From Longimicrobiales bacterium (GTDB lineage Bacteria; Gemmatimonadota; Gemmatimonadetes; Longimicrobiales; Gaopeijiaceae), in assembly GCA_965248195.1 (NCBI GenBank), contig CBDFIQ010000002.1, positions 960,001 through 1,024,000 on the forward strand: a DNA stretch of 64,000 nt, read 5' to 3'. The notes under the pieces were generated by a model. It did not search any database. It was given only the letters and a program-made list of their open reading frames with translations, and was not told where the DNA came from. A program made the position numbers and the translations under genes. Below, piece by piece: positions 1-64,000 of this stretch. Position 1 is the stretch's first letter, and each line of letters begins with the position of its first letter.

Positions 1-395
1 AAACCCCTCTGTACCTGGTGCGTCTCGAACACCATGCGGCACCTGAACACCACGCCTACGACGAAGGAGGCGTAGAGATTACGCGAGATGATCAACGCGG
101 GGAGTTTTCCAAAGAGCCACGCCGTAAAGAACTTCCGGATGACGAGTCCGGCAATTCGGAGGTTGATGCCGCGACCGGAACGGTCGTGCGACGACACGAG
201 TTGCACCGGCCCAAGATCGACTCCGTAATATTCTTCCAACGCCTGCCGCAACCCCTTGTGGCCTGGCACGGAGCGGCAAAAAAAAAGTGTCGGCTCGTGT
301 CCCAGTGAGCCGAGCGCCTCGCACATCCGCGCCACGTGTATGGAGTTGGCGCTGCGAGACGGCATCAACGAAGGGGATATGTAATAGAGCTTTAT
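1..395 (-). CDS. GT4-family glycosyltransferase, N-terminal part (runs off the left edge)
   Basis: Not in the ORF track. Manual translation gives IKLYYISPSLMPSRSANSIHVARMCEALGSLGHEPTLFF...MVFETH, a GT-B/GT4-type N-terminus open to the window edge. The apparent start ATA overlaps the upstream TAA and follows GGAGGGG. Confidence 0.75.
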   Translation of the reverse strand, partial: MKLYYISPSLMPSRSANSIHVARMCEALGSLGHEPTLFFCRSVPGHKGLRQALEEYYGVDLGPVQLVSSHDRSGRGINLRIAGLVIRKFFTAWLFGKLPALIISRNLYASFVVGVVFRCRMVFETHQVQRG

Positions 396-1606
396 GTCGC
401 CCCTCCACTCCAGGAGGATGTCTCCCTGGCAGATCGATGATATCCGATCCCGGGGTAATCGATGAATCCCCAACGCGAGGCGTTCGCTGGAGTCAACACA
501 CAATCCACCGTGGCCACGGTGAGCATCCGGAACCATGAGTCCCACAGGTCCGATTCCGACCACTCGCGGGAATAATCGCTCCAGTGCGTCGCGATGCGAT
601 CGTGCTTGGGGCGCTGCAGGGTAAGGCCGTAGCGAAATCGTTCGCCGAGTCCGCGAAAACCCACCCGCCAAACGTGGGTAAAGGACGCGCGGAGGTTTCG
701 CAACGTTCGCGGTCGCACGAGCTTCGACTCTGCGAATCCCCCGTCGGCGTTTTGATCCTTCATGATCGAGGCTGCCGTCTGCCGCAGCGCGCCACGCCGC
801 CCCGGATCCTCCGAGGCACATGCTGAAATGATCCTCACGGCATCATAGTCGTAGCAACCACCACCACCCGGATATGGAGCGTAATGTCCGTCGTTGTCGG
901 CCAACAACTGGACGTTCGCCGCGGCAGCTTCAGCCTTCGGGTTTTCGACCCCCAAGTAGTCGAGGATCTCGTACTGGTGATAGCCGTTTTGGAATTCCAG
1001 ATACGTCATCGTCGCACTCCGACTCCAAAACCCCCGCGGATTCATGGCGCGCAAGTGCCGCTCCACCCACTCCTCGATACGGCCATCACTGTCGATGCCC
1101 AGATGATCGCGCGCGTGGAGCAGCAGGATCGCCATGAACATGGCCAGGTTTCCACTCTGCGGGACGCCCTCCAGCGCCCGGATTCGGGCGAGATCCTTCC
1201 CTACGTCTGAGGAGAGGAGTGGCTCGATGACATCCCCGAGAGGATCAGCGCGCAACCGTCCGAGGATCTGCAAGCTGGTCAATGTAAAGGTGAGCAGTTG
1301 AAGGAACTGCTTGTCGAAGGCGAGATCACCGTGCGCGGCTCGCGCGTCGCGGTACTCCAACAAATGAGATCGCATGCCGTGCGAGACGTCATCGGCCATA
1401 CCTGCCATCTCTTCTTCCTTGTTGAGGAGCTGCAGGCCAAACACCGCAAAGCACGAGGCAAAAGGTGTTGACTCGGCCAGAGGCGTGAGACGAAAATCGC
1501 CGCCTTGAGTCGCGCAAGACGTGATGAATTCTTGGTAGTTGGCACGTGCGCTTTCAACGTCGGCGTCCACCAAAACGGCCGAGCCTTGCCGGCGCGGTGT
1601 CTTCAC
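392..1606 (-). CDS. Uncharacterised protein with prenyltransferase/squalene-cyclase-like repeats
   Basis: 404-aa ORF coupled to both neighbours; helical, with repeat-like motifs QNADGGF, DNDGHY, NPRGFW. Confidence 0.55.
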   Translation of the reverse strand: MKTPRRQGSAVLVDADVESARANYQEFITSCATQGGDFRLTPLAESTPFASCFAVFGLQLLNKEEEMAGMADDVSHGMRSHLLEYRDARAAHGDLAFDKQFLQLLTFTLTSLQILGRLRADPLGDVIEPLLSSDVGKDLARIRALEGVPQSGNLAMFMAILLLHARDHLGIDSDGRIEEWVERHLRAMNPRGFWSRSATMTYLEFQNGYHQYEILDYLGVENPKAEAAAANVQLLADNDGHYAPYPGGGGCYDYDAVRIISACASEDPGRRGALRQTAASIMKDQNADGGFAESKLVRPRTLRNLRASFTHVWRVGFRGLGERFRYGLTLQRPKHDRIATHWSDYSREWSESDLWDSWFRMLTVATVDCVLTPANASRWGFIDYPGIGYHRSARETSSWSGGAT

Positions 1607-2523
1607 TCGGCAAACCGGGCGATCGCCATCGTCTGCTGTGCCCGTCGGACCACGCGCCCGACCACTTGCCGGGCCGCGTGCAGCGGATGCGTCGACAACA
1701 GCGCGACGTTGGCCAGGCGAACGAGGCCTGACTCCTTCAACACTCTGGCAAACGAGCGCGGTGAGAATCCTTGTAGGTGTTCATACGGAGACATGATGTG
1801 TACCGTTTCACCATCGAACGGGAATCCCTTCCAGACGTCGCTTGCGTGAATCACCCGCTCGGCGTCCGGCACCGTGATCCGGATAACTGTGCCCTCGTGG
1901 GCGAGTTCGCGCAACGACTGCAACGTTCCGACCGGATCCTGCGTGTGTTCGAGCACCTGCTCCAGGTTGACCGCGTCGAATCGTTGACCTCTCAAGGCGT
2001 CCAGTGTCGTCACGACTTGAAATTCCGTCTCACCCATGCCGTTACTGGGGGCCCTCTCTCGACTCGGCTCGTAGGAACACACTGCAAAGCCCACGTGGAC
2101 GGCTGCCCGGCTCCAGCGGCCGGCGCCGCTGCCGTAGTCCAGCAGCGTCGGACGCCCGACTAGACCTCTCCGTGCGACCTTCCACAGCGCACGCAGTTCG
2201 CGAATCATCCTTCGGGACGGCTGCGTGGGCCGGAGGCCTCTCTTCAAAGGCCGACTGGCGTCATACATGCCGATGAGGGAACCCTGGTCGGGTTGTGTGT
2301 GATGCCAGTGATGACCGCAGCAGCGGCACCGGTGTACTTCCAGGGACAAGCTCTCCTGCCAACCGTCCATGAAACCTCGGTATTTGACTTCGCTGAGAGC
2401 CAGAAACCGGCAGCGCCCCGCGGCATCAGGACGATACGCCGTCGCGGCACCGCTGAAACGGCATATCGGACAGTCGGCGAACACGAGAACATTCATTTCG
2501 AACGGGGGCTCAGTCGCCGTCAT
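1603..2523 (-). CDS. Class I SAM-dependent methyltransferase with N-terminal Cys cluster
   Basis: LLDYGSGAG motif I, FDAVNLEQVLEH, ITVPD, CPIC...CRCCG. Start uncertain (ORF open to 2625). Confidence 0.8.
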   Translation of the reverse strand: MTATEPPFEMNVLVFADCPICRFSGAATAYRPDAAGRCRFLALSEVKYRGFMDGWQESLSLEVHRCRCCGHHWHHTQPDQGSLIGMYDASRPLKRGLRPTQPSRRMIRELRALWKVARRGLVGRPTLLDYGSGAGRWSRAAVHVGFAVCSYEPSRERAPSNGMGETEFQVVTTLDALRGQRFDAVNLEQVLEHTQDPVGTLQSLRELAHEGTVIRITVPDAERVIHASDVWKGFPFDGETVHIMSPYEHLQGFSPRSFARVLKESGLVRLANVALLSTHPLHAARQVVGRVVRRAQQTMAIARFAE

Positions 2524-2548
2524 CGGGGCCACCGCACGGAGCCACCGT

Positions 2549-3811
2549 TCACGCGGGAACAGTCTGCGAGTCAACGGCGGCAGGCTGACCCAGGGTTGGT
2601 GCTTCCTGTGGTTTTGCATCCTCAAGCATCAAGAAGAACGGGATCGCATACCAAGCGCGCCAGTCGTTGAGCACGGTCATGATGCCAAACAGGAACAATA
2701 GAGTAGAGCTCGTCGCATAACGGTCTAGCCGGTAACCCGATCGCACCGGCCACACAACGAAATACAGCAAATAGGGCAGGGCTCCAATGAGGCCGTACGC
2801 CGCGAACGGATAGAGGTAGTAAGTGTGCGAGATGTAACCGAGGACCCGGACGTTGTAGGCTTGATCCATTCCAATACCCACCAACGGATATTCCAGAAAC
2901 TCCCGAAAAAGGAGCACGTTCGCCGCGTTCCTCGCATACGCACTCAACAAATTGTCCGGCAAGAGTGCCAAAGTCTCCTGCGCCAATGTGTCCGCATTCG
3001 CAATGCCAAAACTGAGACCGCGCCATAGAATCCCAACGGCCTCGAGATCCACGAACCTCACGGCCAATACCGCACCACTAGCCGCTACCGCAAAAACCAA
3101 CATTTTCCTCAACCCAACGAATCTCCACGCCAATAGGACGATGAAGACCGCCAAGGCACCGCGTGTTCGGTTCAGTAGGATTACGGTAAGCATGACGCCT
3201 ACCAGCAACCACGTCGTTGCCCATCGCGCGTCAGTGGGCCGGTGGAACAGGAGGAGGAAGGCACCGAAAAGCGCCACGAGCGCCACACCGTTGTGGTCGT
3301 AAATATCGAGAGTGGCAAAATAGGCAGGCCCAACCGCCGCAAGGATATACAGCATCACGTGTGCGACGGCCATCCAAGACACTGTATTGATCGTTATGTC
3401 CACCAGGCGAGCCTGTACGCGAACCCGATCCTGATACGTCTTGAGCAAGAAGTAATAGAGGTAGAACCAAACGTTTGTGGTTACGAGATAAAGATTGAAC
3501 CACGTCTGCCCCGGACTGGCATTCCGCAGCGACCCTTGCGCCCATGACAGATAACACCAGAATACCATGACGAAGAGGAAATACATGTCCTCACGATCGA
3601 CCGTAAGCCGCCCGCGGCCCACGACACTACTTCGATCGATGTTGAGCCACAGGATCGGCAGGCAAACCCAGATCAGCCACGGGGGGTTCCCACCCAGGTA
3701 GTACGGGACCGGCAGCCGGAACGCATCTATGATCTGTCGTGGCACATCGAGCGCGGAGATCACGATCAGATAGAGGCTGATGGTTCTGTAGGCGTTTGCT
3801 CCCATAATCAA
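2549..3811 (-). CDS. O-antigen polymerase/ligase-like membrane protein (Wzy_C)
   Basis: Many hydrophobic segments; TRGA, PLVGIG and SHTYYL...YGLIG motifs typical of Wzy_C/WaaL proteins. Confidence 0.75.
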   Translation of the reverse strand: MIMGANAYRTISLYLIVISALDVPRQIIDAFRLPVPYYLGGNPPWLIWVCLPILWLNIDRSSVVGRGRLTVDREDMYFLFVMVFWCYLSWAQGSLRNASPGQTWFNLYLVTTNVWFYLYYFLLKTYQDRVRVQARLVDITINTVSWMAVAHVMLYILAAVGPAYFATLDIYDHNGVALVALFGAFLLLFHRPTDARWATTWLLVGVMLTVILLNRTRGALAVFIVLLAWRFVGLRKMLVFAVAASGAVLAVRFVDLEAVGILWRGLSFGIANADTLAQETLALLPDNLLSAYARNAANVLLFREFLEYPLVGIGMDQAYNVRVLGYISHTYYLYPFAAYGLIGALPYLLYFVVWPVRSGYRLDRYATSSTLLFLFGIMTVLNDWRAWYAIPFFLMLEDAKPQEAPTLGQPAAVDSQTVPA

Positions 3812-3860
3812 ACGTAGAACTGGTTGTAGCCTGAAAGCAGCTGTGGGGTCGATGCGATCA

Positions 3861-4754
3861 TCATGTCGGTTCCTGTCTCACCGCCACCATCAATTTTTTC
3901 AAAACGACCGCCGCCGTATGCGCCACCGACTCATGAGTGTTGCCCGCAATGTGTGGTGAGAGCAGCACCTTGTCACCGTGATATTTCCTCAGATCCGCGT
4001 CCCACGTATCGCTTGAATCATAGTTGATGAAGTCCATCGCCAAACCGGCAATGATCGACGCATCCAAGGCATGGAGCAACGCTGGCTTGTTGACGAGTTG
4101 GGGTCGCGAAGTGTTGATCACGAACGGTCTGAGCCTCATCGAGGCGAACTCCCGCTCTCCGAAAAAATCGATCGTTTCGTCCTTCAAAGGAAGATGGATG
4201 CTGATTATGTTTGATTCCTTCAACATGTTGAACTTGTCCGTCTCGTTATTGCCCCGGTCGTATCCTTCCCACGTCATGTCCAGTGCTTCTGCGTACCTCG
4301 CCATTCGCTTCCCCAGGCGTCCCATGCCGAAGATCCCGATGTGTTTCCCCTTGAGCTGCATCCCCCGGAAAGCCTGCCGGTCGCCGACCAACGCTGGGTC
4401 GATAAAGGGAATCTTCCTCACCAGAGCCAACAACAATCCAAGCGTAAACTCCGCCGTTGCCGATACATCTTGGATCTCTGACGGATCGAGATGGATCACT
4501 TGGATGTCACGAGAAGTCCGAATGTGATCGGTCCCAGTGGTATTCGACACTACGTATCGCATCCGGGTGAAGGGCTCCAAGAACTCATCGTCGACAACGT
4601 CTTTGAGACCGACGACGACTGCGTCGACAGTAGCACACCGTGGATCGTCGCGGGTTATGATCACCCCGTTGATCTCGGGATAGTCATCGAAATCGATGGC
4701 GCTGTACATGTCCGGCTCGTTCAGGTACAGGTTGATGGACGGCTGGATGCTCAC
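3861..4754 (-). CDS. D-isomer-specific 2-hydroxyacid dehydrogenase family protein
   Basis: GIFGMGRLG NAD motif, INTSR, SPHIAG. Confidence 0.85.
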   Translation of the reverse strand: MSIQPSINLYLNEPDMYSAIDFDDYPEINGVIITRDDPRCATVDAVVVGLKDVVDDEFLEPFTRMRYVVSNTTGTDHIRTSRDIQVIHLDPSEIQDVSATAEFTLGLLLALVRKIPFIDPALVGDRQAFRGMQLKGKHIGIFGMGRLGKRMARYAEALDMTWEGYDRGNNETDKFNMLKESNIISIHLPLKDETIDFFGEREFASMRLRPFVINTSRPQLVNKPALLHALDASIIAGLAMDFINYDSSDTWDADLRKYHGDKVLLSPHIAGNTHESVAHTAAVVLKKLMVAVRQEPT

Positions 4755-4758
4755 GGCC

Positions 4759-5829
4759 TCACTCTACGTCCTCCCACGACAGTAACCGGTCCGCCGTCAC
4801 ATCCCGCTTGAGCGTCTTGCCCACACACCGCTCAACCTCATCCGCCGGAATGCCCGTGCCGGGTTTTTTGGAGGTCAGCATCGCATGCGACAGGACCGTC
4901 CCCGCAGGTTGGTCGGCCGTCAGCGAGACACTCTTGTTGAAGAAAGCACGCATGTCCGCCAGATCCGTGGTGATATCGTCCTTGTCCACAACATGGGTCC
5001 GCATCGTGTGGAACGCGTCCCGAGCCTGCACCAAATGCCGCAGCTCCTCGAACGTCACCGAAGCTGGAACGTCAGGGCCGAACATTGTACGATGGAATGT
5101 CACGTGAACCTCAACGAGATGCGCTCCTCGGGCCATAGCCGCCAGCGACGGGAAGACCGTGCCCGAATGGTCGGATAGGCCGGTGGGTACGCCGAAGCGC
5201 TCATGCAGCTCTTCCACCACGTTGAGTCCCACTTCGGCGAGGTCGGTCGGGTACCGGCTGGTGCATTGAAGCACAGCTAACGGGCTTCCCGCGTTTCGAA
5301 TCAACTCCACGGCGCTCGTGATTTCCGCCCATCCGCTCATTCCGGTACTGAGGAGAATCGGCTTCTTGGAACCAGTGAGATAGGAAAGCAACGAGGTATT
5401 GTTCACTTCGCCCGACCCGATCTTCCACGCCGGCAGCCCCACCCGATCCATCATCTCTGCCGCCTCAATCGAAAAGACGGAGCTGAGGAAGATTATGCCT
5501 CGCTCGCTCGCGTGCTGCAGCAAACCGGCCCACTCGGACGAGGAAAACTCCATACGTTGCCAGTATGAGTACCGGCTATCGTCTGCGTAGGAAAACGCGG
5601 TGCGAAACGGTTCGTCTCGCGTGCTCTCGGCGGCGGCGATGTGAGTTTGGAACTTGATTGCATCGCCTCCGGCGTCGGCGACCGCATCAATGAAGCTGTG
5701 GGCGATCCCAAGCGAGCCGTCGTGCGCCTGCGCCACCTCGGCGATCAGAAGGCATGGCGCCTCCCCACCGACAGCACGCTTCCCCACCATGAAAGAGGCT
5801 CCCTCGCGCAGTCGGCCTGACGTTACCAC
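4759..5829 (-). CDS. neuB: N-acetylneuraminate/nonulosonate synthase family (NeuB)
   Basis: IAEVAQAHDGS, IKFQT, KIGSGE, STGMS, QCTSRYP, GLSDHSG, C-terminal SAF domain KKPGTGI. Confidence 0.93.
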   Translation of the reverse strand: MVTSGRLREGASFMVGKRAVGGEAPCLLIAEVAQAHDGSLGIAHSFIDAVADAGGDAIKFQTHIAAAESTRDEPFRTAFSYADDSRYSYWQRMEFSSSEWAGLLQHASERGIIFLSSVFSIEAAEMMDRVGLPAWKIGSGEVNNTSLLSYLTGSKKPILLSTGMSGWAEITSAVELIRNAGSPLAVLQCTSRYPTDLAEVGLNVVEELHERFGVPTGLSDHSGTVFPSLAAMARGAHLVEVHVTFHRTMFGPDVPASVTFEELRHLVQARDAFHTMRTHVVDKDDITTDLADMRAFFNKSVSLTADQPAGTVLSHAMLTSKKPGTGIPADEVERCVGKTLKRDVTADRLLSWEDVE

Positions 5830-5831
5830 CG

Positions 5832-6923
5832 TCAGTCACCTGTCGAGAGGGTCGAGAACACCTCGTACTTTATCTGGTCAGTCTCCCGGTCAAAGCAATC
5901 GACGACGTCGAACCGCGGGATCCCCCAACCCAGGTGGATCGTGCTGGGGGTGACGATCTCCCGGCCCATTCCGAAGCCGGCGACGAATCCGAGCTCGTTC
6001 ATAGCGCGCTTCGTGTCGTCGTCGAAGAATCCATACGGATACGCAACGGTCTTCGCCACTTGGCCGATCTCCTCCTCCAGGAAGTCGGCCGCCCGCTCCA
6101 GATTGCGCCGCTGCTCTTCGTAACTGAGCCGTGGCAACACGCGGTGGTCGTGACCATGGACGCCGACCTCGAACCCGTCATCGACCAATCGCTTCAGGTC
6201 GTCCTTGCTCAAATAGATCTCTCGCACCGCGGACGCTTCCACGTCGTGACCGAACGCGACGCGGAACAACTCGTCCAGTACTCCCCCCACCTGATCGTAC
6301 GGGATGAGGTAGTTCAAATCCATCTTGAAGGCTCTCATCGCCTCGGACCCGTAGCGGTAGAACCGATAGTCGCCCGCGTACGCCACCGACTCCCGCTCTG
6401 CCCCCCTCCCCCTGGGGAAGCGTCGAGCGTGCTCCGCATAGAACGCCTTGGAAAACTGCGTCAATCCCAGCTTGTGCAACAGCAGTTGTATCTTGTGCAC
6501 GTCCAACAACCGGCCTTCGGTAAACGGCTGCGAGCAAACGAAAAACGTTGCGGGGATGCCGAGCCTCTTGAGCACCGGAGCGGCATACTCGATGATATCC
6601 CTGGCGCCGCCGTCAAACGAGATGACGACGTTCGATTCGGGCAGCTCAAGATCCGGATCGACCAGATCCCGGCACCGGCAGAAGGTAAAATTCTCACTGA
6701 GCTGCACGAGATGCCGCAGGAACGAGTCAGGCGTGACGGCCGCATCGACCGGGTACGGATGGTCTCCGTTCGGCCTCAGGTAGTGATAGTTGATGACGGC
6801 GCCGTATCGCTCACCGATATCGATCGCCATCGGCTCGAAATCGAAATCAATATTCGAGGCCGTCCGCTGTGCCTGCGTGTCCATCGACAACTCGTGCCGC
6901 AGTGCCTCGTTCGGATTCATCAC
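5832..6923 (-). CDS. Polysaccharide deacetylase (NodB/CE4)
   Basis: NYHY, ISFDGG, GVHGHDHRVL, AYPYG. Confidence 0.85.
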   Translation of the reverse strand: MMNPNEALRHELSMDTQAQRTASNIDFDFEPMAIDIGERYGAVINYHYLRPNGDHPYPVDAAVTPDSFLRHLVQLSENFTFCRCRDLVDPDLELPESNVVISFDGGARDIIEYAAPVLKRLGIPATFFVCSQPFTEGRLLDVHKIQLLLHKLGLTQFSKAFYAEHARRFPRGRGAERESVAYAGDYRFYRYGSEAMRAFKMDLNYLIPYDQVGGVLDELFRVAFGHDVEASAVREIYLSKDDLKRLVDDGFEVGVHGHDHRVLPRLSYEEQRRNLERAADFLEEEIGQVAKTVAYPYGFFDDDTKRAMNELGFVAGFGMGREIVTPSTIHLGWGIPRFDVVDCFDRETDQIKYEVFSTLSTGD

Positions 6924-8110
6924 GCCTCCTCGGCCGGTACGCGCGCCGACGCGTTCGTCACTGGCGCCGAACGCGACGGCCCTAATGCGTCGGCGCAGCC
7001 GAGGGATTCGACCATCGTTGCAGCGATCTTCTCGGAGCAGTTCGGTCGAAAATACAGATTCTCTCGGCTAAACTTCCGGGTTCGTGCTTCTGCGATGGCG
7101 GCGACGAGCGAATCGTACTCGCCGGCCACGTCCACCACGTTTGCGTTGCGCTCTCGCCCCCGCTGCCGATCTCCAAAGTTGATGACCGGCACGCCGAAGG
7201 AGGCCGCTTCGCGGATCCCGGCGCTCGAGTTGCCGATCATGCACCTGCTGTGCGCCATCACGTGCACGAATCCCTCGAGCGGCATGTGCCGAATCGAGTA
7301 GAACTTCGGGTTCCCACGATGTCTGGCGATATCCGTCAAGATGTTGGAGTTGTTTGTGTCGACATTGGGGTAGAACAGCACCGTCTTCGTATCGAAAGAG
7401 CTGACGGCGTTCAGCAATACGTCCATCGACACGTCGTGCTCGTTCGTCGTGTCGGGATGGACCATGACGAGGAAGTATTCCTCCTGCGGCCCCAGATCCC
7501 ATGGCCGCTTGAATTTCTTGCGGATCTGTGATGGATCAAACGTCTCACCAACATCCAAGGTGCTGATGTACTCCACTGCCGGACAGCCGTAGTCGAAGAC
7601 CGACTCCGGCTCGATCCCCCACCCATGCAACCGCTGCTTGCTGAGCGGCGTGGCGACGAAATGCAAGGTTGCAATGGTCGAGATGATGTCTCGAATGCGA
7701 TCGTCGATGCTCCCGCTCGTCTCACCTCCTTGGATATGCGCAATCGGGATGTTCATGAGCGCTGCGGCGAAGGCGGGTGCCATGGCATCGAATCGGTCCC
7801 CCACGATCAACAGCATATCGGGGCGACAGCCCTGGAAGCAGCTCGAGTGCTGGATCAGCGCGAGGCCAACCGAGTTCACCATCGCCTCGTGGCTGTCGTT
7901 CATGAGAAGGCAGTCGAGTTTCACGGCGACCTCAAAACCGTCTGCCTCGAGATCCACATATGGGGCTCCGTACCGTTCGAGCAGGATCGATGAGCTCGCA
8001 ACGATGTAAAGCTCGATTTCCTCGTACTTGCGAAGCTCGAGCAGCACCAATTTCAACTTCGAATAGTTGGTGCGATTCGTAACAATCACCGCAATCCTCT
8101 TCTTTGCCAT
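6920..8110 (-). CDS. neuC: UDP-N-acetylglucosamine 2-epimerase (hydrolysing, NeuC-like)
   Basis: TNRTNY, VGDRFD, AHIQGGE.SGSIDDRIR, IGNSSAGIREA, GDRQRGRE. Confidence 0.92.
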   Translation of the reverse strand: MAKKRIAVIVTNRTNYSKLKLVLLELRKYEEIELYIVASSSILLERYGAPYVDLEADGFEVAVKLDCLLMNDSHEAMVNSVGLALIQHSSCFQGCRPDMLLIVGDRFDAMAPAFAAALMNIPIAHIQGGETSGSIDDRIRDIISTIATLHFVATPLSKQRLHGWGIEPESVFDYGCPAVEYISTLDVGETFDPSQIRKKFKRPWDLGPQEEYFLVMVHPDTTNEHDVSMDVLLNAVSSFDTKTVLFYPNVDTNNSNILTDIARHRGNPKFYSIRHMPLEGFVHVMAHSRCMIGNSSAGIREAASFGVPVINFGDRQRGRERNANVVDVAGEYDSLVAAIAEARTRKFSRENLYFRPNCSEKIAATMVESLGCADALGPSRSAPVTNASARVPAEEA

Positions 8111-8111
8111 G

Positions 8112-8795
8112 CTAAGAATCCGATGCTGACTGGCGTGCGTAATGGAGTTCTGCCAATTCAAAGTCCAACTCATCGTCCACGTCGATGCACAACTCCGGCG
8201 GAACCGGGACTAGGTGTGGGTCACCCGGCGAAAACATCCAAAAATAGCCGGTTTCAGCGAAGAACGCCTTACGCTGGATATGAAAGGCATGCGCCCCTTT
8301 GTAGAAGATGGCCCCGGCAGTCGTGGAGGTATTCCTCGGATCGCGGTTCGTCAGGGCGTGTCCGTCATAGTCGAAAATCCATTCACGCGTCGGGATCGCC
8401 GAAGTGTACGAAGGAAAGTCAGTCGACTGGAAGTAGTCATATGCCTTGCGGACTTCCGACACGCTAAACAGCGGTAGACACGGATTGAAGACGAAAATGT
8501 AGTCACTCGGGATATGCAGATAGTGGGCGAAGGAAACCTCAATCGGGTTAGTGCCCGCCACCACCGACGCCGGGTCGCGCTGCAAGACCTCGACATTCTG
8601 GTACCCCTCCGCCAACTCAAGCAGCGGACGCTCCGCCGCGGCGAGATATCGATGCTCGAAGAAATCCATTCGGTCTAGCTTGGACAGCGCTATCTCTATG
8701 AGGGTCGAGCCTCCAAACGGCCGAATGAGCTTTCGCGGCACTCGAGTTGAAGTGAGCCGAGCGTTGCAGACCACTGATATCGACTTCATGCGCAC
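8112..8795 (-). CDS. Acylneuraminate cytidylyltransferase family (NeuA-like)
   Basis: NARLTSTRVPRKLIRPFGG N-terminal motif and IDVDDELDF C-terminal motif. Confidence 0.85.
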   Translation of the reverse strand: MRMKSISVVCNARLTSTRVPRKLIRPFGGSTLIEIALSKLDRMDFFEHRYLAAAERPLLELAEGYQNVEVLQRDPASVVAGTNPIEVSFAHYLHIPSDYIFVFNPCLPLFSVSEVRKAYDYFQSTDFPSYTSAIPTREWIFDYDGHALTNRDPRNTSTTAGAIFYKGAHAFHIQRKAFFAETGYFWMFSPGDPHLVPVPPELCIDVDDELDFELAELHYARQSASDS

Positions 8796-8928
8796 GAATA
8801 CTTGACTAGGGAAGGTCCGACCGCGCTGGAACCGGACTTGTGGCCTTAGAGATCTGGATGGGCCTGGGAAGACGGAATTCTTCCCTGCGACAGGAACACC
8901 CGGCGGAACCCGCTACTTTAAACGAATG

Positions 8929-8957
8929 AAGATGTATCGGAGGTCTATTGAGGTCAA
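8929..8957 (-). promoter_or_regulatory. Putative sigma70 promoter of the neuA-neuC-neuB unit
   Basis: TTGACC-N17-CATCTT in an AT-richer intergenic stretch; same architecture as the repeated leader element. Confidence 0.4.
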
Positions 8958-9018
8958 CGTCTTATGAGCGTTTCGGTCGAGCGATTCGCCTGACCTCAAG
9001 AGGTTCCTGCCCATGGAT

Positions 9019-10188
9019 TCAGCCTTCCAAGTCCAGAACGTTCGGTCGATCTTGATCGCTATCCGACTTGACCAGGTAGAGCTCGGGGGCTTCCACCAAT
9101 GGGCCATAGGCGAGCTCGAGCCTCCGCGAGGTCCACAGAGCACCCTTTATCGGAACATGGCCGGATTCGAAGGGCTGGAATAGGGAGGGAAATCCGGGCC
9201 AGTCGCCGTCTGAGCCCGTTCGGCGAAGGCCGTTCCTTTCCAGGATCTCCCCGATCTCTCGATGGGTGCTATGGACGTCTAGGAAGAGGGCTCCGTGCTG
9301 GCGAGCCTCGTCGATCGCGGCCGTCAGGAGAGATTGCACGGCCTGGGGTCTCCCCAATATCTCCACAACTCGGACGACCCTCTCCCGTCGACCCAGGATG
9401 GGCTCGACACGATAAACGAGAAGGCCCAGGGGGAGCCGTGACCCAGAGTCCACAGCCACACGGAGCTCGTAGCGGAAGGTAGGATGCTCAACGTATCGCC
9501 ATTGAAGGTCCGCGGCGGCTTTGCTGGGACCATAACAACAGACGGCGAGCTCTCTCCGCCACAGCTCCTCCCAGGCCACGGCGGAAGAGCGGTCCCAGGG
9601 GCAGACCTCGATGGTGGAAGAGGTTTCGGGTCGGGGACCCCCCGCCCCGTCGAATTTGTGACGCTCGATCCAGATCGCTCGATCGAGATCACTGGGATCG
9701 AGCTCCGCCAGAAGGCACAGTGTGGCCTCCCCGTCGAGCACGGCGACCCATCGAGGAAGCTCCTGGAGAGGACGGAAACGCATCGCCCGATAGATCCTGG
9801 CCGCGGTATCGTTGAGTCCCAAAGCGAAAATCGCTTCGAAGCCTCGATCTCTTACGGCCCACAGCAAGCCCAGGCCCGCCCCGGAGCTTCGCGCTTCCTC
9901 GAGGCTATACCACTGACTCAACCAAACTGCAGGAATGGACGCACCCTTCAGATTCAGCTCGAAGCCGATGAGACCGAGCATGCCTACGAGCTTGCCATCA
10001 AGGCGGGCCAGCAGGACGGTGGGTCCCGGCCACTCTCCGCGTCCCATGCGCTCGGCCTGAAACTGCCATTGCAGAAGCTCCGAATCGTGCGCCAGGGGAT
10101 GATCCGCCCTCCAATGAGCCTCGATGAAGCCCATCAGCTCGGCCACCTCTTCGGGACGGCAGGCTTGAATCTCCACGGCCGACGTCAC
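9019..10188 (-). CDS. GNAT-fold acyltransferase-like protein
   Basis: LVGMLG, ARSSGAGLGLL (acyl-donor-binding-like motif), LQWRY.EHP, C-terminal DSDQDRP; directly downstream of the ACP gene. Confidence 0.65.
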   Translation of the reverse strand: MTSAVEIQACRPEEVAELMGFIEAHWRADHPLAHDSELLQWQFQAERMGRGEWPGPTVLLARLDGKLVGMLGLIGFELNLKGASIPAVWLSQWYSLEEARSSGAGLGLLWAVRDRGFEAIFALGLNDTAARIYRAMRFRPLQELPRWVAVLDGEATLCLLAELDPSDLDRAIWIERHKFDGAGGPRPETSSTIEVCPWDRSSAVAWEELWRRELAVCCYGPSKAAADLQWRYVEHPTFRYELRVAVDSGSRLPLGLLVYRVEPILGRRERVVRVVEILGRPQAVQSLLTAAIDEARQHGALFLDVHSTHREIGEILERNGLRRTGSDGDWPGFPSLFQPFESGHVPIKGALWTSRRLELAYGPLVEAPELYLVKSDSDQDRPNVLDLEG

Positions 10189-10206
10189 GACCTGGGGACT
10201 TCCTCT

Positions 10207-10539
10207 TCAGGAGAGGTCACTCCCGGTCGCCTCCTCCAGCCTCGACCAGACATATTCGATCAGCGTATTCACGTTACGAAATGGACTGTGATTCATGGAC
10301 ATGGCCCTCTCATCGGCGAGGATGAGCGCATAGTCGTGTTCTTCATGAAGACGTTGTTCCAGGTCAACGATGAGATTCACGAGACCCAGAGAATCGAGCA
10401 CCCCCCCGGACCCGATGAGCCCCGTCTGTTCCTCGATTCGGCCGTCAGACTCCAGACCGGACTCCTCCAGAAGGTCTTTCAAGGCCTCTTGGACCAGTTT
10501 CGCTACGTCCTTTCGTCTGAGCCCCTGCTTATCGCTCAT
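10207..10539 (-). CDS. Acyl carrier protein
   Basis: Acidic 110-aa protein with LDSLGLV phosphopantetheine site and SPFRNVNTLIEY. Confidence 0.85.
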   Translation of the reverse strand: MSDKQGLRRKDVAKLVQEALKDLLEESGLESDGRIEEQTGLIGSGGVLDSLGLVNLIVDLEQRLHEEHDYALILADERAMSMNHSPFRNVNTLIEYVWSRLEEATGSDLS

Positions 10540-10795
10540 GGATCCATTTCCTCTCTCGGCCTCGCGACCTGGCCGCAAAGAGCCCATGTTGGGAACACCT
10601 CGGCCGGAGATCGCACACTCCGCACGTTCTGAGTCCCTGGCAGTTAACAATTCGGTCCGCCGAACTCGAAAGCCCGATCATGGACCTGCCTCGAACGCAG
10701 GTTAATGGCTCGGCCCGGCCCTGGGCAATGGGTTGGCCCGGGCCAAGTCGCCCGCCGCGACTCCACGCATACGTCTAGTACTGCGACGTCCCGCG

Positions 10796-12151
10796 TCAGG
10801 CCCGGGCCGTCGACTTTCGTAGCTTCTTGAAGCGCTCGCTGTGCTGGACCGAGTCGTCCGCCCGCACCCTCATCGGAATCTTGTATGGCTGCAGGTGCTT
10901 CGCGCAGTGCTGCTTGACTTGACGGGTCAATTCCGCGGGATCCTGCGGTTCGCGAAGCAGCATGCGCACGCAGACGATCTGACCGATGATCAGGTTCTCC
11001 TCTCCGAACACGGTGACTTCCGCGACGTTGGGCATTCCCTGGATGACGCTCTCGACCTCAGCGGGGAACACCTTCTGACCACCGACGTTGATCACCTCCG
11101 ATTCTCGCCCTAGGAACCGTACGTACTCTCCGTCGACCTCTACGACGTCTCCCGTAACGAACCAACCGTCGTGAGTGAAGGGGCTCGGCGCGTTGAGATA
11201 GCCGAGCATTGCTGAATGGGCACGGATGTGGAGAATCCCCTCGACAACCCGGGTCTCGAAGCCCTCGCCGCCGACGCGAACCCAGAGTGAGTCGGATGAC
11301 TTGGACTTGGAGCGCAGGACACCGAGCTCCGACAGACCGTAGGTCTGCTCCAGTCGGACCTCCGGAAAAGCCGCGCGGCACCGCTTGAGCGTCGATTCCG
11401 GCATCGGCTCCGTGCCGTAGCTGATGATCTTCAGGGAGCCGAGGTTGTACCTCGTGTGGGCCTCACTGAGGAGGATGAGGTTGAGAAACGTTGGCGAGGT
11501 GGGCAGAAGTTGGACTCCGTGCTCTTCGACTGCAGCCAGCACCTGATCCGGGGTTCTCGCGTCGACCGCCACCAGACATCCACCGTTGGAGAGGGCATAG
11601 AGCATGGTGTTCACGCCCCCGAGGTGGTCGTAGAGGAGGAAGGGAATGATACGAAGCTGGTGGCGGCGCACCATGAACTTGTCCAGCAACGGCACAACAT
11701 CGTGGACCGCGGCCTTGGTCTTCCCGGTGGAGGCGGAGGAAAAGACGACGAGCCCGGGATGGCCACTGCTTCGAAGCTGTGAATAGAAGGCGTGATCTGC
11801 CGATCCGCCGAGGTTGTCGATCTGGACCTGATCGTCACCGCCGATTGAGCACGAGTATTCGACCTGGGCTACTTCGAGAAACTCGGACCTCTGCGCGTGC
11901 ACCGCTGCGCTCAGGGGCACCAGTATGCTCTGGTGTTCGACCAGCGCGAGGAAGAAAGCGACGGCGTTCGGCGAGTAGTCGGCCTCAATGGCAACGACGG
12001 CGCCAGAAGGAAGTGCGGCCTCATCCAGAGCGGCGCGCCAGGTGTCGATTCGTTCGATGAGCTCCAGGTACTTCGTCGTCCGGCCCCGCCAGACGATGAA
12101 GTCGTCGTCCTTGTGCTTCTCGAAGACGTCCAAGAGGAAGTCGAGGATCAC
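10796..12151 (-). CDS. AMP-dependent acyl-CoA/acyl-ACP ligase
   Basis: FSSASTGKTK, YGLSE, TGD, GGQKVFPAEVE, YKIP. Confidence 0.9.
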   Translation of the reverse strand: MILDFLLDVFEKHKDDDFIVWRGRTTKYLELIERIDTWRAALDEAALPSGAVVAIEADYSPNAVAFFLALVEHQSILVPLSAAVHAQRSEFLEVAQVEYSCSIGGDDQVQIDNLGGSADHAFYSQLRSSGHPGLVVFSSASTGKTKAAVHDVVPLLDKFMVRRHQLRIIPFLLYDHLGGVNTMLYALSNGGCLVAVDARTPDQVLAAVEEHGVQLLPTSPTFLNLILLSEAHTRYNLGSLKIISYGTEPMPESTLKRCRAAFPEVRLEQTYGLSELGVLRSKSKSSDSLWVRVGGEGFETRVVEGILHIRAHSAMLGYLNAPSPFTHDGWFVTGDVVEVDGEYVRFLGRESEVINVGGQKVFPAEVESVIQGMPNVAEVTVFGEENLIIGQIVCVRMLLREPQDPAELTRQVKQHCAKHLQPYKIPMRVRADDSVQHSERFKKLRKSTARA

Positions 12152-12861
12152 GAAACGCCGCCGAGATAGAGGACCTGTCCCGTCACGAAGTCGCTTTCCT
12201 CTCGAATGAAGAAGTCGACGACATTCGTCAGATCTCTGACTTCGTTGTATCTCGGAATCGCCTGGCGACCGATCAGCGCAGCCATCTTCTCCTCGGGAAC
12301 TCCCTTGATTAGGTCCGTCTTGAATGCACCCGGTCCCACCGCGTTCACCGTGATCCCGTAGGTTGCGAATTCTCTTGCAAGGATCTGCGTCAAGTTGACC
12401 ACCGCGGCTTTTGACGCAGCGTAGATGGCTTCACCCTCCAAGCGAAAGGGCACGGCAAATGAGGAGAAATTGAGGATTCGCCCGGAGCCCGTCCTCTGCA
12501 TCAACTTGGCCGCTTCCCGGCAGAAGAGGAAGACGCCGAGCACGTTGGTGTCGAGGATCTTGGAGATCATGGAGACGGGCGTCAGCAGTGCATGATTCAT
12601 CGAGGCGACACCTGCGTTGTTGAGCAGCACGTCCAGTCTCGAGTATTGCTTGCGAATCTGCACGAACAGTTGCTTGACGGCATCTTCGTCGGCGACGTCC
12701 AAGCAGAAGTGCGCGTAGTTCTCCGCCTCCCAATCGGCTGCCCGTCGACTGCAGCCGATGACCTGGTAGCCGGTCCTGGCGTAGTGCTCCGCCAGGTGCC
12801 TTCCGATCCCCTTCCGGCTGCCGGTGATGAGCATGACCGGTTTGCTGCTCTGCAAGCTCAA
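12148..12861 (-). CDS. SDR oxidoreductase (FabG-like)
   Basis: TGSRKGIG, NNAG, YAASK, VTGQ. Confidence 0.9.
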   Translation of the reverse strand: MSLQSSKPVMLITGSRKGIGRHLAEHYARTGYQVIGCSRRAADWEAENYAHFCLDVADEDAVKQLFVQIRKQYSRLDVLLNNAGVASMNHALLTPVSMISKILDTNVLGVFLFCREAAKLMQRTGSGRILNFSSFAVPFRLEGEAIYAASKAAVVNLTQILAREFATYGITVNAVGPGAFKTDLIKGVPEEKMAALIGRQAIPRYNEVRDLTNVVDFFIREESDFVTGQVLYLGGVS

Positions 12862-12927
12862 CCTCCCCGTCGCATCAGTAACAAGGGTTCAAAATAGATG
12901 GCTCACCGGGAGGTCCTTCAACCTTCT

Positions 12928-13017
12928 CCGAAGTAGTGAGAATAGCCAAGGCAAACACCCCGTCACGGCTTGGGATAAGGTGACGGGCAGAAACAAGTCG
13001 GTCAACCTGAGGTCTCA
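12928..13017 (-). promoter_or_regulatory. ~90-bp repeated promoter/leader element, copy A
   Basis: Matches 16454-16543 and 17692-17780; TTGACC-N17-CACCTT on the minus strand, upstream of the SDR operon. Confidence 0.65.
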
Positions 13018-13132
13018 GCCGCCGCGCGAAGTCTTTAATCGGGATGGTCCTAAAGGATCATCGCACCTATACTGAGGCCCGTAATTAAAGAGCGGTAGAG
13101 GCATGGGTGGTCCGCGGGGCGATGGAGGCCGC

Positions 13133-14188
13133 ATGATCCAGTCTGTGGGGAGCGTGTTCGGCGCCGCGGAGTACGTCCTGCTGGGATGCGCGTTCCTGGT
13201 CTCATTGCTGGGAACCAAGCTCGTGTACCGCTACGCGCTTCGCAGGGGGATCCTCGATGTTCCCAACGAGCGGAGCCTGCACGAGTCTCCTCTGCCCAGC
13301 GGCGGGGGAATGCCGCTGGCGCTGGTTTGGGGGGGGACTCTGGTCTGGCTCGCTGCCACCGCCGAGCTTGCCCCCACGGAAGTGCTCGCTTTGGCCGCGG
13401 CACTTCCCATCGCGTTGATGGGGTGGGTGGATGACCGTCGTAACCTGTCCCGGGCCTTTAGGTTTGGCACCCAGATCGTGTGTGCGACGTGGGCGGTCGT
13501 TTGGCTGCGTGGCATGCCAGACGTCCAGCTTGGAGCGAGTTCCCTGAACCTGGGAATCCTCGGCGGCGTCCTTTCGGTTGTCTTCCTCGTTTGGGTGACC
13601 AATCTCTACAACTTCATGGACGGCTCCGACGGCTTCGCCGGTACCCAGGGTGCGTTAGGCGGTGCCTTCGCGGCGGTCATTCTCTTCCTGAACGGGCTTG
13701 GCGGCCTCGGTCTCGCCGCGGCGGCGCTGTCCCTGGGCACCCTGGCTTTCCTGCGGTGGAACTGGCCGCCGGCGCAAATCTTCCTCGGAGATGTCGGCAG
13801 CAACCTCCTCGGATTCGCTTTCGGAGCCCTCGTACTGGCCGGTGAGCGGCGAGCGGGACTGGGTCTCCTACTGGTAATGCCGTTTCTCGTGTTTGGCGTG
13901 GATGCCAGTGTGACCCTTCTTCGTCGAGTGATGCAGGGCGAGAGGATCGTGGATGCCCACCGCACCCATGCCTACCAGCGGCTGATCGAGCGTGGGTGGT
14001 CGCACCGCACAGTTGCGATGGCTCTCGCGAGCATGGTCGCTGGGCTCGGTGCTCTCGCTGTATGGGCATCCCTCGATCGGGAGCGGATCCTCATCGCGTT
14101 CTCGGTGGCGACGTCCATTCTCGTGGTGGTAACCGTCTTGGTCCCTCACAAACCGGGACAGGGGGTGGGGGAGATCGTTCGAGAGTAG
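13133..14188 (+). CDS. Polyprenyl-phosphate sugar-1-phosphate transferase (MraY/WecA/WbpL family)
   Basis: DVPNERSLH, DD motif, NLYNFMDGSDG, FLGDVGS, AHRTHAYQ; GGAGG before ATG 13133. Confidence 0.92.
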   Translation: MIQSVGSVFGAAEYVLLGCAFLVSLLGTKLVYRYALRRGILDVPNERSLHESPLPSGGGMPLALVWGGTLVWLAATAELAPTEVLALAAALPIALMGWVDDRRNLSRAFRFGTQIVCATWAVVWLRGMPDVQLGASSLNLGILGGVLSVVFLVWVTNLYNFMDGSDGFAGTQGALGGAFAAVILFLNGLGGLGLAAAALSLGTLAFLRWNWPPAQIFLGDVGSNLLGFAFGALVLAGERRAGLGLLLVMPFLVFGVDASVTLLRRVMQGERIVDAHRTHAYQRLIERGWSHRTVAMALASMVAGLGALAVWASLDRERILIAFSVATSILVVVTVLVPHKPGQGVGEIVRE

Positions 14189-14195
14189 GGCGGAC

Positions 14196-16442
14196 TCAGC
14201 GTGTCAGAATCACAAGCACCACCGTCGTGACCGATGTCAGGATCCCGACCAGATCCGTGATCAGCCCCACCGTGCCGAGTCCGGCCAACGGGTCCTTGAC
14301 CGGTACGATCACCACGCTTCCCGGTCCAGGCTCCGGATAACTCGACCAGAACAGAAACTTGGACCGAGTCCGCGCCAGGCCGTTCGCGTACCGGACCGAC
14401 ACCCTGCCCTTGTCCGCGTCCCTTCGGTATCCGCCTGCGCCGGCCAGGTAGTAGTCGAAGCCTTCTCCCTCACGGTAGAGCACGGTCACGGGTGAGTTCA
14501 CAGCGCCCGTGACCACCACGGTGGGGGAGTATTCGGGGATGTGCAGGGAATCCCCTGGCTGTAAGAGTATGTTGGCTTGGTCTGAAGGGTTTGCCAGAGC
14601 GGTGGGAAGATCAAGGTTGATGCGACCGAGAAGATCCTGTTGCCGAAAGAACCGTGCGCCTTCTGGGTACCCTGTGTCCAGCAAGCCGCTCGCCCGGCCT
14701 ATGAGGTCGATTACGCGATCGCTCTTGGTCAGGAGGGTGTACTCGCCGGGAACCGACACCTCACCCGTGATCGTGACCGACTGAGGCATCTCGAATTCGG
14801 GCTGCCTCAGAATCAGAACCTGGTCGAACGGCTGAAGTATGAACTCGGGGCTGGACCCGGCTGGGGGGAAGGTCACTCCTGGAGGGCCCACGTACTGTCC
14901 GTCGGGTGCTCGCTGGCTCAGATAGCTGGAGTCCAACGGGACCAGCAACGCGTCGGAAAGCTCACCGAGCCCGCGCTGGTCGGGGAGGCGCGATACCTCC
15001 GCCTTGCGCAAGTCGGCCCCGACGGTGGGTCCCCGAGCCAGGAGCAACAGGTCGCGGATCGTCATGCCTTTTCGCCACGGGAGCGTATCGGGAGCAGCGA
15101 CCATGCCGGTGATCGACACGTAATAGCTGTCTCGGAGCTCCAACACGGCATCGACGACGATGGAATCGCCGTCCTGCAATCCGATCGGGGGGACGATGAC
15201 ACCGCCAAGGTGCCCCCACTCGCTCGGATCCCTAGACGGGGTCAAGCCTATGTCGATGGCGGTGCGATCGTTCGATCCCGGTCCCCGGTCACTCGGGCGC
15301 ACCACCCGATGGATCGTCACGCGCTGGCGGTTCGCCTCGGGCGCAAAGCCCCCGGATGCGTCAAGGACATCGATCAGATCGTCATCGAGGTCCAGCTCGT
15401 AATTGGCCGGTCGGACCACGGACCCGTACAACTTTACCTGTCGCCCTTTCAGCGGGACGAAGACCACGTCCCCCTGCCTCAGGATGACGTCTCCCGAAAC
15501 GTCACCGTCGAGCAGATACGGGTAGAGGTCGAGGGAGACTTCGTCCCCGCTGCGCCTCTGGACCTTGATCCCGCGCAGGCTACCCAACTCCGTGGGACCG
15601 CCCGCGGCGTAGAGCGCGTTCGTCACCGTAGCCACAGATGCCAGTTGATACGCGCCGGCCTGGGCTATCTCACCCGTGACGTAGATCTGAATCGTGCGAA
15701 GTTGGGTGATCGATACGTCGACAGACGTCGTGCCGCGGGGGATCCCCGAATACGAGTCGGCTAGCCGGTTGGAAAGCAGAAGCCTGAGGCCCGCCATCGT
15801 AAGATTCGCCACGGAGATCCGGCCGACGTTGGGTACGACCACGAACCCCTCTCGCGTCACAACCAACTCGTGAGCCAGCTCGACCTCACCCGTGAGGATC
15901 AGGACGAGTTCGTCCCCAGGTCCGATCATGTAGTCGTCAGGCGCTGGGCCGGAGAGAAGGGGTTGGAACTGGGTACTCGTCCGGGTGAAGACGTCGAGGC
16001 CGAAGGTGGGGAGGCCGTTGACCAGAGTCTGCTGCCGATCCGTGCCCGATTCCATGCCGTCGCTGACTGGCACGCGCTCCAGTCCGTCTGCGTCCGCAAC
16101 TGCGATTCCCACCGCTTCCAGAGCTCTCAGGGCGTCGTTGTCGTACGCGGGGGGCGCGGTGGTCGGCTCGCCAGAGAGAAACTGGTCCAGCGCGTCGGCG
16201 GGTAGGCCGGCCGCAGTGAGTCGGGCCCGGATCTCGGAGTCGCTGAGACCGGACTGGAGAAGGCGCTGGCGGACCTGATCCTCATTCTCTGGGTTCAGGA
16301 TCTGAGCCGAAGCGCATAGTGCGGAAGCCAGTCCCACCGCAACGCACAGCACTGCCGCCCTGACGGACCGCCGCCCCACCCGGAGGAGGGGGCGAAAGCT
16401 GGGGCGAGTTGATTCTTTGAGGATGTTCCGAAGGAATCGCAC
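14196..16442 (-). CDS. Polysaccharide export protein with SLBB repeats (Wza/KpsD-like)
   Basis: Signal peptide, DYMIGPGDEL Poly_export motif, repeated SLBB units, C-terminal PGSVVIVP plus hydrophobic tail. Confidence 0.9.
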   Translation of the reverse strand: MRFLRNILKESTRPSFRPLLRVGRRSVRAAVLCVAVGLASALCASAQILNPENEDQVRQRLLQSGLSDSEIRARLTAAGLPADALDQFLSGEPTTAPPAYDNDALRALEAVGIAVADADGLERVPVSDGMESGTDRQQTLVNGLPTFGLDVFTRTSTQFQPLLSGPAPDDYMIGPGDELVLILTGEVELAHELVVTREGFVVVPNVGRISVANLTMAGLRLLLSNRLADSYSGIPRGTTSVDVSITQLRTIQIYVTGEIAQAGAYQLASVATVTNALYAAGGPTELGSLRGIKVQRRSGDEVSLDLYPYLLDGDVSGDVILRQGDVVFVPLKGRQVKLYGSVVRPANYELDLDDDLIDVLDASGGFAPEANRQRVTIHRVVRPSDRGPGSNDRTAIDIGLTPSRDPSEWGHLGGVIVPPIGLQDGDSIVVDAVLELRDSYYVSITGMVAAPDTLPWRKGMTIRDLLLLARGPTVGADLRKAEVSRLPDQRGLGELSDALLVPLDSSYLSQRAPDGQYVGPPGVTFPPAGSSPEFILQPFDQVLILRQPEFEMPQSVTITGEVSVPGEYTLLTKSDRVIDLIGRASGLLDTGYPEGARFFRQQDLLGRINLDLPTALANPSDQANILLQPGDSLHIPEYSPTVVVTGAVNSPVTVLYREGEGFDYYLAGAGGYRRDADKGRVSVRYANGLARTRSKFLFWSSYPEPGPGSVVIVPVKDPLAGLGTVGLITDLVGILTSVTTVVLVILTR

Positions 16443-16683
16443 GCGGTATTACTCCAAAGTAGTAAGTATAGCCAAGGCAAACACGCTTTCATGGCTTGGG
16501 ATAAGGTGACGGGCAGAAACAAGCCGGTCAACAGCAGGGCTCACGCTGGTGACGCGACTCCGGGGTCGTCGATCTCATCCGGAGCTGATGGTCCTGGGCG
16601 TTGACCGAGGTCGTCAAGCTCGGGCGAACCAGATCGACTGTGAAGCGCCAGTCGCTCGAGAGGCCGAAATCGTAGTGCTCTGC
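16431..16683. repeat. ~250-bp direct repeat, copy 1 (leader element B plus wzi-like fragment)
   Basis: Aligns by eye to 17669-17921 with scattered mismatches. Confidence 0.9.
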
Positions 16684-16806
16684 TTTCCGTCACCAAGTTC
16701 GGCCGGGGCCGGCGGGCATGCCCAATGACTGCTCTCGCTGCGACGTCAAACGGAGCGCGGGCTGTATCGGCAGACCTGCCCTACTCGAGAATACCTGTGG
16801 ATGACT

Positions 16807-17499
16807 CTACACTTCCGAGCGGTAGGCTTCCTCGTACCCATAGCGGATGATCCCCGCGTACTCGAGTCGGAGCATCCTCTCCTTCAGCTCAGGGTCCCAC
16901 GCGATGGGCTCAGAGGGCGCTGCGCTTACACCGACGCTGCGGTAGTTTCGAACGAAGTCCTCGTCGAAATCGAGCTCCATCGTCTTCAGAGCCTGGATCA
17001 GGTCCTCCGCTAGGCTCTCCTGGCGACCCACGAAGTCCATCTGGGGGCGGGTGTACCAGCCGTACATCTCGGTGACGAACCCTGGCCGCACGGCCGCGAC
17101 GTTTCGGACGAATCCGGTAAACGTCTCGCTTCCGAGGCCGTTGAGCATGGCGTTCGGGTGCCAATGGTATAGACTCTCCGCGTCCCCAAAACGCCTCCAT
17201 CGCCTACTGGGTTGCGACATGTACTTGAACCACGACTCGTACCAGGAGAGGGGATCTCGGACGAAGCAGAACATGAACGGCTTCGTCCGACCCAGAGAGA
17301 GGAGGTCCGGATCAAGGATCCACCTCAGTAGCTCACGCCTGGATCGCACCGGCCGGTAGAACAGGTGGTCGACGTCCGCGTGCTTCGGCGGCCGTCGCCG
17401 TTGGACGAGTCCCAACTCGTTCAACACGGTTGTGACCCAGTTGCCCCCGGTCTTGGGGACATGGAGGAAGACCGCATCGTTCCTAAGGACCAGCGCCAT
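16807..17499 (-). CDS. Sulfotransferase family protein (Sulfotransfer_2-like)
   Basis: FLHVPKTGG 5'-PSB, FCFVRDPLSW 3'-PB, DFVGRQESL.EDL; likely start ATG 17499. Confidence 0.8.
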   Translation of the reverse strand: MALVLRNDAVFLHVPKTGGNWVTTVLNELGLVQRRRPPKHADVDHLFYRPVRSRRELLRWILDPDLLSLGRTKPFMFCFVRDPLSWYESWFKYMSQPSRRWRRFGDAESLYHWHPNAMLNGLGSETFTGFVRNVAAVRPGFVTEMYGWYTRPQMDFVGRQESLAEDLIQALKTMELDFDEDFVRNYRSVGVSAAPSEPIAWDPELKERMLRLEYAGIIRYGYEEAYRSEV

Positions 17500-17519
17500 G
17501 CAAGCAACCCCTTTCCACG

Positions 17520-17570
17520 AAACCGCACGAAGAGATACCCAGGAAACAAGGGAAAGGCAACCGTCTTCTT
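17520..17570 (-). pseudogene. Relic of a NusG-paralog (UpxY/RfaH/LoaP-type) antiterminator
   Basis: 17 codons read KKTVAFPLFPGYLFVRF, the NGN-domain signature; the rest of the gene is absent. Confidence 0.6.
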
Positions 17571-17668
17571 CGAAGCCCCCCCATCGGCCTGATCTCGGAA
17601 GCGGAGCCCACTCGCTGGTGAGCCACGACCGAAATCGAGCGATCGTACCGCCATCGCATCCAACCGAG

Positions 17669-17921
17669 AAGGAATCGCACGTGGTATTACCCCAAAGTAG
17701 TAAGGTTAGCCACGGCAAACACCCTTTCATGGCTTGGATAAGGTGACGGGTAGAAACAAGCCGATCAACAGGAGGGCTCACGCCGGTGACGCGACTCCGG
17801 GGTCGTCTATCTTCATCCGGAGCTGATGGTCCTGGGCGTTGACCGAAGTCGTCAAGCTCGGGTGAACCAGATCGAACGTGAAGCGCACGCCGCTCGAGAG
17901 GCCGAGGTCGTAGTGCTCTGC
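17669..17921. repeat. ~250-bp direct repeat, copy 2 (leader element C plus wzi-like fragment)
   Basis: Aligns to 16431-16683. Confidence 0.9.
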
Positions 17922-18185
17922 CCAGGGGTGATCCGTGGGTTGTGCCAAGAGCCGGTCGATTTCTTTCGGTGAAAAACTTCGGATGGACCAAGGATAAAAC
18001 GCTGCCTTGCCGTCGATTTGAAGCAGCCGGATGTAAGTCTCCAAGTCGCTTCCGCGAAGATCTCGCTGCGGCCGATCGTCTGGGCGTGCGACTGGCTGGC
18101 AGCCGCCATACTCACGCCGAGCAAGCTCAGAATCAGACGCGAGGGCGCCGAAGGGTTCACGAAGTGGCCTCGGTGCAAGTATCAT
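17778..18185 (-). pseudogene. Truncated, frameshifted outer-membrane/capsule assembly (Wzi-like) gene
   Basis: Signal-peptide frame (...AAASQSHAQTIGRSEIFA) continues in another frame (SDLETYIRLLQ...YPWSIRSFSP...DHPWA) after a shift near 18053, then ends. The Wzi call rests on recalled similarity. Confidence 0.5.
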
Positions 18186-18442
18186 GGAGAATCGAATCGT
18201 AACAATCTAGGACTTCCTTCGTTGATTTGGCGAAGCATATGGTCGAGCTGGTGCACTATCACTACACTGTCGGCGGTGATGAACTCTGCTTTTGGCTTGG
18301 CTCCGGCGCCCGAATCGAAAAATTCGAGGTTCACGTCTAACTTCATTAATTCGCGAAGTGGGGTAGGATCAAAGGGTGTGTAAAGAGCGAGGCGACGTAC
18401 CCTACCTCATCGCGGTCGGTCGGATCGGGGGGGCATTAACAC

Positions 18443-18846
18443 GTGGATTCGGAAGTGACTCAGGTGTATGCGGATCGGGTGCCGTACGATGACGGGATTT
18501 CGCTTCTGGAGGTCGCGAGTTTCGTTCTTCGCCGACGGCGCCTGATACTCGTCTCGACGTTTGCGGGTGCGCTGCTTGCACTCGTGGTTACGCTCATGTG
18601 GCCGCTGAAGTACACGGCAACCGCTTCCTTTCTACCCCACGGAGGAGACCAAGAGGGACTCTCCGGAGTGTCTGGCTTGGCCCAACAGTTCGGATTTTCG
18701 ATTCCTAGGTTGGGCAATGCTGAGCGATCCCCGGAGTTCTATCAGGACCTTCTTCAGTCGAGGGAGATCCTGGCTGGCCTGGTCAGGCTGGGTGTGGAGG
18801 TGGTCACGGCCACCGGTGTGACTAACGTGGATCTTGCCGAGCACTT
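18443..18846 (+). pseudogene. N-terminal fragment of a Wzz/chain-length determinant
   Basis: DGISLLEV..LRRRRLI, TM helix, YTATASFLP, GLAQQFG, FYQDLLQSREIL; truncated. Confidence 0.75.
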
Positions 18847-19106
18847 GCGAGCTCTTCCTGAGGAATACGTCGGGATTCCGCAAGCTCGCGCTCGATGAGC
18901 TGCCCAAGCGTTTTCGGCGACAGTTGGCCCGCAAGGCGGCACATCTTGCGGAGGGCATCACCGCGGAGCACTTCCGGGTCATGGACTTCTATTTCGAGGG
19001 GGACGACCGCTCCTTCCACGTGCTCAGCGCGGTGTCTCCGGGCTTCACATGTACATTCGCCTTCAGTTCGTTTCTGATCGATGAGATTCAGCAGCGGGCT
19101 GCGTAG
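18847..19106 (+). pseudogene. C-terminal fragment of an L-2-hydroxyglutarate oxidase-like FAD oxidoreductase
   Basis: MDFYFEGDDRSFHVLSAVSPGFTC resembles the LhgO-family C-terminus; abuts the wzz fragment. Confidence 0.55.
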
Positions 19107-19109
19107 CCA

Positions 19110-19670
19110 ATGCCGATTTCAGCCTCGTGACCGGCGGCGCCAGCTTCATCGGCTCGCACATCGTCGAGCGGCTCCAAGGTAACGCCAAGACAGTGCTTAT
19201 TGTGGACGATCTTTCCACGGCCTGATAGGACAACCTCGGCGCCCTGCGGGATCACGCCAACTTACACCTCTTCGTCGATTCGAGCCTGAGCTGGCCGATG
19301 ATGAACGACGCGGTGGAGCAGGTCGATCAGGTCATCCATCTGACGGCGGCGGTAGGCGTGAAGAGGATCATCGACGAGCCCGCTGAGGACACGACGAACG
19401 TTGCGGGGCGCGGAAATTATCCTCGACTGCTGCCACCAGCACGCGAGGCCGCTCCAGACGGCGTCCAAGTCCGAGAGATCTACGGCAAAGCCGGCGTGGC
19501 GCTTCACAAAGAGCACGACCGCATCATGGAAGGCAGCACGCACCGTGGTTGGGCCTCTGCTTGCGGGAAGGCCCTTGACGAGTTCCTGGTGCAGGCGTAT
19601 CACGGAGGCAAAGGGCTTCCTGTGGTGATCGGGCGCCTCCTCAACACGGTTGGGCGCCGCCAAAGTTGCG
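19110..19670 (+). pseudogene. Decayed NAD-dependent nucleotide-sugar epimerase
   Basis: LVTGGASFIGSHIVE...VDDLST then stops; downstream HLTAAVGV, EIYGK, RLLNTVGRRQ pieces in different frames. Confidence 0.75.
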
Positions 19671-19939
19671 CTGTAGGAGCGTGGCCGGAGGGGTCTGCGA
19701 CTGCCGACCCCTAATAATCAAGGTTGCAGAGAAGCTGTGCCGAACCTAGGATACACGTTGATCAAACCATATGATCCCGAGTCCGACAACTATGGGCGTT
19801 GCTTCCACACCGACGCGAAATGTAGACGTCGGCTGGACCAACGGTGATGGTCTTGAGTCTCTAGGCTACGATCCTTCCCCGATGCATGGTAAACATTTGC
19901 CGCGAATGAACTCAAGAGTTACCCTGAATCACCCCGGGT

Positions 19940-20875
19940 TCATCGGAGACTGTTTGACTTGAGTGTCAGAGGCTCACCTGGAGCGTCCTGACGCGAATAA
20001 TACAACTCTTCGTACTCGGCCGGCGGGATATGGCCGTGGGGCTCGAAGAGGCGATGGTGATTGAACCACCAGACCCATTCGAGGGTGGCGAGCTCGATGT
20101 CTTCGAGGGTGCGCCACGGACCGCGTGGACGAATGAGCTCGGTCTTGTAGAGTCCGATGATCGTCTCGGCCAGGGCGTTGTCATACGAATCCCCCCGGCT
20201 GCCTACGGACGGCTCGATGCCTGCCAACGCCAGGCGCTCGGTGTAGCGGATAGACAGGTACTGCCCCCTGCGGTCGCTGTGATGCACCAGGCGCTTGTCT
20301 GCGTCGTCCTCGCGTTCACAGATCGCCTGCTCGAGAGCGTCGAGCGCTAAGTCACTGCGTAATGAGTTCGAGACCCGCCATCCGACGATGCGACGGCTGA
20401 ACGCATCGATCACGAACGCCACGAAGACAAACGCATGGCCCGTCCGCACGTACGTGAGGTCCGAGACCCACAGCTCGTTGGGACGTGCCGCGCTGAAGTC
20501 TCGGTTCACGAGGTCCAGCGGGCGCTCGTCGCCCTCCGCCGTGTGCGTTGTCACCTTGAAGCGCCGCCCTCGCGTAACCCCACAAAGCTCCAGTTCCTTC
20601 ATGAGCCGAGCCACCGTGCATCGAGCCACGGTGATGCCTTCCCGGTTCAGCTGCTTCCACACCTTCTTCGCCCCGTAGACCTGGAAGTTCTGCATCCACA
20701 CTCGACGGATCTCCGGCTTCAGCATCTCGTCGCGCTGAGCCCGGACCGATCGTAGCGTCGGATCTGCCTGCATCGCCTTGTGCGTGTAGTAGGTCGACGG
20801 AGCGATCGGCAGTACCTCGCAGATCGGCTCGACTCCGTACGTGGGCCGGTAATCGTCGATGAAGGCCACCATCAC
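19940..20875 (-). CDS. IS3 transposase OrfB (DDE)
   Basis: [22 protein letters not shown]. Confidence 0.93.
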
Positions 20876-21192
20876 CGAACTCGGCGGTCGAGCTCCGCCT
20901 GTGCGAAATACGCCGATGCCTTACGCAGAATCTCGTTCGCCCGCTTCAGCTCACGATTCTCACGCTCCAGCACCTTCAGTCGCTCACGCTCTTCTGTCTT
21001 GAGACCGGGCCGTTGCCCCGTGTCTCGCTCCGCTCGTCGAACCCATTTACGTAGCGTCTCCGCCGTGCACCCGATCTTCTCCGAGATCGAGCAGATCGCC
21101 GCCCACTGTGAGCTGTACTCAGGCTCGTGCTCGAAAACCATCCGAACGGCTCGCTCCCGTACCTCTGGGGAGTACTGTCCTTTCCTTTTCAT
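20872..21192 (-). CDS. IS3 transposase OrfA (HTH)
   Basis: [13 protein letters not shown]...ETLRKWV...[23 protein letters not shown]. Confidence 0.93.
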
Positions 21193-21343
21193 GACTCCAT
21201 CCTCTCAACTGATGGAGTCTCCGGCAAACCCGGGGTGATTCAACGAGGCTAGCAACCTTGCGGTACGGTGCCTATCTTCGCCACGAGATTCGCTTCGTTG
21301 AGGGCTGAGGGGCTCGACTCACAACTCGACAAGCGATCATTCG

Positions 21344-23805
21344 ATGATGAACCATATGAGACTAGACTTGCAAAAGATCTTTCTGCTATTGGCGCTCCAA
21401 ATGTTGCTGAGCGTTTCACCGGCCCCCACCCACGCCCAAACCCCCGCCCAACAAGAACTCCAACGCCTCACCGGCCAGCAGGTCTCCGAAGAGGAAATCC
21501 TCAACCGTCTTGCCCAATCAGGACTCTCTCGCGCCGAAGTGAGGTCGCAGCTGACTTCCATGGGCCTCAACCCGTCTATCGCCGATGCGTACTTCGATCG
21601 ACTCGAGGGTGCGGCCGACGACCCCCTGCAGCAGAACGCGGACTTCCTCCAGGCGCTCGCCCAGATGGGTCTCTTCAACGAACTCATTGGTTTTGAGCTT
21701 GGTGACACGATCGACTTTGCAAGGGATAGCTTGGCCCGCGCGGTCGAGGCCATACCGACCTCGGTCCTGCCGGTCTTCGGGCGAAGCGTCTTCGCCGGTG
21801 CCACCACTGAATTCCAGCCCGTGGTGACCGGGCCCGTGGATCCGGACTATCCGCTGGGGCCGGGAGACCAGCTGCAACTCATCCTTACGGGTGACGTCGA
21901 ACTGGCCTTACCGCTGGACGTGACGCGAGAGGGCTTCATCGTGATTCCCGATGTCGGGCAGATCTTCGTTAACGGTCTGACCCTCGGAGACCTGACCGAT
22001 CGACTCTATGCGAGGCTTGGCGCCGTGTATTCAGGCGTCCGAAGGGGGGCTGATGCGACGACGACTTTCCACGTCGCACTCGGCCGACTGAGAAGCAACC
22101 AAGTGTTTCTCGTAGGTGACGTGTCGCTCCCCGGGGCGTATCAGGTGAGCTCGGTGGCCACCGTGTTCAACGCTCTCTACAGCGCGGGTGGCCCGGGCGA
22201 GCAAGGATCGATGCGGTCGATTGAGGTCCGACGCGGGGGGCGGCTCGTGGACGAGGTGGATCTCTACGACTACCTCATTCGGGGTGACGCCTCGGACGAC
22301 ATCCGGCTCGAGCAAGGCGACCGGCTTTTTGTGCCCGTGGTCGGACCCCAAGTCGCGATCGAAGGGTTGGTGCGTAGAGCTGCCATTTACGAACTCAGGC
22401 CGGGCGAACAACTGCGGGACTTGATCGCCTTCGCCGGGGGACCGCGGCCGGAGGCATATCTCCGCAGAATCCAAGTTGATCGTATTCTGCCGGCTTCGGA
22501 ACGGACACCGGAACGGGAGCGGTTGCTCCTCGACGTGGATCTGGAGACGATGGCGGCCGACGAGGACTTCGAGCTTCTCGACGGGGACCGGGTCACGGTC
22601 TTGGGCATCGGAGACCGGCGAGACAATCAAGTGGTTGTTGAAGGGCATGTCGAGAAGCCTGGACTGTTCGAGCTGGCTCCGAACATGACGCTCGGCGACG
22701 TCATTACACGGGCGGGCTCCTGCCCGACGCTTTCAATGTGGTGGCACACCTGATTCGCTTGGAAGAGTCGGATAGCACGTACGTACTCGAGAGGGTCTCC
22801 TTGGACGCGGATGGCCAGCCGGTGCCGGACGTGGTGCTCCGCGAGATGGACCGGGTGGTTATCTACGGACGGTCCGAGCTGAGGACCGACGCATTTGTTT
22901 CTATCGGGGGTGAGATCAAGAACCCTGGCCGTTTCCCACTCAATGCTGGCATGACCGCTGAGGATCTCCTACTCGCCGCTGGAGGTTTTACGGAAACAGC
23001 GGATCCGCTTACGGCCCAACTCGTGCGTAGGCCGGGTGGCTTGCTGCTCACGGACACCGTGGCGATCAGTCAGGACATCGTATTCGACCCCTCCCTTCCG
23101 TCGGCGTTCGACCTGAGAGTCGACGGTGTGAGGCCGTGGGCCGGACCTGAGCTGGGCGAGCCGGCGAGGGAGGTCGAGCTCCGGGATGGAGACCGGGTCT
23201 TCGTCCGCCGACTCCAGGCGCTTCGGGATGAAGGCGATGTCATCCTTTCGGGCGAGGTGCTTTATCCCGGGCCTTATGCTCTCGAGCAGCGCGGTGAGAC
23301 CGTTTCCAGCCTCGTCCGCCGGGCGGGGGGCCTGACCTCGGACGCATTCTTGGAGGGCACCCGCTTGGTCCGTGACGGACTGCCCTTGGGCGTCGATCTC
23401 GACGGCGCCTTGAGCCGGTCGGGGGGAGTTGCAGACCTCCTCCTGCTCCCCGGGGACTCACTCGAGATCCCTCAATACGACGGGACGGTTCGCATCATCG
23501 GTGCCGTCGAGTTCCAGTCCCGGACTCGTTGGCGGGAGGGGATGAGCTTAGGGGACTACCTCGATCAAGCAGGCGGGGTGGTCGAGGATGGCGACCGAAA
23601 TCGGACGGTGGTGACGTATGCCAACCAGGAGCGGCAGCGTGCCAGCAAGTTTCTGTTCTTCCGGAGTGACCCCAGAATCGAGCCCGGCAGCACGATCTCG
23701 GTGCCATTCAAGGAACAAAGGGAAGCGGGTGGGATCAGTGTAGATCTGCTCATAACCCGGGTACTGTCGCTCGCCACGATCCTCGTGGCGATCAAGCAAC
23801 TCTGA
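21344..23805 (+). pseudogene. Second SLBB polysaccharide export gene, split by a 1-bp frameshift near 22715
   Basis: ORFs 21344-22753 and 22738-23805 join into a full paralog of 14196-16442 if one G is added at GGG 22714-22716. Confidence 0.8.
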
Positions 23806-24025
23806 CGTCCGCTTCTTCCCGAAATTCTCGCCTCCAATGACACGGTGTTTCCCAACATTCCTGGGTAGCACTCGAACCGAAACATGACCCCGTATCGGCA
23901 AACGAGTGGGATCTTCGCGAGTCCCTCGGCTTTATCGACCAAGTCCGGGAGTGCCTGGGATATGACGTGACGGTGCCCCTCGTGGCAGACGCCGCCGATC
24001 GGCTTGAGCGCCCCGGCAGCCCCTC

Positions 24026-24979
24026 ATGACCGTCCTCGTCACAGGCGGAGCCGGATTCATCGGCTCGCACCTCTGCGAACGGCTGCTCGAAGAGACACAC
24101 GAAGTCGTCTCCCTCGACTGCTACGACGACTTCTACCATCCGGCCACGAAACGTGACAACCTGGCTCAGTGCCGTGACCACTCGCGATTCCAGGAGGTCG
24201 AGGGCGACATCCGAGACCGCTCCGTCCTCGACGTCCTACCCGAAGTGGAGACGATCGTGCACCTCGCGGCAAGGGCGGGCGTTCGGCCCTCGATCCAAAA
24301 CCCCGTTCTCTACAACGATGTCAACGTGGGGGGGACCGTGTCGCTGCTCGAATTCGCTCGGGAGCGCAACATCCGCCGATTCATCTTCGCCTCCTCGTCG
24401 TCCGTCTACGGGAACAACGAGGCCGTGCCTTTCTCCGAGAGCGATCCGGTCGATCACCCTATATCGCCCTATGCCGCCACGAAGAAGGCGGGCGAGCTTC
24501 TTTGTCACACGTACCACCATTTGCACGCCATCGGCATGCTCTGTCTTCGCTTCTTCACGGTCTACGGTCCCCGGCAGAGGCCCGACTTGGCGATTCACAA
24601 GTTCACGCGCCTGATGCAGAGAGGTGAGGCCGTGCCGATGTTCGGGGATGGATCGACGGAGCGGGACTACACCTACGTGGACGACACGCTTGAGGGCGTC
24701 GTGGGGGCGATGCGCTTTTTGGATCAGCATCCCGACGCGTTTGAAATCGTGAACCTTGGAGAAAGCCGCACCGTCTCCCTGACCGAGATGATCGATACGG
24801 TCGCTCGGACCTTGGGAGTGACGCCCGAGATCGAACGTCTGCCGATGCAGCCGGGTGACGTGATCCGAACCTATGCGGACATCACCAAGGCCGCTCGCCT
24901 TTTCGGCTACGACCCCCAGACGGGCTTCGAGGAGGGCGTGGAGCGATTCGTGGAGTGGTTCAAGGACCATCCATCGTGA
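24026..24979 (+). CDS. NAD-dependent epimerase (UDP-glucuronate 4-epimerase-like)
   Basis: [38 protein letters not shown]. Confidence 0.9.
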   Translation: MTVLVTGGAGFIGSHLCERLLEETHEVVSLDCYDDFYHPATKRDNLAQCRDHSRFQEVEGDIRDRSVLDVLPEVETIVHLAARAGVRPSIQNPVLYNDVNVGGTVSLLEFARERNIRRFIFASSSSVYGNNEAVPFSESDPVDHPISPYAATKKAGELLCHTYHHLHAIGMLCLRFFTVYGPRQRPDLAIHKFTRLMQRGEAVPMFGDGSTERDYTYVDDTLEGVVGAMRFLDQHPDAFEIVNLGESRTVSLTEMIDTVARTLGVTPEIERLPMQPGDVIRTYADITKAARLFGYDPQTGFEEGVERFVEWFKDHPS

Positions 24980-25093
24980 AATGAAGGGTCCGGTCCCCGC
25001 CCCCTCCCCTGAGTGCTGGGTGCCGGCCCATAGCGTGCCTTGCCTTTCCCACCCAGATTCCTGCCTCGACTCCACCAACACCCCTGGATCTTC

Positions 25094-26410
25094 ATGCACA
25101 TAGCAGTCATCGGCACCGGATACGTCGGCCTCGTCGCGGGCGCATGCCTGGCTGAGACCGGCAACGACGTGGTCTGTGCGGACATCGATTCGGACAAGAT
25201 CGCGCTTCTCGACGGCGGCCATATTCCCATCTACGAGCCGGGCCTCGAGGCGTTGGTCGAACGGAACCTCCGCTCCGGTCGGCTACGTTTCACGACCGAC
25301 ATTCCCGAGGCGGTGCGGGCCTCCAGCGTGATCTTCATCGCGGTCGGGACACCTCCGGACGAGGACGGCTCCGCCGATCTCCAGCATGTGCTCGACGCTG
25401 CGAGGACCATCGGCGCTTCGATGGACGGCGAGCGGATCGTGATCACCAAGAGCACGGTTCCGGTGGGGACGGCGGACAAGGTGCGGGACACCATCGAATC
25501 CGAGACCGAGCATCCGGTCCACGTGTGCTCGAACCCGGAGTTCCTCAAGGAGGGAGCCGCCCTCGACGACTTCATGAAGCCCGACCGAGTGGTGCTGGGC
25601 GTGGACAGCGAGTACGCGGCGGATGTGATGCGTGACCTCTACGCCCCCTTCGTCGTGAGCGGGAACCAGATCATGATCATGGACATCGCCTCGGCGGAGA
25701 TCACCAAATACGCCGCCAACGCGATGCTCGCGACCAGGATCAGCTTCATGAACGGCGTCGCGGGGCTCTGCGAGAAAACGGGAGCCGACATCAACATGGT
25801 GCGTCGCGGCATCGGCAGCGACGAGCGAATCGGGCGCACCTTTCTTTATCCGGGCGTCGGATACGGGGGATCCTGCTTTCCGAAGGACGTGAAGGCGCTC
25901 ATCCGAACCATGGACGAGTTGGGTGCGGATCCTTCGATTCTCCGGGCGGTCGACGATCTGAACGACCGCCAGAAGCGATCGCTCCTCCGCGCATTGGTGA
26001 CGCGGCTGGGAGAGGACCTGAGCGGCACGACGATCGCAGTCTGGGGGCTCGCGTTCAAGCCGAACACGGATGATATGCGCGAGGCGCCGAGCTTGGTCAC
26101 GATCGAGGGGCTACTCGAGCGGGGCGCACGCGTGGTGGCCCACGATCCAGAGGCGATGGCGGAAGCAAAGCGCCGGTTCGGTGATCGCATCGAGTTGTGC
26201 GAAGACGATTATGCCGCTCTGGAGCGGGCGAGCGCCCTGGTCATCCACACCGAGTGGAACCCATACCGGCGTCCGGATTTCGATCGTATGAAGGCCGCCA
26301 TGGCGCGGCCGCTCGTGTTCGACGGGCGCAACCTCTACGATCCCCAGCGTATGGCCGAGCTCGGCTTCGAGTATCATTCGGTGGGGCGGGCACCGGCGGG
26401 GGTCGGCTGA
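25094..26410 (+). CDS. ugd: UDP-glucose 6-dehydrogenase
   Basis: IGTGYVG, SNPEFLKEG, GYGGSCFPKD, FKPNTDD, DGRN. Confidence 0.95.
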   Translation: MHIAVIGTGYVGLVAGACLAETGNDVVCADIDSDKIALLDGGHIPIYEPGLEALVERNLRSGRLRFTTDIPEAVRASSVIFIAVGTPPDEDGSADLQHVLDAARTIGASMDGERIVITKSTVPVGTADKVRDTIESETEHPVHVCSNPEFLKEGAALDDFMKPDRVVLGVDSEYAADVMRDLYAPFVVSGNQIMIMDIASAEITKYAANAMLATRISFMNGVAGLCEKTGADINMVRRGIGSDERIGRTFLYPGVGYGGSCFPKDVKALIRTMDELGADPSILRAVDDLNDRQKRSLLRALVTRLGEDLSGTTIAVWGLAFKPNTDDMREAPSLVTIEGLLERGARVVAHDPEAMAEAKRRFGDRIELCEDDYAALERASALVIHTEWNPYRRPDFDRMKAAMARPLVFDGRNLYDPQRMAELGFEYHSVGRAPAGVG

Positions 26411-26470
26411 GCGCGGAGCAAAGGCAGAGCCGTCCCATCCGGACATCGTCTTGCCGCGAAGATTTCCTTA
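26161..26470. repeat. ~310-bp direct repeat, copy 1 (ugd 3' end plus downstream)
   Basis: Nearly identical to 28975-29284. Confidence 0.95.
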
Positions 26471-26980
26471 TCCAGATCGTGGCCGAAGCCGTGTCGGGGA
26501 ACGCCGGCAAGCTCGAGGCATTTCGCTCCGAGGTGGCCGCTGGCTTCCAGGACCTTCGCGAGCTGCTACGGGCTTCCCACCTGGAGCTGGACCGGCGGGT
26601 GACGCGCCTGGAGGAAGGATTGAGTTCCTGACGCTCCTCCGACGCAAGGCATCGGGACAGCAGCGTTACCCGGCGTTCCATCACGAGTCCCATCGCCCGC
26701 GGCGACAGCCTCCCGTTCAGGACGCTGAGGGTCCATGGCGTCCATTGGGTTCCGTCAGTGCGAGGGATGGCTATACTGGAGCACCTTACAGAGCAGAGGA
26801 GATCGTCTAGGATCGTGTTTACGGAGAACCGCTCCCAGCCCACGAGTTCACCCTTCAACGTCTGGGCCTACGGCCGAATCATGACCGTGAGTACATCCAG
26901 TCGTGCAAGCCGGTGCAAAGTTTTCGTCGAACGCTTCACTCCTGTGTGATCCTCGGGACTGGCTCTACGGCCGTTAGCTA

Positions 26981-28024
26981 ATGAAGAAAGCACTCATCAC
27001 GGGTATCACGGGGCAGGACGGTTCCTACCTGGCGGAGCTCTTACTTGAGAAAGGATATGAAGTCCACGGCATCATCCGCCGCGCTTCGCTTTTCAATACG
27101 GCCCGCATCGACCACCTGTACGCCGATCCCCACGAGTCCGGCGTCCGACTGAAACTCCATCATGGAGATCTTACGGACACCTCGGTGCTAAGGAGGGTCA
27201 TCGAGTCCATCCAACCGGATGAGGTCTACCACCTTGGTGCTCAGTCACACGTTAAGGTGTCCTTCCAGGCCCCTCTCTACACGGGCGATGTGGTTGCCCT
27301 TGGCACGCTCCGGATCTTAGAGGCTGTGCGTGATTACTCCGATCGGACGGGCAACCCGGTAAGGATCTACAATGCCGGATCATCGGAGATGTTTGGTGCG
27401 TCTCCGCCACCCCAGAATGAGATGACTCCGTTTTATCCTCGAAGTCCTTATGCGGCCAGCAAAGTTGCCGGGCATCACTATGCGGTTAACTATCGTGAGG
27501 CTTACGGTATCTTTGCCACGAATGGGATTCTTTTCAATCACGAGTCTCCCAGGCGGGGGGAAACGTTCGTTACCCGGAAGATCACGAGAGCTGTGACCCG
27601 CATTCACCTCGGGCTTCAGAAAACACTGTATCTCGGGAATCTTGACGCGAAACGCGACTGGGGGTTTGCTGGTGATTACGTGAAGGCAATGTGGAAAATG
27701 CTCCAGCATGAAGAGCCCAAGGATTTTGTCGTTGCGACCGGGAACTCTTATTCGGTGAGAGATTTTGTCATAAGGTCGTTCGATAGCCTGGGTATGGACT
27801 GGGAGGAGTACGTTGAGATCGATCCTCGACACTTTCGGCCGACGGAGGTCGATCACCTTGAGGGGGACTTCACTCGGGCAAGAGAGGTCTTGGGTTGGGT
27901 CCCCGAGACCTCCTTTGATGAGTTGGTTGGGATGATGATAGAGTCGGACCTGGAACTCGCTAGCAGGGAGAAGGTGCTAATGGAGGCGGGGCATGAGGTT
28001 CCCCAGGTACGAGCAGACATGTGA
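26981..28024 (+). CDS. gmd: GDP-mannose 4,6-dehydratase
   Basis: [35 protein letters not shown]. Confidence 0.97.
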
Positions 28025-28956
28025 ACATCGACGATCCCGTCTTTGTGGCTGGCCACCGCGGCCTCGTCGGGTCGGCCATCGTCCGGAGGTTGAGGGAAGA
28101 TGGATACGAGAATCTGATGCTTCGAACCCGTGACGAAGTAGACCTTCGACACGGCCCGAATGTCAGAGAGCTACTTGAGTCACAACGGCCCAAGTACGTG
28201 TTTCTGGCCGCCGCCCAGGTGGGGGGGATTCTGGCCAACGCCACCTACCCAGCTGATTTCATTCGCGACAACCTCCGCATACAGGTCTCGGTGATCGAAG
28301 CGGCGCGGGCGGTTGGCGTGAAGAAGCTGCTCTTTCTCGGTAGTTCCTGCATCTATCCGAAACAGGCGCGGCAGCCTATGGCCGAAACGGAGTTGTTGGC
28401 CGGATATCTAGAGCCAACTAATGATGCCTACGCGATCGCAAAGATTGCCGGCATAAAGATGGTCCAGGCCTACAACCAGCAGTACGGGACCGACTATATC
28501 TCCATCATGCCTGCTAATCTCTATGGGCCGGGCGACAATTTCGATCTGGAAACGAGCCACGTGTTGCCAGCGCTTATCCGCAAGGTGCACGAGGCTAAAA
28601 TGGCGGGGCAGTTGGACGTCCAAGTCTGGGGCACAGGGAAACCGCGGCGCGAATTCCTCTTCGTTGACGATCTTGCCGAGGCGTGCCTTTTCCTAATGCG
28701 AAACTACTCTAGTTCCGAGATCATCAACGTCGGGGTTGGAGAGGAGATCAGCATCGCGGCCCTCGCGAGACTAGTGGCTGAGGTTATCGGGTACGAGGGG
28801 GACTTCACGTTTGACGCAAGCAAACCAGATGGGACTCTTCGGAAGCTACTTGATGTGTCTAGAATCCGGTCCCTGGGATGGAGAGCTTCGACAGGTCTGC
28901 GTCAGGGAATCGCCTCGACCTACGATTGGTACCTCCGTGAGGACATCCCTGCCTGA
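28021..28956 (+). CDS. fcl: GDP-L-fucose synthase
   Basis: [32 protein letters not shown]. Confidence 0.97.
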
Positions 28957-28974
28957 GGGTTGGGGTCAGGCAAT

Positions 28975-29284
28975 GGAAGCAAAGCGCCGGTTCGGTGATC
29001 GCATCGAGTTGTGCGAAGACGATTATGCCGCTCTGGAGGGTGCGAGCGCCCTGGTCATCCACACCGAGTGGAACCCATACCGGCGTCCGGATTTCGATCG
29101 CATGAAGGCCGCGATGGCGCAGCCGCTCGTGTTCGACGGGCGAAACCTCTACGATCCGCGGCGTATGGCCGAGCTTGGTTTCGAGTATCATTCGGTGGGG
29201 CGGGCACCTGCGGGGGTCGGCTGAGGGCGGAGCAAGGGTAGAGCCGTCCCCTCCGGACATCGTCTTGCCGCGAAGATTTCCTTA
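28975..29284 (+). pseudogene. Duplicated ugd 3' fragment (direct repeat, copy 2)
   Basis: EAKRRFGDRIELCEDD...VGRAPAGVG*, near-identical to the ugd C-terminus. Confidence 0.92.
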
Positions 29285-29408
29285 CCTTGGCGCAAGCGGG
29301 AGCGAACGCGTAGCATGGGGGGCATGAAGCCAGGATCTGGATCTCCGGATCAGGATCTCCGGATGACGAGCGTGGAGGAGCGTTTGGATCACCGAGAAGC
29401 CGACTGAC

Positions 29409-31799
29409 GTGCGGCGCGTCCTGATCACCGGCGCCGCCGGCTTCCTTGGCTCTCATCTGGCCGACCGCTTCCTGACCGAAGGGTACGAGGTCATCGGCGT
29501 CGACAACTTCGTCACGGGATCCCGGCGAAACATCGCCGCCCTCCAGAAACGCGAAGGCTTTTCGTTTCTGCGCCACGATATCTCCACGCCGCTCTACGTG
29601 GGTGCAGAGTTGGACGGCGTCCTCCACTTCGCCTCTCCGGCGAGCCCGGTGGACTACCTGGAACTGTCGATCCAAACGCTGAAGGTCGGCAGCCTGGGCA
29701 CGCACAACATGCTCGGGCTCGCTATGGCGAAGTCGGCGCGCTTCCTGCTGGCCTCGACGTCGGAGGTGTACGGGGATCCGGAGGTTCATCCGCAGACCGA
29801 GGACTACTGGGGGAACGTCAATCCGGTCGGGCTCCGGGGCGTGTACGACGAGGCCAAGCGCTTCGCCGAGGCGATGACGATGGCGTATCACCGCTACCAC
29901 GGTGTGGATACGAGGATCGTGAGGATCTTCAATAGCATCCTTGCCGACGAAACCGTGATTCTCTTCAACGACGCCACGGCCCACATCGAAGCAGTGGAGG
30001 ATTACTTCAAAGAGGCGTCCGGCAGTCCCCTGGTCGTGCGACGTCGTATGCGAGTTCCGGCGTTCAATCCGCAGACGCTTGAAATCGAGCTTCGAGAGGC
30101 CGACGCCCTCATCAAGCACCCCTCACTCGGCAAGGACGCATTTCGGATCGTCACACGGTACGGAAGACACATCCGCGTCACGGGGGACCACAGCCTCTTC
30201 CGGCGGGATTCTGATCATCTGCCCGAGGCCGTGCCGGTTCGAGACCTGAAGGTGGGCGACTACGTCGCCATTCCGGGGCGGCTCCCGGTTGTGGAGCGTG
30301 ACGTCGAGTACGTCGATTTGGCCGAGCACCTGATCCGGAAGTCCGAGTCGGACGAGAGCCTTTGGGGCTATGCCCTCGTTTTTCCAGGTGTGAGGCCGGT
30401 GCTCGAGCGGTACAAGGAGGAGATCTTCGACTTTCTCTTGGAGAGCCCGCGTTTCGAAGGAAGCCGGAGTAAGCGCAACACGGTCGGCTGCGTGTGGCGG
30501 AGCCTTAAGAAGAAAGGGAAGATCCCACTTTCGGTGATGGCTCGCCTACATCGACGGTGCGGAGTCGCCTGGCCCCAGGACGCAGTGATCCAGCCTCATG
30601 TGGGAGGTGGAACCGCGATCCCATGCCGGATTCCGCTGACCGACGATCTCTTATGGCTCCTGGGGTTGTTTGTTGCCGAAGGCTGTCACGTCGATTCGAA
30701 GGGGACCTACCGCCTGCTCCTGTCGTCGGACGACGAGTTCTTGGATCGTGCCTGCCAGATCTTCAATTCCTGCTTTGGTGTGAATGCCCGCAAGCTCGAG
30801 GCGACGATGGAGCGGTGTCCTACTCTTTACGTGGACTCGAAGGCGATCTTCTGCCTCTTCGACCGGGTGTTTCAGGTTACGGGTGCCTCGAGCGCCATCC
30901 GAATCCCTCCATGGATTTTCCAGCTTCCGCTGTCCCGGCTGAAGCACTTTTTGGAGGGGTACAGGGAGGGCGACGGTACGCACACTGGCTATCCGGAGTG
31001 CCGCGAGCTCGCGTTCAACACGGTGAGCGACGGGCTCGCGACGGACCTGAGCTACCTTCTGCTACGCTTCGGAATCGTCGCATCGGTGGGGCGCTATGAG
31101 ACGACGTTCAAGAAGCGATACGGTGACCGGAAATTCCCCTTTTGGAGGCTCACGGTCTGTGAGGTGTCGGACTTCGACATCCTCACCTGGGACCAGGGGG
31201 TAGAGCAGCGCCTGAACGCCACCCGGACAGGTGACCTGGTCTGGGCGAAAGTGCGTAAGATCGAGGCCGTAGAGGCGTCGGAGTACGTCTACGACTTCAG
31301 CGTGGAGGGCTATGAGAACTTCCTCGCCGGCAACGGGGTGTTTGCCCACAATACGTACGGACCTTCCATGCGCCCCGCCGACGGCCGGGTCGTCTCGAAC
31401 TTCATCGTTCAGGCGCTCCGGAATGAGCCGCTCACGATCTACGGGGACGGCTCGCAGACGCGTTCTTTTTGTTACGTCGAGGATGAGGTGGACGGCATCT
31501 TTCGGCTGTTCCACTCTGACCGGATCGACCCGACCAACATAGGTAATCCGGACGAGTTCACGATCTCGAAATTGGCCGAGTTGGTGATCGCCGAGACGGG
31601 TTCACGCTCGGGGATCGAGTCGTTACCGCTCCCGGCGGACGATCCCCAGGTGCGCCAGCCCGACATTTCGGTGGCTCGTGAGATTCTCGGGTGGGAGCCC
31701 GTGACGACGCTCCAGGAGGGCCTGACGAAGACGATTCCCTACTTTCGCGAACTCGTGGAAACGGAGGACGCGCGAGCCCGGCCGCTGACCTCGGAATGA
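29409..31799 (+). CDS. UDP-glucuronate decarboxylase (UDP-xylose synthase family), intein-containing
   Basis: [38 protein letters not shown]|intein|[22 protein letters not shown]. Predicted spliced product 323 aa. Confidence 0.93.
29934..31352 (+). mobile_element. Intein with LAGLIDADG homing endonuclease (473 aa)
   Basis: Block A SILADETV, block B VTGDHSLF (TxxH), LAGLIDADG motifs LLGLFVAEG and [10 protein letters not shown], block F VYDFSV, block G FAHN followed by Thr. Confidence 0.95.
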
Positions 31800-32797
31800 T
31801 GGTACCGGCAGTCACCCCAGCGATCGAGGAGGAGCGATCCGCGCTTCCGGTCGTTCCCTCGGCTCGATACCTGGTCACCGGTGGCGCCGGCTTCATCGGG
31901 TCGAACCTGGTGGAAGCCCTCGTTCAGGAAGGGGCGAGCGTCCGCGTGCTCGATGATTTTTCGACGGGAACCGCGGAGAACCTGGACGGACTCCTCGGCG
32001 ACATAGAGCTCGTCGAAGGATCGATCACCAATCCGGTCACGTGCGAATCCGCGTGCGAAGGGATCGACTTCGTGCTCCACCAGGCGGCGCTACCCTCGGT
32101 GCCACGAAGCGTGGCGAATCCTGAAGCTACGCACGAAGCGTGTGCGACGGGAACTCTGAACATGCTGGTCGCCGCCCGCGACGCGGGGGCGGGACGGTTC
32201 GTGTATGCGGGCTCGAGCTCCGCTTACGGAGACACGCCCACGCTCCCCAAGGTCGAGAGCATGCCGGCGCTTCCGCGCTCGCCCTATGCGGTCGCCAAGC
32301 TGGCCGGTGAGCATTACTGCAAAGCGTTCAGCCTGATCTACGGCTTCGAGGCCGTGGTACTGCGCTACTTCAACATCTTCGGCCCGCGCCAGGACCCGGC
32401 GTCCCAGTATTCTGCGGTGATTCCGCTCTTCATCACGAAGGCGCTCGGGGGGGAAGCCCCGACCATCGACGGAGATGGCGAGCAGACGCGGGACTTCACC
32501 CACGTGGAGAATGCCGTCCGGGCGAACCTGCTGGCGTGTACGGCCGATGCGGCCGCGGTGTCCGGGGAGATGTTCAACGTGGGATGCGGGGAGCGTATTT
32601 CGGTCAATCGGTTGTGGGAAGCGATTCAGAGGGCCACCGGGGCCCGGGTAGAGGCGCTCCATGGGCAGGAAAGGGAAGGGGACGTGCGCGATTCTCTCGC
32701 CTCCCTGGGCAAGATCCAGCGCCACATGGGTTATGAAGTGACGGTGCCCTTGGCCGAAGGGATCCGCGGGACCGTCGAATGGCTGAAGGGGTCGTAG
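31796..32797 (+). CDS. UDP-GlcNAc(A) 4-epimerase (WbpP/TviC-like)
   Basis: [44 protein letters not shown]. Confidence 0.9.
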
Positions 32798-32828
32798 GGA
32801 CCCCCCAAGCCGTCAAGGCAGCGGCGTT

Positions 32829-33329
32829 TTACCCGCCTATCGTAAAGAGGAAACCGCCCTTGAAGATCAACGATTCGGTGCCATCGGAGAAATTCAGAAC
32901 GGCCTCCAAAAACGGCCGCCCCTGACCACTGGGGTTGAACGTCATTCCGCCCTTCACATTGAGGCCGGCGTCCGACACCGCGTCGAACCCTTCCGTAGAA
33001 GCTCTCGCCCACGAGATGCCACCTCCGATATAGGGCTCCACCGATTCGGCCTCCAACTGGTACTGCACGTCGAGGTTCAGGACGAGGAACGATCTGTTCA
33101 GCCCGCTCCCGGTGTCGTCTATACCAGGATAGAACTCAAATCCCGGGTTCAGCGTGACGGGAGACGACCCAAGGTGGATCCGCGACATGGCGCCGAGAAG
33201 GAGTTCGTCGTTCTGGAGGTTCACCCCGAGATACGGGCCCAACTCCCACGGGGCCTGGGCCTGCACCGGCGGAGCCGCGACGAGCGCGACCAGGAATAGT
33301 GCACAAAAGGCGGTACGGAGGGTCTTCAT
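32829..33329 (-). CDS. Small outer-membrane beta-barrel protein
   Basis: Signal peptide (AQA), amphipathic strands, PYIGGG, aromatic-rich C-terminus. Confidence 0.75.
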   Translation of the reverse strand: MKTLRTAFCALFLVALVAAPPVQAQAPWELGPYLGVNLQNDELLLGAMSRIHLGSSPVTLNPGFEFYPGIDDTGSGLNRSFLVLNLDVQYQLEAESVEPYIGGGISWARASTEGFDAVSDAGLNVKGGMTFNPSGQGRPFLEAVLNFSDGTESLIFKGGFLFTIGG

Positions 33330-33393
33330 GCGGCGATCCTCGAGGTTCGGGAAGTTGCTGTGCTACTCCCTTGTCTAATTGCGTTTTGGGAGC

Positions 33394-34769
33394 GGTCAAG
33401 TCCCGATTTGTGTGTAAAAGCGGAGGAAGCTCCTCGCCTTCGGCTAGGCTGCTTGGGCGACCTCCTGTTTCTGGAGGAGTGAGAGGTCGAGGTAACGCCG
33501 GTCGCCCCAGACGTGTGTGGTCCTGAGTGCGACGGCCGTGATGAGCCTGAGGGCGCTGGCCCGGTCCGGGAAGGCGCCGGCGGCCTTGATCCTGCGTTTG
33601 ATCTCGCCGTGCAGCCGCTCGAGGCTGTTGGTGGTACGCAGCCGGGGCCAGTGCGCCTCGGGGAACGCGTAGAACTGCGTCGCTGCCCCGAAGCCCCGCT
33701 CCAGGACCTCCACGGCCTCGGGCAGCTCCTTCTTCCAGCGTGCGCCGAACTCGCCCAGGAGCTTCTTCGCCTCGGCGAGTCCGGATGTCTGGAAGATCAC
33801 CGAGACCTCACGCGCCACGCGCTTGCGTAGGCGGTGGGGGACCCTCGCCCCCACATTACGCTGCAGATGGACCGTACACCTCTGACGGCGTGCCTCGGGC
33901 AGGAAGCGGCGGACCGCAGCTGCCAGGCCTGCGTGCTCATCGGCGATCACGAGCTCGACACCGCCGAGGCCGCGGTCCTGGAGTTGCTCGAGGAGCTCCG
34001 ACCAGCTCTGCTGCGACTCCTCAGCGCCCAGCGTGACGGCCAGGAGCCGTCGGTGACCCTCAGGGCCCACTGCATACGCCACGAGCGCACTCACGTTCTC
34101 GACTTTGCGGGCCCAGCGGGCGTCCAAGAACGTGGCGTCCAGGTACAGATAGGGGTGAGGCCCCTCGATCGGCGCACGGCGCAGCCCTTCCACGGCCTCG
34201 TCGAGCCGTTTTGCCACACGACTCACCGTCGAGCGCCCAACACGCTCGCCCATCAGCGCCTCGGTGACGTCGCCCATCTTGCGCTGTGACACGCCGCTCA
34301 CATACGCCTCGACCATCATCTCGTCGAGCTCGGGGCTCCTGCGCTGGTAGCGGCCGATCACGTCGGCCGGCGAACCGTTGTCCCGGCTCCGGGGCATGGC
34401 GACCTCGATCTGCCCCAGGCTCGTCAGCAGCCGCCTCAGGTATGTGCCGTTCCTATGGTCCTTCCGGCTTCCCACCCGCTCGAAGCGGCGTGCACCTACC
34501 ATGGCCTTCAGCTCCTCTTCCAGCACCATCTCGAGCGTCAGCCGGATCGCGCCTTGAAACAGCTCGCGCAAATCATCGCGTAGCTCGTCTTGCGTGGCCC
34601 GACCGATCTCCACAATCTCTTGCATCGGAAGCTCCTCTCCGGTTCCGAGCCTGCTCTGCAGACCCGGACTCCCGGGTTCATGTGACAGTGAACAACAACA
34701 GAGGAGCTTCCGTTTTTCTTTCCCTCCTGTCCAGCTTATCCGCTTTTACACAAATCTAGGGACACTACC
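33394..34769 (-). mobile_element. IS256-family insertion sequence, 1376 bp, 8-bp target duplication TTGGGAGC
   Basis: Imperfect IRs GGTCAAGTCCC..TGTGTAAAAGCGGA and GGTAGTGTCCC..TGTGTAAAAGCGGA; TTGGGAGC at 33386-33393 and 34770-34777. Confidence 0.95.
33444..34625 (-). CDS. IS256/Mutator transposase
   Basis: RNG, YLYLDA, VIADEHAGL, QRCTVH, RTTNSLERLHGEIKRR. Confidence 0.95.
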   Translation of the reverse strand: MQEIVEIGRATQDELRDDLRELFQGAIRLTLEMVLEEELKAMVGARRFERVGSRKDHRNGTYLRRLLTSLGQIEVAMPRSRDNGSPADVIGRYQRRSPELDEMMVEAYVSGVSQRKMGDVTEALMGERVGRSTVSRVAKRLDEAVEGLRRAPIEGPHPYLYLDATFLDARWARKVENVSALVAYAVGPEGHRRLLAVTLGAEESQQSWSELLEQLQDRGLGGVELVIADEHAGLAAAVRRFLPEARRQRCTVHLQRNVGARVPHRLRKRVAREVSVIFQTSGLAEAKKLLGEFGARWKKELPEAVEVLERGFGAATQFYAFPEAHWPRLRTTNSLERLHGEIKRRIKAAGAFPDRASALRLITAVALRTTHVWGDRRYLDLSLLQKQEVAQAA

Positions 34770-34866
34770 TTGGGAGCGTGTCAACAATCATGGAATAGCT
34801 CCCTCAGCACGTACCCACTTTCGGTCCCCACGGATCCCGGCTCAAGTTTTGCGGTACATTGCTCTC

Positions 34867-35835
34867 ATGAACTACCGAACCGGCGCCAAATGTTTATCAC
34901 CCACGAGCCTCGTCCTCGGCTGCGTGATCATCGCCTCGACGCTGCTCAGCGCCTGCGCTGCGGGTAGTGGAGACGAGTCCTCCATACTCCGGGGCGACGA
35001 AGCCTCCGCGCGGGGTGACCTGGACGCGGCCCTGGCCGAGTACAGGCTCGCGGTGCGGCGGGGCTCAGACGACGCCCCGGCGCTGGCTCGTGTGGCGCAT
35101 ACGTATGCGGAGATGGGGCGTATCGACGAAGCCGGCGATTTCTATCATCAGGCCGTGGAAGAAGATCCGGGCTTCGCGGACCAGGCGGTTTCCGACATGG
35201 TACGTTTAGCCCGTGCCGCCCGGGACCGAGACGACCTCTTCGGGCTCGCGTCCGCGATGGAAACCGCGATGTCGTTCCGACCGGGCATCACGATGCAAGA
35301 CATGGCCTTGCCTCTCGCACGCCACTACTTCAGGAGCGGCGAGTACGCCACGGCGCTCCCCTACTATCAGTCCTCGATCGCGGGCATGGAGGGGGACACC
35401 ATCCCCGACGTGGTGTTCGAGGCGGCCTCCGCCTATGACGAGGTCGGGGATTGTCGGCGGGCGCTCCTCTACTACGAGGAATACCGGACGCTGATCCGGC
35501 GCTATCAGCGTGGTGAGGTCGATTGGAAGATCGGCAGTTGCTCGCTTCGCCTGGCGCAGGAACTGCGATCCGTCGGTGGGGACGAAGAGGCGTTGGCCCA
35601 CATCGAGCGCACGATCACACTGGGCGAGCCCCGGAGCCTGCAGGCGGTGGCGTACTTCGAGATCGGCGAGATCCTCTCCGACCTGGGCCGGTGCGAGGAC
35701 GCCATGGATGCGTTCCTCCAAGTCCGTCGTGCGGACCAGACGGGCACGAGCCCCCTGGTAGATCGGGCCCAATGGCGGTACGACGAGCTCCGGTTCGTCG
35801 GGCCCACGGGTGGCGGACTCGGTGCAGGCTGTTAG
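34867..35835 (+). CDS. TPR-repeat lipoprotein
   Basis: Lipobox LSAC followed by TPR helices; likely start ATG 34867 (the upstream ORF extension lies inside the IS). Confidence 0.75.
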   Translation: MNYRTGAKCLSPTSLVLGCVIIASTLLSACAAGSGDESSILRGDEASARGDLDAALAEYRLAVRRGSDDAPALARVAHTYAEMGRIDEAGDFYHQAVEEDPGFADQAVSDMVRLARAARDRDDLFGLASAMETAMSFRPGITMQDMALPLARHYFRSGEYATALPYYQSSIAGMEGDTIPDVVFEAASAYDEVGDCRRALLYYEEYRTLIRRYQRGEVDWKIGSCSLRLAQELRSVGGDEEALAHIERTITLGEPRSLQAVAYFEIGEILSDLGRCEDAMDAFLQVRRADQTGTSPLVDRAQWRYDELRFVGPTGGGLGAGC

Positions 35836-35838
35836 CGC

Positions 35839-36603
35839 GTGAGTCCCCGAAGGAAAAACACCGACGAGGGCTACGAGCGCCCTACAACGGGCCCCGGATC
35901 CCAAGCCCTGCACCCGTCGGTGCGGCAAGCGATCGCCTTCGGTAATGCAGCCTGGGACCAGGACGACTTCGCGGCTGCCTACCAGCACTTTCGCACGATC
36001 CTCCGGGACCATCCCAACTACGCCGACATACACAATCGGGCGGGGCTTTGCTTGGCCATGATGGGGGATCCAGAGGGTGCGCTCGAAGAGTTCGATGAGG
36101 CTCTGAAAATCAACGATTGCTTCTCCGAAGCCCTCCTGAACCGCGCCATCGTTCTCAACGACCTGAGCCGCTTCGATGAGGCCTCCGAGTGCTTCCATCG
36201 CGCCAGCGGCTTGGATCTCCGCGATGCCCGTGCGTTCCCATCCCACATGGGGAATCAACTCGCGAATGCGCACGCCAGAACCGGCGACCTCTACTTGGCG
36301 GCGGATCGGCCGGAAGAGGCGGCTGCCGAATACGCGGCCGCCGTCGAGGTCCGGCCCGGCTTCCTGGATCTTCAGTTCAAGCTCGCCGAGGCGTATATGG
36401 ACCTCGAAATGCTGGGCGAGGCTCGCGAGCACCTGGAGGAAATCCTGGTGAGGAATTCCGAATTCGCCGGCGCTCGCGTGCGATTGGGAGCCCTGCTCCT
36501 TCGGATGGGAGACAGGGTTGGAGCACGGCGGGAATGGGAACGCTGTGCCGAACAGAATCCCGACGACCGCCGCATTCAAGCCTACCTCGCTGCTCTGGAT
36601 TAG
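35839..36603 (+). CDS. TPR-repeat protein
   Basis: Canonical TPR units (HPNYADIHNRAG, EALLNRAIVL, PGFLDLQFKLA). Confidence 0.85.
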   Translation: MSPRRKNTDEGYERPTTGPGSQALHPSVRQAIAFGNAAWDQDDFAAAYQHFRTILRDHPNYADIHNRAGLCLAMMGDPEGALEEFDEALKINDCFSEALLNRAIVLNDLSRFDEASECFHRASGLDLRDARAFPSHMGNQLANAHARTGDLYLAADRPEEAAAEYAAAVEVRPGFLDLQFKLAEAYMDLEMLGEAREHLEEILVRNSEFAGARVRLGALLLRMGDRVGARREWERCAEQNPDDRRIQAYLAALD

Positions 36604-36707
36604 TAAGAACGCAGCCTTCCTCGGCCCATGGCCATCCCTCGGCGTTCCGACGAGCATCAGGGCCGTTTTTCACGAACCTGACCACGTTGGCGGTGTAAGC
36701 CAGACCC

Positions 36708-37448
36708 ATGAACGACGTTCGACGTGCGCTTATACTTTGTCTGGCCTCCTCCCTCTCCTTCGCCGCCTGCGGGGGAGCTCTGCCATTCCCCGGTCTCACG
36801 GCCGAGGAGGTCTTTGCTTTGGGGCTCCAGGCGAGGGAGCAAGAGAACTGGGCGGATGCGGCCGAGGCTTTCGAATACGTCCTCTTTTCACCGGGGTTCA
36901 ACCGCGCCGCCGAGGCGCGGCTCCTACTTGCCGAAGTGCAGTATTCGAACGGGCGCTATGTCGAATCCCGGAGCGAGTATCAGCGGGTGATCGACCGTTG
37001 GCCGGCCGACACCGTGGCGGTTCGAGCGGCGCTCGGGGTTTGCCGCTCACTCGCGAACCTGTCACCCATTACGCAGAGGGACCAAGCCTTCACCCGACAG
37101 GCCAGGCTCGCGTGCCGGCAGGTGGCGGGGGATTTCGCCGGGACGGTGATGGGACTCGAGGCCGGGCGGCTGGCAGACGAGATGACGATCAAGCTTGCCG
37201 AGCGGGATTACGACACGGGCCGCCACTACCTCAGGCGAGGTCTCTTGGACTCGGCGCTGCTCTACTTCGAAGAAGTGGCTTCTGAGTATCCGGAGACCGA
37301 ATGGGCCCCCTGGGCACTCTATCGAATGATCGACGCCTTCGGCCGGATCGGGTACCAAAGGGACGTCGAGGCGACGCGGGACCTGCTGCTCGACGCTTAC
37401 CCGGATTCGGAGCCGGCCCAGCTGCTGCTCGAAGATGGCGGCGCCTAG
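36708..37448 (+). CDS. bamD: Outer membrane protein assembly factor BamD
   Basis: Lipobox FAAC, TPRs, RDQ, KLAERDY..GRHY, YPET pattern. Confidence 0.85.
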   Translation: MNDVRRALILCLASSLSFAACGGALPFPGLTAEEVFALGLQAREQENWADAAEAFEYVLFSPGFNRAAEARLLLAEVQYSNGRYVESRSEYQRVIDRWPADTVAVRAALGVCRSLANLSPITQRDQAFTRQARLACRQVAGDFAGTVMGLEAGRLADEMTIKLAERDYDTGRHYLRRGLLDSALLYFEEVASEYPETEWAPWALYRMIDAFGRIGYQRDVEATRDLLLDAYPDSEPAQLLLEDGGA

Positions 37449-38055
37449 TCCGGAGATCCCTGAGAACCGCCCCGTCCGGCTCGGCGTGTTCGGGGGCACC
37501 TTCGATCCCCCTCATGTCGGCCACGTCGCAATAGCCCGGCAGCTTCGGGAGTCCGGGGCGCTTGACGAGATTCTCTGGATCCCAGCGAGATTTCCGCCGC
37601 ATAAACCTGTGAACCCGCTCACATCCCCCGAGCGCAGAATCGAAATGGTGCGTGCCGCGACCCACGGGGTTGCACTACAGAGTGTCAGCGATATCGAGCT
37701 CTTGAGGGAGGGACCGTCCTACACGGTAGATACGTTGAGGGCGCTCCGCTCGGAGCGCCCGGAGGCCACCCCGGTTCTCATCATGGGCGCCGATCAGTTC
37801 GTGGAGCTGGCGGGGTGGCACGAGGCGGAGGAAGTCGTTCGTCTCGCGGACGTGTGCGTGCTCCCGCGCGGCGGCGTCGAGCTCACTTCGGCCCTGCCGC
37901 GACTGAACGTGGTATGGAGTGCCGCGCATGTGCCGCCCGTCGATGTCTCCTCGTCGGGTGTGCGAAAGCGGGTCCGGGAAGGGCGGCCCTACCGGCATCT
38001 CGTGCCTGAGGGCGTGGCCGAGATAATTGAGCGGGAGAGTCTGTACATTGAATGA
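37435..38055 (+). CDS. nadD: Nicotinate-nucleotide adenylyltransferase
   Basis: GGTFDPPHVGH, PPHK, SYTVDT, MGAD, VSSS. Confidence 0.95.
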   Translation: MAAPSPEIPENRPVRLGVFGGTFDPPHVGHVAIARQLRESGALDEILWIPARFPPHKPVNPLTSPERRIEMVRAATHGVALQSVSDIELLREGPSYTVDTLRALRSERPEATPVLIMGADQFVELAGWHEAEEVVRLADVCVLPRGGVELTSALPRLNVVWSAAHVPPVDVSSSGVRKRVREGRPYRHLVPEGVAEIIERESLYIE

Positions 38056-38164
38056 GCGGGAGAGTCTGGCCGGCGGGTGACGGGCGAGTCTGTCCGTCGA
38101 GTAAGCTGATAAGGACGCCCGGATGCCGGGCCCACAATCACAACCTAGGCGGGATGACCTTTCA

Positions 38165-38383
38165 ATGATTTCACGTAGGCGGCACGCGATCAAAGCGGTG
38201 ACGTGGAGAGCCGTGGCGACTTCGGCCACCGTGCTCATCGCGTGGTGGGTGACCGGTGACTGGAGTGTCGGACTCGAGGTGGGCACGGTCGAGCTTTTCG
38301 TCAAGCTGCTCCTCTACTACCTGCACGAACGCTTTTGGTACAAGTTTGTTGGCTTGGGGGTAGGCGCGCAGCAAGCGGGATGA
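38165..38383 (+). CDS. DUF2061-like small membrane protein
   Basis: KAVTWR...YYLHERFW signature. Confidence 0.75.
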   Translation: MISRRRHAIKAVTWRAVATSATVLIAWWVTGDWSVGLEVGTVELFVKLLLYYLHERFWYKFVGLGVGAQQAG

Positions 38384-38432
38384 AACCGGTGTCTCCCAGG
38401 GGCACTCTCGGACGGGCGGTAATCTATTGAGC

Positions 38433-41400
38433 ATGCTGAAGGAGGTGGTAAAGAAAATCCTCGGTTCGCGGCACATCCGCGAGGCGAAGAAGCTCCAGCC
38501 GTTGGTCGACCGGATCAACGAGCTGTTCGAGGAATACCAATCGCTGTCCGAAGAGCAGCTCAAGGGTAAGACGGACGAATTCCGGGCGCACATCGCCGAG
38601 GCTACTGCTGAGATCAAGGACGAGATCGAAGAGCTTCGCGAAGAGAAGCGCCATTCCGAGGATCCGCTCAAGCGGCAGGAGCTGCAGGAAGCCCTGGCCG
38701 ATCTCGATGACCGGCTGGTGGAGAAAACCGGTGACATCCTCGAGGAAATCCTTCCAGCGGCGTTCGCGACCGTCAAGGAAACGTGCCGCCGTCTCCTCGA
38801 CACGACCGTGACGGTGACGGGCCAGACCCAGCCCTGGGACATGGTCCCGTACGACGTCCAGCTCATCGGTGCGATCGCGCTGCACAGGGGCAAGGTGGCC
38901 GAGATGGCGACGGGGGAGGGAAAGACCCTGGTGGCCACGATGCCGCTCTACCTCAACGCCCTCGTGGGCGAGGGCGTGCACCTTGTGACGGTCAACACGT
39001 ATCTGGCGCAGCGCGACGCAGAGTGGATGGGTTACATCTACAACTACCTCGGCCTCACCGTTGGTTGCATCGACAAGTACGAGCCGCACTCGCCGGAGCG
39101 GACCGCGGCCTACGCGTCGGACATCACCTACGGCACCAACAACGAATTCGGGTTCGACTATCTCCGAGACAACATGGTGCACGCCCTGGAGCAGCGGGTG
39201 CAGCGCCGGCACTGGTACGCGATCATCGACGAGGTGGACTCGATTCTCATCGACGAAGCGCGCACCCCCCTCATCATCTCGGGGCCGGTGGGCCGCGATA
39301 CCTCGACTCCCTTCAAGCAGTACAACACGGACGTAAGCAGGCTGTACAAGAAACAGACCCGCGTGGTGAGCACTCTCATCGCAGAGGCCGAAAAGGAGCT
39401 CGACGCCGGCAACGAGTTCGAGGCGGGGGAGAAGCTGCTGGCAGCCAAACGCGGGGGCCCGCGCAACAAGCGTCTTCTAAAGCTCTTCGCCGACGATCCG
39501 GGACTCCAGAGGCTCGTCCTCAAGGTCGAGGCCGACTACATGCGGGAGAAGCGCCTGTTTGAAATCGACGAACTGCTCTTCTTCGCGATGGATGAGAAAG
39601 GTCACGCCGTCTACCTTTCCGATGCGGGTCTTGACGAACTCTCGCCAGCGGACCCGGACGCCTTCGTAGTCCCGGACCTGTCGGAGGCCGTGGGCTCGGT
39701 CCAGGAGGACGAAGCGCTTTCGGTCGACGCGAGACGGGAGATGATGTCCAGGCTCGAGGCCGAGTACGCCGCCAAGAGCGAGAAAATCCACGTCATCCAT
39801 CAACTCCTCAAGGCGTACACCCTCTTCCAGAAGGACGAGAAGTACATCATCGGCGAGGGCGGCGAGATCGTAATCGTCGACGAGTTCACGGGTCGCCAGA
39901 TGTCCGGCCGGCGCTGGAGCGATGGGCTCCACCAGGCGGTAGAGGCCAAGGAAGGTGTGGAGATCAAGGGCGAGACCCAGACGCTCGCGACGATCACGAT
40001 CCAGAACTACTTCCGGATGTACGAGAAGCTGGCCGGGATGACCGGAACGGCCGAGACCGAAGAGACCGAGTTCCACCAGATCTACAAGCTCGACGTCTTC
40101 GTGATCCCGACCAACCGTCCGGTCATCCGCGACGACCGGGACGATCTGATCTTCCGCACCAAGGCAGAGAAGTATCAGGCGCTCATGGACGAAGTCGAGC
40201 GGCTACACAAGATGGAGCTGCCCGTTCTCCTGGGAACGACCAACGTCGAGATCTCCGAGACGCTGTCGCGGATGCTCAAGCGCCGGGGGGTCGTGCACAA
40301 CGTTCTAAACGCCAAGCAGCACAAGCAGGAGTCCGAGATCGTGGCGGAGGCGGGACGTGCGGGGGCCGTGACGATCGCCACGAACATGGCCGGCCGCGGA
40401 ACCGACATCAAGCTGGGCGAGGGTGTGGTCGAGGCCCGTAGTGTGGGGTGGGCGAGGGAGCGCGGCCTGGATCTCGAAGAACTGGTTCCGGTGGATCCCA
40501 CGCGGGAGATGGACTTCGAGAACAAACCCGACGACTACGTCATTCAGGTCGGTGGGCTTTACATCCTCGGCTCCGAACGGCACGAGTCCCGAAGGATCGA
40601 CCGTCAGCTTCGGGGCCGTTCCGGGCGGCAGGGCGATCCGGGGGCGTCTCAGTTCTTCATCTCGGTGGAGGACGACCTGATGCGGCTGTTCGTCGGTGAT
40701 CGTTTGGCGAACGCGATGGACAAGTTGGGTGCCTCGGAGGGTGAGGTGATCACGCACCCGCTGGTGACCCGCTCCATCGAGACCGCTCAGAAGAGGGTGG
40801 AGGGGAACAACTTCGAGTCGCGGAAGCGCTTGCTGGACTATGACGATGTGATGAACCAGCAGCGCGAGGTCATCTACGATCGCCGCCTCTTCGCCCTGGA
40901 GGGGGGAGAGGATCTGAAGGGCGAGATATGGGAGATGATCGAGCACACGGTGCAGTCCACCGTGGATGAGTACCTGGAGTCCGAGCACGATGAGGAATGG
41001 GATCTCGCTGGGCTCAAGAGGCGGATCTCACTGGACTACATCGCCTTGCTGCCAGACCTACCGGACGAAAATGGTGCAGAGCACGAGCTGGAGGTGCACG
41101 AGATTCAGCTGATGGCCGCGGACGCTGTTCACGAACAGTTCAACCGGAAGATCGACGGTTTCGGGGAGCACGCCGAGGGTGTCACCAGCTACATCATGCT
41201 CAGCGTCATCGACGGCAAGTGGAAGGATCACCTCTACGACCTGGATCATCTCAAGGCCTCGATCGGATTTCGGGGATGGGGACAGAAGGACCCGCTAGTC
41301 GAGTACAAGAAGGAGGCCTACGAGATGTTCGTGGACCTCATGAACGACCTTCGTGGGACGGTCGGCAACCTGCTCTTCAAGGCCCAACTCGGCCAGCCGC

Positions 41401-41768
41401 GCCAGCCCGTGCGCCAGCCTCAGAGGGTGCAGTACTCGGGCCCATCGGAGGACGGAGGCGTAAGCACCGGCGCGATCGCCCAGGCGGCCGCGGCAGCCGG
41501 TCGCACGCAGACGATGGGGAGTGGCGGTCGTGTGGACGACTTGGGTATGGCTCGGAGCGCGCGGGCGGAGGGAGCGGGTCGAGGGCGGACCGTCCCTCTG
41601 GGCTCCGTGGGCGGTGTGCCCTCACCGCAGGATCCGCGAGAGTTGGTCACCAACCGCGCGGAGGAGCGCGTCCGGGCGCCCGTGACCGCCACGAAGGAGC
41701 CGGGGCGGAATGAAGCGTGCCCTTGTGGGTCGGGCAAGAAGTACAAGAAGTGCCACGGGCGAGGGTAG
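38433..41768 (+). CDS. secA: Preprotein translocase ATPase SecA
   Basis: MATGEGKT, DEVDSILIDEARTP, NMAGRGTDI, RGRSGRQGDPG, C-terminal CPCGSGKKYKKCH. Confidence 0.98.
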   Translation: MLKEVVKKILGSRHIREAKKLQPLVDRINELFEEYQSLSEEQLKGKTDEFRAHIAEATAEIKDEIEELREEKRHSEDPLKRQELQEALADLDDRLVEKTGDILEEILPAAFATVKETCRRLLDTTVTVTGQTQPWDMVPYDVQLIGAIALHRGKVAEMATGEGKTLVATMPLYLNALVGEGVHLVTVNTYLAQRDAEWMGYIYNYLGLTVGCIDKYEPHSPERTAAYASDITYGTNNEFGFDYLRDNMVHALEQRVQRRHWYAIIDEVDSILIDEARTPLIISGPVGRDTSTPFKQYNTDVSRLYKKQTRVVSTLIAEAEKELDAGNEFEAGEKLLAAKRGGPRNKRLLKLFADDPGLQRLVLKVEADYMREKRLFEIDELLFFAMDEKGHAVYLSDAGLDELSPADPDAFVVPDLSEAVGSVQEDEALSVDARREMMSRLEAEYAAKSEKIHVIHQLLKAYTLFQKDEKYIIGEGGEIVIVDEFTGRQMSGRRWSDGLHQAVEAKEGVEIKGETQTLATITIQNYFRMYEKLAGMTGTAETEETEFHQIYKLDVFVIPTNRPVIRDDRDDLIFRTKAEKYQALMDEVERLHKMELPVLLGTTNVEISETLSRMLKRRGVVHNVLNAKQHKQESEIVAEAGRAGAVTIATNMAGRGTDIKLGEGVVEARSVGWARERGLDLEELVPVDPTREMDFENKPDDYVIQVGGLYILGSERHESRRIDRQLRGRSGRQGDPGASQFFISVEDDLMRLFVGDRLANAMDKLGASEGEVITHPLVTRSIETAQKRVEGNNFESRKRLLDYDDVMNQQREVIYDRRLFALEGGEDLKGEIWEMIEHTVQSTVDEYLESEHDEEWDLAGLKRRISLDYIALLPDLPDENGAEHELEVHEIQLMAADAVHEQFNRKIDGFGEHAEGVTSYIMLSVIDGKWKDHLYDLDHLKASIGFRGWGQKDPLVEYKKEAYEMFVDLMNDLRGTVGNLLFKAQLGQPRQPVRQPQRVQYSGPSEDGGVSTGAIAQAAAAAGRTQTMGSGGRVDDLGMARSARAEGAGRGRTVPLGSVGGVPSPQDPRELVTNRAEERVRAPVTATKEPGRNEACPCGSGKKYKKCHGRG

Positions 41769-41811
41769 AGGCTTCTTGGGCGGGGGTAGCGGCTCCTTTT
41801 TTGCGGGTGGA

Positions 41812-41904
41812 AGGGAGAGGAATCGAGGGTCCTCCTCCGGTCAGCGCTTCGCTCTACGGCTTCGCCGCAGACTGCCCTGCGGAGGACCCTCGATTCCTCT
41901 CCCT
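41812..41904. repeat. Structured palindromic element 1 (24-bp perfect stem around conserved core)
   Basis: Arms 41812-41835 and 41881-41904 are exact reverse complements. Confidence 0.9.
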
Positions 41905-42182
41905 CAAGCGTGCTCCCTGGAGCCGAACACCGCCCGCCCGGGCTTGTGAGGGGCTTTTGCGGGTCGGTGGGGATGAGCACCCGCCCCGCCCACGCTGAGG
42001 GGCTTTAGCGCGCAGCCGGGAATGACCTACACCGCCGAAGCCCATACTGAGTGGGACAGCGGGAATGACCTTTCCGCCGAAGCCCAGGCTGAGAGGGCCG
42101 TGCACGGTTGGTGGGCAGAGGCTACTGGCCCCGCCAACGTGCCCTGGAGCGCGGTTCCTTCGTGCCCCCCACATGCCGATGT

Positions 42183-42273
42183 GAAGAGGGGCTCACGGTC
42201 CCGAGGAGGGCAGTCTGCCGCCGCAGGCGGTAGAGCGAAGCGCTGACCGGAGCGGGACCGTGAGCCCCTCTTC
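42183..42273. repeat. Structured palindromic element 2 (21-bp perfect stem, inverted copy of the same core)
   Basis: Arms 42183-42203 and 42253-42273 are exact reverse complements; core matches element 1 on the opposite strand. Confidence 0.9.
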
Positions 42274-42403
42274 CACCCTCCCGCCCTAGGGGCGCGTGCC
42301 CCTCTCTCCGCCCACCACGTAGTCTCGCTGGGGCATTCACTCGCCCCCCTCCGTGCCCTCTCTTACCTCCTCAACGGCGGAGCGTAAATCTGGAGGAGAG
42401 CCC

Positions 42404-42631
42404 ATGTCGACCCGAAGCGAAACTTGGAATGATATCGAGACCTTGCTCGACCTGGTGAGGGTCGAAGAGGAGGCGCTGTTGGCGGTATTGGAGGCGTTAG
42501 CCGAGTTCGACGACCCGGAGGCGGAGGAGTTCTCGTGGGACGAGTTCCAGCTGGGCGAGCGCCTGTGGGGCGACCTCCCGGCGGGCGAGCACCCATGGGG
42601 CGACTTCGCGATGAATGCCATCCATCACTGA
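42404..42631 (+). CDS. Small highly acidic hypothetical protein (75 aa)
   Basis: Strong RBS GGAGGAG before ATG 42404; overlaps the radC start. Confidence 0.5.
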   Translation: MSTRSETWNDIETLLDLVRVEEEALLAVLEALAEFDDPEAEEFSWDEFQLGERLWGDLPAGEHPWGDFAMNAIHH

Positions 42632-43298
42632 CCTTCCCGCCGGAGAGCGGCCCCGTGAGCGCTTGAACGCATTGGGGCCGGAGGCGCTCACGGGTCGTGA
42701 GCTGATGGCCCTTCTGGTGGGAAGCGGGGGTCGCGGGGGTTCCGCTCTCGGGATCGCGGACGACGTGCTCGCGAGCGTGGCGGGGTCGTTGCGGACCTTG
42801 GGAGCGGTCTCGCCGTCGGCGATCGCGGCGATCCCCGGAGTGGGTATGGCCACCGGCGCCCGGATAGCGGCGGCTCTCGAGCTAGGTCGGCGGGCGAGCG
42901 CGGAAATCCGCCATCCAGGGGAGCGTGTGCGCGGCCCACGGGACGTGTTCGATCGCATGGAACCGCGCCTCCGCGACCTCCCACAGGAAGAATTCCACGC
43001 TCTCCTTCTTACGGCACGTCACAGCGTGATTCGGGAGGTCTTCATTACAAGGGGCATCCTTGACGCCTCTCTGATCCACCCACGTGAAGTGTTTCGCCCG
43101 GCGATCACCCAGAGCGCGGCGGCCATCATCCTCGTTCACAACCATCCCTCTGGGGATCCCACGCCATCGGCGGAGGACCGCGCGGTCACGAAGCAGCTCA
43201 GTGCGGTGGGTCGCACCGTGGGGATTTCGATCGTCGACCACGTGGTGATCGGAGACGGCCGCTTCACGTCTCTGGCGGACGACGGAGGCCTCGGATAG
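42615..43298 (+). CDS. radC: RadC/JAB-domain protein
   Basis: ERPRERL, IPGVG, HPREVF, HNHPSGD, DHVVIG. Confidence 0.95.
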   Translation: MPSITDLPAGERPRERLNALGPEALTGRELMALLVGSGGRGGSALGIADDVLASVAGSLRTLGAVSPSAIAAIPGVGMATGARIAAALELGRRASAEIRHPGERVRGPRDVFDRMEPRLRDLPQEEFHALLLTARHSVIREVFITRGILDASLIHPREVFRPAITQSAAAIILVHNHPSGDPTPSAEDRAVTKQLSAVGRTVGISIVDHVVIGDGRFTSLADDGGLG

Positions 43299-43406
43299 GG
43301 AGCGTACGACCCTCTTCCACCCACGCGCAAAAGGGAAGCCTAGGACCCGACGCCCCAGGGAGTCACCGTCCCGGAAACAGACAGGCACGATGCGGGTAGC
43401 TGAGGG

Positions 43407-45629
43407 ATGGCTACAGCTACCGCTACCCAGACCATCCGTGGACTTCCGAGGCCCCTGGCCCGGGCGATGGAGGCGTACGCCGACCGCCTGGATGTAGACG
43501 CGGTGCGGGACGCATATGACCTGGCGCAGGAGGCCCACTCGGGTCAGAGGAGGGCGTCGGGCGACGAATTCGTGAGTCACGCGGTCGAGGTGGCGACCAT
43601 TCTCGCGACGTTCGGTCTCGACACCGATTCCTTGGTTTCGGGCCTCGTCCACGACGTCGTGGAGGACACGAGCGTCTCGGTGTTGGACATCGAAAAACGC
43701 TTTGGCCAGAACGTCGCGACGATCGTCGAGGGGGTCACCAAGATCGGCCGCGTGGAGTTTCGCTCGAATACGGAACAGCAGGTCGAGAACTACCGCAAGC
43801 TCCTCCTGTCGATGGCGGGGGATGCGCGGGTCATTTTGGTCAAGCTGGCCGACCGCCTCCACAACATGCGGACCTTGGACGCGCTCAAGGAGGAAAAACA
43901 GCGCAGGATAGCGCTGGAAACCAGGGAGATCTACGCGCCTCTGGCCCATCGCCTCGGAATGGCCGCGATCCGGTGGGAGCTCGAGGACCTGGCCTTCAAA
44001 TACCTGGAGCCGGACGCCTACGAGGCGCTGAGAAAAAAGGTTCGGCAGAGAAGAAAAGAGCGAGAGCGACAAGTTATGGAGATGCAGAGGCCACTCGCCG
44101 AGGCGCTCGCCGAGGCGGGCGTCCCCGCCGAGGTGACTGGGCGTCCGAAGCACCTCTGGTCCATCTACCTCAAGATGGTGGGCCGAGACCTGCCGTATGA
44201 GGAAATCTACGACCTGATGGCCATGCGCGTGCTCACCGATGACGTGCAGAACTGTTACGCTGCGCTGGGCGTCATCCACAACGAGTGGACCCCGGTTCAG
44301 GAGCGATTTCACGACTTCGTAGCGACGCCCAAGTCCAACATGTATCAGTCGCTCCACACGACGGTGATCGGACCGGGAGGACGCCGATACGAGGTCCAGA
44401 TTCGGAGCCACGAGATGCACCGGACGGCGGAGTACGGGATCGCCGCCCATTGGCGCTACAAAGAGGGGATCACCGACCCGGACCTGAAGGGCGAGCCGGA
44501 CGAAGTCGATGAGGCGCTGACCTGGTTCCGGCAGGTGCTCGATTGGCAAAAGGATACGAGTGAGCCGGAGGAGTTCATGGAATTCCTTCGGATGGACCTT
44601 TTTCAGGGCGAGATCTTCATCTTCACGCCCAAGGGCGAGGTCAAACAGCTCCCGACGGGTGCCACGCCGATCGATTTTGCGTACTCGGTTCACACGGAGA
44701 TCGGACACCACTGTGCCGGAGCCCGCGTCAATGGCCGGATTTCACCGCTCTCCCGTGAGCTCAAGAATGGCGACACGGTGGAGATCATCACCGATACACG
44801 ACAACGCCCCAGCCAGGACTGGCTCGCGTTCGTCAGGACATCCCGTGCGCGCGGACGCATCCGCCAGTGGATCCGGAAGGTGGAGCACGACTCCGCCCTG
44901 AAGCTCGGAAAGGATCTTTTCGAACGCGAGATCAGAAAGGCGCGCAGAGGAAAGCCGACGAAGGCCCAACTGAAAGAGGCGGCGCACAGCCTCGGATACG
45001 CGGAATTCGAGCAAGTGTTGACCGCCCTCAGCCGAGGGGAAGTGGGGCCGACGGCGGTGATACGGGGACTCTATCCCGATGAGGACCCGCACGAAGTGGT
45101 CAACCGCACGCCGACGAAGCTCGAGCGCATCGCCGATCGTATCCGTCGCTCGAACCGTGCCGTGCGAATTCAGGGCATGGACAACCTCATGATCCGTTAT
45201 TCCCGGTGCTGTCAGCCGGTTCCCGGGGATCGGGTCATGGGCTACATCACACAGGGGCGCGGCGTGTCGATCCACCAGGTGGACTGCCCGAACGTCCTCA
45301 ACCTGTCGGAAGACCGGCGGGTCGAGATCGAGTGGGCGTCCGAAAAGGATGACCGCTTCTTCGTGAGCCTCTTCATGGAGGGTACGGACCGTCGTGGACT
45401 CCTATCCGATGTGGCCACTGCGATCAGCGATACCGATACTGACATCGTCCAGGCCGACATGAGAGGGGTCGAACGGGGAATGCTCGGCAGGTTCTCCGTA
45501 GAAGTGCAGGACCTGGCTCATCTCACGAAGGTCATCAAGGCCATCCGCGGGGTGAAAGGGGTGGTTCAGGTGGACCGGCGGGATGTCTCTGAGGAGTCGG
45601 ATCTCGACCAGGAGCCGGACCTCAACTAG
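43407..45629 (+). CDS. relA: Bifunctional (p)ppGpp synthetase/hydrolase
   Basis: Intact HD motif HDVVED, KLADRLHNMRT, YQSLHT, EVQIR, TGS and ACT domains. Confidence 0.95.
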   Translation: MATATATQTIRGLPRPLARAMEAYADRLDVDAVRDAYDLAQEAHSGQRRASGDEFVSHAVEVATILATFGLDTDSLVSGLVHDVVEDTSVSVLDIEKRFGQNVATIVEGVTKIGRVEFRSNTEQQVENYRKLLLSMAGDARVILVKLADRLHNMRTLDALKEEKQRRIALETREIYAPLAHRLGMAAIRWELEDLAFKYLEPDAYEALRKKVRQRRKERERQVMEMQRPLAEALAEAGVPAEVTGRPKHLWSIYLKMVGRDLPYEEIYDLMAMRVLTDDVQNCYAALGVIHNEWTPVQERFHDFVATPKSNMYQSLHTTVIGPGGRRYEVQIRSHEMHRTAEYGIAAHWRYKEGITDPDLKGEPDEVDEALTWFRQVLDWQKDTSEPEEFMEFLRMDLFQGEIFIFTPKGEVKQLPTGATPIDFAYSVHTEIGHHCAGARVNGRISPLSRELKNGDTVEIITDTRQRPSQDWLAFVRTSRARGRIRQWIRKVEHDSALKLGKDLFEREIRKARRGKPTKAQLKEAAHSLGYAEFEQVLTALSRGEVGPTAVIRGLYPDEDPHEVVNRTPTKLERIADRIRRSNRAVRIQGMDNLMIRYSRCCQPVPGDRVMGYITQGRGVSIHQVDCPNVLNLSEDRRVEIEWASEKDDRFFVSLFMEGTDRRGLLSDVATAISDTDTDIVQADMRGVERGMLGRFSVEVQDLAHLTKVIKAIRGVKGVVQVDRRDVSEESDLDQEPDLN

Positions 45630-45656
45630 GAAGCTGTTCGAGCCACGGTACCAGCA

Positions 45657-47645
45657 ATGCCGCAATTCGATCTGTCCGCCACATACGAGCCTCAAGGGGA
45701 TCAGCCGTCCGCTATCGCCGAGCTGAGCGAGGGACTGGCCCGTGGCGATCGCTTCCAAACCCTCCTTGGGGCCACGGGTACCGGGAAAACGTTCTCGATC
45801 GCCCATGTGATCGCCCAGTACGGACGCCCCACGCTGGTTACGTCGCACAACAAGACGCTCGCGGCGCAACTCTACGGTGAATTCAAGTCGCTCTTCCCCA
45901 GTAACGCAGTGGAATACTTCATCTCCTATTACGACTACTACCAGCCGGAAGCCTACATCCCCTCTACGGATACCTACATCGAGAAAGACGCCACGATCAA
46001 CGAGGACATCGAGCGGCTGCGCCTGCGGGCGACGTCGTCGCTGATGGAGCGTGAAGACGTCATCGTGGTCGCTTCCGTCTCCTGTATTTACGGGTTGGGA
46101 AACCCGATGGACTACCGGTCACTCATGCTGCACCTCCGTGTGGGCCAGAAGATCGGGCGCCGGCAGATTCTCAAGGCGCTCGTGGGGATTCAATATCGCC
46201 GCAACGATTACGAGTTCGAGCGAGGCACGTTTCGCGTCCGTGGCGATACGGTCGAGATCTTCCCGGCCTACGAGGAGCAGGCGATTCGTGTGGAGTTGTG
46301 GGGGGACGACATCGAGCGTATCACCCGCTTCGAGCCGCTGACGGGGGAGGCGGTGACACCGATGGAGCGGGCGTCCGTCTACCCGGCCAGCCACTACGTG
46401 ACCCGCCGAGAGGTGATCGACCAGATGGTGCCCCGCATCCGGGCCGAGATGAAGGAGCAGGTCGCGGCGTTCGAGGCGGCCGGGCAACTCCTGGAGGCGC
46501 AGCGTATCGAGAGCCGGACGAATTTCGATATCGAGATGATGCTCGAGATTGGAATGTGCCCAGGCATCGAGAACTACTCGCTCTACACCAGCGGCCGGCG
46601 GACCGGGGAGCGTCCAGCATGCCTGATCGACTACTTTCCGGAGGATTTCCTGCTCGTAGCCGATGAGTCGCATGCCTCGGTTCCCCAGCTCCACGGGATG
46701 TACAAAGGGGATCGGTCCCGCAAGGAAACGCTGATAGAGCATGGATTCCGGCTTCCCAGCGCTCTCGATAACCGTCCACTGCAATTCGACGAGTGGGATG
46801 GGCTGATCCATCGGGCGGTGTTCGTTTCGGCGACACCGGGCGACTGGGAGTTGGAGCGCTCGGGCGGCGTGGTCGTGGAGCAGATCATCCGTCCTACCGG
46901 TCTCGTTGACCCCGCCGTCCATGTTCGCCCGGTCAAAGGCCAGGTGGACGATCTCCTCGCCGAGATCCGTGAACGCGAGGCCAAGGGCGAGCGCGTGCTG
47001 GTAACGACGCTCACGAAACGCATGGCGGAGGATCTCTCCGAGTATCTTCAGTCCGTGGGGGTGCGCGTGAGCTACATGCATTCCGACATCGACACGATCG
47101 AGCGGATGAAGATCCTCAGGAATCTGCGGCTGGGAAAGATCGATGTCCTGGTCGGGATCAACCTCTTGCGGGAGGGCCTGGACCTGCCGGAGGTCTCTTT
47201 GGTGGCGATCCTGGATGCGGACAAGGAGGGTTTTCTTCGGGATGGGCGCTCGCTGATCCAGACGATCGGGCGGGCCGCCCGGAACGCCGAGGGCAAGGCG
47301 ATTTTGTATGCCGACAAGGTGACTTCGTCCATGCAGGTCTGTATGGACGAGACCAACCGGCGCCGGGAGATCCAGATCGCGTACAATCTGGAGCGCGGCA
47401 TCACGCCCGAAACGATTCAGAAGAGTGTCCAGGAGATCGAATTCACGACGCGGGTCGCGGACGCGAGACGAAAGCCCGTGGGCCGGGTGTCGGAACCCAA
47501 GGCCCGGTACGCCGACGAAGTAAACACCGAGGAGCTTCTCAAGATTCTGGAGCAGGAGATGGCGGAGGCGGCGGAGGCGATGGACTTCGAGCGGGCCGCG
47601 ATCTTGAGGGACCAGGTCTTCGAACTGAGGGCCACGGTCAAATGA
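45657..47645 (+). CDS. uvrB: Excinuclease ABC subunit B
   Basis: [35 protein letters not shown] domain. Confidence 0.98.
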
Positions 47646-47664
47646 TTGCGGGGAGGGGGGTGGG

Positions 47665-48126
47665 ATGATTCTCAACGAGGCCGAGATGATCCGCTGGGGC
47701 AAGGCCATTGGCGCGGCGGCACGCACTCCGCTGTTTGTTTTTCTGCGGGGTCCGTTGGGGGCCGGCAAATCGGTGCTCGCACGCTCGATCGCCCGCGGTG
47801 CGGGGGTCGAGGGAGCCGTTCCTTCGCCGACGTTCAATCTCATGTTTCGATATCCGGCGAGCCGGGGTGTCGAGGTGGTGCATATGGATCTGTTTCGGTT
47901 GACGGATCCCGCTGAACTATGGGAGCTCGGCTGGCAGGAGCTCGGGGGTCAGGACGAGTTGGTCCTGGTCGAATGGCCGGATCGTGCTGAGGGAGTGCTT
48001 CCCGAGCATCGGTGGGAGATCACCTTGGGTCCGGTTGGCGGAGACAGGGAAGCGCGCACAGTGTCGGTGATCCGGTTCGGTGTGCCGCAGTCTCTCGCCG
48101 GTTTCCCGGTCTCGGTGTCCATATGA
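47665..48126 (+). CDS. tsaE: tRNA threonylcarbamoyladenosine biosynthesis ATPase TsaE
   Basis: GPLGAGKS, SPTF, HMDLFRL, VEW. Confidence 0.95.
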   Translation: MILNEAEMIRWGKAIGAAARTPLFVFLRGPLGAGKSVLARSIARGAGVEGAVPSPTFNLMFRYPASRGVEVVHMDLFRLTDPAELWELGWQELGGQDELVLVEWPDRAEGVLPEHRWEITLGPVGGDREARTVSVIRFGVPQSLAGFPVSVSI

Positions 48127-48186
48127 CCGCGGTCGCAGGATGGGTACGGTCGTGTGATGGTGCGGTCGAATGATGGGCGCGGTCGA

Positions 48187-48984
48187 ATGATGGGCGCGGC
48201 GGCCCTACCTTGGTCGGCCGAGGGGATTTACCTGGCGCTGGAAACGTCCACCTTCCTCGGGTCGGTGTGTCTGGCCGAAGGGAGCCGCGTTATCGCCGCG
48301 AGGGTGATCCGTGGCCAGAGCTCCCACTCCTCGGATCTGATCCCGACGATCGATGGGGTGCTTCAGGAGGCCGGCGCGGACCTGTCCGAGCTCGCTGGCC
48401 TGGTCGTGGGGGCCGGCCCCGGTTCGTTCACGGGTGTGCGAGTGGCCGCGGCGACAGCCAAGGGGTTGAGCCACGCGCTGGATATTCCTCTCTGGGCGGT
48501 CTCGTCTCTCGAGGCAGGCGCAGCGGCGGTAGATCTCGATCGTTTCGAACCCTCCGTCGACATTGGGGGGGCAGCGGACCCGAACGGAGGGCATGCGGCA
48601 GCGCTGTCCGATGAGGAACGGGGTTGCCCGCGCTATGTCCTCTTCGATGCCCGGAGCGATCGGGTATATGGTGCCTGCTACTGCCCGACCGAGAGCGGAT
48701 TCGACGTGCTCGTCCCGCCTCATTCGACCACGATCGGGGCGGTTCTCTCGGGGGGCCTCCCGTTCTCCGTGTTTGCGGGTGACGGAGCCCAAAAGCATGC
48801 GGACGAGATCCGCGGCGCCGGTTTTGCGCTGCTTCCGGCCCCGTTCGGAATGCCGACAGCAGCGGGGCTGGTCAGGGCGCTCGCGAACTCCCCCTCCCGC
48901 GACCCGGTGGAGGACGCCGCCCGCTGGCAGCCGGAGTACCTTCGGTCTTCCTCGGCCCAACGATGCTCGGGGTCGGGCGCATGA
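48187..48984 (+). CDS. tsaB: tRNA threonylcarbamoyladenosine biosynthesis protein TsaB
   Basis: LALETST, GPGSFTGVR, DAR, PEYLR. Start uncertain. Confidence 0.93.
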   Translation: MMGAAALPWSAEGIYLALETSTFLGSVCLAEGSRVIAARVIRGQSSHSSDLIPTIDGVLQEAGADLSELAGLVVGAGPGSFTGVRVAAATAKGLSHALDIPLWAVSSLEAGAAAVDLDRFEPSVDIGGAADPNGGHAAALSDEERGCPRYVLFDARSDRVYGACYCPTESGFDVLVPPHSTTIGAVLSGGLPFSVFAGDGAQKHADEIRGAGFALLPAPFGMPTAAGLVRALANSPSRDPVEDAARWQPEYLRSSSAQRCSGSGA

Positions 48985-49481
48985 GCAGCGGTTCCGTCAA
49001 AGCCCCTGCGGCCAGGACCGGGGGAGGGAAATCTTCCCTATCCCTGAGGCCGATGACACCGTCGGACGTGCCTGAAGTGGCCCGAATCGAGACGACGGCG
49101 TTCTCCACCCCTTGGAGTGACCGGACCTTCCGCTCGCTCTTGCACCGTCCGGGTGTGGAGCTTTGGGTGGCCGAGTGGGGGGACCAGCTCGCGGCCTATG
49201 CGATCCTTTGGAAAATTCTCGATGAGGGAGAGTTGGCCAATATCGCGGTCCGGAAGGATCTACGGGGTCGCGGCATCGGTTCTGGACTCCTCAGCCGGAT
49301 GCTGGAGGTAGCCGAGGACTCGGGTGTTCGAAGCCTCTACCTCGAGGTTCGGGAATCCAATAGCGTCGCTCGGGAGATGTACGCCCGGCGCGGATTCCAA
49401 GAGATTGGCGTCCGGAAGGGCTACTACGAGGGGCCCCCCGAGGACGCTCGGGTGCTCAAGAAGAGCCTTGAAGGCGCCTGA
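48981..49481 (+). CDS. rimI: Ribosomal-protein-alanine N-acetyltransferase
   Basis: NIAV..RGRGIG, LEVRESN, RKGYY. Confidence 0.93.
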   Translation: MSSGSVKAPAARTGGGKSSLSLRPMTPSDVPEVARIETTAFSTPWSDRTFRSLLHRPGVELWVAEWGDQLAAYAILWKILDEGELANIAVRKDLRGRGIGSGLLSRMLEVAEDSGVRSLYLEVRESNSVAREMYARRGFQEIGVRKGYYEGPPEDARVLKKSLEGA

Positions 49482-49519
49482 ATTATGGAAACGTTTGTAG
49501 TTGAATAGCAAAAAACGCG

Positions 49520-49549
49520 TTGACCCGTGGGGCCTGACTCGCCTATCTT
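49520..49549 (+). promoter_or_regulatory. Putative sigma70 promoter
   Basis: TTGACC-N18-TATCTT with an A-rich upstream tract. Confidence 0.45.
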
Positions 49550-49602
49550 CGACGTTGAGTGGTAGTGCATAAAGTCCCGTCCCATATGGAAAGGGAGCGA
49601 TC

Positions 49603-50904
49603 ATGGTCCGGTCCGTGATGGCCGTGCTGGCGTTGACAATTTTCCCCGGTTTGATGGCTGGCCAGGAGCCCGTACAGCAAGCTTCGGCGCGGGCGACGCT
49701 CCAAGAGGTGGTCCGCTTCGACTTCGACGAATCGACCATCACCGCCGAGGCGGAGCAGCTCTTACGTGCGAAGCTGCCGATCTTGAGTGACAGCGTCGCC
49801 TTTCTTCTTCTTCTCGAGGGTCACACCGACGAGCGGGGCTCGATCGAATACAACCTCGCGCTTGGAGGCCGGCGTGCCGAAAGCGTGCGGGAGTTCCTCA
49901 CGGGCCTCGGGATTTCGGCGGACCGGCTCACGACCACCTCGTTCGGGGAGGAACGGCCCTTGGTCAACCGGAGCGATGCGGAGGCCTGGGCTCAGAACCG
50001 TCGGGTCGAGTTCGTGATCACAGGCGTTCCCGGGCCGACAGTGGCGGGCGGGGTCGAGCCGACACCGGTAGTTGCTCAGCCGGAGCCGGTGGTGGTGGGA
50101 GGCGTGGCGGTGGGTCCGCCCCCGGACGAAGCGCAGCCACCACTGGTAAGGACCCGTCCGAACCTCGAGCGGGACCGTCGGTCTAGATTCTACCGAGACC
50201 CGTTGGCGCCGTCGGTGGTTCGGACAACGAATGACGCCGACGAGCTCTGGGTGCCACGGTCATCCACGTGGTCGGCGGAGTGGCTCGGCCCGGCGTCCTT
50301 GGAGGAGATCGAAATCGACGGCCGGATCGACTCGTTCGTGACCGAGGGTGATCTCCGAACGGCTTTTCCCTATACCTGGGTGCGACTGGATCTGGAACCG
50401 GGCTTTCGGGTGAGGCTGGGGGACGCTCTACAGATCTACCGCCCGGCTCGAGTAAACCGCGAGCTGGGTGTCGTGCTCCGGCCCGTCGGTGTGATGTCCG
50501 TGACCCGCGTGGCACCGAACGTGGTCGAGGGCCTGGTCCTGGAAGTCTTCGGGCTGGTCCACGAGGGTGACTTCGTACGCCCCGCACCGGCCTTCGACTT
50601 GGGGCCGGGCGATCTCCCCGAGATGGTCACCAACAGGATCGCGGCCACCGTCATCGAGTTCGGAGAGCTCCACCAGATGTATGGGTTGAGACAGGTGGTG
50701 ATGCTGGACAGGGGCTCACGTAATGGCGTCGACATCGGAGACGAATATGTGGCGTTTTCCGGAGACGGATCGACCGAGGAGGTCGTTGGACGCCTGAGGG
50801 TCGTGTTGACCGAGGAAGAGACCTCGTCGGCCGAAATCGTTGCGCTAGAGGCACCTGTGTTCAATATCGGCACTGCCATCCACTTGGACCGGAAGATGAG
50901 GTAG
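49603..50904 (+). CDS. Secreted protein: OmpA/Pal peptidoglycan-binding domain, Pro/Val linker, beta-rich C-terminal domain
   Basis: Signal peptide, EGHTDERG...NRRVEF, then VMLDRGSRNGVDIGDEY (FlgT-C-like). Confidence 0.8.
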   Translation: MVRSVMAVLALTIFPGLMAGQEPVQQASARATLQEVVRFDFDESTITAEAEQLLRAKLPILSDSVAFLLLLEGHTDERGSIEYNLALGGRRAESVREFLTGLGISADRLTTTSFGEERPLVNRSDAEAWAQNRRVEFVITGVPGPTVAGGVEPTPVVAQPEPVVVGGVAVGPPPDEAQPPLVRTRPNLERDRRSRFYRDPLAPSVVRTTNDADELWVPRSSTWSAEWLGPASLEEIEIDGRIDSFVTEGDLRTAFPYTWVRLDLEPGFRVRLGDALQIYRPARVNRELGVVLRPVGVMSVTRVAPNVVEGLVLEVFGLVHEGDFVRPAPAFDLGPGDLPEMVTNRIAATVIEFGELHQMYGLRQVVMLDRGSRNGVDIGDEYVAFSGDGSTEEVVGRLRVVLTEEETSSAEIVALEAPVFNIGTAIHLDRKMR

Positions 50905-50934
50905 GCGCCGAGTCATCCACATGATGGGCTTCCG

Positions 50935-51744
50935 TTGACGCACGCAGTCGCTCTTCTTCTCTACGTCGGATCACTGATCCTGTGGTTCCGCTCGCTCCTG
51001 AGCGGAGGGCGCGGACGCGGCCCCATGATCGCTTTTGGGTTGGCCGCCGCCGGCGTCGCGGCACACGCGATCGCTCTAGCCCGTTTCACCGCCGAGTACG
51101 GTCAACTCCCGCTCAACGGGCTGGCGCCCTCCCTCTCCACCGTCGCCCTCATCATCGGCATTGGCTTGGTGGCCACCCTCGGGCTGGGCGAGGGCCGCCG
51201 TGTGGGCATCGTCCTCATTCCTGTTGTAATCCTATTGGAGGCGGTTGCGGTTTCGTTGGGGATCCAGCCGGCGCCCGAGATCCTGGACTTCCAAGGGGCG
51301 TGGTTCGCTTTCCATGTCACCTTGGCCTTCGCAGGCTTGGGTGGATTGGCCGTGGCTTTTGCCTCGGGGCTGCTCTACCTGGTCCAGCTTCACGAGCTCA
51401 ACACAAAGAGGATGGGACGCCTGTTCCAGTTCACGCCTCCTCTCGCTACGCTCGATCGTCTGGGCCGGACCGGGCTGGTGGCTGGGTTCATCACCTTTAC
51501 ACTCGCTCTCGTCCTCGGGTGGTTGTGGACCGTCAGCTTCCGGCAATCCTTCGACCAGTCGAACCCCAAGGTTTTGTGGGCGATCCTGTGCTGGTTCATC
51601 TTCGCCGCCGCTCTCGGAGTTCGAGTGGGCGATGGGGTGAAGGAGCGAAGAAGCGCCCTGGCGAGCGTGGTCGGGTTTTCATTGATCGTCGTGTCCTACC
51701 TCGGCCTTCGTCTGGCGAGTTCCCAGGGGGGGTTCTTCCTTTGA
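50935..51744 (+). CDS. Cytochrome c assembly protein family (CcsA/HemX-like)
   Basis: About 8 TM helices, FHV, PPLATLDRL, PK.LW; coupled to hemA. Confidence 0.85.
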   Translation: MTHAVALLLYVGSLILWFRSLLSGGRGRGPMIAFGLAAAGVAAHAIALARFTAEYGQLPLNGLAPSLSTVALIIGIGLVATLGLGEGRRVGIVLIPVVILLEAVAVSLGIQPAPEILDFQGAWFAFHVTLAFAGLGGLAVAFASGLLYLVQLHELNTKRMGRLFQFTPPLATLDRLGRTGLVAGFITFTLALVLGWLWTVSFRQSFDQSNPKVLWAILCWFIFAAALGVRVGDGVKERRSALASVVGFSLIVVSYLGLRLASSQGGFFL

Positions 51745-53111
51745 GCCCCGTCTCCCTAGTTGGTGTCAGCCACTTGACGGCGCCCGTGGAAATTCGGGAA
51801 CGTTTCGCGTTCGCGCCCGCGGAGGCCGCAGTGGCACTCGGTGCGCTCCGTACTGACTCCGAGGTTCAAGAGGCCGTGCTCCTCTCCACCTGCAACCGCA
51901 CGGAACTCTATGTGTGCCCCGGGGGCGATGAGGGCGTACAGGAGGCAGCGGAGCGAGTTCTTGCCCAGAAGGCGGGCGAAGTGGTGGGCGGAACGAAACA
52001 ATACCTCTATCGGCACGATGGAGAGGCATCGGTCCGTCACCTCTATCGTGTAGCCGGCGGGTTGGATTCCCTGGTCCTCGGTGAGGCCGAGATCCAAGGA
52101 CAGGTCAAGGACGCATACGAGTTGGCGGGACAGAATCCGGCTACGCCAGCGTTGGCCGGACCTATTCTACACAGACTCTTTCAGTCGGCCCTGGCCGCGG
52201 GAGGACGTATCCGGTCCACGACGCCGATCGGGGAAGGGGCGGCGTCCGTGGCGTCTGTGGCCGTGGGGTTGGCGCGAAAGATCTTCGGCGGCCTTCAAGG
52301 CCGCCAGGTGATGATCCTCGGGGCCGGCACCACCGCGGAGTTGGTGGTGGAGGCGCTCGGGCGAGACGGTATCAGAGGGCTCGTGGTTTCCAACCGGACC
52401 TATGAGCGGGCTTCTGAGCTCGCGAATAGACTTTCCGGGCACGCGGTGCACTTCGACGAAATGCCGTTCGAGTTGGCCAAGACCGACATCCTGATCGCGT
52501 CCACCGCCGCCCCACACCCGTTGGTGACCCGGGACGGCTTTCGCCATGCTAGGCAGGGCAGCCAGATTGGTCCGCTCCTTATTCTCGACCTGGCGATTCC
52601 CCGCGATGTGGAGCCTGAGGTCGGCAATGAGCCGAACGTATTCCTTTACAATGTGGACCACCTTCATGAGATCCTGGACGACAATCTGCTCAAGCGCCGG
52701 AAGTCCGTTCCCGAGGCCGAGGCCATTGTCGAGGAATTCGCCCGGGACTTTCTGCATTGGTACGGAGCCAGGGGCGTAGTCCCGGTGATTCGTAGTCTCC
52801 GGGCGAACTGGGACGACGTGCGCCAGGGTGAGCTGGAGCGCCTCTGGCAAAGGCTCTCGCACCTCCCCGCGGACGATCGAGACGCTGTCGAGGCTTTTTC
52901 CAAGCAACTCCTCAACAAGCTCTTGCACGACCCCACGAAGCGTTTGAAGGAGGGCGCCGGCAACGGCCGAGGCGTCGAGTTCATCGATGCGGTCCGGTAT
53001 TTGCACGACCTCGAAACGGTAGAGGCAGACCGCTCCGAGCGGTCGGAGCCGGGCGATGACGAGGAGGTCGAGGGAATCGGAATGGACGTACCACGAGCGG
53101 ACGATGAGTGA
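51741..53111 (+). CDS. hemA: Glutamyl-tRNA reductase
   Basis: GVSHLTAPVEIRE, STCNRTE, GLDSLVLGE, DLAIPRD, NKLLHDP. Confidence 0.96.
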   Translation: MSPVSLVGVSHLTAPVEIRERFAFAPAEAAVALGALRTDSEVQEAVLLSTCNRTELYVCPGGDEGVQEAAERVLAQKAGEVVGGTKQYLYRHDGEASVRHLYRVAGGLDSLVLGEAEIQGQVKDAYELAGQNPATPALAGPILHRLFQSALAAGGRIRSTTPIGEGAASVASVAVGLARKIFGGLQGRQVMILGAGTTAELVVEALGRDGIRGLVVSNRTYERASELANRLSGHAVHFDEMPFELAKTDILIASTAAPHPLVTRDGFRHARQGSQIGPLLILDLAIPRDVEPEVGNEPNVFLYNVDHLHEILDDNLLKRRKSVPEAEAIVEEFARDFLHWYGARGVVPVIRSLRANWDDVRQGELERLWQRLSHLPADDRDAVEAFSKQLLNKLLHDPTKRLKEGAGNGRGVEFIDAVRYLHDLETVEADRSERSEPGDDEEVEGIGMDVPRADDE

Positions 53112-53134
53112 AGCGCTTCGAAGTGTTCTCCTAG

Positions 53135-54097
53135 ATGAGTGATGCGAGTCGAAGAGTTCTTGTAACGGGAGGTGCCGGATTCATCGGTAGCCATGTCGTC
53201 GACGCGTACCTGGAGCGGGGTGACCGGGTGTGGGTTGTCGACGACCTGTCGAGTGGCCGATCGGCGAACGTAAACCCCCAAGCGGAGTTCCTCGAAATGG
53301 GAATCGAGGCTCCGGCTTTGCGTGACCTGTTCCGTACCGTGGGGTTCGATTTACTGAGCTTACACGCTGCCCAGATCGACGTTCGTACCTCCGTCGCGGA
53401 TCCCGCCCAGGACGCGGACATCAACGTCCTCGGAATGCTCAACGTACTCGAATGCGCCCGCGAGACCGACACGCGCAGGATCGTGTACGTCTCGAGCGGC
53501 GGGGTGGTCTACGGCGAGCCGGAGGAGATACCCACGCCTGAGGCGGCGCCCAAACTGCCGCTCTCTCCTTACGGGGTCACGAAGCTCTCCGGGGAGTACT
53601 ACTTACACTATTACCGGGTAGTCCATGGCCTCGAGTACGTGGTGCTACGGTATGCCAATGTTTTTGGACCTCGGCAGGATCCGCGCGGGGAGGCCGGTGT
53701 GGTGGCGATTTTTTGTGAGCGGCTGCAGTCTGGGGAAGAACTCACTATCTTCGGCGACGGCGAGCAGACCCGAGACTATGTGTATGTGAAGGATGTGGTG
53801 AGCGCGAACCTCCTCGCATCCGAGATGGTACTGAAGCCCGCAGCGAATATCGATGCGGTGGCCTTCAACGTCGGCACGGGGGTGGGGACTAGCGTGAATC
53901 GGCTTGCGGATGTCCTTGAAAGTATTGCCGAGGTTCGGCCGGGCCGCGTCTACCGCGAAGCGCGTGCCGGAGAACTCCGGCACAGTACACTGGAGGTGTC
54001 TCGGTTCGCCGAGCGTGGATGGGCCCCCCACCACACGCTCGAAGATGGTCTCCGGGAGACGTTTCACTTCATCACCAATCAAAAGATCGGAGCTTGA
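53135..54097 (+). CDS. UDP-glucose 4-epimerase-like SDR
   Basis: [35 protein letters not shown]. Confidence 0.88.
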   Translation: MSDASRRVLVTGGAGFIGSHVVDAYLERGDRVWVVDDLSSGRSANVNPQAEFLEMGIEAPALRDLFRTVGFDLLSLHAAQIDVRTSVADPAQDADINVLGMLNVLECARETDTRRIVYVSSGGVVYGEPEEIPTPEAAPKLPLSPYGVTKLSGEYYLHYYRVVHGLEYVVLRYANVFGPRQDPRGEAGVVAIFCERLQSGEELTIFGDGEQTRDYVYVKDVVSANLLASEMVLKPAANIDAVAFNVGTGVGTSVNRLADVLESIAEVRPGRVYREARAGELRHSTLEVSRFAERGWAPHHTLEDGLRETFHFITNQKIGA

Positions 54098-54817
54098 ATG
54101 GGGCTTTCGACGCTCTTCGCCCAGACCGGTGCACCGACGAGCGCATGGGACATGGTGTTCGCAGGGACTCTGCCGACCAAGGTGGTTCTGATAACCCTCG
54201 CCGTTTCGTCGGCCTTTTCATGGGTCCTCATTTTCTGGAAGGCCCGCCAGTTCAGAACCGTTCGGCATCAGGGCCATCGATTCCTACTGAAGATGGAGCG
54301 AGCCACCGGGCTAGCGGACGCCTACAAGGCCGTGCTGTCCCTGCCGGAATCTCCCTACGGGCGTGTTTTTCGGCAGGGAGTGAATTTTTTTAGCGAACTA
54401 CGCCCGGGTGCGCTCCGCGAAGGAGCCCCCCCGAGTGAAGGGCTCTCCCTGACCCAGTTGCAAGCGCTCAAACTCGTTCTGGAGAAAGAAGAGGCCGAGG
54501 AGCGCGATGAACTTGCGGAAGGGCTGATTTGGTTGGCCATCCTGGGTTCGGTTTCGCCGCTCATGGGTCTCATGGGGACTGTCCTGGGTATCACGAACAC
54601 GTTTATTGGGATCACGGCAACCGGCTCGGCGAACATCGCTGCGGTGGCTCCCGGGGTTGCCCAGGCCCTCGTAACTACCGTCGCCGGGCTGATCGTGGCG
54701 ATCCCCGCGATCGTCGCCTACAACCATTTCCTCGCGAAGCTGAACCTGGTCAGCGGGGAGCTCGAGGGCTTCTCGAGCGAATTCATCGGCACACTGGCCC
54801 GAGAGGGGCGCGTATGA
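54098..54817 (+). CDS. tolQ: TolQ (MotA/TolQ/ExbB family)
   Basis: SPLMGLMGTVLG, VAPGVAQALVTT. Confidence 0.88.
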   Translation: MGLSTLFAQTGAPTSAWDMVFAGTLPTKVVLITLAVSSAFSWVLIFWKARQFRTVRHQGHRFLLKMERATGLADAYKAVLSLPESPYGRVFRQGVNFFSELRPGALREGAPPSEGLSLTQLQALKLVLEKEEAEERDELAEGLIWLAILGSVSPLMGLMGTVLGITNTFIGITATGSANIAAVAPGVAQALVTTVAGLIVAIPAIVAYNHFLAKLNLVSGELEGFSSEFIGTLAREGRV

Positions 54818-54860
54818 TGGTTCCTGCGCGTATGTTGCCTCCAGCGGGTTGGCCCGTCCG

Positions 54861-55277
54861 ATGATGGGGGCGCACGGGGGAGGGCGAGATCTGCAGCCCG
54901 TGGCCGAAATCAACGTCACGAGCATGGTCGACGTGGCGTTTACCCTGCTCATCATCTTCATCATCACCGCGCCCATCCTCCAGGGAGGCATCGAGGTCGC
55001 GGTGCCCGAGACGGAGGTTTCTGCACTCACGGCGGCGGAGAACACGCTCATCGTCACCGTGGACCGCGACGGGATGGTATACCTGGGGGAGACGCCCATG
55101 GACCGAACCGAATTCGCACGATCCTTCGGGCAGATTGTGTCGGCTGGAGCGGTGGAAGAGGTGTGGATCAAGGGCGATTCACTCGCTACCTGGGGTGCGG
55201 GTGTCGACGTGATATCCACGGTCGCCCGTAGCGGGATCGACTTCGCGGTGGTGGGCACGCAGAGGCCTCCGGATTAA
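54861..55277 (+). CDS. tolR: TolR (ExbD/TolR family)
   Basis: EINVTSMVDV..LLIIFIITAP. Confidence 0.88.
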   Translation: MMGAHGGGRDLQPVAEINVTSMVDVAFTLLIIFIITAPILQGGIEVAVPETEVSALTAAENTLIVTVDRDGMVYLGETPMDRTEFARSFGQIVSAGAVEEVWIKGDSLATWGAGVDVISTVARSGIDFAVVGTQRPPD

Positions 55278-55283
55278 CGTGAT

Positions 55284-56036
55284 ATGAGTGGCCCCGAAGC
55301 GGTTCGGAAGCGCCCGCGGCGCCGGGCGGTCGGAAGGGGCCCGGTAATCGGGTCCGCCTTTGTTCACACCGCCGCGATTTTCCTGGCGTGGTGGACCTCC
55401 GCGGTGCCCCGTGAGGTACCCGATTTCGTCGTTTACGAGATCGAGTTGATTTCTCCTGCGGCCGCTGAGCTCGGCGAACGGACGACGCCACCTCCTGAGG
55501 AGTTGGTCATCGAAACGCCCTTCGATCCGACACCGGAGCCGCAGGAGGAGACGCCTCCCCCGATCATCGAGGAGGAGCCTCCCGCCGAAGAGCCCCCGCA
55601 ACCCGAAGAGACGCCCGCACCGCCCGACGTCGAACCCGTCGTGGACCCGGTGGCCCCGACCAGCCCGGATCCGGATCCGGATGTGGAGACGCCGGGAGAG
55701 GACCTGAACGTTCGGATGGAAGGTATTCAAAGGGACTATCCGGAGTATTACAACAATATCATTCGTCAGATGCAGCGGTGCTTCCGTTGGCGGGGGGAGG
55801 AGGATCTGCGGGCGACGGTTTATTTCGTGATCGATCGGGACGGTTCGGTCTCCGAGGTCGATATCCTGGAGTCGTCACGGAGCATAGCTTTCGATATCGA
55901 AGCGATGGGGGCAGCGGAGTGTGCCGGCAGCCGAGACCGCTTGGGTCCGCTTCCGGAGGCGCTCCCTTTCGATCGGCTCCCGATCCTGTTTAAATTCGAC
56001 CCCCGGGCCCGACGCGGCATCGATTCGGAGGAATGA
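55284..56036 (+). CDS. TolA/TonB-like energy transducer
   Basis: TM with SxxxH, Pro/Glu-rich linker, TonB_C-like FVIDRDGSV. Confidence 0.82.
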   Translation: MSGPEAVRKRPRRRAVGRGPVIGSAFVHTAAIFLAWWTSAVPREVPDFVVYEIELISPAAAELGERTTPPPEELVIETPFDPTPEPQEETPPPIIEEEPPAEEPPQPEETPAPPDVEPVVDPVAPTSPDPDPDVETPGEDLNVRMEGIQRDYPEYYNNIIRQMQRCFRWRGEEDLRATVYFVIDRDGSVSEVDILESSRSIAFDIEAMGAAECAGSRDRLGPLPEALPFDRLPILFKFDPRARRGIDSEE

Positions 56037-56061
56037 TGGACGGATCAGTGATGAAGAACGG

Positions 56062-57432
56062 ATGAGACTGGAGGGTATGCACGTGGTGAGAACGCTCGCT
56101 TGGGCAGCATTGGTTCCGGCCGTATTAATGAGCCCGCTCGCGGCGCAGCAGGACTCGATCCCGGGGGTGACCTTGGGGTTGTTGTACGAGGCGGAATTTC
56201 AGCCCGCCCTGGCCGTCCAGCCATTCTTGGGCCGTCTCGGAGGAGAGCTGGTGGCCGCTCGGGTCGAGACCATTATCGCGACCGACCTCCGCTACAGTGA
56301 CCGGTTCCAGATCATGGATTCTCTCCCCCGCTCCTTGGTCGCCGGCGAGGTCGACTATCAGCTTTGGGATCAGCTGGGAGCCGTCTGGCTGCTGTCGGGC
56401 TCCCTCGAGGGGGCTGGTTCCGGATTCGTGCTGGTGCTGGAACTCCACGATGTGGTCTATTCCGAAATCCGTGCACAGGGCCGCTTTCCAATCCCGGCCA
56501 CGAGTGACGACGATTTCCGACTGGCCGCCCATATCGCCTCGGACGCGATCATCGAGTGGATTTACAATGAGCCCGGGATGGCGGCGAGCCGGATCGCGTT
56601 CTCACTGAGAACGCGGGAGGGCAACCAGGACCTGTACCTGATCGACTCGGATGGCCGGAACTTCAGGCGGCTCACCAACTACGATGACCTCACGATGTCT
56701 CCGTCCTGGTCCCCGGACGGGGCCCGCATCGCCTACTCGTCCCGCAAGGGAGCCGGGTTGCCTCGCATCTACGAGCTGGACCTCGAGACCATGATGGAAA
56801 AGCCTCTCGACGCGGGGCGAACCGGCGACCATAACACGCCGGCCTATAGCCCCAATGGCCGTGATATGGCTTTTTCGATCACAGGGGGTAACCGCAGCGG
56901 AATTTTCTACTACGACTTCGAGCGAGATTGTTGCCTTACGCACGTCAGCGGCGGACGCTGGGATGACATCTCGCCGACGTATTCGCCCGACGGGCGTTGG
57001 CTCGCGTTCAACTCCAACCGCCTGGGCACTCCGTTTCCACAGATCTACGTGATGCCCGCCACCGGGGGAGAGGCGGACCTCGTCTCCCCTTATCTGCATG
57101 GCCAGGAAGGTTACTACACCTCTCCTGATTGGGCGCCGGTGGGTGATCACGTGGCCTTTCACGGTCGCGTAGGCCGGAGAGGGCGATACAACATCCTGGT
57201 AGCGGATGTCTCCGACCGGGGGCGCCGCCTTAGGCAGCTTACGTGGGAGGGGAATAATGAGGATCCGAGTTGGGCTCCCGACGGACGCCATCTCGTGTTC
57301 ATCGGGCGCCGGGACTGGGGTACCGGCCTGATGGTGGTCGATACGGCCACCGGCACCTATCGGATGCTCCGGCGGGGGCTCGACGTCCGGGTACCCGATT
57401 GGTCGCCGTCCTTGGGATGGGACGGGCCCTAG
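56062..57432 (+). CDS. tolB: TolB
   Basis: TolB_N plus PD40 repeats (PSWSPDG); lies between tolA and pal. Confidence 0.9.
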   Translation: MRLEGMHVVRTLAWAALVPAVLMSPLAAQQDSIPGVTLGLLYEAEFQPALAVQPFLGRLGGELVAARVETIIATDLRYSDRFQIMDSLPRSLVAGEVDYQLWDQLGAVWLLSGSLEGAGSGFVLVLELHDVVYSEIRAQGRFPIPATSDDDFRLAAHIASDAIIEWIYNEPGMAASRIAFSLRTREGNQDLYLIDSDGRNFRRLTNYDDLTMSPSWSPDGARIAYSSRKGAGLPRIYELDLETMMEKPLDAGRTGDHNTPAYSPNGRDMAFSITGGNRSGIFYYDFERDCCLTHVSGGRWDDISPTYSPDGRWLAFNSNRLGTPFPQIYVMPATGGEADLVSPYLHGQEGYYTSPDWAPVGDHVAFHGRVGRRGRYNILVADVSDRGRRLRQLTWEGNNEDPSWAPDGRHLVFIGRRDWGTGLMVVDTATGTYRMLRRGLDVRVPDWSPSLGWDGP

Positions 57433-57606
57433 CCCTAGGGAGGGCCGGTCTGAAGTCATTGCGCCATGGTGCTCAATGGAGTATATGCTTTATGTTGTTG
57501 CGACCCATTTGCGGGCCAGAGTTAGGTTTTGGTAACCAGTGTTTCGCCGACGGGCTCGCCGAGTCGGGCAAGCCTCTGAGATGACCACTCACAGACAGGA
57601 CTGAGG

Positions 57607-58206
57607 ATGAGGATCACACACCTATTCGTACCAGCCATCGCCGCCACGCTCATTCTCAGCGCATGTGGGGGCGGGGACCCGCCTGAGCCGCCGGCGCCCA
57701 CTGGGCCGACTCAGGCCGAGATCGACGCGCGAAATGATTCGATTGCCGCGGCCAGGGCCGCAGAGGCTGCGCGTGCGGCTGCTGAGCGCGAAGCTGCGCG
57801 CCGTGAGCAGGAGCGCATGAACCGGGCGAGGGACCAGGCCCGGGCGACGCTCGAAGCGGTGGTGCAGTTCGACTACGATGAATCCGACATCACTGCTGCG
57901 GCGGAGCGGATCCTACGCGCGAAGCTACCGATCCTGCGTAACAGTCCGACGGTCCGCCTCCGCTTTGAGGGACACGCCGACGAGCGGGGCTCGACGGAGT
58001 ACAACCTCGCACTGGGAAGCCGGCGTGCCGAGAGTGTGCGGGAGTTCATCTCGGGCTTCGGGATTTCGGCGGATCGCTTCGCCACGACCTCGTTCGGGGA
58101 GGAGCGCCCTGCTGTCAACCGTAGCGACGAGGCGGCCTGGGCTCAGAACCGACGGGTCGAGTTCGTGATCACGGGCGGTCAAATCGTGGTCAGCGAGGAC
58201 GATTAA
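57607..58206 (+). CDS. pal: Peptidoglycan-associated lipoprotein Pal
   Basis: Lipobox LSAC, EGHADERGSTEYNLALG, NRRVEF. Confidence 0.93.
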   Translation: MRITHLFVPAIAATLILSACGGGDPPEPPAPTGPTQAEIDARNDSIAAARAAEAARAAAEREAARREQERMNRARDQARATLEAVVQFDYDESDITAAAERILRAKLPILRNSPTVRLRFEGHADERGSTEYNLALGSRRAESVREFISGFGISADRFATTSFGEERPAVNRSDEAAWAQNRRVEFVITGGQIVVSEDD

Positions 58207-58236
58207 AAACACCAGGAAACTCCGGTCGGGGACAGG

Positions 58237-59061
58237 ATGAGTATGACCCCTCCCTTCGGCACTTCCGTCGCGCTCCATCGTGGCTGGGGCCGTGGGGGAG
58301 GGGTCTTTGTCGTTTTCGCGACCCTGGTGCTGGCCTCGGGATGCGCCACGAAGGGGGACGTGCGGCGTCTCCAAGACGAAGTGGCCCGGCAATCGTCTCG
58401 ACAGGAAGCTCAGTTACGGGAGTTGTCCGCCGACGTCCAGGCTCTCCAGGACACGCTGGAAATCCAGTCCGAGATAGTGGTGGACACCCGGGGGGGGATT
58501 GCACGGGAGCTTCGGGACATCCAAACCCAGCTGTCCCAATTGACCGCGTTGACCGGGCAGATTCAGCGCTCCGTGGTCTTGCTGTCCGAGCGGATCCAGG
58601 CCGAGGGCGCCCGGGTGACGACCGCGGATCGGCGCGCCGATCCCGATTCGCTTCGTGCTCTGGTCGGGCGCGGTGGTGGGGGTCCAGCGGCGGCGGAGGA
58701 GACGTATGAGGCGGCGGTGACGCAGTTCAATCGTGGTCAGCTCAACACCGCACGGATGGCTTTCGGGAGCTTCCTTGTAGAATATCCCGATCATCGGCTG
58801 GCGCCTTCGGCCCAGTTCAATCTCGCCGATATTTTCGAGCAGGAAAATCGCCTCGACCAGGCGATCTCGGGATTCCTCCGGGTTTCCGAGTTGTACCCCA
58901 CTGCGGACCGGGTTCCGGTAGCGTTGTATCGGATCGGCAACATCTACGTTCTCCAGCAAGAGTTCGATGAGGCCGTGAGCTATCTCGAGCGTGTGGTCAA
59001 TACCTATCCTGACAGTGGCGCGGCGGAGCTTGCCCAGGAGCTGCTGCAGGAGATCCGCTGA
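58237..59061 (+). CDS. cpoB: Tol-Pal system protein CpoB/YbgF
   Basis: Lipobox ASGC, coiled coil, C-terminal TPRs; follows pal. Confidence 0.85.
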   Translation: MSMTPPFGTSVALHRGWGRGGGVFVVFATLVLASGCATKGDVRRLQDEVARQSSRQEAQLRELSADVQALQDTLEIQSEIVVDTRGGIARELRDIQTQLSQLTALTGQIQRSVVLLSERIQAEGARVTTADRRADPDSLRALVGRGGGGPAAAEETYEAAVTQFNRGQLNTARMAFGSFLVEYPDHRLAPSAQFNLADIFEQENRLDQAISGFLRVSELYPTADRVPVALYRIGNIYVLQQEFDEAVSYLERVVNTYPDSGAAELAQELLQEIR

Positions 59062-59079
59062 CGTCCCGCACCGTGTCTG

Positions 59080-59577
59080 ATGCGCTGTCCAGAGTGTGAC
59101 GCCACGGAGAACCGTGTCGTCGACACCCGCGATAGCCGGGGTGGGCGTGCGGTCCGACGCCGCAGGGAATGCGGCGTGTGCGGGGCCCGTTTCACGACCT
59201 ACGAACACGTCGAAGAGCGACCCTTACGCGTTACCAAACGTGACGGGAGCGGCGAGGATTTCGACCGGACCAAGCTACTTCGAAGCGTTGCGGTCGCCTG
59301 TGCGAAAAGGCCGGTCACCGAAGGGGACATCGACGCCATCGTGGATGCCGTCGAAGAGAACCTGACAAGGACCGCCAGCTTCGAGGTTTCCAGTTCCCAC
59401 ATCGGCGAAATCGTCATGCACCATCTCGCCCCGCTGGACCGAGTGGCCTACGTGCGTTTCGCCTCCGTCTACCGGAACTTCCAGGACATCGGTGAGTTCC
59501 AAGACATGGTGCACGACCTGAACGCGGAAGAGCGCCGTCAGGGCTCAGCCAGGAACCAAGAGGAGCTCCCACTCTGA
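59080..59577 (+). CDS. nrdR: Transcriptional repressor NrdR
   Basis: CPEC, RRRREC..C..RFTTYE, ATP cone, AYVRFASVY. Confidence 0.97.
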   Translation: MRCPECDATENRVVDTRDSRGGRAVRRRRECGVCGARFTTYEHVEERPLRVTKRDGSGEDFDRTKLLRSVAVACAKRPVTEGDIDAIVDAVEENLTRTASFEVSSSHIGEIVMHHLAPLDRVAYVRFASVYRNFQDIGEFQDMVHDLNAEERRQGSARNQEELPL

Positions 59578-59710
59578 TATCTCCCCACGCAAAGCCGTCC
59601 GACGGCAGCGTGGCGCTCTCGGGTATCCGTGCGTTCGCACGGATGGCGGCTCGCCCCACTCATTCCGGCGAAATCTTGACGAGGGCGTCCGCTCACCCAG
59701 AATCGCGACG

Positions 59711-60499
59711 ATGATTCGAAACCCCCGCGGCGAGATGCCGTTCCTCGACCACTTGGAAGAACTCCGCTGGCGGATCCTGTGGAGCCTCGTGGCGATCGTA
59801 ATCGGGAGTGTGGTGGGCTTCGTCCTGGTGCTGAGGTTTGGGGTGCTCGACCTTCTCATCAATCCGTTCTACGAGGTGATGGGAGAGGAAGAGAGGCTCG
59901 TCTTCCTTGCTCCGACGGAGCCGTTCTTCCTCATCCTGAGGGTCGGGATCCTGGGCGGTGTGGTCCTCGTCTCGCCGATCATCATCTACCAGATCTGGGC
60001 GTTCCTGTCGCCCGCGCTCGAGCGGCATGAGAAGAGGGCCATCATCCCAGCCCTCTATCTGGGAGTGGTCCTCTTCTCAGCCGGCGTGTGGATGTCGTAC
60101 GCCATAGCGCTCCCGGTCACGCTCCAGTTCCTGTTGTTCTTCGGAGAGGGGTACTTCGACCAAATGCTGCAGGCGGGCCCCTACCTCGGCTTCGTCACCA
60201 AGCTGCTCCTGGCGTTCGGCATCCTGTTCGAGTTGCCGGTGGTTATCATGATCCTGTCCGCGCTGGGGCTCGTCACGCCTGCGTTTCTGCGGGCAAAGAG
60301 GCGTCATGCGATCGTCATCATCACCGTGTTGGCCAGCTTCCTCAGCCCGGGCGACGTCGTCACGGTGACGGCCCTGATGATGCTGCCGCTGGTTCTCCTG
60401 TACGAATTCAGCATTTTCCTCTCGGTCATCATCACCAGAAAGCGCCGTGCGCGGGACATTGGTGGTGACCCGCCGGACGGAGCGGTCGAGGCCAAATGA
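59711..60499 (+). CDS. tatC: Twin-arginine translocase subunit TatC
   Basis: HLEELRWR, YQIWAFLSPAL, FELP, LYE. Confidence 0.96.
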   Translation: MIRNPRGEMPFLDHLEELRWRILWSLVAIVIGSVVGFVLVLRFGVLDLLINPFYEVMGEEERLVFLAPTEPFFLILRVGILGGVVLVSPIIIYQIWAFLSPALERHEKRAIIPALYLGVVLFSAGVWMSYAIALPVTLQFLLFFGEGYFDQMLQAGPYLGFVTKLLLAFGILFELPVVIMILSALGLVTPAFLRAKRRHAIVIITVLASFLSPGDVVTVTALMMLPLVLLYEFSIFLSVIITRKRRARDIGGDPPDGAVEAK

Positions 60500-63400
60500 C
60501 GCTCGGGCGACGGCCCCGCGGTCGCCTCGGCCCTTGGACAGTAGCGGTCGCGCTGGCCGTCGTTGTGGTGGGACGGCCCACGCCCGCGGCCGCCCAGGTT
60601 GAGAATCCATCCGAGGAGGAGCTCGACTCCGCTCGAATTCGGGTGCTCGAGCGGCTGAGGAGCCTCTCCAAACCGCCGGGGGTGGACTCCACGCTCTTCG
60701 TACCCGACTCGATGCTCGGAGAGCCTAGGGTGACACCAACACCACAGCCGCAGGCGGCCGACTCATTCATGGCCGCCCTGCTTGCGTTGCCCGGCTATTC
60801 GGTGTCCCTATACTCCGGTGGCGAAGCGCGATTCGACGCCGAGACTCAGCGCATGACCCTCGTCGGTACGGAAGAAAGTCCCGCCGAGCTTCGCCAGGAC
60901 GAGATGACCGTCACGGCGTTGGACACGATCAACCTGGCCGATTCCCTGCTCTGGACGGCGGGCGAGACGGTGACCGAGCGGCCTGGTGAGGAGCCGGTGC
61001 GGAGCTCGAACATCATCTACGACCGCCGGGAGGACCGTGGGACAGCGTACGACGCTCACACGACCATGTCGCAGGGCGCAACTTGGGTGATGGATGGTGA
61101 TCTTCCAGCCATCCTCCCGGATACGGTCTTCGGCCATGACATCAACTTCACGTCCTGTGAGGAGACCGTACCGCACTACCACTTTGCCGCGCGAGAATTC
61201 AAGGCCATCGGCGGCAGTTGGTTCGTCGCCCGAAATGTGACGCTCAACTTCGACGACGTTCCTGTCTTCTGGCTGCCCTTCATCTTCCAGAGTACGGAGT
61301 CGGGGAGGCACAGCGGTGTTCTCATGCCCCGTTTCGGGGTCAACGACATCGTGCGTACGTCTCGAGGACATACACGGCGGGTGTCTAACGTAGGATTTTT
61401 CTGGGCCATCAACGACTACGCCGATGCCACTTTCGCCGGGGACTGGTGGAGCGACAACTTTACGGCGCTCACGGGTGCTTTCCGCTATCGAGTGACGCAG
61501 AAGTTCCTCAACGGATCCGCGAACGTGAGGCGTTTCTGGAGAGTGGGTGGCGGTCGCGAACTCTCCTTCGACACTCGACACAACTGGATCGTCGACGAAC
61601 GCATGACGGTGCGTGTCTCCGCGCGCTACGCGTCCAGCTCCAGCTTCGTGAGGCAAAATTCGTTCGATCCGAGGGAGGTGACGCAGTCGATAAACTCAGA
61701 GGGTGGCATGAACCGCCGTTTCGATTGGGGGGACCTCTCGGTCAGTGCCGACCGCCGGCAATTCCTGAGCGACGACCGTGTCGAGATGACGCTTCCCTCC
61801 GCCAATTTGTCTCTGAAGACGGTCACGTTGTTCAGGGCTCCGGGTAACCGCGCCAGGTTCTTCAACAACATGACATGGTCGGGAAGCGCGAGGTACCGGC
61901 GCAGCACCGTCTCTAGGGCCTCTCAGCTCCCGAGCATGTACACCCGGAACCTGGCCGACGAGGTGCGAACCACCTCGAGCATAAGCAGCGGTCTCAACCT
62001 GGGTGGATTGGGGTGGTCGCAATCATTGTCCTTCACGGAGACGGCCGACCTCGGCGTGCCGGCCGCGATTGCGTTTCCCGGTGACACGCTCGGTCCGCAA
62101 CCCATGGGCGTCTTCGATCTAGCGACCGCGGACGTTACGTGGAGCACGAGCCTCAACTACCAGCAGCGTCTGATCGGAACGACTACGCTTACTCCCAGCT
62201 TGCAAATCTCGGGAGCCGCCAGGCGTTCGGACGAGATTCCCGAGGCGTCGAGTTTCGTATCCGGGCCGCAGCGTCTTTCCTTCGGTGCCCGCTTGAAGAG
62301 CGACATCTACGGGTACTACGGCGGATTGGCCGGGCTCGAGGCGATCCGGCATAAGATTTCACCATCGATCTCCTACGCTTACGCGCCGAAAATACTGGCC
62401 ACTGACCTCCAGGCGACGGTGTTCGGGGCAGCGAACGCGTTCGCGAGGAACCTTGTAACCGTCGGCTTCAACCAGACGTTCGAGGCGAAGCGTGGAGAAG
62501 AAGACGCGGACGCCGCCGAGGGGACAGAGGAGTTCGGACTGGATCTTGAAGAGGATCTCCTGGCGTCGGATTCGATTCAAGATGCGAGGGCGGACTCGCT
62601 CCGCTTCCCTCAGGAGGCACCAGTCGGCCTTCCGGAGGATCGCCCGCTGGACGATCGCGGCTTTGAAAGGGCTCCGACGTCGACGGTAGTGAACTTGTTA
62701 GCGCTCAATACCAGCGTGGTCACCTACGACTTCGTTCGGGCACGCAAGGAGGGCGACCGGCTGGACGGGTTCACGACGACCCGCATGAGGAACCAGATCA
62801 GTTCGGATTTCTTCCGCGGGCTTCAGCTCTCCGTCGAGCACGACATCTTCGGAACGGAGGATCGGGGCGGAGAGGAGCGCCGAGTCTTCGATCCGGTACT
62901 GTCTCAACTGAACCTTTCCTTCGCGATGAGTTCCACCTCCGGGATTGTCCAGGCGCTCGGACGTCTATTCGGCGGAGGCGGAGAGGCACAATCCGGCGCC
63001 GCCGATCCCACCGCAGCGGATTCGGCGGCCGCACTGGTGGATCCCGATGAGCTCGATCCGAGTCTCGACAACATTGGCAACATCAGCCCCACCGACGAGT
63101 CCTCGATCATCCCCGGAGCGGGGTCGGACGACGTGGTCGGCCAGGGTCCTCAGCGAGCCGAGCGGAGTAGGAGCGGAGGTGCGTGGAACGCGAACTTTTC
63201 CTATTCCCTCAACCGGAGTCGTGATTCGCTTCTACCGGCGAGCCAACTGCTTCAGATGGGCATCCGTCTCAAACCGACGGAGAAATGGGACCTCGTCTGG
63301 CGGACTTCGTACGACATCGAAGCGGGCAAGTTCGCGGATCACTCGATTCGCCTGACGAGAGACCTTCACCGATGGCAGGCGAACTTCAACTACAGCCAAA

Positions 63401-63507
63401 CGGCCGCCGGAAACTGGGTCTTCCGCTTCGAAGTGTCTCTCACCGACAACCGTGACCTGAAGTTCGATTACGATCAACGCAACACGGACCTCAACAACCC
63501 CTTCTAA
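60496..63507 (+). CDS. lptD: LPS-assembly protein LptD-like
   Basis: FTSC..PHYHF, PVFWLPF, RHSG.LMP, large barrel ending RDLHRW. Confidence 0.85.
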   Translation: MTLGRRPRGRLGPWTVAVALAVVVVGRPTPAAAQVENPSEEELDSARIRVLERLRSLSKPPGVDSTLFVPDSMLGEPRVTPTPQPQAADSFMAALLALPGYSVSLYSGGEARFDAETQRMTLVGTEESPAELRQDEMTVTALDTINLADSLLWTAGETVTERPGEEPVRSSNIIYDRREDRGTAYDAHTTMSQGATWVMDGDLPAILPDTVFGHDINFTSCEETVPHYHFAAREFKAIGGSWFVARNVTLNFDDVPVFWLPFIFQSTESGRHSGVLMPRFGVNDIVRTSRGHTRRVSNVGFFWAINDYADATFAGDWWSDNFTALTGAFRYRVTQKFLNGSANVRRFWRVGGGRELSFDTRHNWIVDERMTVRVSARYASSSSFVRQNSFDPREVTQSINSEGGMNRRFDWGDLSVSADRRQFLSDDRVEMTLPSANLSLKTVTLFRAPGNRARFFNNMTWSGSARYRRSTVSRASQLPSMYTRNLADEVRTTSSISSGLNLGGLGWSQSLSFTETADLGVPAAIAFPGDTLGPQPMGVFDLATADVTWSTSLNYQQRLIGTTTLTPSLQISGAARRSDEIPEASSFVSGPQRLSFGARLKSDIYGYYGGLAGLEAIRHKISPSISYAYAPKILATDLQATVFGAANAFARNLVTVGFNQTFEAKRGEEDADAAEGTEEFGLDLEEDLLASDSIQDARADSLRFPQEAPVGLPEDRPLDDRGFERAPTSTVVNLLALNTSVVTYDFVRARKEGDRLDGFTTTRMRNQISSDFFRGLQLSVEHDIFGTEDRGGEERRVFDPVLSQLNLSFAMSSTSGIVQALGRLFGGGGEAQSGAADPTAADSAAALVDPDELDPSLDNIGNISPTDESSIIPGAGSDDVVGQGPQRAERSRSGGAWNANFSYSLNRSRDSLLPASQLLQMGIRLKPTEKWDLVWRTSYDIEAGKFADHSIRLTRDLHRWQANFNYSQTAAGNWVFRFEVSLTDNRDLKFDYDQRNTDLNNPF

Positions 63508-63540
63508 AGAGCAGGATTCCTCTGTCTCCGGCGGCCGCCG

Positions 63541-63569
63541 ACTTGTCCTCTACGGAGGACAAGTTCTTT
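63541..63569 (+). terminator. Hairpin, putative intrinsic terminator after lptD
   Basis: ACTTGTCCTC-TACG-GAGGACAAGT, a 10-bp stem with UNCG loop followed by TCTTT. Confidence 0.6.
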
Positions 63570-63612
63570 GGCGGCATCACTGGGAACCCTTGTTTCATGC
63601 GGATTCCAGGTT

Positions 63613-63628
63613 TGGTATCGCTTATGCA
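63613..63628 (+). promoter_or_regulatory. Putative sigma54 promoter
   Basis: TGGTAT-CGCTT-ATGCA with GG-N10-GC spacing, ~70 bp before the next ATG. Confidence 0.45.
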
Positions 63629-63699
63629 TTACGTAATGGCTGAAAGGCTGTCGCGGACCCGGGACGGGTCCCACTCAACGCCAGCGAGGAATTGGAATC

Positions 63700-64000
63700 A
63701 TGTGGAAACGGGTGCTTATACTGACGGGGGTGGTGCTCCTGGGGGCTTGTAACGACAACGATACGATCTTGGTCCCGGTCGATGGCCCCGCTCCCCCCAT
63801 TGATTTGGACGCCGGGTATTTCAATCGGGCAGTGACCGTGTACTGGGACCTTTCTTCGGCGTGGAATGGTGAGACGTTCCGGATCTTCGGCAAGCGGGTC
63901 GGAGATGCGTCTTTTTTCCTCATCGCGGAGGTGACCAGTTGCTCTGCGGGAAGCTGTGAGTACACAGACACGAACATCGTGTCCAACGTGAGTTACGATT
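63700..64000 (+). CDS. Lipoprotein with FN3-like fold (partial, runs off the right edge)
   Basis: MWKRVLILTGVVLLGAC lipobox; PAPP..L, VTVYW, YTDTN pattern. Confidence 0.7.
   Translation, partial: MWKRVLILTGVVLLGACNDNDTILVPVDGPAPPIDLDAGYFNRAVTVYWDLSSAWNGETFRIFGKRVGDASFFLIAEVTSCSAGSCEYTDTNIVSNVSYD

Follow-up and report, generated by a model that had tools for sequence, protein, structure and literature searches.

The 64,000-nucleotide stretch of DNA analysed here (the window) carries, on its forward strand, a uxs gene that is predicted to encode a UDP-glucuronate decarboxylase and that lies among a wza-like gene, an SDR gene, ugd, gmd, fcl, and another SDR gene. The uxs reading frame contains an intein with a LAGLIDADG endonuclease nested inside it; the parts of the gene are as follows.

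29409..31799, plus strand: uxs gene, predicted UDP-glucuronate decarboxylase (UDP-xylose synthase) precursor; ORF of 796 aa, 323 aa without the intein
29409..29933, plus strand: N-extein, 175 aa; Rossmann fold with T117, S118, E119, Y146, and K150, ending in RIFN
29934..31352, plus strand: intein of class-1 type with no junction cysteine (Ser1 / His-Asn / Thr+1) and a nested LAGLIDADG endonuclease; 473 aa
29934..30278 (end approximate), plus strand: N-terminal Hint region; Ser1 at 29934-29936, block B TGDH at 30180-30191
30114-30119, plus strand: candidate motif NX, Lys61-His62, by pattern and position
30279..30638 (ends approximate), plus strand: extra region between Hint and LAGLIDADG core; ~120 aa, mostly helical
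30639..31163 (ends approximate), plus strand: LAGLIDADG endonuclease core, by PF14528 and alignment
30654-30683, plus strand: LAGLIDADG motif 1, VAEG, with E249
30948-30977, plus strand: LAGLIDADG motif 2, EGDG, with D347
31164..31352 (start approximate), plus strand: C-terminal Hint region; block F Asp454 at 31293-31295, His472-Asn473 at 31347-31352
31353..31796, plus strand: C-extein, 148 aa; Thr+1, most of the substrate-binding domain, and R749

The 473 residues of the insert (SILADE...VFAHN) lie in frame between RIFN and TYGP, and taking them from the 796-residue precursor leaves 323. Specifically, i) PF14890 (Intein_splicing) matches the insert at 78.2 bits against a cut-off of 35.8; ii) PF14528 (LAGLIDADG_3) matches at 40.3 bits against 22.5, covering the second LAGLIDADG motif; iii) TIGR01443 (intein_Cterm) scores 30.8 against 15.6, and TIGR01445 (intein_Nterm) 24.0, slightly below its cut-off of 24.5; iv) both exteins align gaplessly to adjoining halves of human UXS1 (E 2e-103); and v) of the best 30 loci in the family, 3 have the intein and 27 do not, the latter reading straight across the insertion site. 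We conclude that 29934-31352 is an in-frame Ser1/His-Asn/Thr+1 intein, which is predicted to excise itself. An initial annotation, made from the letters of this DNA, had recognized a full-length LAGLIDADG intein here, and its reading is confirmed by the Hint and LAGLIDADG profiles (PF14890 and PF14528, both over cut-off) and by the splicing residues: the splitting of RIFN/TYGP, Ser1, TGDH, VAEG, EGDG, VYDFSV, the terminal HN, and Thr+1 are all present as it described them, and removal does restore an enzyme of normal size. An assembly artefact is ruled out by contigs from other public runs, one of which (run X5) covers 785 nt of the insert with 9 differences, while another (run X9) spans both junctions in a single contig of 1552 nt with 70 differences.

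Several features of the neighborhood deserve mention in their own right. A direct repeat of ~310 bp, ~95% identical (26161-26470 and 28975-29284), consists of the ugd 3′ end and brackets gmd and fcl; in the congener G009, ugd directly adjoins uxs, so the GDP-fucose pair gmd/fcl likely arrived by duplication or recombination at ugd. The wza/SLBB-type export gene occupies two overlapping ORFs (21344-22753 and 22738-23805), and its G009 match is continuous across both; the split is possibly a frameshift or a sequencing error. The sugar-nucleotide cluster is flanked by a Mutator-family transposase (33444-34625, minus strand) and by an IS3-like element (19940-21192, minus strand), the latter called from its translation. 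No promoter-like site was found, and terminator-like sites occur at chance level. The only other PF14890 match in the genome (G000:C1:1152551-1152946) is an intein apparently without a LAGLIDADG core, in a gene that, judging by its RHRT motif, we take to be thyX.

The host is predicted to be a UXS-type UDP-glucuronate decarboxylase, an extended SDR. The best solved relatives of the exteins are the human UXS1 chains (PDB 2b69, 4gll; PMC3438964) at E 2e-103, with the next family at 1.9e-30, and the modelled exteins fit 2b69 at TM 0.95. Six UXS1 active-site residues are named in the available part of PMC3438964, with Ser119, Glu120, and Arg277 given as distinctive of UXS; T117, S118, E119, Y146, and K150 of the window enzyme correspond to human Thr118, Ser119, Glu120, Tyr147, and Lys151, and R749 corresponds to Arg277. 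The Thr-Ser-Glu, YxxxK, and Arg277 equivalents of the UXS group signature are thus all present, which agrees with the host enzyme proposed in the initial annotation. Five of the six residues are invariant across 113 aligned rows, and the position of T117 has Thr in 111 and Ser in 2. That the enzyme is a UDP-xylose synthase remains a prediction, and its product could possibly end at UDP-4-keto-pentose. Unlike human UXS1, which has no intein, the window precursor has one; by alignment its insertion point corresponds to the Asn176-Thr177 junction of the human enzyme, five residues ahead of the point where the NAD domain (4-181) gives way to the substrate domain, and it parts the T/S/E/Y/K residues from the Arg277 equivalent. 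A single UXS-type copy was found in this genome (G000), the next paralog being at most 37% identical over the full extein.

The anatomy of the splicing domain was read from an alignment of 113 rows, namely the window protein and 112 of its best 120 homologues, the other 8 being omitted as partial, double-intein, longer (one), or near-duplicate (one). Ser1, the block B Thr and His, the block F Asp (Asp454, within VYDFSV), the terminal Asn, and Thr+1 are invariant in 113/113 rows; the penultimate residue is His in 110 and Lys in 3. TGDH occupies intein residues 83-86, and 24 residues before His86 the pair Lys61-His62 is a candidate, by pattern and position, for motif NX, the Lys/Arg-His upstream of the block B His that PMC10189870, in the part available, describes as a signature of Ser1 inteins; the motif NX position has His in 97/113 rows, and the residue preceding it is Lys or Arg in 101/113. 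To judge from these conserved residues, Ser1 would form an oxyester, probably aided by His62 of motif NX and by His86 of block B; Thr+1 would then accept the N-extein, Asn473 would cyclise, and an O-N shift would leave the 323-aa enzyme. Activity of the enzyme would likely require splicing, because the insert leaves T/S/E/Y/K of the active site on one side and the Arg277 equivalent, with most of the substrate domain, on the other.

An alignment-based AlphaFold model has a mean pLDDT of 87.1, with low confidence at both junction loops; a single-sequence model of the intein (pLDDT 36.7) was discarded. By fold, the intein model best matches PI-PkoII (PI-TkoII) of Thermococcus kodakarensis (PDB 2cw7; E 5.9e-29, TM to target 0.62), which is also the top solved intein by sequence (E 4.7e-23), and it matches 7qss and 1dq3 as well. 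PI-PkoII, whose host protein is a DNA polymerase, is archaeal, ~23% identical to the window intein, and longer (537 aa vs 473). The extra ~120-aa region of the window intein, its least conserved part (mean identity 0.41), is likely an accessory DNA-binding domain; PI-PkoII/PI-PfuI-type inteins carry such a domain. PI-PkoII is cited as a Ser1/Ser+1(Thr+1) cis-intein in the accessible text of PMC10189870, and the window intein is likewise Ser1/Thr+1.

Both LAGLIDADG acids are strongly conserved, E249 in 112/113 rows, D347 in 110/113, and the two together in 109/113. For the endonuclease, dN/dS could be computed in 4 of 5 intein pairs, at 0.13, 0.18, 0.16, and 0.13 (the remaining pair was saturated), and these values indicate purifying selection. 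Once freed, the endonuclease would be expected to cut empty uxs alleles entering the cell, whose repair would copy the intein in; a search of its own genome for a second cleavable target found none, the best 30-base matches having 9 mismatches.

Among relatives the intein is patchy. Within the genus, uxs is present in 8 of 12 genomes and the intein in one, all 7 congeners that hold the gene having it empty, so that intein-free alleles, whose existence in relatives the initial annotation had suggested checking, are indeed present. A full-length intein match was found in 3/121 genomes of the family, and 8 of the 401 genomes in a phylum sample have a match, four in uxs and four being related inteins in gyrB; a search with the single intein alone returned 2 loci and is uninformative on breadth. 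The gyrB inteins (L037-L040) are Ser1-type LAGLIDADG inteins with 33-38% identity over the C-terminal half. Joints across exactly 1419 skipped bases occur in 4/4 DNA runs, at 85% likeness, so these joints show empty alleles in related organisms rather than polymorphism within this species. Over 30 bases, the empty sites of congeners show 5-7 differences from the flanks of the window gene. An extein tree of 58 rows, whose drawn root was set by a mis-cut row (P0041), has 7 switches between intein presence and absence, of which well-supported branches force at least 5.

Farther afield, the insertion site is a common one. A homologue search gave 2504 matches among 8000 scored candidates, and all of the best 120 of these 2504 have an intein at the RIFN/TYGP site (118 by pattern, 2 by eye), in carriers that include Rhodothermus marinus, Chloroflexota, Pyrinomonadaceae, and KSB1. 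Three of these 120 have a second intein directly before the catalytic YxxxK, and a follow-up search with a double-intein homologue found 108 further proteins, 35 with both inteins and 73 with the upstream one only. Among the 35, 12 keep both LAGLIDADG acids, 22 (including the Trichodesmium erythraeum intein) have lost one or both, and 1 is unclear; loss in these 22 is the decay stage to be expected. The upstream uxs inteins (P0046, P0052, P0063, P0123-P0230) end in GN (79 of 108), GQ (28), or AN (1), and those ending in Gln include Trichodesmium.

The Trichodesmium protein, Tery_2478 of T. erythraeum IMS101 (ABG51687.1, UniRef100_Q111Y7; COG1372+COG0451), is public under the names 'Protein splicing site' and 'UDP-glucuronate decarboxylase'. 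Its second intein lies in the same host family and at the same site (RIFN/S...HN/TYGP), has the same Ser1/His-Asn/Thr+1 residues, and can be aligned with the window intein over its whole length at 25% identity (477 columns, E 1e-41); but it is 430 aa long and has lost both LAGLIDADG acids (VARG, AGNN), whereas the window intein is 473 aa long and keeps both. Tery_2478 has a further intein directly before the catalytic YxxxK, whereas the window intein is alone and the window gene has Val, not Cys, at that upstream site. We take the InBase names of the two Tery_2478 inteins to be Ter Ndse-1 and Ter Ndse-2, and the window site to be the Ndse-2 insertion point. The allele name 'Ndse' could not be found in PMC4143802 or PMC3620165, nor in the supplements of PMC2814812, PMC7090010, and PMC10189870, and a literature search that was poor in subscription papers and did not extend to InBase found no paper describing this insertion site.

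In the part of Novikova 2016 available to us (PMC4760082), COG0451 has 8 inteins, all cyanobacterial, vs 317 in DnaB, and other sugar-nucleotide hosts are GMD/COG1089 (1), RfbB/COG1088 (2, Euryarchaeota), and UDP-GlcDH/COG1004 (10), which bears out the earlier view that sugar-nucleotide SDR hosts are uncommon. These COG0451 (WcaG) inteins are of the same broad host class as the window intein, and T. erythraeum is marked intein-positive; the rows in that part describe COG0451 as GDP-fucose synthetase, give neither insertion sites nor accessions, and do not include Gemmatimonadota among the carriers. We infer that they represent the same allele as the window intein. The novelty that the initial annotation made conditional on this site not being a common catalogued allele has thus largely fallen away, since the best 120 homologues and Tery_2478 all carry an intein there: the host class is catalogued, the site is found in a long-public reference genome, and the window intein is unremarkable except for its uncommon host protein.

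How the intein reached G000 can be approached through fourfold-degenerate sites. Between G000 and G058, which belong to different genera, 0.30 of such sites (n=228) differ in the intein, 0.51-0.66 in nine flanking segments (Fisher p 1.3e-14, sites being taken as independent), and 0.43 in the N-extein, which is somewhat closer than the other flanks. Between G000 and G042, which served as a control, the intein (0.61) diverges as much as its flanks (0.58-0.68), so the fourfold sites of the intein are not slow in themselves. Nine segments differ at 0.30-0.36 between G000 and its congener G009, and the simplest reading of these sequence comparisons is an intein transfer between the G000 and G058 lineages, of roughly the same age as the divergences within the genus. 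In the G058 intein, GC3 is 0.81, below the 0.85-0.92 of its neighbors, which hints weakly at G058 as the recipient. A long co-conversion tract was sought but not found in the exteins, where 30/42 informative sites of the N-extein and 28/37 of the C-extein follow the host tree; nor was an intein match, and with it a vector, found among 50,697 phage records.

Taken together, the evidence likely fits a homing selfish element. That the intein may still home, as the initial annotation supposed, is supported indirectly by the retention of both acids in 109/113 rows, the dN/dS of 0.13-0.18, the transfer signal, and the patchy presence, although the transfer signal comes from one genome pair and is about as old as within-genus splits, and therefore does not demonstrate homing today. 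Conserved insertion sites have been explained as a strategy of the parasite (Swithers 2009, in the portion available). We think it unlikely, on the other hand, that the intein splices without homing, as a vertical passenger lost from most relatives whose endonuclease is kept for folding or splicing. Within the Gemmatimonadota-like clade, the intein tree largely agrees with the extein tree (FastTree only, two rows skipped), so that vertical descent with recurrent losses could account for much of its past, and the 7 changes of intein state on the extein tree could likewise arise by losses alone; but both catalytic acids are kept here while the Trichodesmium-type lineage displays decay, and the excess similarity of the inteins of two genera is hard to explain without transfer. 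We therefore consider it highly probable that the precursor gene holds a self-splicing intein at the conserved RIFN/TYGP loop of a predicted UDP-xylose synthase, and that this intein is likely spreading selfishly by cutting intein-free copies.

The initial annotation had further claimed that among its SDR paralogs only this gene could splice. Within the window this stands, the paralogs having V, I, V, H, and L at the +1 position (the paralog motifs, RYANVFGP among them, were found as described); it fails for the genome as a whole, where three paralogs elsewhere in G000 have Thr at +1 and no intein. The +1 residue is therefore necessary but not sufficient. Over 30 bases, the sites of these three empty paralogs show 11-14 differences from the uxs site, vs 5-7 for the uxs alleles of congeners, and the DNA target, not the +1 residue alone, likely determines which gene the intein enters. 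SDR exteins make up 23 of the best 150 representative matches, and in eight of nine divergent SDR hosts inspected, RmlB-like and LegB/GalE-like enzymes among these eight, a related intein occupies the same register, which suggests that the loop register after RxFN is an intein hotspot common to the paralogs. The eight same-register inteins in divergent extended SDRs (P0247, P0248, P0251, P0255, P0270, P0289, P0309, and P0321) have Ser, Thr, or Cys at +1. In P0300, an RmlB-type dTDP-glucose dehydratase (TIGR01181 over cut-off), a related intein lies two residues upstream of the UXS register and precedes a Cys; the usual +1 position there would be Asn. A bolder scenario, which we regard as decidedly improbable as a whole, would have one Ser1-type intein lineage jumping among UXS, RmlB-like, and LegB/GalE-like enzymes at the post-RxFN loop hotspot, shifting by two residues where no nucleophile was available at +1, and still moving between genera, with splicing, in hosts that have one uxs copy, as a possible non-redox switch on the supply of xylose to surface glycans.

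Very improbable, in our judgment, is that the intein is kept as a conditional switch, responsive to temperature, pH, salt, or metal, which gates UDP-xylose for a surface glycan. Since no UXS-type copy other than uxs was found in the genome, the supply would depend on splicing, and the gene does lie among ugd, gmd, fcl, and wza-like genes; sensor inteins have also been proposed in general (the part of Novikova 2016 at hand, PMC4760082). Every intein in a single-copy gene, however, would exert such control; 7/7 congeners with the gene lack the intein, as do most of the best family loci; and the Ser/Thr junctions lack the cysteine that thiol-redox switches need, so that a Cys1 redox trap is unavailable, a cysteine-less intein being reported, in the accessible text of PMC10189870, to splice under oxidising conditions. 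No condition-specific sequence feature was found in the intein. The suggestion in the initial annotation that splicing gates UDP-xylose supply thus finds no positive evidence, and both the empty congeners and the missing junction cysteine speak against it, while the transfer signal lends a regulatory role no support either; conditional splicing, for which we found no evidence, would if true raise the importance of this intein greatly. That the gene is dead, or the insert an assembly chimera, has a negligible probability, for although the RNA run contained only 0.06 of the words, the frame is open, the active-site residues are intact, every part is under purifying selection, the same junctions recur in 120/120 best homologues, and a contig from another study bridges both of them.

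As an intein free of junction cysteines, though with ten internal ones, the window intein is a possible start for splicing tools that work without reducing agents (PMC10189870). For the biology of inteins more generally, the intein described here shows that, with uncultured lineages included, inteins can be common in proteins other than those of replication and nucleotide metabolism. It is also a clear instance of an intein that has apparently passed laterally between two bacterial genera while close relatives have empty alleles, and this makes homing directly testable.
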